From positions 124,001 through 188,000 of the forward strand of contig JAPETS010000034.1 of assembly GCA_026023565.1 (NCBI GenBank): a stretch of 64,000 nucleotides of DNA, in the 5' to 3' direction. Shown piece by piece: positions 1 to 64,000 of the stretch. The stretch comes from Cirrosporium novae-zelandiae (lineage: Eukaryota). The position numbers were made by a program, and so were the translations under genes. Each line of letters begins with the position of its first letter. Positions within the stretch are counted from its first letter, which is position 1. The notes under the pieces were generated by a model. It did not search any database and was not told where the DNA came from. It saw only the letters and a list, made by a program, of their open reading frames with translations.

Positions 1-1178
1 GAAATGGCTAGGTGACACTAAATGCTAGTTACCTATTTGTTTTGTTGAAATCCTAATGAGCTTTTCACGATACCATAGTAAGGGCCTTGGGTGTACCTTT
101 GGCCCTCTTTATATTGTTTTCCTTCTTTCTTGGCTGTCTTTCAATTGGTACTACTAATAATACCTTTCTTTCCTTTTCACTCTACTCTCCTGGTATTGAC
201 GTGAAGGACTTGTGATGGATGGGAATACAGTCTTCGTCGAACATTTTGGCTTTTTACTATGTCCTTTTTTAACACAAAAGTATGAAACCAGAACCATCGA
301 TTATCTGTTTAGCTGCGAAGCTTTGGGTGTTTTTTCTAGATTCTGTTGCGTGAATTTTGTACCTAGGAATCTAAATAATAAGTAATGAGTTTTCTATCCG
401 TATTTTAAGCAGGAGTACTATTCTATAATCTATGTCTCTAAATAATTCTATATATATTGGGAGTAGAATGCCTCTGCATTACAAGCAACATTAAATGCAA
501 ACTACAGCCTCCAGATCTAGATTATATCGATAGCAGGAAGCTTCCAAAGGTGGCCTACAAGTCAACTTAATTATAACATCTTCATCTATAATTTTTAATG
601 TAGAAGCGCAAGGAGTCGCAACCATGTAGGCATCTCTCAGCGAGAGGGCACAAGTCGCGAACTATGAAGGTCCTTTAAGGTATTATTTAATATTGCAACG
701 ATCTTTTAACCCAGCTAGCACAATACATGATCAAAAGACATGAAAATGTAAAGCGTTCTCCCTAGGGAGAGCTTGTAGTGATGGTTCCGTTCCAAAGGGA
801 AGGGAGCAAAGCAGCTGGCGGAAAAGGTTGCATCTAGATGTGTACAGGTTTATGATGATAGTTGTGGGAGGTTATTATGTTCACACGTGGAGGAGATTAA
901 TTATTAGTGAACTTCATTCATAGAGGCATTCCCAAGTAATTTGGGATGGGGGATGGAAATGAAAAAGAAATTTTAAGGCTGGTGACTAAAGTAGAGTGAC
1001 CTCGCTTATATAATCCAACCATCCCAAATTGAACCTCGATGCCCCAGTATCACAACTGTCTTCACTATAGCTGCTAACTTCTCCCGTCAACATATTTCAT
1101 CGCTTTACCATCTTTCTTGAGTTTTGTTTCCTTAAGCCTAACCTTCTAATCGATTCTTGATACTGTTTCTATCGTAAA

Positions 1179-2725
1179 ATGGGTAACAACAAAAAGAAGC
1201 GCGGTCACCCCGATGTTGAGGAGATTTTGGCGCGACCATGGTGCTACTATTGCGAACGCGATTTTGATGACCTCAAGATCTTAATATCACATCAGAAGGC
1301 TCGGCATTTCAAGTGTGAGCGATGTGGCCGGAGATTAAATACTGCTGGAGGTAAGATGATTCCAAGTTCCCCCTATCAAGATGTTAGTCTCAATCAGGTC
1401 TAATACGTGCAGGTCTTTCCGTTCACATGAGTCAGGTGCATAAAGAATCCCTTTCCAGCGTAGAGAATTCTCTTCCGAATAGAGCGAATCTTGATGTGGA
1501 AATATTTGGCATGGAAGGAATACCTGAAGATATTGTTCAAGCCCATAACCAGCGTATCTTGACACAGTTTCATCAAGCTGCAGCTGAACGTCAGGCCCTC
1601 ACAGGAAATCCTGCACCGGGAACTCCCAATGGTCCAGCCCATAAGAAACCGAAACACGAATCAGCTGCAGATTTGAAGAAAAGGTTGGCTGAGCACAAAG
1701 CAAAGAAAGCTGCGGAAGCGGCAGCTGGTATTAGTAGTGGTGATAACACACCCATTGGGTCTGCACAGGGAGGTCAAAGCCCGGCTGTCAGCCAAAGTCC
1801 CATTGCATATGTAAGTTTATTCTCTTTTCGGGTATCAGTTTCAGTGCTAACATTTATACAGGCTGGGTCGCCTCAATTCCCACCACAGTCCATTAGCCAC
1901 CCTCCTACTACCAATAGTCCCTCCGTAACAGCATATCCTACCCCATACGGACAACCTGCTGTCCATACTCCTTTTAATGGATATGCGCAAAATGGGCAGC
2001 CACTTCCTGTGAACCAGCAGTATCAAGGAAATCAGGTATTCCCAATGAATTTTCATAATGCTTATGCTGGTCCGCGGCCATATGGGACAAATTCTCCGCC
2101 TCCATTTATCCAACAACGCTCTCAACAAAATAGGGCTAATTCTCCTCAGAATGGTGCGCTTCCGCATCGGCCTGGTAGTCTCCCACCAGCTCCTAGCCTA
2201 CCTCAACGCCCATCATTCAGTGCTCCTCAAGTGAATGCATTCCAGATGCAACAAATGCATCAAGGTCAGATTCCTACAGTTACATCTCCACCAAATACTG
2301 CTTTTCCAGGACAACAAAACCAGGCAAGTGGGTTCGGTGTCATGCCAAATCAGCAAAATGGAAATGGCTATTCGAATGCTAGGACACCACTTACAGGAGC
2401 CACCCAACAACCTCCCGGTCTCCCAACCCCCCCGCCCCAGTCTGCCGCCGCGACATCCGTCGACGATCTCCTTGCTAGTGCTGCGAGAGAAGCCGACTCG
2501 GCGGCGGCAACGCCCAAACCAGAAACCAAACCCGACCACGAGCATAAGGAGAAGAAGAAGGGACACAAGGACAAAGCAACCAGACTTGTTTACTCTGATA
2601 ACGAGACCAGTCCTGAGGAAAAAATGGCCAGGCTTCCAAGGTACGCATTTGTTCCTGATGGAAAGACTGAGACCTCTCTGGTCAATGCCGTAGTGCCTAC
2701 GGCAGCTGGGCCTGATGCGGCCTAG
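1179..2725 (+). CDS. C2H2 zinc-finger protein, BuGZ/ZNF207-like
   Basis: N-terminal [50 protein letters not shown] (joined across intron 1351-1412), EIFGMEGIP motif, Pro/Gln-rich middle, C-terminal [12 protein letters not shown]. Probable second intron 1811-1861 (GTAAGT..GCTAAC..CAG). Confidence 0.9.
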
Positions 2726-3718
2726 TTTCATGGGAATGAATGAGTTAAACCGGATGCATTCTGGCCAACTCAGCTACACTTATTATACTCGGTGTTTAGG
2801 CATTCTGAAAGCAGTTGGATATTTCTCATTCGGGGTGGTTGAGAATTTGCAGGCAGGCATCAAGAGCTGAGGAACAGCTAAGTTCGACCGAGTCTTCTCC
2901 GCATGCATGCCTCACTACTGAAACTTTTCTCCTTTTGTTCGTGTTGATACTTGCAGTCGTTTAGAAATTTGGCGGCTCCGGACAGGTTTAGGTGATCTCT
3001 CCTTAGTAGCAGTGCAGGCCATGCAATGGCACAGTAAAGTGGAATTGTTGCCGGTGAGTGGGAACACTGTTTGATTGAGCTATTTGGGAAGGAGTAAGGA
3101 ATAATTTCGATGGTTATATCGAAGCTTGGCTGATGGCTCACTTGAGATGGTAGTTTACTCTTAATTCCTGCTCTCGAAAATTATACGGAACATGGCAGCA
3201 AATGATTATCGAAAGGCTGCAATCATGTAAGTGAGAAGCGGTTTGTGATTCTCTCCTATTTATTATTATGAAGTCCCTTCTCTGGTTATGCAGCTGAAGG
3301 ATAGCTTGTAATCCAAAATCATACACGGGGATATAGGGTAGAGCAAGCAAGGTTAGGATCTCTACCTAGTTGATCGATAGCCTCGAAATTAAAAGAATTG
3401 TATATTATCAACAATCAAGTATCCTAAATCATACCAGTTAATTTTTATTACAATGTAAAGTACCGGAGTAGATATAAAGGTAAATAATTGTAGTACGGGC
3501 CGTCCACGTTCACTCGGCTTCAAACGACGCGATCGTAGCGGTTTTGGAGCTACAAAAATGTAGACAGACTTTCGGCTCTTGCCAACCAACCATTTCGTTT
3601 GCATCGTTTCTCCACGCAGTCCAACAACATAACCATCGTTTCTTCAATATCTTTGCAGATATACGACTTCTCCCAAGAGATTCTCGCATAAAAGCCTAAC
3701 TACCCAGCATCAGCAATT

Positions 3719-4305
3719 ATGGCTTCCACCGAGATGGACGTTGACACCAGCCCCCCTCCAAAACAACAGACGAACCCTGATGCCCCTCGCACTTCTGCCA
3801 GTGCTGTCGCTGTGCGCTCTATTGAAGGCTGGATCATTCTTGTCACCAATGTCCATGAAGAAGCTTCCGAGGAAGATCTACACGAGGTGTTTGGTGAATT
3901 TGGGGAGATTAAGAACTTGCATATGAATCTAGATCGAAGGACTGGTTATGTGAAAGTATGAATCTACAACATGGGCGCATTTCCACTTAGAGTCTTAGGA
4001 CTGGCAGAGCCTTAGCTAGGACAGAAGCAACAGGGCTGATACTTTGGGGTGTGATGTAACAGGGCTACGTTTTGATCGAATATTCTACACTCACGGAAGC
4101 GAAACGCGCCATTGCAGAAGCGAATGACACAAAATTGTTGGACCAGACTATAACAGTAGACTTTGCGTTTGTGAGACCACCTCCGGAGAACAAGGGGACT
4201 AGCGGATTCAGAGGAGGACCAAGGAAGAGTGCCGGTGGAGGTGGAGAGAGGCGAGGTCGGAGTAGGAGTCCTGGTGCGAAGGTAAAGGAAGATGATGTCG
4301 AATAA
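3719..4305 (+). CDS. RBM8A: RNA-binding protein Y14/RBM8A, exon junction complex core
   Basis: [22 protein letters not shown]...[21 protein letters not shown]...VDFAFV RRM signature; intron 3956-4062; RG/RS-rich tail. Confidence 0.95.
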
Positions 4306-4505
4306 TCAAACCAGTACTGGTCTTCCGAGGGATATGAGATATTGGGGTGGATCATACGATGTGATTTATGGTTAGGCAAGATATCGGGGTATTGCTTTCC
4401 ATTGCGCCTGACTTGGGAGGGGCGGGATGGATATAAAAGCAAACCGGAGCCGACTCGTCTTATGGTCTTATGGAGAGGTCGGCACTTAGCTAAATCATGC
4501 ATGGA

Positions 4506-4578
4506 GTGAGTTCACCCTCGCTTCTCGATCTCTCCCCTCTCTTCTCTAAGTTAAATGGTACTAACCAGCCCTTTCTAG
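4506..4578 (+). other. Predicted spliceosomal intron in the Y14 3'UTR
   Basis: Donor GTGAGT at 4506, pyrimidine-rich interior, perfect branch site TACTAAC at 4559-4565, acceptor TTCTAG ending 4578; starts about 200 nt after the stop codon. Confidence 0.7.
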
Positions 4579-6393
4579 AAGGAAACTATGGCCTTGAAAA
4601 CATCGCAGACAATTCTCTCTCGTTATGATGATGTATTTTACTCTGTGATGAAGCCCCCACCGAAAACTGAATAGTAGTAATATTGATGATGGGAAATTCA
4701 GCAGTAAGAACAATAACGAAGACATCTGAACAAAATCGGTAAATGGAAGAAAATGATATATCCCCCCCCCAAAATAAAATATAGAGCGGTGTTCATAAGT
4801 TCAGACCGAGTACGAAACCTATACATACCTACATCCACGGACCTTTATCTATATTCCCTTGGTCTTATTTTATTGCTATATTTCGTCAAGTCAACACCAA
4901 GAACACGTTTCAACACCGGTACGAGCAATGAGAGATCTTCCTTATACCCCTAGTCCCCCTCAGTCTAATGTCAACCTCGACATATAAGTTATAAGTTGCC
5001 ATTTTAGTCGTCCTCTAAGTCAACCCCCTCCCCTAACAAGAGAATCCAACCTTTAGGGTATATAAAGATTTTTTGCAACTTCCTTCAAGGATTATTTTTA
5101 TCGTTCCTGCTATATTTACTTGCCATGTTTACTTTCTCGTTCAATCTAATCTACCCCCCCCCTCAGGTCCAATATAAAGAAATCCAGAACCTCTCCTTTC
5201 ATCTTCTCTGCCCTTCTCTTCTCCTTCTTTCGTCTCATAATCCCCATCCATCGAAATCATAAGTTCATCTTTTTGTCAGGAGGCAAAACTAGAAAGAAAC
5301 ACATTGATCACCAAACAACGACCAAACCCACCCATTCACCCACTTGAAAAAAAAAACACCATCCATTTCTAAATCAGCTCAGCTCAGCCCATTATTTGGA
5401 AACCCCACGAACGAACGAACACCTACCTACCTCAAAATAAAAAAAAACCATCTCCCCATCACCACCAATTCCACTCATACACAATCCCCAACCCTAATCC
5501 CCCCCCTCAGAACTAACCCCTACCCCAAACCCAACACAAAAATCCCATCCTAAATAACCAATCTTCCTTCCCATTACTCTACTCTACTTCATTTCATTAG
5601 ACCTAGAATTCCGAAAAAAAAAAAAAAAAGAAATATCACTATCGCTATCGTCCCTCACTGGTAGTAGCTGTATCGAGAATTTGAGATTTGAAATGTTACT
5701 GTACGAGGGATGGGGGATGGGGATAGAGATAGAGGGAGGAAGAAAGGGGGGAGGGAAGGAGGATATCTCATGGATTCAATTCCAACGAAACAAGAAGCTA
5801 ATACTTTCGAAGTAAATAATCCGCACACGCATGACCTTTCCATTTCCTCTTCCCCCTATTCACTGCCTTCATCCCCTACCTATCATATAGACATTACAAA
5901 AACAAAAATAAAGATAAAAAGCAACAACAACAAAAGTTTCTATCAATCCAAGCTATATATATCATCTTATCTACCTATACACACACTTACTCGCCCCTCA
6001 TTCATTCATCCTATCTCTCTTGTCCTGTATGTCTAGTTCCCGAGGTCAGAGAGATCCCTAACTCCAAATTTCCCTATGCTGTTTAGCCCCGTTAGAAGGA
6101 CGCCTTATCGCGATGAGCGGTGAATCATAATAGTTAGGCCATGCTATGCATGCAGTGGGAATATTGAAACACAACACATCACGTATGCCAACCCAAGAAA
6201 GGACGTGTTCATTCCTCCCATCCCTGACCCAATTCCAATTCTAGGCTCGTCTCTTCCGGGTCGCTGAAGAACCAAATAAATGCATGTTTCGTAGTAACAA
6301 CAAAGTGCCGCCTCGTTCGCCCATTCGTAGTCATGCCCATAATGCATTTATATAGTATAGCAAATCGAACCACTCGTGTCATCATCACCATCG

Positions 6394-8354
6394 TCATAGT
6401 GCAGACAGTTCCCAGCACGCTCTCAAGACCGCCAATACGCTACCCTGCGTCTCGACTGTCCTCCCTCTCCCTCTATCATTGACATCTCTTTCTTTCCCAG
6501 ACCATTTCCCCTTTGGTTTATATGCCGTTTGGTGCCCATGAGCCACCGCAGCATCATGGAAGAAATTAAGACGAGAAGTGTAGTCGTTGTGGTTTAGGTT
6601 ATACCACATAGCATCAGCGTGTCTATTTGATGGGGGAGAAATGTCCAGGTTTCGATAGTCTACGGCTGCAGAGGTGGCCATATCTTGAATGCGGCCGTCA
6701 AATGGGCTTCTCCTTGGTTCCGATCTGGAATCGGGCGTGGTCGTAGAGGATTCATTATTCCTGAATTTCTGCCCCCACCACATCCCAAATAAACCCTCGT
6801 TGTCGCGTGTCATGTACGCAGCCTGAGCATTATGTTCGACCCAACGGGTGTATTTCTTGCACGTATCCTGATGAAAAGAATTAGCTTCATGGAAGATTTG
6901 ATGTTGCATTTCTATCGAAGTTCTGCTGAGGTCAATATTCTGGCTCGGCTCCAACGGACGGCAGAACGTGGTGAGATGATGGAAAAATATTCCTTTGAAC
7001 GTTTGGCCATCCTGGGAACATCTCCCACTGCTGTCACAAGCCTCTTCGAGTATACCAGAACGGCCAAGTCCAGTCCATGGGGCCGAGTCATTGTAATTAC
7101 TATGTCGAGACTTTTGAGCCTTGGTGTCCCAGTCTGTGGCATTGATGACGTTTTGGATGAGAGCATGGCCATCCTCTAGATAACTGCGCGCGGCAGTAGC
7201 AATAAAGAGCCCCCGGAGACCAGAGAGCAGCACACCTTGATTGTAAGTGTAAACCATCTCATTACGAATGTCGCAACGACCAGTGCCTCTGGAATCCTTG
7301 GACCAGCCACTAATATGAAAACCGTCAACGTAGAGACCATGCCTATTGGTCATATTAGAACTCAATAGCCACTTATAGCCCTCGACGGCGTTCTTAAGAT
7401 ATATAGCATCACCCGGGTTGGCGTGAGAAAAGCTTGATTTTCGAGGAACAGTGAAAGGGGAGGTGTTGTCATCACCAGGAAAATAAAGATACATGCTTAT
7501 CGAAGCAGCAATATAGAGTTCATTGGTGATGGCGTTTTTGTAGGGACTAAGAGAGGGATTCCATATCATTCCTCCATCGCATAGCGAAGTGTCCCACCCT
7601 TTGGAGGCGAGCTCATAGAATATCCGTGCGCGGTGAGCAAAGGATGGTATGAATTGCACAGCATACCACGCCGAGGAATTGCCCATTTTAGACGAGGTGT
7701 AATGCATCTCAGAGTGCATCATTATGAACTTGATATTTTCCAGCCAGCCTAGTACTACCCATAACATATCATCATAGGCCTGATTGCGCAGACTAAAAGC
7801 ATTCTCACCAAAGTAGAAGGCTGTCATTTGGGAGAAATACCGGTTTAGGAGGTTTTCATGTACTTGGTATTCAATGCCCAGAGATGAGGTGCCGGTAGAA
7901 GGAACCAGGTAATCGAGCGAGCGAGAGATGGTGCTGAGGGCTGCAGACACATGCGTTCCCATAACAGCAGACGTCCAATCAATTGCATCTGGCCAGCTGC
8001 CTTGCCACAATTGAAAATAGCGTGACTGCATTGTATCTATGGCGTCGAGAAAGACCGAAGGGAGATTGGGAACGACGGGGGGTTTATCTAAGCATGTCAG
8101 CTTCCCTTTGGTCGGGCCCCTATGCCGAGATGATCATGGGTCTATTTCTGGCTATTCTTACCTCTATGTGGAGGTATCAAGGGAATTTCGCCCCTCTGAA
8201 ATGGAATTTGGAGTGTTTCAACTTGTCGCTTTGCGACGTCTGCACGCTTCGACTCGGGGGCTTTGAGAGATGCAGTGGCCCGGAACAAGGAGAGAGTGAC
8301 CACGATCAGTATCGAGAGCGAATTGCCCTTCCGGAAAAATAGGAACGGCAGCAT
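6394..8354 (-). CDS. Glycoside hydrolase family 76 protein (alpha-1,6-mannanase/Dfg5-like family)
   Basis: YDDMLW catalytic motif, CDGGMIW, YKNAITNEL, YTYNQGV, FKGIF. Hydrophobic N-terminal exon joined through intron 8088-8161 (GTAAGA..CTGAC..TAG). Confidence 0.88.
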
Positions 8355-9084
8355 CCTGTTGTGTTGGAATCCAAATGAAAATAATCGTAGCTGTATCAAT
8401 TCTCACGCTGGACTATGGTCCTGCACCAAGGACAAGATCATCTAGCAATCAAGCCATCATAATTCCAAGACTCGCATCGATTGCCACAGCCCAAAAGCAA
8501 AGGAAAACGTTCATAGGTTGGAAGGAACCAAAAACTTCGGCACTCAAGGCTGCTGAGACACATGAGCTGAATTGATGTCTATCCTCCCTCAAATTATGTG
8601 TCTGATCTGACCTATGCCGAGGGACAGCCTATTGAGCAGACTTGATCTGGATTTATTGATTTATTCTCGCAGTAAAGGTTATATTGTTCAAGGACAATGA
8701 GCGACAGTTGATGGTTGATATTTCCCTTAGAACCAAGAGCGGGTACCTGAATAAATATCAACGCCCTTGTCCCTTGCTCCAAGTTAAAGGAATTAAGGAA
8801 TTAAGTTCCTGGTCATTTGTCGCTCCCTTCTGACCAGCCAGCAGCAGCCAGCAGCCCAGCATTAACGCCGGTGCGCCGGTTCTCACGCGACCCCGCAAAA
8901 CCTCGACAGCCTCAGGCCACAAGGCCACAGCTCCTGCAAGCCCACTAACCACTACTCGCTCACTAACGCTACAGCTAAGCTCAAACTTCAGCAAAAATAA
9001 GCTTGCATTCAGCCCCATCCCACCAAAAACATTAGACTTGGATACCGATATCTTGCAATGTTACCAAAAACAACAAAAACAATC

Positions 9085-9190
9085 TGCGATAGGGGTGGTA
9101 TCCAACCCACGTCGATTATTCTATAGAGATGCCTCCTTTTTATAAAAGCTGTAGAAGCTGAACATATCAAAACAGTACTATTGTTCCAAC
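9085..9190 (-). pseudogene. Decayed tandem copy of the adjacent tRNA-Leu gene
   Basis: gggtggtatccaacccacgtcgatt...ctttttataaaagctgtagaagctgaac aligns to gggtgggattcgaacccacgcggatt...ttttttgcaaagagctgcggaacctgaac, including the intron. B box broken and 5' half unrecognisable. Confidence 0.7.
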
Positions 9191-9218
9191 CAAAATTACA
9201 AAAACACCAAAAAATAAC

Positions 9219-9330
9219 TGATGAGGGTGGGATTCGAACCCACGCGGATTGCTCCACATGGAAACACCTCTTTTTTGCAAAGAGCTGCGGAACCTGAACC
9301 ATGCGCCATAGACCACTCGGCCACCACATC
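9219..9330 (-). tRNA. tRNA-Leu(CAG) with 30-nt intron
   Basis: Minus strand reads GATGTGG-TGGCCGAGTGG (A box), anticodon stem CATGG/CCATG with CAG at 9296-9294, intron 9263-9292, long variable arm, GGTTCGAATCC B box, T-run terminator. The acceptor stem has one U-U mismatch. Confidence 0.93.
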
Positions 9331-11116
9331 CCATTGGTTATCATTCCAGAAGTGATTTGAGTATATATTAGGTATTGCGAGGGTGGAGAAGGGTGAAGGT
9401 AGTTGGATGGGTATTTTCGGGTATTACTTCAGTGGTGTAAGAGTAGCAACGGGGCGCTTTGTCTCCGGTGTGGCCTAGGCCGGAAAGGTGCCTAGTAACC
9501 GCTCTTACCGATATACAGTTGCCTCATTATTACTATTACTCGAGTATCTACCTTGGTATTAGGGAAGTAAAACATATCCAGGATACATTTAGAAGATATT
9601 TCTACATTAGAACATCTGTGGATGGCTAATTATCCTCGATTGTTTCAATTCTACTTTAGCGGTGGTCGATACTGTATGTTCTCTATTGGAGAAGTAGGGA
9701 TGTAAGCCTGCGGCGATAGTTGGGAGTTGGCTTTGTGTGATAAAAAGGAACTAGGGATGAGACAGTTGCGGGGGTATAATTGATGTAATGATTAGTCTAT
9801 ATCGCTCTTACGGGAGTGTGCGGATGCAGGAATTTTCTTTTAGCGAATCTTAGGGTGGCTCGGAATAACTAATCTAATATAACTGCAAGCTTGAGGTTGT
9901 AAGATTTTATACTAATTTAGAAAGATAAGTAATTACCCAGGTACCTACTGTAGGTAATTAGATGAATGTTTTCGACCATTTTATTTCAATGGTTAGTATT
10001 TTAGAAATGGGTTTGGATATCTACTATGTATATTATCTATTATTCGGAGAATGAGGAAACATAGGTGAATGCGACAAATCTTTTCTGTAGACCCCTTGGG
10101 CACCATTAATAATACTTTGTCATATTAGTTTTCACTAATAACCTTGTGAAGTGTGTTTGGATATCTATATAAATTGACCCTGTCCTATGGGTTGTTAGAT
10201 ACTCGACGTAAATTTACGAATGTGGTTGTTGGACGATAAGAGCAAGATGCAGTTACTGTAAGTGGTTCAACGGGGGACACACGCATGGAAAGTTAAGAAA
10301 TGAACACACAAAACGGGCAAAATACCGATAAGCAGGGGCATCAAAAGATTATTCTCTATACCCAAATAGTGGTTATGCTGTCATTGTCTCCATCCCATTA
10401 GTTTCAACAAAAAAAAAGAGGATCGATTTTGTGACTATTATACATACACTACCAATCGTACCAATCAAAAGTTGTACTTGAGGATTATGTTTCAAAGGCA
10501 ACCCCAGATCCCTCCTTAACTTGATACGCATTCAAGAAGCACACCGCAGCACGTGCCATGCGCGATTAATTATCCTAACCCTAAGTCTGCGGAATCCCCA
10601 AAAATTTGAGTCGCTGATCAGTCACTGCTAGGTTTTAAGTGATAGACAACTATACCCCACCCCACTTACAGTTTGAGGATACGATGATGCGGTCAAGGGT
10701 TGAAGTCATAGCAGGCGAGGCTAGCTAATGCTGAAGTGGTAGAAACTTGTGATCCGAGCTCTCTCCTCTCCTTGTACTCGAGTAAGGAGTGGCGATTTAG
10801 TAACTCTAGGTTTAAAATTCAAAAAAAGAAAATCAGAATTTTCACTAGACTAGTCTATCATATTTCTTACTTTCCATATCCAGGTTGCCCAAAACCAATG
10901 GTCCATCTAGTCATGAAACTCGTATCCTGTGCGACATACTAAGAACCCGGTCATATCCAACCCAGACCGAGGCATCAACCGCATAGTCGCACTTCACATG
11001 CCAAAGGGAAACAAAGAGCCCTAACCCAATACACATAGGAAAACATATGTAGAAGTACATACAAGAAAGTTTTTTAAGATAGGATAGGGTACAATGAAAC
11101 TGGTGGTATCGTAGAA

Positions 11117-12222
11117 CTAGATAGCTTTTGGGGATTCATCCATTCTCACATCCTCCGACAAGAGAGCCTGTATCTTCATGCCGCCTTTCTTTCTCTCCTC
11201 GCTTCTGTCACCCATGCTGCTAACTTCAGAATTTGGGCTTGTATTCACAGCACAAAACCCTAGCCCTCTGTAGCCCCCATCTATTGCTGGTGGTACGATT
11301 CTCTCGGCATGGGATGGCCGATACTCTGTAGACAAGGAGCCATGCATTTGTCGGGGGGATGTTTCTGGGGTAGGGGGATCGTTGCCAGCTCTTGGGAAGA
11401 GACTCGGGAGGAGTGACGGCTGCTTATTGGAGGAAAGAAAGCTACGTTCCAGGGTATTTGGAGACGCAGGTGGTCCATAAGCAGCAGCAATACTGCTCCA
11501 AAAGTTATGCCGATGGGCATTATAGAGTTGGAGGAGGCGAGAAGTGTCGACTTGCATGGTTTGGCGGTGAGAACACTTAGTTTGGAATTGGGTTTGAAGA
11601 GGCGGAAGATCGTACGGGTGAGGATGTGATGAAGGTGCAACTGGTTTTGGAAGGATAGGTACGTGAATACCGGAGGGTGGTGAAGAAGGAATCGACATGG
11701 TTCTATTAACCCGCGACGCAGGACTTATGGAAGCTGGCGTATGAGGGGTGGAATGGATTGGAGACAGCCCTCTTTGAGGATCTGGAGTTTTATGCTCCTC
11801 GAGACGGGTCTGGAGAAACGAATAAGTCGAGGAGGCGTTTGACGAGATGGAAGAATTCCGTCTCCGTCGATTGTTGGAGCCATAGGACATCTGATGGTAG
11901 TGCAAACGGCAAGCCAGCTCGGTTTTGCGCAGATGGGCTGCAATATGCTTATATGGCATCTTGTTTTGACGGGTCTGGATAAGATATGATTCCTAGGTCC
12001 TCAATCAGCGACATTGCTTCTTCGAGGAGACTGAAATTCAAACTATCTTACCTCTTCTTCGGTCCATGCTCGTCCTCCACCAGTTGATGCCGATTTTCGA
12101 TGCTTATGTACAGATGAGGACTGGCGATCCACCAGGGTCGCTGCCGGTGGCCACTGTTCGCTCATATTTCGTCGATGACCTGAACAACCCAATGTTGGTC
12201 GGTCAGTAGAGACTGGGGCCAT
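11117..12222 (-). CDS. Myb-like DNA-binding protein (Myb gene 1)
   Basis: RAWTEEE|ESYLIQTRQNKMPYKHIAAHLRKTELACRLHYHQM across intron 11993-12051; Ser/Pro-rich linker; degenerate second repeat (FWSSIAAAYG). Confidence 0.85.
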
Positions 12223-14040
12223 GATGCAGTGCGGGTATATATCCTTAAAATCGACGAAGATTCGCAGTAAGAAAGGCTTGGTAGGGAAGGACACAGTCCT
12301 AAACTCCAGGGACAAAGGTTTAAAAGTTTATTGCAAAGAGGGTGATGAGCCGTCAAGACTCAATAACCAGAAGAAATGAAGGTAAGCAGCCCAACCAGTG
12401 GGAGATGAATGAATGTAGAGAAAAGCTGCGACTGTGTCCACCGATGTTCTGGTTTCCTCAATGATCTTTGAAATGGGCTGAGGGCAGTAGGCCTCATTAT
12501 TATAGCCACAGGATTAACCGTAGTTTCGAGATCAAGGTTGTGAAAATCCTGTCCCGCCTCCTCCAGTGTGCATAAGAATGAAATAGTATAGTTTGAGTTG
12601 AATCTGTTATTGTTTCCAAGCTATAATGGTGGTTGTCCCTTAGGGTAACTATTTTCAACTTTCTCCTATGATGGCAGGAGGTCAAGGCTCTTGCGTTTGA
12701 TAGCCGGTGTCCCCAGACACAGGCAGAACAAAAGTCTGTCGTCCTTGGCTTTCTGGATAAGCATGAATTTCCTTCCTGATATGGAACTGATCGCCCGCGC
12801 TTCAATGAAGCTTAAGTGGATGAAGCAGCGTTTTTAGTCTCAAGGGATGTCATAACTGTCATTCCAACAATGTTCCAAACTCCCCAAGTGTCAGTGGGGC
12901 CAGGGTCAAACTTGGGTTAAGCCCTGATAGCAGAGAGCTGTTAACGGGGTGTTCTGGGCGGTGATCGAGACCAAACCAGTTTGGAACCAAGCCTTGCGCT
13001 ACGTTTCGCGATATTGAAGTTAAAAGGAATGTTCCATGAAACAAGCCATCCCAGGCCCGCACATGGCACCAATGAGGTCCTAAATTCTAGTTTTATAGGA
13101 TTAAGAAGGTTGATGAGGTTAAGAGTTCTCCAGCTGTTGCACAGTACTAGGAGCACCAAGGACTGGCAAGACTGGCAAAACTGGAAGTGAAAGGAGAGAA
13201 GGTTTTCCATGCTGGTTAAAGATTCCAAAGGTGATTGGATACTAATAACTTCAAGGAATCGGGGCAATAGAAGTTTAGAACAGAGATTTTAAAACAGCAA
13301 CGCTGACAGTACTGAGCAGGAACATGAGCAAGATGTGTGCTCTATAGAATCGCCAAGGGATTTAAAAAGCGTTAGAGCTATGAATTAGCCATTAATAATG
13401 TGTACATTGTGTATTGATACCGACTCTTGGATAGGATAAGATAGACTATAATATTGATGGGTGGGTGGGGGGAAAGGACAGTCGCTGGCCCCAGACACAC
13501 GGGGTAACTTCTTGACACTGAGATCGTCCCAAGGACATCTTTGCAGCTAAACATGCATAAAGAATTTCAGCCTTGCCACAAATGGGATGGAAGTGAATGT
13601 ATGGGATGGTTTAAGTGGCTATTTCTGTAACAACGGCGTTCTTATGTGCGTCAGAATGTCAGAAAAAACCTAGTTAGTTTTGTTAGTCTTGTTAGTTAAG
13701 TCAGACTTCAAGCTTCTTTAGCAATGAAGGCAATGAAGGCGCGAAAAACGAGAAGCGAGGGAAGTGTTGAGGGGGGTTGAGAAGAAGGCGAAGAGTTGAG
13801 AGAGGGCTGGGGTGGTTGGAGGACTGGAGGAGTAGGACAAGTTTAAAATATGCGACCATGCCGACTATGCACGAAATGCAAAACAAACACCACCAAAGTT
13901 CGAACAAATACAAAAAAAGAAAGAAAGTCGTCGAGTGGGCAGGAGATTAAGCCAATTGAGGTTAGGAAGTATTTATTGGATTGACAGTATTGGTTCGGGG
14001 ACCGATAAGCTGCAAATGATTTTGTTTGTACGAGGACGCG

Positions 14041-14090
14041 TCAATCAATCAATCAAGCAAGCAAGCAATCATTCAAGCAAGCAAGCAAAT
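14041..14090 (+). repeat. Compound (TCAA)n/(GCAA)n microsatellite
   Basis: tcaatcaatcaatcaagcaagcaagcaatcattcaagcaagcaagcaa. Confidence 0.8.
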
Positions 14091-14141
14091 CATTAATATA
14101 ACAAATCCATTCATTGACAAGATAGACCAAGGAACACGGGA

Positions 14142-14242
14142 ATCTAGGCATCTAGGCATCTAGGCATCTAGGCATCTAGGCATCTGGACATCTGGGCATC
14201 GGGGACATCGGGACATCGGGACATCGGGGAATCTGGCCATCT
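14142..14242 (+). repeat. 8-9 nt tandem repeat, about 12 units
   Basis: (ATCTAGGC)x5, then ATCTGGAC, ATCTGGGC, ATCGGGGAC, (ATCGGGAC)x2, ATCGGGGA, ATCTGGCC. Confidence 0.9.
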
Positions 14243-14636
14243 ACTGTAGCCATCTCTGCATACAGTACGGTACAGGACAGTGTAGGCATCTAGAAGCAGA
14301 CCCAAGTACTTTAGTGCCATGCATCTGATGTACCATGAAGTGGAGATACAGTAAAGAAGCAAAAGAATTTTTCATGCCCCCCTCTTTCCCCCTCCAGTCC
14401 GCCGTCACGAATGTATCATGACCTGATCCGTTAAGCGATGATGCAATATCCTAAACTATCCTTCTTTGAAGCACAGCCCCTTGCCGGATAACTCTATCCC
14501 GTTGGATGGATTGATGTTCAAAATAAATAATCAGCGAATAATTAAGTTGTGTGGTTTTGAAAAACACTCATAACAAGACCTCTGCATGTATTTTGCATAC
14601 TGTCTCTGTATGTTTGGAACCGTGGAAACCTAGGCT

Positions 14637-14677
14637 ATAATAACAATAATAACAATAGTGATAACAATAATAATAAT
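14637..14677 (+). repeat. Imperfect (AAT/AAC)n microsatellite
   Basis: ataataacaataataacaatagtgataacaataataataat. Confidence 0.75.
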
Positions 14678-16355
14678 CAGAGGCAGGAAGATACCTTGTT
14701 TTGTATCTGAACCCATGTGATAATAAGATGAATGTAAGACTAGGATAATTCAGCGATAGGTATCCAGGTATTCACAACATGCCGAGTATGTAGCTGGCTT
14801 ATTGATCAAAAGTCTCCAATGGTACTTACTGGACATGATCTATTTCTTGCTTTCGCCTACTTTACTCGACTTAAATAAAGAAAAGAGAAAAAAAAGAAAG
14901 AAAGACGTGCATGTTAGCTGAACCGCCCTCTCTTCATAACCCCTACCACTTATATCCTATCATGCTACATACCTACCTACCTACCACTTATCTTACCTTA
15001 ATCAACCCCCCCCCCCCCCCTTCCCCCTAGTCATTTCTTTCCCCTCCCCCCCCCCCCCCTAGTCATCATCCTTCCCCCTCCCATCCCTCATGGTGAACGC
15101 GGGAATCAAATGACTACAAGTCCCAAGGTAAAAGTCTTCGCGGCGCAAAAACCTCCCATGTGTATCAAAGTACTCAAGTAAAGTAACAAAGCCGCGAGTT
15201 TCTTGAAAAAATTCATGCATTCAGAAATCAAACCGTCTCTCGCACTATCCTTTCATACTACCCCATCCGTTCCATCTTGATACAACTTGAAAAGTCCAAG
15301 TCTATTATCGGTTCGACCTAACGAAACAAACGACCTAACGACCTAACGACCTAAACCTCGACCTTACTCGAGTACCTATCCTATCCTATCTCACCTTAAC
15401 CTAATCTACCCGACCACAGAACCCGCTGAACCACAGAATCGCATTTAGAGAAATATTTCTACCAAGATGAATCATCATCAGCAGCAGCAGCAGGCGGCTT
15501 GGTATATGAGGTATGGCCATGTTTTTCTATTCTATTTTTCTGGCCCCATTGGAAACCGTCGTTATGCCTATGACCTATTGCCAAACCTGCCAAAACTTGC
15601 CTTATGCCTGATAGCAATACTCTGCCCTTCTTGGCTACTTTTACCTGATTTTTACCTACCTGCGTTACTATCTCTGCCTCCCTGGCCCCCTCGTGCTGCG
15701 TCGCATACTCGAATCGCTGCAATCCTCCACACCCAAAATTTCCTTAACGATGCTACCCCGCATCCCGACAGTCCTACGTCTATCCGGGCTCTCCTCTTTC
15801 CTACTAGATAGAACAAGATAGATGCCCCCATATCTTCAATCTCTCCTCTAGAAGTTGACGGCGGTGACCACCCTCACCCCCCCCTCCTCCTTAAGTACGG
15901 GTACCATCAAGTCACTGGTCCTGTACTCGTCTTCTCTTTTTATTCTACTTGCATCTCAAGGTTCTTCGGTACCAACAAGTACAAAAGGCCTGCACAGCAA
16001 GCCAATTTTGTCCGCCTCAGTTTTCTTTCTAGGCCAACCAATCTGCGTTGGTCATGTTCCCCCTGCTACATCTGCTAGGCAACACCACGCAACTCACTCG
16101 TTATTCATTTGTCCACTGTTTCTCGTTTGCGGACAAAATACATTCCTTACCTAGATTGTTAATGTGTGCTTGACCGCGAGTGGCACACCCCTCAGATCCC
16201 GTCGACGATCCCCGGAAACTTCAATTTTCGTCCATTTCGACACCTTTCGCGTTTGTCTTCTGGTATAAACTGATTGATCTGACATGACAGTAATCTCGGC
16301 CTTATGAAGCCAAGGACACGAATACCAACCACAGCCTCACTGCAACCCGCCCGAC

Positions 16356-17344
16356 ATGTCGTAAGTTCTCCATCCGAAAACTACAGCGCGGCATGTTAGC
16401 TCCTCGTTGCACTTTTAAAGACCCGTCCCACGATACACCATGTGTCAAACGGCCTTTGTCGTCGCAGTCGCACCACACGTAGAAAGCAGCTAACGACATT
16501 ATAAAGTTCACCGTCAAATTTGCGAAAGCAAGGCTTCAAGACTACACAGACTTCTGCCCCAAACCAACTGCCACAAGCACAATCTTATCTTCCCAACGTC
16601 TCTCTCCCAAATGTATCGCTTCCTAATGTTTCGAGGGCTGCACCGATCGGGGATGTGCTCGCGGCCCCACCTCCTCCCTCAAATCCTCGAAAACGTCGAG
16701 CTTCGGGCAATCCGAACCTAGCGCAACCTCTTCCTGGAGCATACCCTCCACTGCGTCCAGCTGGTTCTATAGGAGGTGGTATGGAAGTAGGTCCCGTGGC
16801 CGAAGTACCTCCCACCACCCCAGTTGCAAAGAAGAGCCGGACCAATACGCCATGGACACCAGCCGAAGAACAGAGGTTAAAGACGATGCGCGACGCAGGA
16901 AATAGCTGGAGTGAAATTGCAAAGGTCTCGACACCCGAGTTGACAGTAGTCATAACTTAAGATCGCTTGACCTAACCATAACTTCACATAGGCCTTTCCT
17001 GCTCGAACCGAAGGAAGTGTGAAGAAGCACTGGTACAAAGATATGCATTATGCCGAATTCGGGGAAGATGAGGTAAGCCGGCAGCATATTGACTTGGTAT
17101 ATGATCCGTCAGCAATCCATAGCTGATGCTAATAATGATTCAACAGCACAAAGCGCTTCAAGACGCGATCAGGGAATACGAAACCAACAAATGGAAGGTG
17201 ATAGGTCAAAAAGTAGGAAAACCTGCAAAAGTAAGTAATGCTTTTCCATTGATTGCTAACAGCCCTCGGAGCATTTGCTGAAATTTATGTGAACATCAGG
17301 CATGCGAACAATATGCGAAAGAACATAACATGCTCACGAACTGA
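16356..17344 (+). CDS. Two-repeat Myb protein (Myb gene 2); 5' end may extend to ATG 15467
   Basis: WTPAEEQRLKTMRDAGNSWSEIAK|AFPARTEGSVKKHWYKDMHYAEFGEDE|HKALQDAIREYETNKWKVIGQKVGKPAK|ACEQYAKEH; introns 16361-16506, 16925-16991, 17073-17146, 17231-17299. Confidence 0.88.
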
Positions 17345-18066
17345 AACTAATGGGACTCTGTCACCTACCTCCATGTTCGGTATAGCTAGGATACTCTTTC
17401 GATAGTAAATCACACTAAAGAGGTTGCTTAGGATCATTCTCGATGAAGGTTTTTGCAATTGTTGGACGCGAAATTTTCACTAGTGCGGCTGGAATTTGCA
17501 TATTTTTCTTGTGAAGGATTTTCAGAGGGTCCACCGGCTTGGGTTTCATGGGACTTTCTTCATGTATATTATTACATCCTTGGGGATTGGGAGGCATTTT
17601 CATTGAAAAAGCGCAGGGCATTTTGACGAAGTGATGACCCGAAGTTGGTAATAATGGAATGGGGTTATAATAGGACCCTGTGAAGACAGTGACAAGAATT
17701 GAGAGACATAGGAATTCTTTTAAAACCGTGATTTCCCCTAAATTAACCTTTTATGATCAGAGATTCAGTAAGTAGACTCCGTATATTTCTACAAGGGAAG
17801 CAGGGTAAAGTACAAGGAAGGAGTTTGGGAAATGTGTACCATAAGTAATAAGCTTGTCGGGGGAAGAAAGGAAGAGAATGAAAAGTTACGAAGTTAACAA
17901 GTAGTGCGGGTTGCGCCATGGCCATGGCCATGGCCGTAGCGCCAACAACCAGCGCCCAGGGGAGGGTTCGGGTTACCATTCCCGGGCCACATGGGGGCGT
18001 AGCTTTACCCCCGAATCACGGGGGAGATTTACTGTGGTAGAAGTTTAATTATCAACTACTGTGGGG

Positions 18067-18092
18067 TACCTACCTAGGTACCTAGGTAGGTA
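18067..18092. repeat. Perfect 26-bp palindrome in a TACC/GGTA-rich tract
   Basis: tacctacctaggtacctaggtaggta equals its own reverse complement; related motifs continue to about 18190. Confidence 0.85.
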
Positions 18093-18804
18093 GCTAAGAA
18101 TTAATGTACTTGGTAATTACCTAGATACCTAGGTACTGTATCTAAGTACTGTACCTAGGTATGTACATGTACCTACCTACGTAGGTAATTATCTAAATTC
18201 TAAATTGTCAATTATGAATTATGAATAATGAAACATGAAATTTTGCACAACGAGGCACCAGAGCCTCCTCCTCGTCCTCCTCGTCCAACTGCCTATTTTG
18301 TGTCAGCTGGATGATTCTAATTATTCGAAGATTCCCACTTGCAGCATCCTTCCATGCACTATTTCAGAATTAGAATGAGCTGCTGCTGCCATTGCTCAGC
18401 CTCCAGCCTGCAGATCCACACACATTCATTCCACCTTTCAAAGTAGGAACCTTTTTTACTTCAGCATGCAATTGCGGTCCGTCCCATGGCTTGCTGTCCC
18501 GTTTCTCCATCGACTATTGAAATCGTGCATCCTGCAAAACAATTTTCTCTAAGCCTTAGCTACAGTACATACTTCCTGTGGACTCTGTGCTAAATATTTT
18601 CTTTTTCTTTTCTTTTCTCTTTTCGTAGGGCTGGTGCTACCAGTCAAGAGAGGCGGCAACCAGAACCCTCTGGTTCCTTTTAGTTTGTTCATTTGCTAAT
18701 CAAATCTTTCAAAACTTGACACTGTTAGCCTATTACAAATTCTTGATTCCAAGTGCACTTCTTCTTCTAGGTCCACTTTATATTTTTATAATCTTCATCA
18801 GCTC

Positions 18805-20665
18805 ATGACTAGCCATACCAAGAATTGTCCAGACCCATTTCGTGGGTTGCAGAGGCTCTATCCACGTCAGTACCTTGGACCTGTACACCCTTGGCACCAC
18901 CTGAATCAAAATATAGATCTCCCCACATCTGTCACGAATCCTCCTCGTTCCGATATCATGGATCACCAAACAAATGCAACCCCAAACATCAGCCCAAAGC
19001 ACTTACCGCTTCCTAGCTTCCCTGCCTATTGCACAACAAGGCTTGCTGCGAGACACACATGGCTCCCATACGTCAACCGTTATTTTGTGAATACAATCAG
19101 GGAATCGGTAACAAGAGTCGGGACCTGATCGGCGGCGCAGTCTACTGGGACTGGCGCAGTTCATCTGCTGGTTTCACTCTCAGGAGTATGCTATCATGTA
19201 CAACCATAGTTGATTCCTTTTGACTTGAGTAGACTTATATCTTGGTTGTTTCCCAGATTGAGGCAATTGTTGCTTAGTCAATTGCATCGTGAATTTACCT
19301 ATCCATTGTTCCCCCGCCCCTTCTTCTGTGTTATCTTTAATAATATTTTCTCCACCATTTTCTCACTTAAGGTTAGGAGTTGAACCATCGTTTTATTTAT
19401 CACAACACAACATTCGTTTCCTTTTGGAATTAGTATTTGTCACCCATTGGAGTAACTCTCTGTGGGCCACCCACAGGATGAGTTTCTTTAATATGGATTG
19501 GTTTACCTCGGCAATTGTATGCAGTTCACCACTGATTTTTAGTCATTAATTTGATTTGTATAAGTGTAAAATTGAAGCACTTTACTAAAACCGTTACAGA
19601 ACCCTTTATCCGGCTCCTACTCGGATAACCTCTTCTTCTCTGGGTTTCCTCCCTCGCCAACTCAACCTCTTCAAGACCCATTTTCCGGGTTTGACGTATC
19701 TCAGATCAAGGGCGGTCAAGAGAACCTCGAACTCAATTTTTCTAGTCCCTTGACACCTCTAGATTTATTTCCCGGTATTTGCCACGAGTCACAACTAGAG
19801 ACTCCGGTCAATAAAAGTGCACCATCGCCAATATTTCAATGTACTGGTAACCCAGATGCTCCAATATATGGGTCGGAAGGCATTCCAAAACGCGTGCCAA
19901 ACTTGCCTTATGTCACTTGTCCACCGCCGAATCAACGATCCCAACAGCAGTGCCCATCAGAATCTCAACATCACCAACCTACAGTATCATTGCCATCCAA
20001 TAATTTGCTTCAAGCGCCCCCCTGCACGTTGAGCACTCTTACTACAAACACACCTCGTAAACGCCCTCGGTCTATGACTCCTCCAGTCTCTCGTGCTTCT
20101 AGATTTCGCCAACGTCACAGCTCATCCAACCCCTCTCGTGCTGGCTCTACCTACGTCCCAACCCCTGAAGAACAACTTCTTCTAACACTGAAGGATGATG
20201 CCAACTTACAATGGAAAGAAATTGCAGAGCGCTTTCGTGAGACAATGGGCAGGAGCTGTGCCGTTCCAGCGCTGCAGATGCGTTTTAAACGCCTAAGAGA
20301 ACGAACGCGGGTGTGGACCGCCGATGAAGAAGTAGCGTTGCGGAAAGCCGAAGAATATTGGAGAGCTAAAAGATGGGATATTGTTGCTGCTAAGGTAAGT
20401 GATTACTGAATATATTCGTCTACTCTATATCTTCATTACAAGGCCACCTGCTCTCTGTCCTAGCCACCTCCTTGGACATTCCTTATTACTGTGAAATCAA
20501 ATTAACCATGGAATTCAGATGCTTGATTATGGAACCACGGAGCGTTGGCCTGCAAAGATGTGTGAGCGCAGATGGGAAGAGATCGAACCGTCAGTTTATA
20601 TAGAAAGTGCAGGTCAACTTCGGCATCCTTCCCCGCAAACCGAAGAAAACGAGGAAAACAAGTAG
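18805..20665 (+). CDS. Two-repeat Myb-like protein (Myb gene 3); first exon tentative
   Basis: TPEEQLLLTLKDDANLQWKEIAERF...ALQMRFKRLRERTRVWTADEEVALRKAEEYWRAKRWDIVAAK|MLDYG...MCERRWEEI; intron 20395-20518 clear. Frame open from acceptor 19599 and phase-compatible with donor 19108. Confidence 0.75.
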
Positions 20666-22057
20666 AAGATCAAATACGGCTGGTCGATCTCGCCTCGTGT
20701 CGTCGTTACATACGGCAAGCTTTCCCCAGCTTCTTATTTCACGATTTCGTTTTATTTCTTTTACTTGCATTGCGTCTCGTACTTCATTATCTGCATTTGG
20801 GTGGTTTATATGTTTTTACTAGCAACCGATAACCCGATAAAAGGTCGGTTCATGTTATGACTTACGTGATTCCTAATATATTATTCATGAAATGGCATAA
20901 AAAAAAGTTCAAGTACCCTTCCAAAAAGATGTCTTGTTGAATTAATATGAAATCTTCAATAACAAGAAACCCCCGTCCCTATTCCATCTGGCTGTAAACA
21001 TCTCATAGATATCTGTAGCCTTTCTCAATAATATTAATGACTATCATAGAGCTTTAACGGTGATTGCCACTAGCTCAGTGGCCTGTGCATCCAGATAAAA
21101 ATCTTATGAATAATAAGTAATAACAACAGAAGAGCTCCTCATGGTTTTAGTGCATCTATGACATGTAAAAAATTGGTAAGAAGAAACATACATTTTGATG
21201 AGGGGAGAGGAGAGATGGGGTAATAATGAGGGGCACTGGGGGGAAAGGTTGGGAATATTATAAATGCTCTAATCATCTGATATCGATTAGGATTTTGATA
21301 ATGTTTACTAGTACTATCAAAGTTAGAGCCTTGGAGATTAACGGTCTCGACTCTCGACTCGATGCTGGAGGTAAAGAGGTTCAAAGGGTACGGTATTCAG
21401 GGCGTTTGATACTGAGTAGGAAATATTGAATAATGACTCACCTTTTATTTAATTAGTTAATCAGATCAATCAATTTTTAGATAAATTAATTAATTTGTAT
21501 GTATGTCTGTCTTCCAGTCTAGAGCTAATTCAGGCAAGGTTAACCGGTGTAGAATGATGATGATTCATATTCAAATACTAAAAGTAATACGTACGGATGG
21601 GGGACCATTGGGGGTCCATAGACTCTACTAATAAAGCTCAGTGTAGTTGGTACATGTACTATACTGTACAGTACACTGGTATTGTGGTGTTCAGTGTGTG
21701 GCTTTTGGTGATCATTTCTCATACGTCGGCCGAGAATATCGGAGTTAACTTAATCTTCTTAGTCCGTTCAGTCCTTTCAGCCCTTCAGCCCTCGAGAGGT
21801 CAAATTGGCCCAATGCAACTAACTGCTCATGACAAAATATTGGTTGCCTGAATCTCCATCTCCATGATCCTTTATTTATGACAAATGCAGCAAATGCAGC
21901 TTTATCAACTATGTTGGCATTGGGTTTGTTTACTGCAAACTATTCAGACACCCTTATCTGAATCAAGACCTTCCAACACTGGCACCTAAATCGCGCTTTT
22001 GATCCCAAATCAAGTCCCCGTGTACCTTATCTCGACAGTCTTTCCCTTCTTGCCTCC

Positions 22058-24730
22058 ATGTCGACAACAATGCTATCTAACGATGGATCGCCGCAGTCCG
22101 CGGATGGTTCTCCGTCGAGTACCACTACCAACACCCGCTACAAGAGTAGTGGCTTTACTCCACCGGCAACCTTCCCCCTCAACATATCCCCCGCTAGCTC
22201 CGCTCCCAGTGCTAATGCCAACGATCCCTCAAAACCTTCCCCGCAGGTTGCAGCCTCCGCACCACATTTCAATCCTCGCAGTTGTACAACATGCCGTCGT
22301 CGCAAGGTTAGATGTGATAAGAAGCACCCCTGCTCCAATTGCGCCAAAGCTGGCATAGAATGCATTTTTCCAAAGCCTGGGAGAGCCCCTAGAAAGGTAC
22401 GAAAGGCCCTTGATACAGAATTATTGGCTCGACTGCGGCGACTTGAAGGGGTGGTACAGAGTCTCGGGGCTCAAGTGGAAGAAGAAAATGACCCTCTAAA
22501 TAATGGGAATAAAACTACAAGTCGGAGTGGGAGCCAGGACGTAAATTCATCGGAATCGAATACGAATCCAGAAAGAGCTAGGGATGGACAACAAATATCA
22601 AAATGCATTCAGAGATTTGACCCTACCTACATTGATACAGAACAGGTAGGAGAAGAATTCGGACGACTAGTTGTAGAATCAGAAACAGGGAGGAGTCGGT
22701 ACGTCAGTAACCAATTCTGGGCCAGTTTGAGTGACCAGGTCTGTAACAACCTCTTCATCCTGATTTATATTACTATTTACTTAGAGTGATGATAGGTTGC
22801 GGAGTTACGGGATCTTCTCGGTGATGACTCTGATGAAGAAATGAATGAACTATTACCTTCTTCGCCCTCTGGGTCTAGCTCTACAGGAACTTCGTTTCAT
22901 CAAGGATTTATCTTTGGCTTTCACTCGGCTGCTCATTCTCTCAGACAATTTCATCCGTCACCAAGCCAAGTATTTACCTTTTGGAGTATTTTCAGAGAAA
23001 ATGTTGATCCAATGTGCCGGATGATACATAAACCTACCATGGCCAAAACTCTTATGGACGCAGCTGGCCAGCTCGATTGCCTAAGTAAGAGTATGGAAGC
23101 CCTGCTATTTTCTATATACTTCTCTTCTGTTGTGAGCTTGTCTCCCAAAGAATGCGTCCAGCTTTTAGGTGAAGAAAAAGACGCAGCCCTTGCAAAATAT
23201 CGGTTTGCCGTGGAACAAGCCCTTGCACGTGCAAACTTCCTCGATACACAAGAGATAGTGGTGCTGCAGGCGTTGGTCCTATTTTTGGTCTGTGTTCGCC
23301 GACATGATCATAGCCGTTTCGTATGGTCACTTTCTGGCTTGGCTACTCGCATTGCCTTCTCTTTAGGTTGCCACCGTGATGGCTCTAAATTCAAACTATC
23401 GCCGTTTGAGACCGAGATACGTCGTCGGCTCTGGTGGGAGGTTTGCGTGCTGGACATACGATGCTGCGAAGATCATGGCGCTGATCCTCAGATTACTGAG
23501 GCAAGTTTTGATACTCGTCTACCTCTCAATATCAATGATGAGGACATATCCCCCGATACAAAAGAGACTCCTATAGATAAGATAGGTTATACCGAAGCAA
23601 CCTTTTGCCTTATTCGCTATAATGTTACGAATACGCTACGGCGTCTTAATTATGTCCCCCCTGGTTCAAGTCACTGTCGCACAATGGCCACCAAGGCAAC
23701 TACTAAGGATAAGGAGGCTCTCATTGAGGCTTGTCACAACCGCATCGAGGAGAAATATCTTAAGAATGCCGACACAAGCATTCCTCTTATTTGGGTGACT
23801 GTCACCGTTTCTCGTCTTGTTATTGCTAAGATGTGGATGTTTGTCCATCATCCATTCATAGGACCTAATGGGGCTAGCGGTCTTGATCAAGAGACCACAG
23901 ATCGACTTTTTGCGACAGCTATAGAGGTTATGGAATTTTCAGTTTTACTGGAAACAGATCGCAACACTGAAAAATGGGGTTGGTTATTCCGTTCTTATAT
24001 GCAATGGCACGCTGTCGCCTTTGTGCTTTCCGAGTTATGTACTCGTACTGCAGGAGAGCAAGTTGATCGTGCATGGACGGCTGTAGAGACGCTCTTTCAC
24101 GAGGTTCGTGAAGATGCTGTTGATAAGGTCAAAGGCACACTTTGGCGGCCGTTGTTAAAACTGTGGAAGAGAGCTAAGGTCATAAGAGCAAAAGAACTTG
24201 AAAAACAAGCCAGATTCCCTTGTGATGGAACAATTGGACCTGTTGCGTGGCGGAATTCACCCGGGATAACCTCACATTTAGGGGGAACAGATCCTCTTAC
24301 TGAAACTATGCAAGCTGTGGGAGGGTTGGATGGATTTGGACCTACCGAAATCAGTGCTGCTTACAATTCCTGGCAAGGGGATACTCCTCCACGGTCTTCA
24401 TCTATATCTTCTCTATCTCGGACTTCCATGGCCCCGCAAGGGCAGTCACAATCACAGCCACAGTCACAGATTCCAATTCCAATGCCAACTCAGCCATTTA
24501 CCTTGGAGTCAGCCAGAAACCTCCAACCCTTGCAAAGTCCGAGTGATCTGAACATAAATGCAAACAGTGTTCAAGAAAATGGCATAAATGCCACTGACGT
24601 GGATATGAATTTGGGTGACGTGAACTGGGAGAACTGGGAAAACACGGTCCGGGAATTTGAAACGGCTACAGATACACAGGAATGGATGGAAAAGGGCCCC
24701 GGGCTTAGCACATCTTTCTACTGGTGGTGA
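22058..24730 (+). CDS. Zn(II)2Cys6 transcription factor with fungal-specific TF domain
   Basis: SCTTCRRRKVRCDKKHPCSNCAKAGIECIF; GLATRIAFSLGCHRDG and EIRRRLWWEVCVLD motifs; intron 22739-22795. Confidence 0.95.
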
Positions 24731-25561
24731 AATGTATTAGATTGGAGTCATGGATTCAAAAATGGCCTTGCAATTTGCATTTGGGCGGATACGTGAACAA
24801 TTAAGTTATCTTTTGTGCTTCGGGAAAAGTTGGGCTCCCCCAGAGAGCTGAATGCTTTGGCTTTTATATATCTGGGTCAAGGTACACTGTACACAGCGAT
24901 GATGTTTGATTACGATGTCATATGGTTTGATGATGAACTTAAATGGATGGGCGTAGGATGAATACTCCTCTCCGGGTTTGCAGTAATTAAGATCTAGATA
25001 CCAGCTGATATGAAAGAAATTTCGATATGTTATTATTCAAAATATTGTCTGACGTATTTTCAAAATCGGTACAGGGATGTACTGAAATAAATACAAAGTT
25101 ATTTCTAAGGTTACTAGGTACTTAGAGTTTATTTGTTTCGGGTTAGTGGCCGGCAGAAGAAAGCCTTTGCCGAATGGTTGGCTCGGTGTTATCTCGGTCT
25201 GATGAAATATATCGCATGATATCTTCAATGCACTGTACTGTAACATAAAATCTCTTCCATATCATTTTTTCTCTTCTGAATTTGCTTACACAGTACAATC
25301 AGACTAGGATTCTATCGAGTTGAATTGTTGAATATAAGTCGTTTTTTATCAAAGTAGTAACTTCTTCTCACCCGAAAACTCTTACTGGAAATGAATAGCT
25401 ACTGATTCCATTATCCAGATCAGACCACTAAACCTCCTCCGAAGAGGTCGAAGCCCTTCAAGCCACACCATTTGAGTAACCGTGATACTCTCCATCCCTC
25501 CACCAACCATGAAGACGAGTAGCAGGAACATGTCCCGTGATCAAGGTATCTAGATAGCACT

Positions 25562-25703
25562 GCATGAAACCGGTGTTCGGTATCTCAGTCTCTTGTGCAT
25601 CCACATTCTTGAAAAACAGAATGCGGTCTGGAGCTATGAGATTCCCGTTCTGAGATGATACGGTTATAACTTGATCTGGATAATTCCAGCGAAAGGATCA
25701 TGC
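25562..25703 (+). promoter_or_regulatory. TPP riboswitch aptamer in a 5'-leader intron
   Basis: P1 GCATGA(25562-67)/TCATGC(25698-703); P2 AACCG/CGGTT; GGTGTTCGG..CCGTTC-TGAGAT with extended P3; P4/P5 CTTGATCTGGATAATTCCAGCGAAAGG. Followed by branch site TACTAAT and acceptor TAG at 25756. Confidence 0.95.
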
Positions 25704-25762
25704 TTTTTTCTCCCCTCCTATTACGTATGAACATATGAGGATACTAATTCGTGTAGGGCGAA

Positions 25763-27592
25763 ATGATGGCATCGAATTCAGAGTCAGGAGATGTCACCAA
25801 CGGCCACGGTCGAGTCAATGCGGATGCTGTCAATCTTGATGGCGAAAAGGACCCTCAAGCTGTCAGAGAGTTGGGTAGATTGACCGATAATACGTCTACC
25901 ATCGAAGGATTCGCTGGATATATGAAACATCTCAACAATGTACTATCACACCATAATGTTGAAGCTCGGGGCATCCAACGAGTCCCCACCAGTGAACGGA
26001 TTGAGCGCCTTCGGTGGACAAATATAGTTCAGATGTTTCTGTTATGGTTCTCCGTCAATCTGGCTGCCAACAATATCACGCTCGGCATGCTTGGGCCAGC
26101 CGTATACGCGTTGAGCTTCAAAGACTCCGCCTTGACCAGCGTCTTCGGCGCTCTCGTTGGAAGCATCCCTGTTGCGTATCTGGCAACCTTTGGCCCATTG
26201 TCCGGCAATCGTACAATGGTTTGTGACACCCCATAGAAGTTTCCTTAATGGCGGTTTATAGACATAGTTTACTGATAATAGATAGATCTTTGCAAGATAT
26301 ACTATGGGCTGGTGGCCCAGTAGGCTCATTGCGGTCCTGAACATCATTGTCTCCATCGGATACGCGTTGATTGACTGTGTTATTGCTGGTCAGATACTTT
26401 CCGCGGTATCACCCCATGGTAGTTTATCCATTGTTGTCGGTACGTCTTGTGCATGGAATATACTATCACCTAATACGCTCTGATCCCCATAAACAGGCAT
26501 TATTATCGTAGCAGTCATCACCTGGGTTGTCACCAGTTTTGGCATCAGGATATTCCACCATTACGAACGGTAAAATCCCACCCCCCCCAAACCTACACTA
26601 ACCTTCACACAAACCCCTACTTACTAACTTAAAAAAAATCTAGATGGGCCTTCCTCCCTCAACTAATCGCCATCATCATCGCCTTCAGCGTGACAGCGAA
26701 ACACTACACCCTCACAACCCCGTCCTCCGGCTCCCCCGCCACCGTAACCGGAAACCGCATCTCTTTTTTCTCTCTCTGCCTCAGCGCAGCAATAACCTAC
26801 TCAGGCGCGGCTTGCGACTACTTCGTCTACTACCCGCCGCAAACGCCACGAATAATTCTATTCACGCTCATCCTGCTATCCTTAACCTGTTCCTTCACGC
26901 TAACCTTCCTTTTGGGAATCGGGCTCGCCTCCGCCCTCCCCACCCTGACCACCTGGTCAACCGCCTACAACACCTCTCAAGGCGCGCTGCTCGTAACCTC
27001 CCTAACCAGCTCCCCGCTTCATCACGCCTTTGGCTCCTTCATTTCCATCCTGGTCGCACTCGGCCTCATCGCAAACCTGATTCCGCCAACCTACTCCTCC
27101 GCCCTGAACCTCCAAATCCTCTCACCAACACTTGCCCTGGTCCCGCGCGTCTTCTGGAATACCCTATGCGTGATAACCTATACGGCGTGTGCCCTCACGG
27201 GCCGCAACTACCTCGCCTCCATATTTACAAACTTCCTCGCCCTCATGGGCTATTGGGTCGCCATCTGGGTTTCCATCACGCTGGAAGAACACCTCCTATT
27301 TCGCCGCTCGTCGCACATAAACTTCCGCTCTGAATCCTCCCTCGCGGGCCCTTATAACTGGGAGGTCTGGAACCAGCGTGAGAAGCTGCCCGTTGGGATT
27401 GCGGCGCTGATGGCATTTCTGGTAGGGTGGGTCGGCGCGGTGTTGTGCATGGCGCAGGTGTGGTATGTGGGACCGATTGCGGGGTTGGTGGGGGAGTTTG
27501 GGGCCGATTTGGGGAATTATGTGGGGTTTTTATGGGCCGGGGTGGTCTATCCGGTTTTGAGGTATTGGGAGATTAAAAGATTTGGGAGGTGA
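25763..27592 (+). CDS. NCS1-family (purine-cytosine permease, Fcy2/Tpn1-like) transporter, probably for thiamine or a precursor
   Basis: EARGIQRV, LWFSVN, GPLSGNRTM|IFARYTMGWWP, DYFVYYP, FTNFLALMGYW, WYVGPIA motifs; many TM segments; introns 26219-26285, 26440-26496, 26570-26643. Substrate inferred only from the riboswitch. Confidence 0.92.
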
Positions 27593-28305
27593 CTGGGACT
27601 TGCTAAGAGGAGGTTGAGGGTGGAGAGATGGGAGAATCATGATTTTAGAGGCTTCAACAGCTTTGAAATCAAGGTTCCATCCATCCATACAGAAGAACTA
27701 ATGAAATTTTTCCTATTGGTTTCGTTTTAAGCCATCTAAGATACAGGATTGGGAGGGAAAGCAAGTGAATCAAGAAATGGGGGAATAGAAACGGTTAAGC
27801 GTAACATAGGCAGGCATACAAATAACCCTCCCCTCTCAAAAAAAGAAAAAAACCACACTCATACTCATTCAGTCCAATTAAGATATATTTGACAGCATTA
27901 TCATCATCATAGGCACCATGAATCCAAAATCCCCATCGTTTCTATCTATTTACGTTGATGGGACCCTTGGGCTAGGGTTGTTTTATTAACAACGGGCACC
28001 CTCTTTCGAGAGAGACGCAATTTCATTAATACAATCCTCTTTAGTCCTCAGTCTATGCTTGCTTCCTTGTTAGCTTGCTTGCTTGATTTGATGATAATGA
28101 CTTGAAACCTCCCGTTTGTTCGTTTCGTTTCGTTTCGTATTTAACGATCGTAGTAGTGGTGGTTATGGTGAATCTTTCCTTGTCCGACCGACGCCGATAA
28201 TAAACATAAACATACCAAGCCCAGTTCCAGGGATGCCATATAAAAAAAAAGCCTCTCACATTTCTCTCACTAGAAATGGATAGGGGAATCATCACTTTGC
28301 GTGGT

Positions 28306-31300
28306 TTAATATCGTTTATATTTCTGGGAGCAAAGAGTAATTAGTAAACAAATATTATTTGGGTTACAATTTTTTTGGCTGAGGGGTGGGACTGGACCAG
28401 ACTACTCACCTCTTCCATTCTTCTCCTGTTTTGTGGATCCAAGGAATTTGTAGCTCCTAGCAAGGTCTGGCCGATTGCTCTCGTAGCCCCGATGGCAGGC
28501 CTAAGAATGACGGTCGGCGCTTTTCTGAGAACTGCCTTTGCTGCGCTGCTTGCACTGCCGCTCTCCATGACTTCTCCTGGAACTGCAACGATTGCGTCTC
28601 TTGTCATTAAGAGATCGCGTTCAAGGCCAGCGTAAGCCCCACGAAGTCCCTGAACAATCCCAACTGGTTGTTCGGCGTACAAGCTGATATGTTTCTTTTC
28701 CTCTTCTTCAAGTTCCGCGTTTTCCCAGTATTCTTCGACATTGTACTCGGGTTTGTTGAGGAAGTCGTCAGCACCTTGCAGGACAGTCTGCGTACCGATT
28801 GCTAGCTTCGCACCAAGCTTGACAAGCTCGCTCGTGGTGGTTTTTGCGAATGCCATAGCTCCCTTCTGGATGCTTCTGACAACCCTACCATCCTTTCTGT
28901 ACTCTCGCACAGGAACGACAACGAGGTCCTTTACACCTCCCCCAACATTAACCAAGGACCTGACAGGCGCGAGGCCTGCAAGAACGCCAGGAAGCTGGTT
29001 GCGTTTGATATCCGGCATCCAGATATCGTTGAGGGTATCGCCAAGCTTATCAAATCCAGAGACCCCGTAGATAATGACATGACGAAGAACCATGTCGGCT
29101 TGATCAAGAATGAAAAAGTTCATAAACTCGGTCGTACGACCAGAGCGTAATCCGGCATAGTCTACCCTCTTGGGCTTGAAGTCGAGCTTGACTCGCACAG
29201 CATTGATCTCGACTCGTTGAAGGAACGGTGCATCATTGCTTGATGGCGTAGTGGGGGCACTATCATCTTTGAACTCGAAGAATCTGCTTAGGAATTCTAG
29301 GGCATCCTGGTCTACATGGAGTCGGAGCGGCAGAATGGTGGCCTAGAGATATATGTTAGACTTGTATCGTCATAGATTTGAGAAGACTTACTTTAAGGAC
29401 CAGTTCCGATGCAGCTAATTCAGCAACGGGTTTGACGTTGAGAAGTTCAAGATGCACCATGCTAGTCCCACTCTCCCGTTCGCCGGCATCAAGCATATAT
29501 GTCGCAAATTTCCTCCAAGTTGATGTTGGAACGTGATCGAATATTTCTATTTCCTTTACCCTGATGTCGACAGAGCTTTGCGTTTCACCCGATCCTGGAG
29601 GGAATACCACTACGTCGGCAGAAATTCCTTGAAGCTCGATTGTCATTTTATGATGTTTGCTTCTCGACAATCGGAGTTTCTTCCCCCTAACTCTAGGTTG
29701 ATGAGCTTGGCTTTGGCGACTAGGAGATGCAGATACAGTAGACGGCGCAAAAGTGTCCGTCTCACTAGTGAGATCATCAAGATCACGGTTGATTTGCAGG
29801 GCAAGCTCCCGTGGATCTCGATTCGCAGGAATGCCAATATAAACAGAGTTGAACAAGAAGTCTCCTATAACAGACTCTTCCTCCTCCTCAGGGTCATATG
29901 ATAGTCGGCGCTCACGTCGAGCGCGTTTTTCAGTCGCTTTGATCTCGACATCTTTAACCGCCTTTGCAATAGTGTCCCTGGTTTTCGGCCAGTCGTATCC
30001 ATCAAATAAATTCCAAATGAAATGAAAATCTCGGACACGTATCCTTAGTGGACTCCGTTTCAATATACTTTCGTTACTTAATGCGTAAGTATTTTGGGCC
30101 GCATTCCATCGATGTGCAGTACCCCCGACAAATGAGGTTGCAGTAAAGTGATCTTCCTGAAAGTCAAGTTGCACCCCTGGTGCGACCACGGATTGTTCCT
30201 GGAAACTCTTCAGCAGTTTAGAATCGCCAATGTTGCGAGTTGCTGGGGGATGCGCAAGCTCCGCCAAATCATCTTCTAGCAAATCACCGGGATCGAAGTC
30301 TTCATCGGGATTAGATGGGTAGAAGCTGCTAACAAATTCAAGGTTTTGTGGGATATCATCATCCATCAGGTCACCTTCATCAAGGTCTAAAGGTTGCGCA
30401 TATCCATCTGCTCCAGTTGGAGAAGCAAATGCATCTCCAGAGAATGAAGCCAGCATGTCTTCGATAGGTATGACTTCAGTTCGGTACTTGACCTCTTTGC
30501 TGGGCGGAGATGGTGGCGCGAGTCCACTAAGAATGCTGATCATAGTCTGAGTCGAGTCGGCACAGGTTTCCAACACGAATAGGTCGTCTTTTACGTCAAG
30601 ATCAATGGATTTGTCTTCGGAGCCTGCAAGGCACATAACCTTGACCGCCACAGCCGCAGAAGAAATATACCCAAGAGAGACATATCCTAAATCACAAAGT
30701 TCCGAAATCTGATTACTTCGTACTTCAATAGATCGCCTCCGTCTAGGAACTTCAGCAGCCCCTACGGTATTCACATCATCTATTGCTAAGAAGGATGCTT
30801 TCTTAATCTCAAGACTAGCCTCAAGATTATCATCGGTGGGTAATGTGCAGGAAAAGCAAGCATCGGTAAGAACCAATAAACCTTTACTAGGATTCGTGGA
30901 ATGGTTGAGTCCAATGATAGAATCGCGCATCACAATGGCAATCTTCGAAGTCTTGGGAGACAATCCCGATGTGTCACTCCTGAGTGGTGATCTGCTAGGT
31001 GATTTCGGGTCTCGATGAGTGATAGTAGCTATCGAATCAACCATGTGTGCCGCAAATTCCTCAGCGGGCATAGCTACAGAGGCGTTCATTAAAGCCATTG
31101 CCAGCTGCATCCGGTACTCAGCACGTAAATTCCAAACCTTGATCTTGACTGTAGGCTCCATTTCGTCACCGATGAAACGAACCATGAGCATGGGCGAGCG
31201 AGGTTGTAAAGCACCCGTCTTTGGTTCAATAGCTTCTCCGATTAATTGTTCGGTGGAATTTCTTCGGATATCAAGTTTTACAATGCAGAAAGCGAGGAGG

Positions 31301-34300
31301 GGGGGAACGCCAACATGTGCTAGCTCCAAGTTTTGGGCAGTCAATTCCATGTCTCCGAGAGTATCTTTCATGTCTACTCGTACACTTAAATCTTTAACTA
31401 GACCTAGAGTCAATATGCCGGGCCGATCATCTTCAGGAAGATACTTTGTAACTGTAGCGAGCTTGCTCAGATCAGCAGCGAAACTTGGAAGATTCTTCAA
31501 ATCCTCAACATTTGGTATGTTGACATTGAGCGTGGAGAGTGTTGCACGGATTACGGAGCCTTTCCTCCGTTGACGAAGTAAGGTATCTAACATTATATCA
31601 TCATCTTCCTCGTACTTATCTTTGGATGGTGTCAACACGGATAGTAGACGAGCCAGGTCCGTTTCCTTAGGGGATAAAAGGTATTCAATCCTAGAATTTC
31701 CAATTTCAGCCGACATACACAAGGCATGCTCGTGATGTGAGAAGTGTGGCACGATTCTCGCTTTGTCAACCTGGACGCCTATTCCCTCGTCGCGGGAAAC
31801 CAGCTTTATAGCACTCGTTTCCAGATTGATAGTCCCGTTCGTACCAGCTACATCAACGCCCAACCCGCCTATTCTAACATTGACCTTGTTTTCTTGAGGC
31901 AGGATACCAGACTCGGCTTTAGATGATGTATCCTTAAAGTGAACCCCTCGTGGCCGCGGTGGTGTTTGGCTTACAGGAAGTGGTCCTGTCTTCAAAGTAG
32001 CTGTCGAGGCTATCGAACTTCCAAGTTCGATAACACTACTTAGTCCGCCGAACCAGCCAAACGTTTCGTCAAGCTTTTGGAGATCTATTGACACGTGAAT
32101 TGGTAGAGTAGATAAGTTGCATCGAAAGAAGCTTGGGGTTTTCGTTATCGACAAGGAAATGTCCTTGCCCTGAGGAGCTAGGATATCTCTGACAGATTCT
32201 CTCAATTTGAGGCTAGAATCAAAACTAAGAATATCCTCTTTCGCGTATCCAAAGGTAAATTTTTCAAGTTCAACATGTATCGATGTAAGTGCAGCTTGCA
32301 TGCTTTGGCTAAATGCCAAGCCTCGAATACGTATCGCAAGCATTATTTCGGCTTCCGATGGAACATCACTTGCCATCCACAAGCTTTTCAGAGACCTTGT
32401 AGGATTTGTATACTCCCTTAGGCGATCTACAAAAAGCACAGCGATATGTTTTACACTAACGCTGAGCGGTGGCGTTTTTTCCGAGCCTTTCTCCGAGGAC
32501 TTTGAAGTGCCTTTGAATGCAGCCATCGTAGTCTTCGCATGTTCGACAATGCCAATAGCTAGACGTACGATAGCCAAGTCAAATTGGACATTGATGGAAT
32601 GGATTTCAACTTCGATCGAGCAAGAGCTACTTGGGTCTTGCATTGCTTCCTTCTGTGTTTCCGAACTTCTTCTACGTGGACGAGGGTTGATCGAGGTTCG
32701 CGCCTTCGTCGGTGGCGATCGTGATTTCATAACCGGATTTTCTCTCAAGTCAGCCGTTGTAAATGCTCCAGGCATTTCACCAAAGACGGAGCTTGCTGCT
32801 GAAGCTTCTAAGCCTTGATAATATGAAAGAGGCTCTGCATCAACAGCATTATGTTCGACATCAGGCTCCGATGGTAGCAGAAGAGCAATTCGATCGATAG
32901 ATAGAAGAAGTTTCCTCACTCTCGAAAACGTACTTGATGCTTGCGATAGCAAAGGAGATGAAATCCGTTCTGATGCGTTAGATCTCCCAGGAACGGATGA
33001 ACATGATGAGCTAGACATGTCCGATACACGTGGAGTAGACCTGCCAGAGACATTGTTGTCAATGTTTCCGGTCACCGGGCTATCCATAGAGACTTGATCT
33101 TCTATGCTTGGCACAAGCTTGTTTGTAGACAGGAAAGACACTGGATTTTGTGCTTTGGGTTCTAGCTGACTTTGTGGACTAGACTCTGGCGTTCCCAAAG
33201 TCATACTATCACTCGCAGTACTTGCCGTATCCAAGCCCACAGAAGCCAAATCTTCCTCCGGTGCGCGACTCATTGCACTCATGTACATGCTTTCTGCTTC
33301 TTCATGACTAAAAATTCTAGACACAGCAAGGTCATCAGAGGGAGATGGTGATCTAGAATCACGCTGCAGAGGGATCTCAAGTCCTGATCCAGCCATCCGT
33401 GGCGTTGAATTACCCGAGGACGACTGGTCGGTCTGAAGTACACGAAGTGGAAGAGGTTGGGAGTGAATGATATGATCCATACTATCAAACCCCCCCGTTC
33501 CATGTGATAATAACTCTGAACGTTGAGTGGGTCGAAGTCCTCTAAATTCATCTCCAGGGATATAATGTTGGGGTTCTTCGGGAATCGACCCAGGTCTGAG
33601 AAGATCTGACGGGGAATGAGTGCGACCAGAATCTACTATATTCGTTAAAGAAGATGGCCGTATTGGATAAGTGGGAAGTGTCTGAGATTCTGCAATCTCT
33701 TCGTCAAACTGGTTGTCGAGCACCTGGTCAAGATAGCTAGAGTCGTCGAACACACTGTCATGATACTGGCTTCTCTCCAAGACAGTAGAGCGGCGTAGCT
33801 CCCCGAGGCTATCACCTAGGTCAGGACCGGCATCAGCAAAGCGATCTCCATCGTCTGTCACCATTGACTCTTCCATATGCGCGGTCTCTTCCTCGGGTAA
33901 GCTATCCGCTAGACTCTCCCTTGATCGAAGCATTGGAGACTGCTGGATTATAGGGGATTGCACAGTCGAAGTCCTTGGTATAGAACTGTGTGACGAATGA
34001 TGTGACGAATGGTGTGATGAGTGATGGGAAGACCCAGACCGCATGAGCTCTTCCTGTGTTGGTCGAGGAGAGAAAGCTGTCCTAGGGGTCGGCGATTGTG
34101 TAGGACGGGCAAAGTAGTCCAGTACAGATGCATCTGAAATGAGAAAGCATTGTACACCCAGGATGCTAATGGACCGCTTCGATCTTTGAGGATCTTCCTT
34201 GGGTATATCAGAAGGATCGTCCTCCGAGTCGGAGGGGGCGTGTTCATCGCTGGTTTCCTGACTGCCTATACCATGCACGATTATCGTCTCAGTGCCCAGC

Positions 34301-35171
34301 CGGAAGGTTACTGTATCTGTCCGATCACTGCTGTCTCCGTCCACAGATGATGCCGCTGGCATCTGAATATCGACATCAAGCTCCACCGACTTAATTCTTA
34401 TTTCAAGCCGATCGATGGCCCCTTTTATGAATCCCGCAAGAAAGCCTGGTAATGACATGCCGGCCTCCGATCCCATACCCACATCATCCTCATCGCTGTC
34501 ACTAAAAACGGCAGACTGCTGCAAATATTGTGACTGAGAAGCGAGTGCGGCCTCCAATTCGGCTTTTTCTTCAACTGGCTCTGTCTCTAAGAAAGACTCC
34601 GCAAGGTCAGTTGGATTTGGAAGAACCGCCTGCACGCCCTCATCCTGTGATTTTGTACTACCCCATCTTGATGGCCCACCAGGATCGTGAACTTCTGGTG
34701 GAGTATCCCGAGGACGATCGGAATTAGCACCTTTAGCTAGGCCACGTTTCGCACGACTCCCATTTCCACTTGTGTTCTCCTTATTTTCTGTAGGAAGTTC
34801 CCTTAGTAGAGCGCTGACACCTTCAATCTCGATAAGAATTCCACCGCTATTAAGGTTTGCTGGTATCGTAATTCGAAGCTTTCGGACATGTGCTCGAACA
34901 AGAGAGAAATTCGGTGGCAAGGGAAGTAGCGAGGTGAGTTTCTAGAGACCACTATTGTTAATAAATATAGCAAGGAGTAAGTACTAGAGAGTTATAATAA
35001 AGTCCCTACTTTGAGCTGTAGCCCAACATCACGGAGCTCGAAGGTGCTTCTCTGACCCCATGCTATATCCAACTTTTCGAGATCTAACTCATCAGTGTCC
35101 AGAAAACCGACACGAGATAGAATGTATCGAAATAAGCGTTTTTGGAAGAACGAGGGCAGGAAGGGTGCCAT
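28306..35171 (-). CDS. ATG2: Autophagy-related protein 2
   Basis: Chorein_N-like start [50 protein letters not shown]-terminal ILRPAIGAT...EEKYKRY. Over 2100 aa; introns 34942-35009, 29343-29391, 28324-28409. Confidence 0.96.
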
Positions 35172-35969
35172 GGTAAACAGCTGCCTCGCTCAACCGCAAA
35201 ATAGGGAAAGCGGTCTGCCTAATAAAATAATTTATCAGTCGGCATATCAGGATCCAACATCTCAGCCTAAGACAAAGTGAAGTCGTAGAAGCAACACGCC
35301 GTCAAGGCTAAATAGGCAACATTAAGACCCGAACCGAATAAAACAAAGGGTACCAGTGAAGCTGTTGCGGGTTGTGCTGTCATCCTGTTGTTTAAGCAAG
35401 CATCATTTGTAGATGCCTTACAAAGTACTTTTAGCTAAGTTCGTCAATCTTTGAAGTACAAGTGGCCCAGTGACGAAAGGTCTTGGATCATGCGGGCTTG
35501 GGGGTTGCCAGAGCCTTCACGGGCAGTGGCAGGTCCTTGGCGAGCACTGGCGGGGCAGGGCTAAGGCCGGTCTACTGCAGTAAACATTTTAGCTTCATCT
35601 GCACGATCCCTCGGACTTTCGGAACCTCATTAAAATCATCAGAGTACTTAGATACAGTATTGCGGGGGGTTAAGAGTACATGATATAAAAAAACATCACC
35701 GCAACATTCCGTTCTATTATTTATATACTGTATATACTATTTGGTACAAAGCTTTATATGTCCCTGGAAGAGGAAAGGTATAGCCTATTCCGAGCTATCG
35801 ACTTAATAATTTCAACAGTCTATCGAGGAGAAACTGGGTCCTGGAAAAGGAACATCTTTTAGCCAGACCATCTCACGTCCTAAATATAATGCTTTCACGA
35901 GACTTTGTAGGCCGACCCATTGAGAGATGTACAAGATAATACCTCAGTATCCTTCTCGACGATGCTACT

Positions 35970-38436
35970 CTAAGTCGATGAAGATTCAAAGTAAGCAGCC
36001 TGGTCTGTGACGATCATGCCAGCAATGCTGGCAGAGGTCAAGGTAGAGAGCGCGCCTGACAATAGAGCACTAAAGGCGATTTTGGAAACATCGCCTGCTC
36101 TCCTCTTCGAGAGCTGGGATAGCACACCAATCTGGATTCCAAGTGATCCAACATTAGCAAATCCGCAGAGCGCATAAGTTACAATGAGTCGCGAACGACT
36201 AGACAAATCGGAATAATAGTCATCCGTCTGAAGGTCAGTGTAAGCAACAAATTCGTTCTATACGGTCAAATTAGCGCACTGGCATTGCCAACCATACAAA
36301 ATTTGAACTTACAGTAACCAATTTCATGCCAATCAGTCTTGCGACCTTGTAGATGTCCCCATTCCGAGGAACACCTAATAAGAAGGCAATTGGATAACAG
36401 ATATACCCAACAACCATCTCAATTGTCAGATCTTCAATATCAAGATACCTTCCCCACCATGTAAGTAACTTCAACTTCCATTAGTATCTGTTCTTTTCGC
36501 TGCCTAGAATAAGTATTTGGACTTACACCGTCGAGGAGCCCAATTAAAGCAATAATACACTGGTTTAATAATTTAGCACGAGCTTAATAAACATGGTAGT
36601 TTATTACTCACTAGCAAATTCGTCATCATCGTTCCTCCAATCTTAAGCCCCAACCATGCTCCCTTGGCGAAAGCATGAAGAGAATTGACAGACTTATTAT
36701 CAGGATCTTCATCCTCTGGAATGACGACTCTTCCTGCTGTCAGGGATTCTTCGGTTTCCGGATATCGTAACTTGCTGATAGCGATCGAGGCCGGAATCGA
36801 CATGACACAAGAGGACACAAGAGCTTGGGCATTCACACCCATAGCGATATATGCAACTAGCACGCTACCTGCGATGGTTGCAAAGCCGGAAGTCATGACT
36901 TGGTGCAATTCCGCAGTGGTCAAATGGGGTACGAATGGCCTAGATAATAGAATAAGCGTTTGAATCATGATTCAAGATCTGATAATACCGAATGAGCATG
37001 GCACTTTCGCCCTGAGAATGCTGTTAGCTATAGATTATCAAATTCTTGTTAAAGCTGCAGACACCTACTTGACCGATAAAGGGGCTTGCAGTAGCAACCA
37101 CAGCCTCTGCTCCTGAGACGCCCATCAACCAGAAGAAGAATACAACGCCCTTTAAAACGATCCATTGTAGAACGCCCCAATAGAATAGGAGTTGCACTAT
37201 TGACACGAAAAAGATGATGGCAGGGATTGTTGACACTTGAAATAAATTAACACTGATCCATAAGGTACCATCCAACCTGAAAAGGGTGGCATTTTCTACA
37301 TACCCAAAAACCAGCCTAAGTTTGAGGTTGCAGTATTCTAGATGAACAATGGTTAGAGTGCTTAGGAGAAAACGGGAGTATGAAAAGACCCACAGTCAAA
37401 AACTCAACCCCGTCACCAGCAAAGCCCAGAAGGTCTTCAGCAAGCGTCGAAATGAAATGGAAGATATCATATCCGACACCAGTTCGCAGAACAAACAAGG
37501 CAACAATGAATTGAGAAAGATACCCGACAATAACTGTACGCCATTTGATTGCTTTCCTGTTTGCCGAAGTTGCCCATAGAACGAACGTAAAGATTACGAG
37601 GCCTAGCAAGCTGATGCCACGGTTGGCTCGAGTGTTATCCTTGCTTTCTGGACTGCAGAAGCTGCCTATCAGGTAAACAGCAATGGTAAGGAGAGCACCA
37701 GCTGGAACCTTCAACTTCTCAGGAAGTAGCTGTGCGATGCGGACTCCAGTGTTATTCCAGACAAAGTGCATGGGCCTAGTGACGATTGTGATGGGAACCC
37801 AGAAAAATATTACCCTAAGAGTAATAGCGAGATAAAGTAAAAAGGGTACAACCCATCCAAGGTCGTGACGATGAAGAATCAAGCCGGCGATCCACCATCT
37901 ATCTCGTGTCAGTACCTCTCACTCAAAAACATGGAGAGTTGACTACTAGAAAATACATAAATATTGGCCATCGAGTTTAAGAGACCCACTCAAAGTATCC
38001 TATTGTTTAAGGATCCAAAACCATACTCAAAGTACGTCTAGATAGAGGATAAAGGAACACCTTACCCAGTAAAGACCAACCAAATGAACAAATGCACAAA
38101 TATCCTATACTTGTGAAGATATTTTTTGAGCCCATGCCTGCTGCTACTCCCTTCTCCGTCCAGTGAGTTCACGTTACCAAGTTGTCCCTTCTCTGAATCC
38201 TGCCCTGTGGAGGTCTCCTCGACGACCTCTAATAGCTGCTTGCGTTGAGCATAATCCCGAGAGCTTTCATCTGAGACGTTGGTCTTGGTAATAGCAGCTT
38301 TTTCGATGTCTTCTCCCTCATTGCGGCTCGCGGGATTGTGGGGTTCAAGAGAGAGATCCAAAGAGGGTTTATTCCTAGAAGCGGTTTCATGCTGATGCAA
38401 CGCACTCTGATCCAGCCCTTTTTCGTTGTCTGCCAT
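35970..38436 (-). CDS. Concentrative nucleoside transporter (CNT/SLC28 family)
   Basis: ASPFIGQ|GESAMLIR, MTSGFATIAGSVL, VMSIPASIAISKLRYPE, TYALCGFANVGSLGIQIG; several short introns. Confidence 0.93.
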
Positions 38437-39526
38437 GTCGAGCTCCTCTCGGTCGATGCACGGTGCTTGTGAAGGCGCAATTGAAGCCAGAGAAGGGGAA
38501 TATAAAATTAGGCAGGTAGGCAAGTTGAATTACCCATCAAAGAAAGCTTGCACGACAAAAAATTCTAAAAGAAGCATTGTGGGGGGGGGCTGTCTTCAGA
38601 TGTAATATATGTGGAGGCATCTTCTCCGGGCGAACATTTTCCACAGTCAGTGCAATTATCCAACAGGCCTGGTCTGATAACAAAAGCTCGGCATAGATAT
38701 GTTTTTAGTTGATGCCGAGTACCCAGACCAGGAAGAATTAAGGCATAGTGCGACTGGGTTTGAATTCTCATGGCCTATAGGTGACGATTCAAATTTGCTG
38801 TAACAACACTACGAAGGTATCTTGAAGTAGAGTAACATTGGGTACAAATCAAGGGCAAACTCATAGCGGAAAACAACGGGGTTCGTGTCGACGCGGTTTG
38901 GCGCCTCTAATCCCTGTAAAAAAAAAAAAAAGAAGAAAAAGCGTGACGATTCCACCTTTACATTTTAATCCCTGTACTCCTTTTTCGCGATCAACCCCAC
39001 AATAAATGAGAAAATGATCCATTGGAGACATTGCTCAGGTAGATGTATAAGTTTTTGCGATAGTTGAATTGAGACAATATGAGGAGGAACTAATCGAATA
39101 ATTTTGCTCCAATATCATCTTTCACCATAACCTTGGACATGATATCGGGCGATTACCTAATTTGTATCCTAAGATCCGAAACTGAAGAAAGATCAGAGCA
39201 GAGAAAAGGACTCAAAGAGAAGTAATTGTCCGAAATTTTCCCAAAATACCAAAATAGCCGCCTCTGACCCAGCAATCTTTAACTGGATTGTGTGAAGAGA
39301 TAAGGTGTACATTCAACCAAAATACCAGGATACTTCAGATTTTTTGGGGAAGCTGTCAAGACCACAAACCCGTACAACCCAAGAAATTATATCTTGGCGT
39401 TCGTCTTGACAAAACCTTTCTGCCAATCACATCTCACGTCAGCTATCTAACCCTTCGATTATCTTTTCTAACTACAGCATAGCCAACCCATTCACCTAGT
39501 GCGTATTTTATGAACATTCTAGGACT

Positions 39527-41361
39527 ATGAGCATGGACACAATCGGCGACGTCCGAAAACGGCTGGAAGATATGAATCTCAAAAATGATGAGTGGGAGAT
39601 AGAGCAGGGAATCCCGCAATTCGAAGATCCCTTTATACAACAGTACTTTAATGGGAGAGAAGCTTTGATTGAACAGGAACACAAACAACGAAGTGGTGGG
39701 CACGAAGCTCCCTCGTTCCATAATCTTTGAACATCCTCTAACGATATTGACCGGAGAAAGATCATGCCTTCCATCAGTCTCTGTCTTCCACCGCCGCTGA
39801 AGCAAGCGCCATCATTGCGCAGATTCGTGAAGAGGAGCTCCAGACGTTATGGACCCCAGGTCAGGATGACAATGTTACCGCCATCTACCCTGGAATGATG
39901 TTCACTATGGCCAAGGAACGGATGGAGAGATCTTCCCGGCTTTACCAAATCCTTCAGAAGTTTCCTAAAGGAGCTTTACTTCATGCTCATCTAGATGCAA
40001 TGATCGATATGGATTGGCTCCTTGAGAAGAATTTGAGCACACCTGGAATATGCATGTGTTCCTTAGCAGCGCTTGGTACACAAGAGGAGCGTAAGGTAGG
40101 ATCGTTTTATTTCCAATATTTCGAGGCTGCTCCAATCGAGCAATCTTCTATCTGGATCTCCCCCCCTACAAGCCCGACCATAATTCCTATCAATCAAGCT
40201 GCCGAGACATTTCCTGATGGAGGCCGGGAAGGTTTTAAAAGCTGGCTTAAAAGCCGCGTCACAATCACCGTAGAAGAGTCGATCAGACACCAGGAAGGCG
40301 TGAACGCCATCTGGAAGAAATTCGCCACTTGTTTTCCTATCATTAACTCCCTCTTATTTTACGAACCAGTTTTCAGAGAGGCCTTACAACAGATTTTCCA
40401 TGAGTTAATAGAAGATCGGATCCATTACTGTGATTTTCGACTTGCCTTCAATGTTTTTGAATACCGTAAAGCAAATTCTGAATTACCAGAGGAGGGCTAT
40501 GAGGAATTTATCAAGGTCTTCGATGAAGAACTCTCAAAATTCCAAGCCACAGATGAAGGCAAAAGCTTCTACGGCGCCCGAATAATCTGGACCACTCTCC
40601 GAAGCCTCGACAACCGCAACCTCATCAACAGCATGAAAGACTGTATTACCCTTAAACAAGCCTATCCTCACCTAATTGCCGGTTTCGACGTTGTTGGCCA
40701 AGAAGATTTCGGTCGACCCCTGGCAGATATAACCCCTTTACTATTCTGGTTCCGAAAACGCTGCGTCGAAGAAGGCGTCAACCTTCCCTTTTTCTTCCAC
40801 GCCGGCGAATGCCTCGGGGACGGTGACGAAACAGACAATAATCTCTTCGATGCTATCCTCCTCGGAACCAGACGAATCGGGCATGGCTTCTCACTTTACA
40901 AACATCCCCTCCTAATTGAGATGGTTAAGGAAAGAAGAATCCTCATCGAAAGCTGCCCCATCTCCAATGAAGTTCTCAGGCTTACGAGCTCGATAATGTC
41001 ACATCCATTGCCCGCACTTCTTGCTCGGGGTGTTCCTGCCTGTCTCAGCAACGACGATCCAGCTATCCTGGGCCAAGAGAAAAACGGCTTGACGCACGAT
41101 TTCTGGCAGGCGTTGATCGGATGGGGGAATCTGGGATTAGCAGGGCTAGCTTCGTTAGCAGAGAATTCTCTCAGGTGGAGCTGTTTCGAGGATGAAAGTA
41201 ATCAAGAGTGGTTAAAGGGGATTAAGGATGGGGTTTTTGGAAAGGGGCTCAAGGCGAAAAGGTTGAAGGAATGGATGATAGATTTTGAGAGATTTTGTGA
41301 GTGGGTTGTTGAGGAGTATGGATCGCAGTATGGCACTCAGGAGTTACGAGGCGAGAGTTAA
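39527..41361 (+). CDS. Adenosine deaminase, ADGF/CECR1-like
   Basis: PKGALLHAH, GFDVVGQED, FFFHAGE, RRIGHG, ESCPISNE, NDDP motifs; intron 39696-39760. Confidence 0.92.
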
Positions 41362-41823
41362 ATGATGATCACGATATTGAATGAGCAGAATATAATGACA
41401 TTACGATTGTTAGTAGATTAAAGGAATTGTTTTTTATGTTCTCAAAATATAGACCTGAGAGCAACATATATAATCTCGAGGCTGAATATGAGAAGATATC
41501 GAGAGCAGTTTTGCGGTTGTTACATGATTAGCTGCTTTAACTGCTATCAGTTTATCGATAGACACCCAAGGGAATTAAGTATAGAACAGCAAAACATCAC
41601 ATTATTAAAGTAGTTCTTTACACATCATCATCCAACACCAGAGCACCATCTGGTTCCCTGATAATAGTACCAGAGCACCAACACACGCTATGCAACATCC
41701 GTGGTAGCACCCCCAGGCACCAATGCCTTTATACAAACGCCCTTACATGCATGATCCAAGTTGACGTCGTTTGATCCATCAACTTTATCCCAACTATCCA
41801 GAAATAACTCCATTGCAAGTAGT

Positions 41824-42498
41824 CTAGTCCTCATCTATGTCCCGATGTCGCGCAAGCACAAGACGCTTGAATTCTTTCGGGTCATTATCCCAAAGCTCTG
41901 CTGCTTGACCGTTTAGAGGGCTCGCGCTAGATGTAAATTTAGTACATATTTTTAGATAAGGAATGTGACAATGTGTCCTTACTTGTTTGGTTCCCCAAGC
42001 AAGCTCTGAAGACTAAGCAAGACACTCTGCACATTATAAACTGCACTCCACTTGTCTTTCAAAATGTCGAGACAGATCCGACCAGAGAAGTCTACATTGG
42101 GGTGAAAGATTGGTGTTTTGAATAAGACGGTTGGGGCGTGATATGGATAGTTTTCAGGAAATTGAAATGAGAGCTTAAAGGTTAGGCCTTCGTATGGAGT
42201 GTCGGCGGGACCAGTCATGGTAGCGGTCCAACTAAGAAGATTGCCGTCACCATCTGGGAAAGCTGAAATTCCGGGAGTAGAGGACATCATTAGTTGCATG
42301 AGTTCTGTCTGCAGCCTGCGAGATGGTCTCAGTTCACTATACATATGGGAGAGTGGAATTGAAAATAAATATAATAGCTAAGACATACCTTTTGACGACA
42401 CTCTGGGAATCAACTTTTCGAGGAGGAGCTGCGAGTTTGGCATTGACGCCATCTGGAACGGAGTTCTGGCTCTGAGGTTCACTCATGCTATAATCCAT
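41824..42498 (-). CDS. UBC11: Ubiquitin-conjugating enzyme E2-C (UbcH10/Ubc11 type)
   Basis: [58 protein letters not shown]; introns 42316-42388 and 41927-41982. Confidence 0.9.
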
Positions 42499-42699
42499 CG
42501 TGGTTTGTGTGTGATATTCAAGGACAAGGATCCTGGAACAGAATATAGAAACGATGAGATGGTATTTTAACGCAATGACTGTGTACGTTGTAGAGCTAAC
42601 AGTAATAGCAAACTTGAAATGATGAGTAGCGGGGTAGGAAGTCGTTTAAAGAAGGAGAGTAAGAGAGAATTTCTTTATTCTTCGAAAAGAGCGGATTTG

Positions 42700-42842
42700 T
42701 TGTTTACACAGCAACCAGCAACGGCCAACCGAATGCGGCTAGTGAAAAGTTACGTCAGAGCAAGGATGCGAACGAGGAAGGGCGGGCTCTTTTGCTCTTT
42801 GGCTCAGACGCGTCCGCTTAAATGAGTTGATTTGAGACGCGT
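42700..42842. promoter_or_regulatory. Candidate cell-cycle elements: two MCB boxes and one forkhead site
   Basis: ACGCGT at 42808-42813 and 42837-42842 (both in AGACGCGT); TTGTTTAC at 42700-42707. Confidence 0.55.
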
Positions 42843-42961
42843 GATTGAGGTCATTTCCACAAGGCTTACGACCATCAGATCTTATGGATGCAACTCCGTT
42901 TATTTATTATTCGGTCTGCTGTTCTGATAGTCTCATCCTTTACAGTAAATAATATCAAGAA

Positions 42962-44631
42962 ATGATTCCTCACTCGCAATTGGCGCCTTTGCCGACTCAG
43001 CTACCATTCAAGATTATTTCAAAGACAATAGGTCAGGGTGCATATGCATGGTAAGATTCGGTTCTGCGAGACATAAGTCTTCGATTGACTGAATTATCTG
43101 TAGCATCAAGAAAGCAAGGCCTATCGACCAACCACAACCAATCTTCGCTGTCAAATTCATTCACAAAGAATATGCCCTCCGCAATGGCAGACTTCCTAAA
43201 AAGCAACTTGATCTCGAGGTGACACTACATAAATATGTTGGCTTTCATGATAACATAATCCAATTTTTCGATTCTGGAGAAGACAATACATGGAGATGGG
43301 TGGCAATGGAGTTGGCTGAGGGTGGGGATCTATTCGACAAAATAGAGGCCGACTCAGGGGTTCCTGAAGACATTGCACATCTATACTTTACACAATTAAT
43401 CAGTGCAATTAGCTATATGCATTCCAAGGGGGTTGGCCATCGAGATCTAAAACCTGAAAATATTCTCCTCTCAGCAGATGGTATGCTGAAGATAGCCGAC
43501 TTCGGATTAGCCACCTTATTCTTCTATCACGGAAAACGGAAATTGTGCACAACACTGTGTGGAAGTCCTCCCTACATTGCCCCAGAAGTCATCGCTGGTA
43601 GTGCTGATAAACAGAGGAGAAAAGCTGGAACTGGATATGCCGCGGATCTTGTGGATATCTGGTCGTGTGGTGTGATTTTATTTGTCCTACTCGTCGGTAA
43701 TACACCGTGGGATGAGCCTACAAACCAAAGCTATGAGTTTACTGAATACATTCGGAGCAATGGTCGACCCAAAGGAGACGAGCTTTGGGAGAAGCTTCCT
43801 GCCGATGCGCTTTCTCTACTTCGAGGAATGATGAAGGTAGATGTAGACGCCCGGTTTTCATTGGAAGATGTTCGGCGGCATCCCTGGTTTACAAGAAAGA
43901 ACAGATATTTGAGTGATGATGGCCGCCTCACAGATCCAATCAGTCTCGCGACAACTATGTTCGAGTCTCTAAGGGTCAGCCTGGACAAAGAACCCGATAA
44001 AACCGCCCACCCAGACCAGATGGAGATTGAAAGCAGTCCTGACTGGACGAAGAAATTTTCTTCCACGCAACCGGAAACTCCAAGCAACGACATCATGTTC
44101 GATTGGGAAAGGCCCCCTCGACTTGCTGCTACGGAAGGGTTCTCTACCAGTCAGCCAGTTGACAATCCTAATGGACGCAGGAGCACGTGGGATAGCTCTC
44201 TCGCTGATGATCCTACATTCTCCCAATTCTCCCAGACTCCAAGTGTGCCTATTAGTAGAACGCAACTTGCGAGGCGATTTCGTGATATTCTTCCTTCTCA
44301 TACGTTCACTCGCTTCTACTCGCTCTGGAATTTCAATCTGCTATTGCCACTTTTGACAGAAGCCCTGCACCGTCTGGGTGTTCCGGTTGCCGAAGTACCA
44401 ATATCTGCCCTTGAAGGTGAAGATGATACTACCTGGATCAAGGTATTCACCCACGATGGTCGTGGCTGTCTGCTGAGAGGAGATATTTTGATAGAACGTA
44501 TTCACGGCGATGGAGGAGATCTATCTGAAGTGACTTTTAACAAGTCCAAGGGCGATCCTGTGGAATGGAGAAGATTCTTTAAAAAAGTAGCCGTACTTTG
44601 CAAAGACGGCGTTTATACACCCGAGAGCTAA
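42962..44631 (+). CDS. CHK1: Checkpoint kinase Chk1
   Basis: IGQGAYAC|IKK, AVKFIHK, HRDLKPEN, DFG, CGSPPYIAPE, LLVGNTPWDEP, SQ/TQ-rich linker, KA1-type tail TRFYS..KGDPVEWRRFFKK; intron 43051-43103. Confidence 0.93.
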
Positions 44632-46801
44632 TTGGGAAATCCGATCATGTCCACAATTAGTCCGAAAAATTATGGAGAATATGAGCACATGGAGTTCTAA
44701 TGCGTTTCAATGGACATTATAACTAGGTAGATACTAATAGGGCAAGCAGACAATATGACATGTACGATAACTTATTGAAATGACGCCGTTCGAAATAATT
44801 CCCACCGATTCTATGCCCTAGATCTAACATTTGACTGAGGCCACTAGAATCTTCCTAGATTTATTAAGTTGTCCTCATCCTCATCTCTAGGTTCATCGTG
44901 AAATTTGTTTTTGTCAATATCTTATTCTCAGCCTTCGGCTCCGATTTTGTTGTAGTTCCGTCCTACTCAGAGTTCTCTAATACCACATTTCAACTAGCTC
45001 CTCTATCGTTTTTACCAACATAAATGTTACGACGTTTGATAATCAGAGGTTTACTTATTATAACAATATTCCTTACCTCTGGTTCATCAATTCGAGACGG
45101 ACAATGCCTGAACTTGGTATCATTGATAAAGATATATGCATCAGGGTTAACTAGAAGCAAATATTTCAGCAAATATACACCAATTGCATTTTTATTGAGA
45201 CCTGACATTATTAGAACGAGAATTATGAGCTCATACTTTCGGTCACACAAGGTGCGACGTTTGGCATCATAGTCTTATGGAAGAAATTAGTACCATCTCC
45301 TCCGCCTTATTAGATAAGTGTTTGGGGATCAATCATAGCTAAGAGAAACCAAGAGCGAGTATATCATGAATTCGGGGAGATATGATCTTCATATCTACAA
45401 GCTAGCATTCCTCGAAAACTTCAAGAAGGCAAATAATATTTATTCTAGCATGCACCATTCAGACACGGCTACAATAGACTCATAAGGAATGAAGAGGATC
45501 CTCTCCGAAATTGTAAATTTGATATTTTCTTTAATCCTTCTTTTTTATTAACATCAATCCCCAAAGAATAAATTATGATTACAATTTATATAAACCAATA
45601 GAGAACAATCAACAAAGGCCCTCTAAAATACAAGGCTGAGAGAGTTAATTGTCATGAAGATAGGAGCTATGCCCCCAGACACGATTGTTAGTCCTAATTA
45701 CTGCTGAAGATTTTCGGACGACACAGTCAGTTTGACATTCAGCTATCAATATAACAGTTTTCATTCTTACGTATATGACATACCCACAACTAGACTGCCT
45801 ACCACAGTACAGTAGTTAATATGTACTTAGGTCCAATATCTCGTGCCACACTCCGAGATATCCCTCGGAAGACTCCCGGGTTAGTGACAACGGCAACCCA
45901 AAGCCCACACAGCACATAAAATTAGAAGCGGTGGATAATTGGTTCAAGTGTACGAATATTAGCTGAGCTGCATCGGGAAAGAAGCACGATGATTGTTATT
46001 TTTTTACTACTCGAGTACGGTTAGCCATACACAGTGCCATAGTCTAATCAACTCGGAGGATTAATTGGACCGACACCCCTGGGGGCGCAATTTGGCCCCA
46101 GTGGTGCCTTGCCTAAGGCAACGCTAAAGTATGAAAATAAACAGGCATCTGAATCCTTTCAAACTCCACCTCAACCATTGTAATCCAATGAATTATTTCA
46201 TTCAACTAAACTCTTGTATTTATACAGAATGCCTCCTTTCTTTTTTATAAAATAAAATAAAGTCACTCTCTATTCAAGAAGGAATAATTAACGAGGCTAA
46301 TTACCTGATAAACTGACGTACTAACTAACTGATTTTTAAGCTTTCCTATGACATAAAACGCATCGAGTATCTACTTGTACCGGATGGGTAATAAGTCTCA
46401 AGCTGTAAGTTAATCAGATGGTCAATTAACTAATTACTACTGTAATAATTAATTCTTCTTTTATCATCAACCCAAGTTGATTCATAAAATACCCTAGTGT
46501 ATCCATCTTCCCTTTCTGATAGGGTCAAGGCTTTGATGGATTTAGCCCCCAATGGCAAATGTGTGTGCGTGCACTGTCCAAGAAGCGCCCTGGACTTAAA
46601 TCGTCTCCAGCATCTTGGTCTCTTGAATCCTTCGACAATTCATGATTCATGAATCAGGCTGAGAACTGGGAAAATTGTCTACATCTTTTCATATTCCTTT
46701 CTTCCTATAGATATCATTAGCTAGGCCGCCCAGCCCCGTCCCAGTCAATCCAGACCTCACTCCTCTCTTTCTCCCACTCTTTTATTCTCTCATGATTCTC
46801 T

Positions 46802-47776
46802 ATGAACATGAGAGAGCTCAAAGTCATTTTTTTAGGCGCAACCCTCCTTCCTAGTGTCCTAGCTACCTGCTATTTTCCTGACGGCACCGAGTCTTCAACT
46901 GACGTTGCCTGTGATAGCGGAGTCACTGATAGTTTCTGTTGCTACAAGGGACAAGCTTGTCTTTCCACCAAGATATGTCTCACGAATCCAGATGATGCTG
47001 TTCCCGTATACGCAAGAGGCACTTGCACAGATCAGAATTGGGAATCTTCCGCTTGCCCGAATTTTTGTCTAGGTATGCATGTCTTTCATTAATGGCCTAA
47101 TGTTGACCGCGAAACTAACATTCCCGCAGACACACAATCAGGTTCTGGAAATCCCATGTACAGCTGTAACACGACAGCCGACGAGTTCTGCTGTAATGAC
47201 GGGTGCTCATGCAAGACCTATGCTGGCTACGAGATTGTATCATACTCAACAGATGCATATACCTTGACTATCATCGGTGAAGACTTTACACAAACGCATA
47301 CATCTTCGGCCTCTACTACCTCTTCAGCAGCTACCTCATTCTCTACATCCACTCTTAGCTCTGGTTCCTCTACAGCTTTGAAGACAGCCAGCGCCGGGAG
47401 CTCTGTATCGTCTGTAAATAGTGCAAGCCAGACTAGCTCATCAACAAGTGAGGAAAAGAGCACAAGCAACAGCAGCAGTTCCACCAAAATCGGCATAGGT
47501 CTCGGTGTTGGTCTAGGAGTGCCGGCTATAGCGGCTGCCATTGGATACTTCGTCTGGCGATCCAAGAGAAGACGACCAAACCTTGCTACAGAACAGATTG
47601 CGCCAGTTGAGATGGATCCTAGGGCACCGTTTTCGGGATATGCGGCTCCAATGCCCTACAAAGACAATTCACCAGAATATAAACCCCCTCTGAAGGACTT
47701 TACGGCATCAGAGATGCCTGCTAGGGAGGCAGCAGCCCAGGAAATGGATGCTGGAACTGATGGGGTCAGGCATTAG
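46802..47776 (+). CDS. Single-pass surface protein with signal peptide, Cys-rich domain and Ser/Thr stalk (Mid2-like architecture)
   Basis: Signal peptide, CYFPDG..CC..C..C..RGTCTDQNW..CP.FC motif, ST-rich stalk, TM IGIGLGVGLGVPAIAAAIGYFVW followed by RSKRRR; intron 47073-47129. Confidence 0.85.
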
Positions 47777-48315
47777 GCATTAGGAACGTTTAAAGGACAA
47801 TGTGGCAAGACGTGAACCCAGCTTCATCTATTTACTTCAAACCGTTGGTCATCACCATAAAATAAGGATACCCAGGAGCTCAGAACAAGGATCTAGTTAG
47901 GAATTTTTTTTATGAGTGATGTAATATATTTATAATAGTTAGGATTGAGCTTTGGTTGCCAGTACATGGTGGCAATTCGGTTTGTTTTTATACCGCCAGC
48001 AGCCAGTTGAGATAATCTTCTTTAAAGGTCCATATAATGGTTTCATGGTGTATAGCACAGCTTTCAGGAATGATGCTGTGGAGTAACTAGCACAGTAGAT
48101 AATTAGTGCCTGGCGATGCTGCCTGGTACTATAATTTCTCAATGCAAGAAAACTCCCTTTTTTCTATTATACATGACTATCCAAAATCAATGTGGAACGA
48201 ACATAGTCCCTTCGTTGTACCCCCAGTCCTTTAAACTCATCCACCAATCATGAAACGGCATATAGCCCATCACAGCAGCATCTGCGTCGCACCTCTCGTA
48301 CTCGTATATAGCCTC

Positions 48316-48665
48316 CTATAGTCCCCCTAAGCCACCCATAGCAGCCGATTGCTGTTGTTGCATCTTCTGACCCATCTTCTGATAGACTTCAAAGAATTTG
48401 GAAACACATCGATCAAGGCAGACGGATTCGCCCTTGTTCAGCTCGCCTTCACGATGCTCGGGGGGTATGCACTTTTTTGTGCAGGCATCAGACATTCTGA
48501 ACTTTTATCAACATCCACTACGCTGGACAAAGAAAGCCATTCAGCAGTAGTCATGATTGTAGCTTACGCTTGGTATGTAGCATGTGCCATTTCAATCTCC
48601 GCTTCAGCCGCAGCAATCTTCTGCTCGGAGGTGAGTTGGGGTTTGCCGCCAAAGAGGAAAGACAT
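48316..48665 (-). CDS. TIM10: Mitochondrial small Tim chaperone Tim10
   Basis: [20 protein letters not shown]..|..[25 protein letters not shown] twin CX3C motif; intron 48497-48567. Confidence 0.93.
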
Positions 48666-48941
48666 GTTGAGTGGTGGGTAGGTAGGGATTGAATAGAGGG
48701 GTGCTTTGCAGATGTTGAGCTGAGGGAATAAGCGGTTAAATAATGCAGAAGGGGGGGGGGGGAGATATAAGGAAGAGTATTTGGAGGCGGAGATGAAAAT
48801 GATGACAGGGGAGCTTGGACCAACACCTTAATAAAATTTCTCTTCTTTGGTCGGCTTTCGACGGCTCTGAATTTCTCCAAGACGCACACACAATTATGTA
48901 CCAGCCTTTGCTGTGTACTTGTATAGCTCTAATAAGCCCTG

Positions 48942-50968
48942 ATGAATGTCTGTGCATCATGGCGAAGGTACATTTTCTTCATGTTATTTGATCTTACTTG
49001 ATACTCGAGGAAATGATGTGACAATGCAGAAGAACCGCTGCGAATGAGGCTTGCTTTTGCAAGAATATGCATATAAATTCTCTATAATAACTGATCCTCT
49101 TCCCAATTCCACCATTTCTTAGCTTTTACTTATAAACTCAGGCAAGGCTAACAATACGGTTGATGCATATAGCTCCGGTGGCCTTCAGCGTTCGTTGAAA
49201 ACGCCCATTCAATTGGCACGATGGTCACTGCGGTCAATTGTTCAAAGGCCCCAGGTACCTTACTACAGAAGAATATATTCCGCGACGTCCCCTGAGCAAG
49301 ATTTCCTTTCCGACCAAGCAGAACGTCGGTTACATGAACTCCAACACAATGGTGTGGTTATGCATCCGAGGATCGAAAAGGACAATCGCGCCATCAGCTG
49401 CGAGAACTTTATATCCAAGTATGTAGATATCCTTCCTACGCATACCCGAGAGAATGTGGTGGTCATCCGAGGTAGGCCCTTCACGCATTCTTACTATAAC
49501 AGAGTCCTAATTAACATCTCCAGGAAGGGTTCGATCTATCCGAATGGCAAGCTCCAAGCTTGTATTCCTCGACGTGATCGAAGAAGGTCACAAAGTCCAG
49601 ATCCTTGCCGATCTCCGAAACGTCGAAGGCGTGACAAGAGAAGAATTCAAAAGCGCCTACCGCATCATAAACAGGGGAGACATCCTTTGTCAGTCCCCCT
49701 CTCTCGTAAATATATCATTTTGAGAACCTCATTAACTAACCAATTCATTCAACCCACTAGCCTTCGTAGGAAATCCCCACCGCACCAACCCCGGCGAACT
49801 CTCCCTCAAAACCATCCAACTCCCCAAACTCCTCTCGCCCTGCCTCCACAACTTCCCCACCTCCAACGACACCACAGTCCTCGCCAACGACCGGCAAGCT
49901 GAGCTTCTCGCCTCCCCCACTGCCGCCCAAATTCTCCGCATCCGCTCCCAAATAATCCAGTACATCCGCCAATTCCTACTGGACCAATCCTTCTTGGAAG
50001 TTCAAACCCCCATCCTAGCCAGCGCAGCTGGAGGCGCTATCGCCCAACCCTTCAAAACGCAAGCAACCGAATTCCCGGACCGTCCGCTCGCCATGCGAAT
50101 AGCGCCAGAACTGTGGCTCAAACGCCTCGTGGTTGGCGGGCTGGACCGAGTTTTCGAAATTGGACCTTCCTTCCGCAACGAAGGGCTAGATGCAACGCAC
50201 AACCCGGAATTCACAACATGCGAATTCTACAAGGCGTACGCCTCGCTCGATGACCTCATCGAGATGACCGAATCCCTTTTCCACGGTCTATCCAGCCACC
50301 TCCAACCAGAAACTCCAACCCTGGCCGACCGCTCACGCCTTCAACCCCCCTTCCCCCGCCTAGACTTTATTACAACCCTCCAAGCTCATCTCCGTACTCC
50401 GCTCCCGGACCTAACCACCCCCACCGCGCTCCAAGACCTCCTCACCCTCTTCAAAAACCACGACCTCCCCATCCCCACAACTCCCACTCTCCCCCGCCTC
50501 CTCGACAAACTTAGCACTCATATCCTAGAACCCCTCTGCGGCGCCACCCCAACATTCATAATCCGCCACCCCAGAGTAATGTCACCGCTTGCGAAAACAA
50601 TCCCTCACCCAACCCTACCTGGACATCCACCTGTGTCCGCGCGCGCCGAACTCTTCATCAACGGTCGCGAATATGTGAATCTTTATGAGGAGGAGAATTC
50701 TCCGGTGGAGCAGCAGAAGAAGTTACGAGAACAGCTGCATTTGCAAGCGCAAAGAGGTGGCGAGGAGCAGGAGAAAGAAATCGATCAGGAGTATGTTGAG
50801 GCTTTGGGGTGGGGGTTGCCGCCCACGGGCGGTTGGGGTTGCGGAATCGATCGGTTGGTGATGCTGTTTACGGGTGCGAAAAGGATCGAGGAGGTTTTGA
50901 GCTTTGGGGGATTGAGGACTGTGAGTAGGATGAGTGGGGGGGTTAGGGGTAAGAAGGATGAGGCTTAA
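48942..50968 (+). CDS. MSK1: Lysyl-tRNA synthetase, mitochondrial
   Basis: EVQTPIL..AGGAIAQPF, MRIAPELWLKRLVVGG, FRNEGLDATHNPEFTTCEFY, GLPPTGGWGCGIDRL. Arg/Ser-rich presequence formed via intron 48968-49172; two further introns near 49472-49523 and 49689-49760. Confidence 0.9.
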
Positions 50969-51776
50969 GGTGAGGGGAGGGCCTTGGAGTGCTGAATATG
51001 TTTGATTAAGAGCATGCACAATTGTATGATGGTTGTTAGTATAGAATAGAATAGAATAGAAAAGAGCCATTGTTTTCAAGATCAATAGCCATCTCGAATC
51101 TGCAACACCAGATAAATCCTGGCCCTGTCCAGCACCTAACAACTAACGACTACTGGTCATTCATCTCAAAATAAAGTAGCTAGCCATTATCATATATAAG
51201 TATTTATTTTACAACGCTTAGCCCCCCCCTCACCCCCTCACCCCTTTGAAACGCCATATAAATTATCAATCATTTAAAAAAAAAAAGTAATAGCCCATAA
51301 AATTCATAATTCATAAGCATCATCATATATCACCAGCTTAGAAGAGCACAACATTTTATAGGCAAACGCACGTAAATAAATCAAAGTAGACCAATCCTCT
51401 ACCGCAACATTCGAAAGGGTGGGAAGAGGAAGGGGGTCGCAATACAGACTGCTCGCTCGCTTCAACAAAAGTTCCTCAAAATCGCCTCAGACCAAACGAC
51501 CTTATATACTCACACTTTCCTCAGCCCTCACCTACAATCAATCCAAAAAACCCCGCTCAAATGATCAAAATGTCTCATGCTAAATTTTAGTTCCGTACTA
51601 CCGAAACTAACGAAGTAACCGTTTATCAAGGCATTAGAGAGAACGAGCTTTCGTCGAGTTGAGTTGGAATGGGGTAGGGATAAAAATCAAGGCGCGACAC
51701 AAAACACATGCCTAAGAGTGGGGGTCTAAGGGCCTGATACTGAACTGAACTGCTGCTCTTTCGTTATGAAGCCTCC

Positions 51777-53436
51777 TTAAGCCAGCCTTGTTATATCACG
51801 AATTTTATTATACTCTTGTATTTCATATGGAGTTGGTCTCTTGGCGGCACCCTCGAATCGAATCGAGCCTTGACCGTTGACCCTCACTAACGTGAACCGA
51901 TACATTGCCGTGTCTATATCCAAGATTTCATATCCGGTGATCTTGTATAGGCCATCATATCGAAACCCTAAGGTTGGCCGATACTTGTTCTTGGAAGATA
52001 AGCGGAACGATCGTAGGACTCGAATTTCGTTGTGAGTTGCACTTGATATGAGCATGCATCTCGTGTAGAAGGTAGGGTTATGGTCTTTATTTCGAGTCCC
52101 ACAATAAGTGATCTTATCGCCTTCATCTATGTTGGCATACTCGTCATTGCTTATGACAATGGAATAGGCACCTTTTTCCAAGTCTCCATATATACCAGCC
52201 TCAATCGCTCCATGAGCACCATCTCGAATGGCACAGACTTGAAACGGCCACCATTGACCATTGTGCAAAGAACCCTGTCCAATGTGGTTTGATGGAATAA
52301 GGAAAGGGTGCTCGGTCCAAATTGATCGAGAAGTGCAGGTCTTTTGGGCATTTCCATTTTTTAGCACCATAATCCCACGCAGAAGGTCGTGGTCGATATC
52401 ACCTTTCATCCATCGGGAGAAAAGGGCTTGTGCATCTAGCCTTATGTCTCTAGGAAATTTGAACGCCCATGTACCGTCAAACAAAAGACGGAGACCATGG
52501 CCCTTCTCGAGGACTCTTGATAGTTTAATGATAGGGCCATCCAGAAAGGGAAAGAATTCCATTTTATGTACTTCGTCTCGAACGCGATTAACAAATATAC
52601 TCTGTTCGGTCCGATCTTGCGTCTTCATGATATTTTTGATTAAGGTTGTCAGATACCGAAGTGCCTCTAGCTGGGAGCGCATGATCTTTGAGTTTGCATC
52701 AATATTCTGATACCATTCTGAAGACCAAAGCCTTGCAATTTGGGGTGGTTTTCTAGTATCTATGATTGTGCTGCGAGTTGTTAGACTTAGGGAATTTCTT
52801 GGTAAAACCCAGTATTACTTACGACGTTTCCCAACTAGGCGGCTGGGTGCCCCAGGTCTTTGGAGGAGGCGTAAACGGGTTCACTCCATCGGGGTCTGGT
52901 CGATTATTTATCTTTGGACACGGGATTCCCGGGGTTAGTAAAGTGATATTACTAGTAGTATTGATGGGCTTGTCAGGACTAGAATAGCTTTTAGCAGTAG
53001 GAGATATTTTCTTCTTTTCTTCTGTCAATTTTCGGTAGAAACTTCTACGAGAAATGCCTGAACCTGTCACTGAGAAGCGGCGCTTCATATGATTCCGTGA
53101 AATTATATTACTTTCAGACGGTAACGATCTTTGGATTAGGTCTAGCCGTCCTTTGCGGGGGAGTGCAGATCCACTGCTAGGGTGAGGGAGTTGGAATGAA
53201 CGAAAGACCGAAGTCATACTGCCGCCACTGAGATTAGGGCCAGACTTCTGGCCAATTGGTGAATTAGTTGGCATCTTCTGAAGACTGGTGGCTAGGTTGG
53301 ACCTAGTTTCATATAATGAAGAGTGATTCTGATTGGTAGCTATAGAGATCAGAGGACCAGTTGGTTTCCTTGACTGTTCTAGAGTGCCAGGATTTACCTC
53401 ACTGGAACTATTGGACAGCTCATGAGAATCTTTCAT
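51777..53436 (-). CDS. SRA/YDG-domain protein
   Basis: RDGAHGAIEAGIYG..GAYSIVIS..IDEGDKITYCGT..IRVLRS..YRPTLGFRYDGLYKI; intron 52771-52822 joins a low-complexity N-terminus. Confidence 0.85.
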
Positions 53437-54384
53437 TGTGTTATTTTGAACAATTAATGATTGAAGGTTAACCTGATATATATCAGAAGTCTGTGTATCT
53501 GGTAATACACTGTTCTGTGTCTGATAAGCAGTAGCTCTCTTAGTTCAGTGGCGAGCAGCTATAGTAAAGCATTCATCCCAAGACATGTCATATATAGACG
53601 TAGGAGGAGGTGTCTGTGATATTTTGGAAAGATTAAAGTAAGGAAAGGTGATGAGAAAAAGTAATGGAATGGTATAGCTAGCAAGATATGTAACCTTGTA
53701 TATTTAGAGAGGTGAACCTCGTGGAAAGTGCCTTTATTTATTTAGGAAATGTAGTATATACCAATGTAATTGAGATATCAGGAAGAGATTATTATTCTTG
53801 TCACTGTTATGGTCATGAAAGAATTTGTTGAGGTTGATGGAAATTGGAAGAGCAACTTCACTGCTAAATCAAGTTATATGCCTTAGACACCTTGTCATGG
53901 TCATCAACTTCGCTTTATCTGCCCTACCCTTTTCGGATAGTCTATGTCAGCCGAGTATGGTTCTTGTGAGAGCTTCTCTCACTGAGGGGTAAATTTTATG
54001 TAATTGTGTGGAATCTTGGTGAGCTGAGAGCTCAGCGGAGACCCTTATCTAGAAGGGATGGCGCACGGGTCACCTAGGGCAAGAGCCCTGGTGTTGGGTC
54101 CTACTAACCGTAACAGTTCCATTAGATATATAATACATATATCTTTGAGGAGCTGCTTGCGGTTCAAGTAAACCAATCCGACGTTGATACAAAGTGAAGT
54201 GGTTGGATTAGACTTACATAACCAGATTTAGATAAAAACGTAAGCAATTTGCCCAAAGCAACACCATAACCACTCTATCACCATTGTTTATTGAGAAAAG
54301 CATTCGCAAGACAATAACGGCGGAGCTTAGCAGTTATAAGTCTCACTACATGTTGTGATTTCTAACATTCAATCGTTCTCGTCA

Positions 54385-55596
54385 ATGTTCCAACACTATC
54401 GCCCAATTGTTAGACAATCCCGTCCCGTCACTACATCATTTTCATGTTTATTTCAACCTCGAATATCACTCCCACGCCAGTCGTCATTTAATGGATCTAC
54501 TCAACGGTTAAGTAAGGATCAAAGGCAACTGAGTACCATTGCTGCTGTTCTTCTTCCGCCTGCTGTTTTTTCGGGCTTGTTTGTTTCACTATGGTTTTAC
54601 AAATGTTGCATGTTGGTATTGTTTCAAAATAAAATTATTTATATGCCCGGAATTCCCCCATTCTCTCGCTCCGAGAAGATCTCCGACTATGCCAAAGCAT
54701 GTTTTCCTATTCAATGGCAAGAGAAACATATCAAGTCATCAGACGGTGTGGACATTGCATTATGTATTGGTAAACCCCCAACCACAAACGATGAGCTATC
54801 GCAAAAGGAGCAAAAGCCTCTTCGTCATGTCTTGACTTTGTACTTTCAAGGGTGAGGGCTCTTCATGCTCTATACTTCGTGTGCTAATGATTATAGAAAT
54901 GCATCCTCGCTACCCCCACGATTGCCCTTCTTGTCAAGTACCTTGAGGATGGCTCAGCATGGTGGTAGACAGGCTATTAATTTAAAGCATACCATAATTG
55001 CCATTTCTTACAGAGGCTTCTGGACCTCGAGGGGCCGACCATCTCAAAGAGGAATTGAATTTGATGCCGACTCGGCGCTGCGGTGGGTATTTAATGAATA
55101 TAGAACAGCAGAAAAAGATACCCGGCTTGTGATCTGGGGCCAAAGTATAGGTGCGGGGGTTGCAGCAGGTGCAGCAGCCCGCCTTCTAGCAAATGCACCA
55201 CCAATGAAAGCGCCTAGGATTTGTCTTATTGATGGAGTCATCTTGGAGACGCCCTTTACAAGCATTCGCGATATGCTTATTGCCCTCTACCCGCAGAAGT
55301 TTCTTCCATATAGGTACCTGTGGCCTTTTCTCTGGAACTGGTGGGATACTAGAAATGCATTAGACTCATTGGCGAGCCATGCACGAGATACATTACCGGA
55401 GGTATTGATCATTCAAGCCGACAACGATGAGATCGTACCCTTGGAGCATGGCAAAGAACTTGAAGAAATCTGTTCAAGAAAAAAAATTACAGTTGAGCGG
55501 CGTCTCGTTACGGGGGCATTACACACCGAAGCCATGGCAAAAATAGGTGGACGACAGTCAGTTGCTACTTTCCTGAACAAGGTTGGGAGCAGCTGA
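54385..55596 (+). CDS. Alpha/beta hydrolase, Bem46/ABHD13-like
   Basis: TM segment then FQNKIIYMP, LYFQG|NA, SYRGFWTSRGRPSQRG, WGQSIG nucleophile elbow, LETPFTS, DEIVP, C-terminal His; intron 54852-54896. Confidence 0.88.
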
Positions 55597-56572
55597 CAGT
55601 TCACCTAATACCTATATTAACTTTAGGTGCCTCACAAACCCGATATTTAAGCTCTCTAAGAGGGATATTAATTTCACAGAGAACAAGTTCGTTACTGGTC
55701 AACTGGGCCAATCATGGATTTCTCTCGGATACTCGAATCTCTAAGCCGCTATTTTCAATACTGATATGGCTTGCAGTAGTGGTGGAACCCAAATGGAATT
55801 GGTTTTTTTTTTTAAATTTACAGCATGCAAGGGGAGCTTGGCAACTAGAAAAACAAAAGATTGATACAGCAATTAATTGCCAATCAGGAACAAAAAAAGA
55901 ATGTCAAGGAATGGTTATCATGACGGTAATTTAGATGGTGGATTTAACATGAGTGAACCTTGTAGGAAAGTAACTAACGAGGTTTTTGTTTGCTGAAAAT
56001 TTGTGATGAATTTCTTTTGTGAAAAATCTGTTCCCCTCCACACCCTCGGCCCTTGACGATAATCCTAACAGGGCGCTAAAAGGGAAGCGGAACCAGCTCC
56101 CCGGATATGATGAGACAGCTCATCCCTGTTGATCCCTGAAACCCAAGCTTTTGGAAGAGTCATCTAACCATTTACGGTATTAATTATCTCCCATCACGGG
56201 ATCTGGCGAATAGTCCGCGAATGAACATGACACGTCCAATTCGCGTCCCACCGAGTTGCCTAGATAGAGATAACGCAGTATCTACCCCCTACAGTACTGC
56301 GCCCAAGTACCCTCAGCTACTTAAGGCCAGCTATTCTCCCCCATTCATGAACGCTCTGGTCTTCTTTTTTTTTTCTCCAGCCCGCGTGTCGATGCATCCG
56401 AGGTCCTGAGGCATCATTCTGTTGAAAGGTCAATGCCAATTCTTCCATCCATTCCAGAATCCTCCATCGTCTATGGTATTTAGAGAGAGCAATCTGCATC
56501 CTGCATCATTTAGTATTTAACAAATACTAGCGTCCTTTGACCGTCTGAAATTGAACTTGGCAGCATTTCACT

Positions 56573-57661
56573 ATGTTTGCTAGAAAATCCCATAAAAATG
56601 AAAGCTTCTCTAAATACCGAGCCGGCAAATCCTCTCATCCTCATAAATCCAAACGTTCCTTTCGCGAACGCTCTGGATCTGCTGCCACTAGACATCACGC
56701 AGAAAGGGAAGCTTCCAAGAAGCCAGATACTTCTCCGATTCCAGCGTCCCCAGCGTATGTTGTAACCCTACTTATCTACCACCCTACATCCCCTAGCTAT
56801 CTCAACTGACACCCTACCAAGCTTCCTCACCTCCCCAATCATAACTATCAACGTCGGACCATCCCGTCGTCTCTTCGCCGCCCATGAAGACGTTCTATCC
56901 CTCTCCCCCTACTTCGCTTCTCAACTCTGTGATCAGTTCTTTGAACCCCACACCAAGCGCATAGAGCTGCCAGACGAGCAGGCTGAGATCTTCTCCGCCG
57001 TCCTTGAATACCTCTATAAAGGCGACTACTCACCCCAACTTGTCCACAACAAGCGTCGGGACAACTGGGAACTCGAGGGACAGGAAGAAGGACGTGGGGG
57101 CGCTGAACCAACAATTGTGGACCAGGAAACTGGCGAGGATATTTTGAAAGATACTGCTGTTTAGTAAGTCCCATTCATTATCCACCAACCCGTCTTATGG
57201 TCTACCATACACTAGAAATCTTTCTATTCTATCTGCTAATATCGCTTACAGCTGCGCCGCAACCCGCTTCTCCCTTCCCTCCCTTTCGGCTCTCGCTCTT
57301 CGCAAACAAGGCCTCCAAACCGGCATCCAATGCAGCACCATTCTATCCTCAGCACGTTTTGCCTACACCAACACACCTGACACAGACTCCAAGCTGCGAG
57401 CGCACTACCTAGCTCTAATCATAAGGAGCCGAGCCACGTTCAAGCGTAGCGGTACTATGCAAAAGGAAATGGAGAGGGGTGGGGTGCTGTTTTTTGATTT
57501 GTTTGTTGCTATGTGTAATCATATGGTGAGTGTGATTCTGATGGAAGTGGAAATGGAAATAGAGAGGGGGTATACGTATGTATATGTGCTGACGAGTAAT
57601 TTTTGCCTATGCTTTCTAGGACGACATCACCGCTGCAGCACACAAATCCCCGCATTTCTAG
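56573..57661 (+). CDS. BTB/POZ-domain protein
   Basis: Spliced model reads FLTSPIITINVG..FAAHEDVLSLSPYF..IELPDEQAEIFSAVLEYLYKGDY..V|YCAA..ALRKQGLQTGI..KLRAHYLALII..FFDLFVAM; three GT-AG introns, largely missed by the ORF track. Confidence 0.85.
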
Positions 57662-59210
57662 ACTAGCTTCAAATGATACGATTGGACGACCAACGAACAA
57701 CCTAAAGTACAATCGCCGCTCACCTGTCTACTCATTCGATTCTTCAGCCCCCTCTAGCATTTTTCTCAGATGCCTTGATCTATCCATCACCTACCCACTC
57801 CCTGTACTTCTACATCCACACTTACAACCCCCTTATCCTCAGCCAAGGTCAAGGCAAATACTAAATGTTTCGTATTTCATTTGTTCTCGTTTCTCTTCGC
57901 ATTTTCAAAATCTCTTCAGGTTCGAACCTATACTTTACTATACCCCCAAAAAAAGGAAAGGATCTTATTCGATATTTTAATTTAATCTTGGAATGGTTGG
58001 GATGACTGAGATGAAACTTCTTTTTGCGACATTTTGGTTCCGGGAATGAATCGTTTGGTTTGGGGATTGGGGGATGTTGTCGTGTATTATATTATCATTA
58101 TTATTATACCACATTTACTAGAAGACAGAAATCTTGGTTGGGACGAGGATGGGAATAAAGAATACTATGGAGTTTAGCTTTTGTGGAAGATATTGACATA
58201 GGCATTTCTATTGGGCTTTTTCCATTCTGAACATTTCCGACTAACTATTAGAGCCTTTTTTAGTCGTCGTCATCGGCAGCGACAGTGGAAGCGGAAAATA
58301 ATGTCTGATCTGATGACACAGCGAATATTAACATGAAGCCCTCCATCTCCCCTCTGCAAATTTACCATAAATAAAATCATCGCTTCTTTCATGTCTTTGA
58401 GCTCTATCGGCGAGACACCAACTTGCATGTATGTATTAACATCCACATGACTCATATCTCCCGTTTGGCAACCGTATTAGCCGCTAGAGAATACGGTAAA
58501 AGTTGGTTAGGTAGGCATCATCTGTCATCCATACATAAGTTTGAAAATGCATTTTGCAACCAGTTTGCTCGTGTTCCAGAGGGTGGGGTTTTCTTGAATC
58601 GTTTAGTGAGGTATTAGAATAGAAGTTAAGATAAGGTGGTTCCTGCATTTGGGCTATAGAAGTTGCATAAGTGTGACGATAATGATGCTTATGATTGGGT
58701 ATTTGAGGGATGCTGATTAGTTAGTTGGTGACTCGAGTGAGAAGCATACTACTGGTAAGTAACTAGTTGCCTAGTAAGTTGTGCGAAGAAGCCGGAGCTA
58801 ACTGCGAAATATTCATATGCAGCCCCTTAGGCTGTTGTGTGAGAATGATAAAAATGTGATGGGTGGTGTTGACTTGGGTTGGAGGCTTGGCTTTCCATAT
58901 CATGGCGGGGATATACCCTCGATGCGGATATACGGCAAATAGCAAGGCAAGGGGGAGCAACATTAAGAGTCATCGTTAGGGTCTTGCGAAGTGCAATATG
59001 TATGTATGCGTCATTCATCCCAACCGTCCCATGAAAGCACCCCTCCATCGCTATTGCATTTGTGGAGCAAACAAAGAAGTTCGCCATCCGATGCGGATAT
59101 ATTTATGTAGTAGTTAGGCCATCAAGTTCAGCATTCTTGAAGTTCAGATAGATGGCAAGGTTAGGTCCGGAAGGGGTGAACTTTAGATTTTGAGTTGGAC
59201 TGAATTAAAC

Positions 59211-60998
59211 TCATACCCCTGTTCCGGGGAAGGCGGAGTTGTTTTTACTTAGCACCACGATGCCCCGTTCACGAGCGATGTAACCTTTCATCAGGTTCTG
59301 AATTGGAGAAGAAAGTAGTTAGTCGTTGTTTAGTAGTCAAGTAAATTGCAGGCAGTGAGTTGTGTTAAGCGAAATGGAGGGGAGACTTAAGGATGCCTAA
59401 GGTATGATATTGATACCTTGAGAGGCGTGCATGAGATAGGGGGGGGCATCAAAAAATTAAGCAGGAATCCATTGGTACTAACCTTGTATATCATATTGGC
59501 TAACAAACACTCGACTTCGTCCATATCTACAGGTGCACTTTCTTCCGCCCTCTTGCCAACTCTCAATGCGGCCGCAAACTCCGCAACAGGCACTCGAGTT
59601 CTTCTGATAGGCGCACCTCCATCCTTAGGAGTCTCGAATCCGCCTGCCACGAAGACTTTGCGGAATAAATTTCGGGTTGCAATATCACGGCCTCGCTCAA
59701 GGGTTAAGTAGATTCGTCGTTTAACAAATTCGTCTTCGCCGGCTTTAAGAGCTTCATCAAAGCCGGCAAGATCACCACGACGGATGCAACTGCCAAGAGG
59801 AGTGAACAAAGCAGCGAGACGAGGGTAAGGAGCTATGAGCGAAGGTGTGGGGAGCGTATGGGTTGTAAGAAGGCGACAGGGGACGAGGTAAGTTAGAATG
59901 AGTCTGTTAAGTATGAGAATCGATAGCGCAACTTGTGAGCAACGAAAGGCCCCAATAAATGCAAAGACTTACTCGCGATTCTTATGAGCGTCTTTATGAC
60001 ACATATTCCAGGCAGCCATCAGGTTTTCTTCTGCCTAAAAGGTAGCTACGTCAGCACATCCGCCTTGGAAGGAGAGGAACATCCATATACTTTGAGATAA
60101 TCTTCCTCAAGGAAGTATATCACACCTAGATAGTACTTGAAGGTGACAACGTGAGACTTGGGGAATTGTTCTAAAGCTGGCATATCCGTGACTGATGCTC
60201 CTAGAGCTCGAATAATGTTCTTGCATAACCCAATTGAGTTCAACTTGCAGAATCAATCAGCTTCAGTTACTACTCTACGTTAATAGACAAAGTAAACAGA
60301 CCTTGAAGTATGTCTTGAAAAGAAGACCTGTTGTATAATATAACCCCCATTTTCGTGATTCTTCAGGGGGGGCCCTACCGAGTTGCGACTAGGTCAATGA
60401 CTGATAACGGTTTGATTTCGATACCCACATACCTATCGCTAATGCATAAGGTAAAAATTCTGTTGATGACTCTCGCGGCTTCTTCTAAGTTTTCATTATT
60501 GCCGAATCCACCTACCACGTCGTCTTGAAAACCCGCATTGAAAGTGACAGCGCCTTTCTTCTTCGCTTGAGCGTCGGCTTTGATGGCAAATATGCGAAGG
60601 TACCTCCCAACGACGTAAAGGCAAGGAACAGTCCAAGACTGGAATCCATGGCTCGAATAGCCTCTTATCAATGTGTTTGCGACTTCTTTCCAAGCTGTGA
60701 AAACCTTTCGCCAATCTCCTTTCGGGGAGCCATCTTCTGCTTTCAGCAACTCACCTGCAACCTTCCAGTATGAGGCGTAGATTTCGGCCCAAGCATTTCG
60801 TTCGGTTTTGGAGAGGTAAAACCCAGTGGGATTATTGTAGTTGAGAGCATGATTTATATCCTGTTGAACACTGTGATGGTTGGTATCGTTATGGAAGACG
60901 TGTAATAAGTTGAGGTTATCTGGTGTAATCGTGGCAGCGAGTTGCGGTCCAGAGCCAAGGACTTGAGCTTGCTTGAAGTTCGCGATGAGCTTTTCCAT
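59211..60998 (-). CDS. CSN12: PCI-domain protein Csn12/PCID2-like
   Basis: [70 protein letters not shown]; multiple introns. Confidence 0.9.
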
Positions 60999-61365
60999 GG
61001 TGATTTCCCAATCTATATGCTGTAAGTTTGGTGAAATATATATTAACTCTGGGAATGTCTCATTGTCAGTTGGTTTGCATTAAATTTAGGAAATTGTGAG
61101 ATACAGCTTGCTTTATCTGCAAAGTTCTGTTATAAGCAGTCGACCTTCATGAAAGTGACGATGGAGAGCTCTCCTAGTGCCGAAAGCGGTTAGACTAGGG
61201 TTCTCTTGAGATGCCCACAACAGCTCCTCACTTCGATTTCGCGCCAAATTCTCAGTGACCAACTTCAACAATTATCATCGACGACTACACGACGACGACA
61301 GTTACTGCACATCAAAGTAAGTTGTCCTTCTAAATACGCTTCTACCATTTGCTAATTCAAATTAG

Positions 61366-62365
61366 ATGGGTAAGCAAAATTTCTTTTACCAGTCTTCGAG
61401 CATCTCAACCCAGAATACTCCTAGAGGTTCCCGATCGCAAGGCTATCGAGATGGAGGGAAACAATACACACAATGATTAGATATGCTTGAGAATGGAGTT
61501 TTACCATATGCTCTTGTTTTTTTGGATGTGGGAACTTCGTTACGGCTACTAGATTTCCAACAATGTGGTTCCTGGGAGGAGTTTTATATTTGGGCCATAT
61601 TCGACCAGGGAAATTATAAATACCATAACAAACAGCAAACACCCTGGATACTGGCAGAGAGATAGAATAAAGATTTCGAAATTTTAGGCTGATCGGAACT
61701 GTTTGCAGGTCGTCTTCTAGAATATCAGGTTGTCGGAAGGCATTTGCCAACCGAGACCAACCCGACACCTAAGCTTTATCGCATGCGCATCTTTGCCCCC
61801 AACACAGTCGTCGCCAAGTCAAGATTCTGGTACTTCCTTATGAAGTTAAGGAAAGTTAAGAAGGCCAACGGTGAGATCATCAGCTTGAACGTGGTATGTA
61901 CCCGAGCAACCTGTACCTTTAGGGTCTGCAGCGACGTGACCGTAATATGCTACTTACACATCATTTAATGAATTAGATTCATGAGAAGCGCCCAACCAAG
62001 GTCAAGAATTTTGCTGTCTGGCTCCGATATGACTCCCGTTCAGGTACTCACAACATGTATAAAGAGTACCGTGAGATGAGCCGCACGGATGCTGTGGAGG
62101 CCATGTATCAGGATATGGCCGCACGACACCGCGCCAGGTTCAGGTCCATTCACGTATGTCTTAACTTTCTAAGCTATATTATTTATTTACTAACAATATG
62201 ATCTAGATCCTCAAGGTTGCTGAAATTGAGAAGACGGCAGATGTCAAGAGACCATACCTCAAACAACTTTTGGTCAAGGACCTTAAGTTCCCTCTCCCTC
62301 ACCGTGTACCCAAGGTTGGTGGAAAGAAGGTGTTCGCTCCAAGGAGACCAAATACTTTTGCTTAA
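61366..62365 (+). CDS. RPL20: 60S ribosomal protein L20 (eL20/L18a)
   Basis: [59 protein letters not shown]; start codon lies in a 4-nt exon. Confidence 0.96.
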
Positions 62366-63187
62366 GTGGGGAATGATCAGTGCGTGTGACGAAGTAGGGG
62401 AAGGGCACGTGGGGTTTCGCCTCGTCTTTTAGGTGGATAGGGCGATTATGGTGACAACTAGAATACTCAAAAATAAGCTGCATCATGGAAAGTGCAGGTT
62501 CAATTAAATGACAATTTTCTACGCACAGGGATATTTTTCTGTTGATGAAAAAAAATATTACAAAATCAAGACTACAGCCTGTCAGGAGAAAAAAAAATCT
62601 AGTTATTGATGATGTGTGTCTTCGTCTTCATAGGTAGAAGTAAGGCAGGGGGCACATCTATCCAATTATGGCAATGAGATGTTTGTAGAACTAACGTGAT
62701 TAGATATGCTTCCCTTATGCTTCCTTAGATTCCGAAAAGCTTCCAATAATCTTCTATCCGGAGTTCATCATCCCCACCAGACACTTCATTGTGCGTCGCT
62801 TGGTTTTACAGCCAAGAATGACCCCAACAACGCCCAAGGCCCAACCCAACATCCCAGTGCCCCCTTAAACCACTTCCAATTCGCGACAGCCTATATCTTT
62901 GAGTTTGTTACTGAGGAAATCTGAATCATGAATGTAAACAAGAACCGAATGATTCAAATCACTTGATATTAATATTTCTGTACAGAATGGAACTTGTTTC
63001 ATTCTCAAGCCAAATTGAGACTTATTTACAATTAGCACCTACTTTGTTCGATGTTTTCCAATGGCGCTCTAGGTTTGGAGATCCGCGACTTCCCTGTAAA
63101 GAATGCGACTAATTCAAATAATTCCCAGGCCTTTTCTCATGTGGGAGATATGGAGAGAGGTTGGACAGTAGCATTCCTCAGGACCCC

Positions 63188-64000
63188 ATGGAGAATGCAA
63201 ACAAATCCCTTAATGGCGTTGGACTGAATGGGAGCCGTCCTTCTCGGCTGCCTCGTGGACGTTCAAAACGAAACTCGAACAATTCACCTTCTGCAAATCC
63301 ATCAGCAGCTGGAGAACGTCCAGATCCTTTCAGTCGACAGAACCGACGGCTGCAATTACGCAATGCCGGGTTTCATGGATCTTTCATCTCTACTAGAAAG
63401 ATAAGCCCAAATGCGCCGTCATGGCCAAATATATTTGACGAGAATCGTTGTCCCGATCGCAAGGAGAGTAGCGGTTGTTCGTCGCAAGGACGAATACGTT
63501 ACGGCGAGGATAATCAACCGGCTTCCGTGAGCATACTACAAGAAATCAGTAATTCTACCCAAGGAAGACGACAACATTCACTCTACCTTGGCTCTAGCAT
63601 ATTTCAATACGAATCTACAGAGAAGAAGAATGAAGTTTCGGAGGTTCCAGTTCCCCCTTGGTATTCAGAACTCTTTGCAGATACATCGCCCACGGTTAAA
63701 TCCCAATCAGTTGCTGTGGAGGCGATGAAGTCACACCCAGCTTCATTGCGATCATCTACTCCTCCACCGCTGAGACCCCCGCTGACGCGACGAACGAAGC
63801 TAAACATTAACTTAAGATCGGCTAGCCTCGAGGCTGCTAAATACATTGAGTACCTAGAAAACCAGCTTACCGCAATTCAAACTCAGCAAGATTTGTTACC
63901 ATCGCCTCGGAGACGGGATTCAGAACCAGCCCAGCTGCGAGCGCTAGCCAGTGAAGTACGAATATTGCGCGAGGAGGTTGAGCATTGGGAGAGTCAATTC
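63188..64000 (+). CDS. Hypothetical coiled-coil protein, truncated by the window end
   Basis: Stop-free frame from ATG 63188 to the end of the window; heptad-like EAAKYIEYLENQL..LRALASEVRILREEVEHWESQF. Confidence 0.7.
   Translation, partial: MENANKSLNGVGLNGSRPSRLPRGRSKRNSNNSPSANPSAAGERPDPFSRQNRRLQLRNAGFHGSFISTRKISPNAPSWPNIFDENRCPDRKESSGCSSQGRIRYGEDNQPASVSILQEISNSTQGRRQHSLYLGSSIFQYESTEKKNEVSEVPVPPWYSELFADTSPTVKSQSVAVEAMKSHPASLRSSTPPPLRPPLTRRTKLNINLRSASLEAAKYIEYLENQLTAIQTQQDLLPSPRRRDSEPAQLRALASEVRILREEVEHWESQF

Follow-up and report, generated by a model that had tools for sequence, protein, structure and literature searches.

The gene of an NCS1 permease in Cirrosporium novae-zelandiae, a fungus of the Pezizomycotina, probably carries a functional TPP riboswitch in the intron of its 5′-leader. 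The switch is most likely an OFF switch of the NMT1 type, where ligand binding, donor usage and the direction of regulation are deduced from the sequence and its conservation. The window analysed is a stretch of 64,000 nucleotides; positions are counted within it, all the features described lie on the plus strand, and in splice-donor sequences a slash marks the boundary between exon and intron. The combination of such a gene with such a riboswitch is already described in other fungi, and the window adds the case of another species.

The permease gene (25763–27592), which is Fcy21/Tpn1-like, comprises four exons (25763–26218, 26286–26439, 26497–26569 and 26644–27592) and encodes 543 aa. The exon model was restricted to in-frame GT-AG combinations, and its translation coincides, the first Met excepted, with the public protein P0001 (542 aa), whose source is given as a Cirrosporium novae-zelandiae MAG. 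The Pfam profile PF02133 (Transp_cyt_pur) matches P0001 with 74.1 bits against a cut-off of 23.5, and the alignment of residues 83–503 to profile positions 7–440 of 440 indicates that the transmembrane core is whole. In NCBIfam, only the general NCS1 model TIGR00800 was matched, with 158.5 bits, under its cut-off of 353.1, and no CytX- or thiamine-type specific model was found. A residue-level comparison of substrate was sought among PDB sequences, where the profile of the permease orthologues gave no match at E ≤ 0.001. Hundreds of orthologues exist in Pezizomycotina, labelled by their sources as FCY21, nucleoside transporter or vitamin B6 transporter, and many Aspergillus proteins, source-named ‘nucleoside transporter’ or ‘purine-cytosine permease’, are among the best homologues.

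Judging by its sequence, the segment 25562–25703 is a complete TPP aptamer, to a degree that is more than chance, and would be expected to bind TPP. It is made up of P1 (25562-67/25698-703), P2 (25568-72/25661-65), an unusually long P3 (base 25578-80/25645-47, continuing 25582-87/25637-42), the junction J3/2 with CUGAGA (25650-55), P4 (25670-72/25693-95), P5 (25676-79/25686-89) and the loop L5 (25680-85). The motifs that contact the ligand have been described as GAGAU in J3/2, GCG in J4/5, UAAU in L5 and two G residues 18 nt apart (PMC5882874). In the window, they are found at 25652-56, 25689-91 and 25681-84, respectively, and the G...G pair is represented by G25673 and G25691 with a spacing of 18 nt.

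The recognition of the aptamer depended on the model used. A search of the whole 64-kb window with the Rfam TPP model RF00059 at the gathering threshold reported nothing. When the same model was applied to 25300–25900 in E-value mode, the aptamer was recovered with 40.1 bits and E = 2.1e-6, its 5′ half being misaligned. The Rfam search suggested together with the original prediction thus yielded a significant E-value, but not the curated gathering score of 54.3 bits, which is the threshold of one general model rather than a structural feature. When 18 orthologous loci with an aptamer were scanned, only one reached the same threshold (L029, 56.1 bits) and 17 failed. The low scores are explained by the long P3 insert and the lack of a counterpart of the model’s extra hairpin. 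A leave-one-out covariance model, for which 23 orthologous aptamers but not the window sequence were used, matched 25560–25705 with 86.4 bits (E about 5e-19), and this was the sole match on both strands of the 64 kb. The full TPP aptamer that had been proposed is therefore borne out by this match, by covariation and by the ligand-contact motifs.

An aptamer was located a short distance upstream of the CDS, on the coding strand, in 68 of 80 orthologous loci, which were represented by metagenome contigs. Among the 12 loci without an aptamer match, nine had too little upstream DNA to judge, two (L057 and L059) had ample upstream DNA and a remnant of the aptamer 5′ half alone, and one (L011) had the leader present and the intron absent. 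In 50 distinct orthologous aptamers, 94.7% of the cells of the canonical helices were paired, as against 12–50% in slid controls; the corresponding value for the 24-sequence alignment was 93.9%. Compensatory changes were detected in eight of the 20 aptamer pairs of the 50 distinct aptamers, and they fell in P1, P2, P3 and P5. The covariation score was equalled by none of 500 shuffles, and CTGAG, ACGG and ACTTGATC were unchanged across the 24 aligned aptamers. Covariation thus supports a three-way junction of P1, the P2-P3 pyrimidine sensor arm and the P4-P5 pyrophosphate sensor arm.

It has been speculated in a molecular-dynamics paper that riboswitches of the ‘TPPsw-NUC’ class bind TPP more weakly or have lost their function, a lower computed binding energy being given for the class (PMC8786325). 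The aptamer could accordingly be a relic of evolution that has lost its regulatory role, a reading with which the sub-threshold Rfam score agrees; moreover, the 5′-half remnants in L057 and L059 indicate that loss does occur. Nevertheless, this is very unlikely, as every ligand-contact motif is intact in the window, the aptamer is kept in most of the loci and its helices bear compensatory changes. In addition, the platform elements outside the aptamer, discussed below, are conserved and change together with it, and a relic would not keep them. A functional switch remains the preferred explanation.

The aptamer is preceded by two candidate 5′ splice donors, the distal GA/GUAACC (25476–25481), identified from the sequence and the orthologue alignment, and the proximal AG/GUAUCU (25546–25551), identified from the sequence. 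Between them lies the exonic part of a uORF (25509–25545), which starts with a uATG at 25509 in the context CAACCATG, includes an in-frame uATG at 25530 and reads M-K-T-S-S-R-N-M-S-R-D-Q-G across the proximal donor. The 3′ end of the intron (25744–25756) is formed by the branch-site consensus CUAAU (25744-48, the branch A probably being 25747) and the acceptor UAG (AG at 25755-56). The main ATG (25763) is located six nt past the intron end at 25756. Removal of 25546–25756 creates a 39-codon out-of-frame uORF, which overlaps the main ATG and is terminated by a TGA at 25837-39; splicing from 25476 takes out both uATGs. The original prediction had given these donors, ATGs, acceptor and reading frames, and all of them agree with the sequence. 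The leader intron holds seven more ATGs, and unspliced leader RNA would therefore be non-productive. One more uATG (25391), which opens a reading frame of four codons (MNSY), is situated upstream of both donors and was missing from the original prediction. If transcribed, this short uORF would stay in every isoform.

Immediately upstream of the proximal GU is the element GAUCAAG (25539–25545), which is perfectly complementary to CUUGAUC (25670–25676), that is, to the 5′ strand of P4 and nucleotides of J4/5; it is designated here the anti-P4 element, and CUUGAUC is its proposed partner in the ligand-free state. At low TPP concentration, CUUGAUC would pair with GAUCAAG and mask the proximal GU. 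Splicing would then proceed from 25476 to 25756 and eliminate both uATGs, and in the resulting putative ON isoform the main ATG would lie in the second exon, six nt from its start, and the permease could be made. On binding of TPP, the aptamer would hold P4 and P5 locked, which would leave the proximal donor 25546 free to be used. The mRNA would then retain the overlapping out-of-frame uORF of 39 codons, and little permease would be expected from this presumed OFF isoform.

A closely comparable mechanism is known for NMT1 of Neurospora crassa, in which the 5′ splice site on the proximal side is masked by P4-P5, and high TPP gives rise to products that bear uORFs (PMC3597705). The two systems share the aptamer in a leader intron, two alternative 5′ splice sites, the complementarity of P4-P5 to the proximal site and, as predicted for the window, the OFF logic (PMC3597705). 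They differ in the gene controlled, which is HMP-P synthase in the case of NMT1 and a transporter in the window, and in the uORF, which in the window, unlike in NMT1, has one conserved frame that extends across the masking element. Furthermore, NMT1 has been validated experimentally, whereas the switch in the window is argued solely from sequence conservation.

Two pairings of the proximal donor region with the aptamer had been proposed, and both can be formed in the window. The first, 25539-45 with 25670-76, consists of seven perfect base pairs; the second, 25547-55 with 25674-82, consists of nine, one of which is G-U. The two are mutually exclusive because both use 25674-76. In the predicted ligand-free ensemble of the window, the GAUCAAG/CUUGAUC helix has a mean pair probability of 0.83, with seven of seven pairs present in the MFE structure. 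Across the orthologues, its predicted probability was at least 0.5 in the ligand-free ensembles of 22 of 31 evaluable lineages, and it was not favoured in the other nine. The CUUGAUC strand is invariant in the alignments A2 and A3. In one clade (L073, L018 and L066) the P4 strand is CUUGCCUGG and the leader CAG/GUAA pairs with UUGCCUG, the partners having changed jointly, and L062 shows a G-U-preserving change. The first pairing is conserved, but the second, UAUCUAGAU/AUCUGGAUA, is present in the window and not conserved in the orthologues. Downstream of the GU the orthologues differ freely from one another; the second pairing is therefore specific to the window and was rejected as lineage-specific or due to chance.

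The elements of the platform were counted in 40 lineages obtained by clustering at 85% identity. In the 70 nt that precede the aptamer, an exact GATCAAG is present in 26 of the 40 lineages, compared with 21 of 1760 background windows (1.2%), and with one mismatch at most in 36 of 40, compared with 157 of 1760 (8.9%). The exact motif is thus absent in 14 lineages and its one-mismatch version in four. GT follows the exact motif directly in 23 of the 40 lineages. Of the 25 lineages having xATCAAG/GT, 22 possess an open uATG that is in frame with GAU-CAA-G, and in 27 of 28 evaluable lineages the proximally spliced uORF is out of frame and extends beyond the main ATG. Farther upstream, at 45–130 nt from the aptamer, GTACG is found in 24 of 39 lineages and in 100 of 1982 background windows (5%), its positions being tightly clustered 63–94 nt upstream of the aptamer. 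The broader motif GTA[ACT][ACG] is found in 35 of 39 lineages and in 802 of 1982 background windows. The order of P1, pyrimidine tract, CTRAY, YAG and main ATG is kept in the orthologues, with a distance of 1–27 nt from acceptor to ATG. Comparison of sequences therefore supports conservation, well above background, of an NMT1-type arrangement consisting of a distal donor, a uATG with its uORF, a proximal donor masked by a complement of P4, and an acceptor near the main ATG; the likeness to NMT1 noted in the original prediction extends in this respect to the orthologues.

The distal donor of the window is a weaker variant, GUAACC, of the orthologue consensus GUACG, and its distance to the uATG is 33 nt, as against mostly 17–25 nt in the orthologues. 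In the nearest relatives, GAG/GUACAG and GAG/GUAUAG occur with the same spacing to the uATG. The weak match of the window donor, which makes it a candidate only, leaves room for a real aptamer that acts by intron retention or by a general inhibition of splicing at a single donor, GUAACC not being a used site. The seven ATGs in the retained intron would also allow retention alone to silence the main ORF. It is unlikely that the switch works in this way. With the proximal donor alone, the spliced mRNA would always carry the overlapping uORF, and no productive isoform would arise; the masking of a sole donor at low TPP would also regulate an uptake gene in the wrong direction. Finally, the clustered GUACG exceeds its background frequency many times. 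Use of two alternative donors is thus the better reading of the leader.

The contig L011, in which the intron is absent, has the exact junction of the proximal donor to the acceptor and retains the distal donor region, and its status as a transcript is uncertain. When this was checked, the contig was found to be without a poly(A) tail, and the CDS of its closest genomic relative is also intron-less. L011 may therefore be genomic DNA after intron loss and not a transcript.

Another type of control is exemplified by N. crassa NCU01977, in which the aptamer is located in a long internal intron and an alpha-alpha′ pairing over about 530 nt involves the 3′ side of P1 (PMC3597705); no comparable pairing is supported in the window. 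By analogy, a leader element could pair with the region after P1 or with the branch site and loop out or mask splice signals in place of the masking of the donor. This idea draws on the conservation, at the nucleotide level, of the uORF stretch GAGUAGCAG, which in one clade (L029-like) is the reverse complement of the branch-site sequence CUGCUACU; in the window, GUAGCAGGA could, by eye, pair at eight of nine positions with UCCUAUUAC at 25716-24. The statistics do not bear it out. The energy of the duplex between leader and post-P1 region surpassed 95% of shuffles in six of 21 leaders only (p about 0.065 for the window), a test of matched against permuted lineages gave p = 0.11, and Fisher’s test of the association of AGUAG with CUACU gave p = 0.07. 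On these shuffle, permutation and Fisher results, GAGUAGCAG branch-site or long-range pairing was rejected as a general feature. Since the conserved complement of P4 next to the donor is enough to account for the data, long-range control of this kind is scarcely credible, and donor masking by the anti-P4 element is retained as the explanation. As a separate observation, the lineages share a single frame for the uORF, whose pattern is M-x-x-S-S-R...D-Q-G, and the masking model leaves the GAGUAGCAG stretch of this uORF unexplained.

Riboswitches of this transporter class have a history of their own. A survey by Moldovan et al. 2018 (Fungal Genet Biol) reportedly, according to papers citing it, names the class ‘putative transporters’. 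In Pezizomycotina, TPP riboswitches on the Tpn1/Fcy21-like family are in print for A. nidulans AN4526.2, A. oryzae ‘TPPsw-NUC’, Stagonospora nodorum and Xylona heveae (PMC5997356, PMC5882874, PMC8786325), and surveys of 2018 report those of ‘nucleoside/putative transporters’. Control of splicing by a type I uORF has also been proposed for ‘nucleoside transporter’ genes (PMC5882874). The AN4526.2/‘TPPsw-NUC’ class likewise belongs to the PF02133 family and has a TPP aptamer in a 5′-end intron, with alternative splicing through a uORF or stop codon proposed (PMC5997356, PMC5882874, PMC8786325). The window differs in coming from a new species, with a MAG-derived genome, and in the length of P3, the likeness resting on the family and published descriptions. 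The permease may be orthologous to AN4526.2 itself, with which the many Aspergillus proteins among its best homologues and the aptamers at the orthologous loci would agree. No experimental characterisation of the riboswitch-bearing transporter class was found in the literature searched, which lay mostly outside subscription journals.

Control of transporter-gene splicing by a TPP riboswitch is shared with N. crassa NCU01977 and Candida DUR31 (PMC5997356), whose proteins, of the SSF/urea-transporter type, are unrelated to the window permease; Dur31 has been shown to transport thiamine (PMC5997356). Within the NCS1 superfamily, to which the window permease also belongs, parallels are offered by PLUTO and CytX, a likeness at the level of the family. 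Bacterial cytX genes sit behind THI-box riboswitches. Arabidopsis PLUTO is reported as an importer of HMP, CytX being the name used for bacterial homologues (PMC11452348).

Nothing in these results would surprise a riboswitch specialist. Their significance is partly practical: the general Rfam TPP model at its curated threshold misses the class, both in the window and in 17 of 18 orthologous aptamers, and this riboswitch is therefore probably annotated too rarely in fungal genomes and MAGs. The pairing of GAUCAAG with CUUGAUC provides a precise, testable model of the expression platform. The comparison of orthologues speaks for selection acting on the ‘nucleoside transporter’ riboswitch as a complete NMT1-type switch with aptamer, both donors, uORF frame and masking element, a point of relevance to the speculation in print that this class may be losing its function (PMC8786325). 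The original prediction had suggested repression by thiamine, and import of thiamine, HMP or a B6 vitamer in preference to cytosine or purines; both suggestions are inferences. The permease would be expected to carry thiamine or else a vitamer or precursor related to it, and the permease clade is thereby marked as a candidate importer of thiamine or a vitamer. A bolder and rather doubtful possibility is that the Fcy21/Tpn1-like clade, almost all of it under riboswitch control, may represent a dedicated Pezizomycotina importer of thiamine or of one of its precursors, for example HMP, and so be the fungal equivalent of PLUTO; the leader of the gene might contain a second regulatory layer.

The intron in the 5′-leader of the Fcy21/Tpn1-like NCS1 permease gene carries a TPP aptamer at 25562–25703 (+ strand). 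By inspection, its P1 helix joins GCAUGA (25562–67) to UCAUGC (25698–703), and P3 is very long. When this segment was folded alone, P1 and P5 were present both in the MFE structure and in the centroid (z = −2.2). PMC5882874 gives four ligand-contact features for fungal TPP aptamers, and all of them are present in the window: GAGAU 25652–56, GCG 25689–91, UAAU 25681–84, and G25673 and G25691, which lie 18 nt apart. The check proposed with the original prediction, a search with the Rfam TPP model, did give a match (RF00059 against 25300–25900 with E-value reporting: 25617–25714, 40.1 bits, E = 2.1e-6), but below the gathering score of 54.3, and the alignment puts the 5′ half of the aptamer on the wrong nucleotides. 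An Rfam scan of the whole 64-kb window at gathering thresholds did not report the TPP family, and reported only a tRNA. The latter (9219–9330, − strand, 44.4 bits) contains a 33-nt insertion 3′ of the anticodon loop, as expected of a nuclear tRNA intron; ARAGORN with bacterial settings found no tRNA in the window.

Alignment A1, comprising 27 full-length orthologues, was used to fetch metagenome-contig DNA. Pattern matching yielded 520 stretches; of the 265 that encode a relative, the top 80 became loci L001–L080. In alignments of the DNA upstream of the CDS, the TPP core is invariant and P3 varies greatly in length. On a 24-sequence alignment, the canonical helices pair in 93.9% of cells, compared with 24–45% when the partner strand is slid; six pairs show compensatory changes, and the covariation score of 0.199 (0.108 in shuffles) was reached in 0 of 500 shuffles. 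R1, the covariance model made from this alignment, located a single match in the window; 68 of the 80 loci likewise have one match each, and every match lies immediately 5′ of the CDS on the coding strand. Among 50 distinct R1 matches, 94.7% of cells pair (slid controls, 12–50%), compensatory changes occur in 8 of 20 pairs and none of 500 shuffles reached the observed covariation, in an alignment that is fitted to the model and so leans towards it. Because R1 included the window, a second covariance model was built from 23 orthologues only, with RNAalifold's own structure. Its sole match in the 64 kb, with hits allowed up to E = 10, is 25560–25705 (86.4 bits, E about 5e-19). Together with the contact features and the covariation among orthologues, this upholds the full TPP aptamer originally proposed, and it is near certain that the aptamer is genuine.

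Twelve loci had no R1 match. Nine of them have 0–193 nt of upstream DNA, including L058, which begins within the aptamer's 3′ end. Despite 4 kb of upstream DNA, L057 and L059 lack a match and retain only a remnant of the aptamer 5′ half, P1/P2-like (GCATGAACAGGTGTTCG-like), within an apparent leader intron (L057:3700–3760, L059:3730–3790), a pattern that suggests decay of the riboswitch in a single lineage. The remaining locus, L011, keeps the leader and lacks the intron. The weakest clear match, L001:3754–3876 (40.1 bits with R1), has a partly missing P4; its leader has ATACGA, with no GT, at the distal donor position and GATCAAA as the masking element. Judging by its sequence, it may be a degenerating copy.

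The region 25000–27800 was read, and every coordinate of the original prediction was re-checked by script. All of them were confirmed on the + strand: the distal donor GA/GTAACC (GT 25476), the proximal donor AG/GTATCT (GT 25546), uATGs at 25509 (context CAACCATG) and 25530, the acceptor AG (25755–56), preceded by CTAAT (25744–48), and the main ATG at 25763. The consequences drawn for splicing were reproduced as well: joining 25545 to 25757 creates a 39-codon uORF that does not keep the permease frame and ends at TGA 25837–39, and both uATGs are lost when 25475 is joined to 25757. Another uORF, of four codons (MNSY, 25391–25405), lies 5′ of both donors and would, if transcribed, be common to every isoform.

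The conservation of this layout was counted in 69 leaders, which fall into 40 lineages (the window among them) when clustered at 85% identity; one representative of each lineage was used. Exact GATCAAG occurs within 70 nt 5′ of the aptamer in 26 of 40 lineages, against 21 of 1760 random 70-nt windows from the same loci; with at most one mismatch the numbers are 36/40 and 157/1760. GT follows exact GATCAAG directly in 23 of the 40 lineages, and 30 have an open uATG 5′ of the proximal donor. The acceptor and main ATG could be placed by script in 28 lineages, and in 27 of these the proximally spliced uORF is out of frame and runs past the main ATG. Of 25 lineages with xATCAAG/GT, 22 have an open uATG that reads in the GAU-CAA-G frame. 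A second count, on the distal donor, was independent of the choice of uATG and covered 39 lineages with enough DNA. GTACG was found 45–130 nt 5′ of the aptamer in 24 of them (100/1982 windows), clustered at 63–94 nt, and the broader GTA[ACT][ACG] in 35 (background 802/1982). GAG/GTAACC of the window, at 84 nt, occupies the same position as GAG/GTACAG and GAG/GTATAG of the nearest relatives, L053 and L064.

CUUGAUC, which comprises the invariant P4 5′ strand and the adjoining junction, is the exact complement of GAUCAAG. In partition-function folding of leader plus aptamer, performed with no ligand constraint, this helix is predicted for the window with a mean pair probability of 0.83, and its seven pairs all appear in the MFE structure; the probability is at least 0.5 in 22 of 31 evaluable lineages. 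In L062, the element is GAUCGAG and the helix is kept through a G-U pair. L073, L018 and L066 have P4-P5 of CUUGCCUGG, not CUUGAUCUGG (L073:223–362, L018:3762–3902, L066:64–200); their donor side reads GUAUCAG/GUAAAC, where CAG/GUAA pairs with UUGCCUG of the altered strand. This joint change of aptamer and leader points in the expected direction; the three loci probably form one clade and therefore represent one evolutionary event. Both donor–aptamer pairings originally proposed can be formed in the window, and they are alternatives, since both use 25674–76. GAUCAAG/CUUGAUC is kept in orthologues, whereas the pairing of 25547–55 with 25674–82 falls on freely varying intron bases.

According to PMC3597705, P4-P5 nucleotides of NMT1 pair with the flanks of the proximal 5′ splice site without TPP, and with abundant TPP a uORF-bearing splice product blocks main ORF expression. 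The same 'Type I' scheme has been put forward in PMC5882874 for fungal transporter genes whose leader intron holds a riboswitch. Every sequence element of the NMT1 scheme is found in the window and in its orthologues; for this reason the leader is best explained as an NMT1-type OFF switch, a reading that is quite likely. At low TPP, the P4 strand CUUGAUC would pair with GAUCAAG flanking the proximal donor, as P4-P5 does in NMT1; at high TPP, the uORF-bearing splice product would prevent main ORF expression. The NMT1 logic of the original prediction is thus largely borne out by conservation, except for one of its two pairings.

Contig L011 (1962 nt) may bear on the isoforms. Positions 1–140 contain, in order, donor-like AAA/GTATGG, a uATG and GATCAAG, which directly abuts the few bases ahead of the main ATG; the aptamer intron is absent. 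This is exactly the junction expected of the proximal-donor (OFF) isoform and, as an isoform, would put the transcription start 5′ of the distal donor; both points are suggestive only. L011 could also be intron-lost DNA, because L007, its closest genomic relative (81% identity), lacks CDS introns as well and no poly(A) tail was found in L011. The contig is either transcript-derived or a case of genomic intron loss.

Within the uORF, GAGUAGCAG (25516–25527) is conserved at the nucleotide level, with equivalents in L029, L060, L014, L050, L051, L037, L039, L001 and others. The two Ser codons of this stretch are nearly always AGU-AGC, and UCN is not used. Its conservation is explained by neither the masking model nor coding need. 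In one clade, GAGUAGCAG and the branch-site context are reverse complements; such long-range pairing was rejected as a general feature, as just 6 of 21 leaders did better than 95% of shuffles. The pairing was not significant in a matched-versus-permuted lineage test (p = 0.11), nor was the association of the motifs (Fisher p = 0.07).

Enumeration of in-frame GT-AG combinations placed the permease exons at 25763–26218, 26286–26439, 26497–26569 and 26644–27592 (+ strand, 543 aa). The translation equals, first Met aside, the public protein P0001 (542 aa), which one source lists as a hypothetical protein from a Cirrosporium novae-zelandiae MAG. P0001 matches Pfam PF02133 with 74.1 bits; in NCBIfam the general NCS1 model was the sole match, under its cut-off. 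With exon 4 as the query, 1218 of 8000 scored candidates matched at E ≤ 0.001. The best 120 of these are from Pezizomycotina (identity 56–63%) and are labelled by their sources as FCY21, purine-cytosine permease, nucleoside transporter or vitamin B6 transporter. The adjacent genes encode a fungal-specific transcription factor and ATG2 and therefore provide no thiamine context. Searching solved structures with the orthologue profile matched none for residue comparison. A thiamine-precursor substrate is plausible by analogy, because the plant NCS1 protein PLUTO is reported as an HMP importer (PMC11452348).

A TPP riboswitch on this transporter type was known before, and the window adds one more case. 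The class corresponds to the 'nucleoside transporter' family in PMC5882874; Moldovan et al. 2018 found more of these, termed putative transporters (PMC5997356). The Aspergillus oryzae member, 'TPPsw-NUC', was modelled in PMC8786325, which calls experimental validation lacking and speculates on loss of function. No experimental study of the class was found in the literature searched. Of 20 loci, 18 bear an aptamer by R1 (L029, L060, L064, L052, L048, L002, L017, L061, L053, L037, L007, L039, L027, L014, L036, L072, L050 and L019), and Rfam at the gathering threshold reported one (L029, 56.1 bits). As only one of 18 orthologous aptamers reaches the threshold, the window's sub-threshold Rfam score is typical of the class and not a sign of decay. 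Routine annotation will overlook this riboswitch class in fungal genomes.

Follow-up and report, generated by a model that had tools for sequence, protein, structure and literature searches.

A predicted TPP riboswitch of the donor-masking type upstream of an NCS1 transporter gene, with a probably incidental 13-nt complement to its P4/P5 arm

In NMT1 and THI4 of Neurospora, the TPP aptamer's P4-P5 portion masks the proximal 5' splice site, according to the accessible parts of PMC3597705 and PMC5997356. For NCU01977, the available portion of PMC3597705 describes an alpha element with the consensus RGCGGYRRY, which is located in the intron after S1, lies about 530 nt from alpha' (the 3' strand of P1) and shows conservation across 16 of 18 species. 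TPP riboswitches are also carried by an AN4526-like 'putative transporter' class (available text of PMC5882874, PMC5997356, PMC8786325 and PMC11683625). The sections of PMC5882874 at hand class these transporter genes as type I/III and confine long-distance pairing to urea transporters, and those of PMC8786325 present the TPPsw-NUC class as short of experimental validation. A distal partner of P4/P5 or masking of an acceptor in fungi is not described in the parts of the literature that we covered; the accessible text of PMC2467506 and PMC11900860 holds nothing on either.

The window, the whole 64-kb stretch of Cirrosporium novae-zelandiae DNA that was analyzed, contains a TPP aptamer element in front of a transporter gene, with the following features:

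25562-25703 (+), TPP aptamer, with P1 25562-67/25698-703, P2 25569-72/25661-64 and a long P3
25670-72/25693-95 and 25676-79/25686-89 (+), P4 and P5 of the aptamer, respectively, placed by Rfam and helix pairing
25742-25756 (+), branch site TACTAAT (25742-25748) and acceptor A2 (AG 25755-25756) of the riboswitch intron, predicted from sequence
25763-27592 (+), NCS1 purine-cytosine-permease-like 'nucleoside transporter' of 543 aa (PF02133, E 6.8e-7)
25763-26218, 26286-26439, 26497-26569 and 26644-27592 (+), predicted transporter exons, with ends read by eye

The Rfam family RF00059 matches 25617-25714 with E 3.4e-6; its 40.1 bits fall short of the gathering score (54.3), and a whole-window Rfam scan at the gathering score misses this aptamer. 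The P1, P2, P4 and P5 helices all pair, the P1-P5 fold carries the GAGAU, GCG and UAAU motifs, and the orthologues likewise score below gathering. Judged by these features the element is a TPP aptamer, with TPP binding predicted. The top homologues of the transporter are named NCS1 nucleoside transporter or purine-cytosine permease; by its sequence, the host belongs to the AN4526-like NCS1 'putative transporter' class already known for TPP riboswitches.

There are three TPP matches in the genome: the window locus, THI4 (L003, identified via PF01946) and a third locus, L002. A paralogous NCS1 permease (L085; G000:C23:466943-467203) is 57% identical in the tested segment, and a core pattern search found no aptamer core in its upstream 1.5 kb. 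One genome-wide search for NMT1/THI5 (PF09084), in a genome with introns, gave no match, and THI4 is present. If this absence is real, the fungus must import the pyrimidine half of thiamine, which suggests that the TPP-regulated NCS1 permease imports it. The upstream neighbor of the permease encodes a Zn2Cys6 fungal transcription factor (PF00172, PF04082; 21962-24730, +) and ends about 1 kb before the permease start. Elsewhere in the window, a tRNA-like gene whose anticodon loop carries a long insertion was seen at 9219-9330 (-).

We collected orthologues by a metagenome contig scan and used the best 80 of 119 confirmed loci. A pattern search found the TPP core in 66 of these 80, and 47 distinct leaders were analyzed; duplicates were left out, as were the 14 loci without a core by pattern (eight with at most 425 nt upstream, six with more than 900 nt). 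Rfam, run on 13 of the 80 loci, reported TPP in 12. The aptamer pattern matched no stretch in viral contigs, and none of 21 candidate stretches in prokaryote genome contigs was confirmed. The comparison defines a platform around two donors, with these counterparts in the window (a slash marks a splice junction):

25476-25487 (+), predicted distal donor S1 (GTAACC at 25476 or GTGATA at 25482, 70 or 64 nt before S2)
25509-25545 (+), 5' part of the overlapping uORF, with the ATG 37 nt before S2
25522-25545 (+), conserved donor-proximal anti-aptamer with GC, GGAA, TGTCC and GATCAAG blocks, which pairs with P4/P5/L5/P5'
25546-25551 (+), predicted proximal donor S2 (AAG/GTATCT), in the same context in the orthologues and in the THI4 leader (L003)

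A distal donor is common to the 47 distinct leaders, at about 48-83 nt ahead of S2, and the uORF ATG stands at 3n+1 from S2 in 46 of them. Of the 42 leaders that could be assigned (window included; 6/48 unassigned), 40 have the uORF out of frame and overlapping the main start; in the window, splicing at S2 would give a uORF of 39 codons that runs out of frame across the main ATG. In 44/47 orthologues, the duplex between the P4/P5/L5 arm and the strand preceding S2 reaches -14 kcal/mol or stronger. The strand prefers its own arm over swapped ones (p=0.0003 in 19 non-redundant rows), and the extension across P5 is by itself significant (p=2e-5). The cassette profile of the orthologues matches the window with E 1.2e-13, and the proximal mask is intact there (-21.1 kcal/mol vs -19.4 to -20.0 for the distal 13-mer described below). 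As in type I platforms, two predicted donors, placed by position against the 47 orthologues, flank the uATG in a 5'UTR intron, and the strand at the proximal donor is complementary to P4/P5. On this sequence evidence, the conserved, covarying platform is the donor-proximal strand, which is of the known NMT1/THI4 type.

An AGTAGC-like motif was seen within the overlapping uORF in 40 of the 46 leaders examined (25518-25523 in the window). In one group of orthologues (L022, L041, L045, L050, L053, L055-L057, L066, L068, L070 and L078) it complements 6-9 bp just before branch A of the riboswitch intron at -9 to -13.6 kcal/mol, a strength matched by no more than 2% of 44 control branch sites. This pairing is weak in the window (-2.4; 25518-25523 with 25742-25745) and is not significant over 20 non-redundant rows (p=0.31). 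Possible roles of the motif are clade-specific masking of the branch site or coding for a conserved Ser-Ser in the uORF peptide. Five other leaders (L027, L033, L052, L054 and L059) have TCGAG before the distal donor, an echo of the TCAAG before S2; in these, the P4 strand might mask either donor.

The earlier note had drawn attention to a perfect 13-nt complement of the aptamer arm further upstream, preceded by a short uORF and two donor-like sites. All of these elements were recovered:

25354-25362 (+), predicted weak donor(s) D0, GTAGTA starting at 25354 or GTAACT at 25357, for an intron of 65 or 62 nt
25391-25405 (+), 4-codon uORF ATG AAT AGC TAC TGA, presumably within the predicted upstream intron
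25401-25406 (+), branch-site-like ACTGAT of the predicted upstream intron, with branch A at 25405
25410-25422 (+), 13-nt distal complement, which straddles the predicted acceptor A1 (duplex of -19.4 to -20.0 kcal/mol)

The reverse complementarity between 25410-25422 (ATTATCCAGATCA) and 25672-25684 (TGATCTGGATAAT) is exact at an offset of 262 nt, and the pair G25423-U25671 extends the helix to 14 bp. The target consists of the last 5' base of P4, J4/5, the 5' strand of P5 and five of the six L5 bases. Riboswitch identity, the P4/P5/L5 target and the rivalry for one aptamer strand had thus been read correctly. The three upstream segments that had been proposed as competitors all exist, but not all of them compete: 25476-25484 pairs with 25659-25667 (P2'/J2-4) in a helix that is nested within, and compatible with, the 13-mer helix, and only the donor-proximal strand 25522-25545 competes with both.

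How unusual is such a match? A complement of at least 13 nt to 25650-25705 arose in one of 5000 dinucleotide shuffles of 25100-25649, and none of 479 plus-strand segments of the other loci has a complement of at least 12 nt. Exact inverted repeats of at least 13 nt and no more than 1 kb apart are expected about 0.8 times per 64-kb window, and two were seen. The only other one is a perfect 13-bp adjacent inverted repeat (a 26-nt palindrome) at 18067-18092. The unusual point is only that the inverted repeat falls on the aptamer arm; the chance of this per riboswitch is roughly 2e-4 to 1e-3, which is unusual, not overwhelming. The 13-mer itself was found at two further places in the 31.4-Mb genome. 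A repeat origin was rejected: the region 25230-25500 is single-copy in the genome, and a blastn comparison of the leader with the loci had no match below E 0.3. Another 13-nt match to the aptamer, unrelated to the first, is located at 8640-8652 (+), where 13 nt are identical to the aptamer core (ACTTGATCTGGAT) with no further aptamer features nearby; we take it as chance.

From its sequence, the 13-mer is predicted to straddle the 3' acceptor of a small upstream 5'UTR intron, an overlap that the earlier note had missed. The predicted acceptor A1 is the CAG at 25416-25418 (ATTATCCAG/ATCA), 13 nt past branch A and 127 nt before S2, and 25354/25357 would be the ordinary donor of this intron. Acceptor-like motifs 80-135 nt before S2 occur in 7/17 non-redundant orthologues vs 2/44 control windows further upstream; the five tree rows nearest to the window are all among those marked as having the motif. 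Weak GT[AG] sites 58-66 nt before their own acceptor are present in several orthologues (L013, L015, L039), and the THI4 leader of the same genome has the same upstream-intron layout. Removal of the upstream intron would eliminate the 4-codon uORF and cut the 13-mer to ATCA. There is a pyrimidine-rich tract at about 25250-25285, which we take to argue for a transcription start upstream of D0, and a TATAAG at 25333-25338, which presumably argues for a start downstream of it.

Complementarity of such acceptors to the aptamer arm was not enriched: 16 orthologous acceptors (two of their windows mis-registered by 8 nt) had a mean of -8.1 vs -8.5 in 34 controls (p=0.72). Conserved acceptor masking was rejected on this comparison. 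Among 92 other acceptor-like sites of the window, one scores -19.1. In the THI4 leader (L003:1342-1360; G000:C74), the predicted upstream acceptor TAG/ATCGAGT complements the P4/P5 junction over 10 bp including 2 G-U (-13.3 kcal/mol), sharing the AG/ATC register with the permease 13-mer.

The earlier note had named conservation in orthologous leaders as a check on the 13-mer. It was not conserved: a distal Watson-Crick complement longer than 10 nt is found in none of the 47 orthologous leaders, all of them distant, and the longest measures 4-10 nt in all 47. The distal sequence available for this comparison was at least 400 nt in 35/47 leaders and at least 150 nt in 44/47. With G-U pairs allowed in the same register, the best orthologue reached 12/13, in one case only; distal duplexes of -20 or stronger occur in 4/47 orthologues at scattered, unrelated positions. 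Since all orthologues are distant, this absence excludes an ancestral 13-mer, not a young one. The branch that ends in the window gene is long and isolated (0.44), identity does not exceed 73% in the best-conserved segment of the protein, and the leader of the gene aligns to no other leader upstream of the cassette. The nested S1/P2' helix was also compared: it reaches -10.9 in the window vs a mean of -4.3 and a best value of -9.3 in 45 orthologues. A conserved S1/P2' helix was therefore rejected, and the helix is lineage-specific. As judged by these alignments, the 13-mer is lineage-restricted and lies outside the conserved platform.

The most probable reading is that the locus carries a standard type I (NMT1/THI4-type) TPP riboswitch on an AN4526-like NCS1 transporter, and that the 13-mer is incidental and gone once the upstream intron is spliced. 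At low TPP, the P4/P5/L5 arm would pair with 25522-25545 and mask S2. S1 (25476/25482) would then be joined to 25757, which would take out the uATG at 25509 and allow the transporter to be made. When TPP is high, the aptamer would fold and S2 would be used, resulting in the 39-codon out-of-frame uORF that overlaps the main ATG (OFF). The 13-mer would consist of the last nucleotides of the small 5'UTR intron upstream and of the 4 nt with which the following exon begins. If this intron is spliced before transcription reaches the aptamer arm some 255 nt downstream, only 4 nt of the element would be left; alternatively, the transcript may start downstream of the 13-mer. The complementarity would serve no necessary role, being either a coincidence restricted to the lineage or a neutral mutation that made an inverted repeat. 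The basis of this reading is the sequence, the conservation and covariation of the proximal platform, and the absence of the distal element in distant orthologues; from these we infer the splice sites, transcription start, splicing timing and TPP responsiveness.

Several results argue for an incidental 13-mer. The proximal platform is conserved, covarying and intact here, with a duplex as strong as that of the 13-mer; the uORF frame is conserved, and the distal complement does not exceed 10 nt in 47/47. The few strong distal duplexes are scattered, acceptors are no more complementary than controls, and both the acceptor-like site at -19.1 and the match at 8640-8652 illustrate what the window yields elsewhere. 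The confinement of long-distance pairing to urea transporters in the available text of PMC5882874 points the same way. Other results speak against it. The chance per riboswitch is low and the match falls on a predicted acceptor; the 13-mer helix encloses another lineage-specific helix, which covers S1; and the unspliced RNA favors the 13-mer state by about 5 kcal/mol over the proximal state, with A1 and S1 fully masked. D0 is weak, so its splicing could be delayed, the distance of all orthologues leaves room for a young function, and an NCU01977-like alpha element of the same genome is also 13-bp perfect.

In a reading that we consider possible but doubtful, the P4/P5/L5 arm would have acquired a long-range partner on the preceding intron's 3' acceptor, and TPP would control inclusion of the small uORF exon through masking of that acceptor and bridging, atop the ancestral donor mask. 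Its full form, lineage-specific acceptor masking plus a bridging platform with all uORFs skipped at low TPP, is equally or slightly more doubtful. At low TPP, the free arm would pair with 25410-25423 and hide A1, the nested helix 25476-84/25659-67 would hide S1, and S2 would be looped in. D0 (25354/57), brought near A2, would be spliced to 25757, so that the middle exon is left out along with every uATG (ON). When TPP is high, the aptamer would fold, freeing A1 and S2, and the middle exon with the uATG at 25509 would be retained (OFF).

In the folding model, a single fold holds both helices in unspliced RNA, with a probability of 0.96-0.995 for the 13-mer pair and unpaired fractions of 0.00 for A1 and 0.03 for S1. 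The energies, which are without tertiary contacts or TPP, are -107.5 kcal/mol for the 13-mer state vs -102.4 for the proximal and -100.2 for the aptamer state, so that the 13-mer state is ahead of the aptamer by about 7 kcal/mol. This model is unreliable, however: only in 14/47 orthologues does it place the conserved strand at S2 on the arm. Both extra helices sit on splice sites, and the upstream acceptor of THI4 in the same genome also pairs with its own arm, as noted above. The geometry is sensible, with 53-56 nt from D0 to the element and 72 nt from the target to A2; the 13-bp alpha of L002 shows 34 and 67 nt, and Li and Breaker give less than 60 nt on each side (available part of PMC3597705). 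According to the same text, NCU01977 retains P4/P5-S4 pairing alongside its long-range helix, which makes an intact proximal strand compatible with masking. On the other hand, no orthologue (0/47) shows masking, acceptor complementarity is unenriched, D0 is a poor donor, and transcription of 25354-25422 is presupposed. The short upstream intron would also have to escape splicing during the transcription of about 255 further nt. In yeasts, splicing is rapid and co-transcriptional. The looping toward the 25354/25357 donor that the earlier note had suggested is geometrically sensible and possible, but none of the 47 distant orthologous leaders has a distal complement above 10 nt. If masking were true, fungal splicing control would gain a further logic, in which an acceptor is masked and an exon skipped, and the locus would show how a riboswitch platform was rewired within one lineage.

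Tuning of the TPP threshold, the other role considered in the earlier note, is improbable. The upstream intron would be unused and the 13-mer would stay in exon 1 of a transcript starting near 25370-25410, after the TATAAG that is indeed present at 25333-25338. As a decoy it would compete with the aptamer and the S2 mask, so that higher TPP is needed to switch, and the cost of the aptamer fold against the free ensemble does rise from 4.3 kcal/mol without the element to 7.9 with it. But this state masks S1 and leaves S2 free, contrary to ON at low TPP, the branch-site/acceptor motif is placed as in orthologues, and the 13-mer is unconserved in 47 leaders. It is very improbable that the S1-uATG-anti-aptamer cassette was duplicated in tandem (apparent period of about 119 nt) and that the 13-mer is what is left of one copy, with inherited complementarity. 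For this, GTAAC, ATGAA, TAGC and GATCA repeat at offsets of about 118-121 nt and a post hoc global alignment gives p=0.027, but it is unsupported by local alignment (p=0.34) and by the orthologous-cassette profile, which matches 25456-25560 (E 1.2e-13) and not 25250-25455.

The earlier note had pointed to the long-distance pairing of NCU01977; the comparison holds only by analogy, as alpha there pairs with P1' and not with P4/P5 (available part of PMC3597705). As far as that source goes, NCU01977/DUR31 and the window are alike in a long-range helix of at least 11 bp and, if D0 is the partner donor, in similar donor and acceptor distances. Type II spacing (alpha at most about 60 nt downstream of the activated donor, alpha' near the acceptor) would hold with D0 as that donor (53-56 nt; 72 nt to A2) but not with the orthologous S1, which lies downstream of the element. 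Unlike NCU01977, the window has a P4/P5/L5 target and an AU-rich element that overlaps an acceptor, is situated upstream of S1 and is unconserved. The target 25672-25684 is not P1' (25698-25703), and ATTATCCAGATCA does not fit RGCGGYRRY. Conservation and covariation are absent, with no complement above 10 nt in 47 distant orthologues, and the host is an NCS1 gene (PF02133) with a 5'UTR intron, not a urea/DUR31-type transporter with a coding-region intron. By target strand, consensus, host gene and conservation, the 13-mer is not an NCU01977-type element; by analogy, it may work like one. L002 does fit the consensus: its alpha/alpha' pair (L002:1213-1225 and 1588-1600; G000:C43) is 13 bp perfect and lies 34 nt after a GTGAGT donor. 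Layout and consensus point to L002 being NCU01977/DUR31; a Pfam search on two pieces of it gave no match.

With NMT1/THI4 of Neurospora, as far as the available descriptions go, the window shares the target arm, the proximal mask and the uORF OFF product; unlike the window, these genes have no distal P4/P5 partner in those descriptions. In the THI4 leader of the same genome, the 3' half of the aptamer is near-identical and the upstream-intron layout is the same. Another close system is the TPPsw-NUC class (AN4526-like; available parts of Mukherjee 2018, PMC5882874; Donovan 2018, PMC5997356; Vargas-Junior 2022, PMC8786325), which is of the same family (PF02133, NCS1) and has the aptamer in a 5'UTR intron with the same S1-uORF-S2 layout. 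A Bipolaris example (PMC5882874, Fig. S4-3, in the portion available) has the same uORF motif and GATCAAG/GT context as the window. What sets the window apart is the 13-nt distal complement with the nested S1 helix, which appears in no case described in the accessible text and in none of the 47 orthologues. Most likely, the locus is one more member of a described, experimentally untested riboswitch class and as such of little significance. The comparison of orthologues sharpens the conserved platform of this class: a covarying mask of about 25 nt that extends across P5, together with a uORF kept at 3n+1 from S2.
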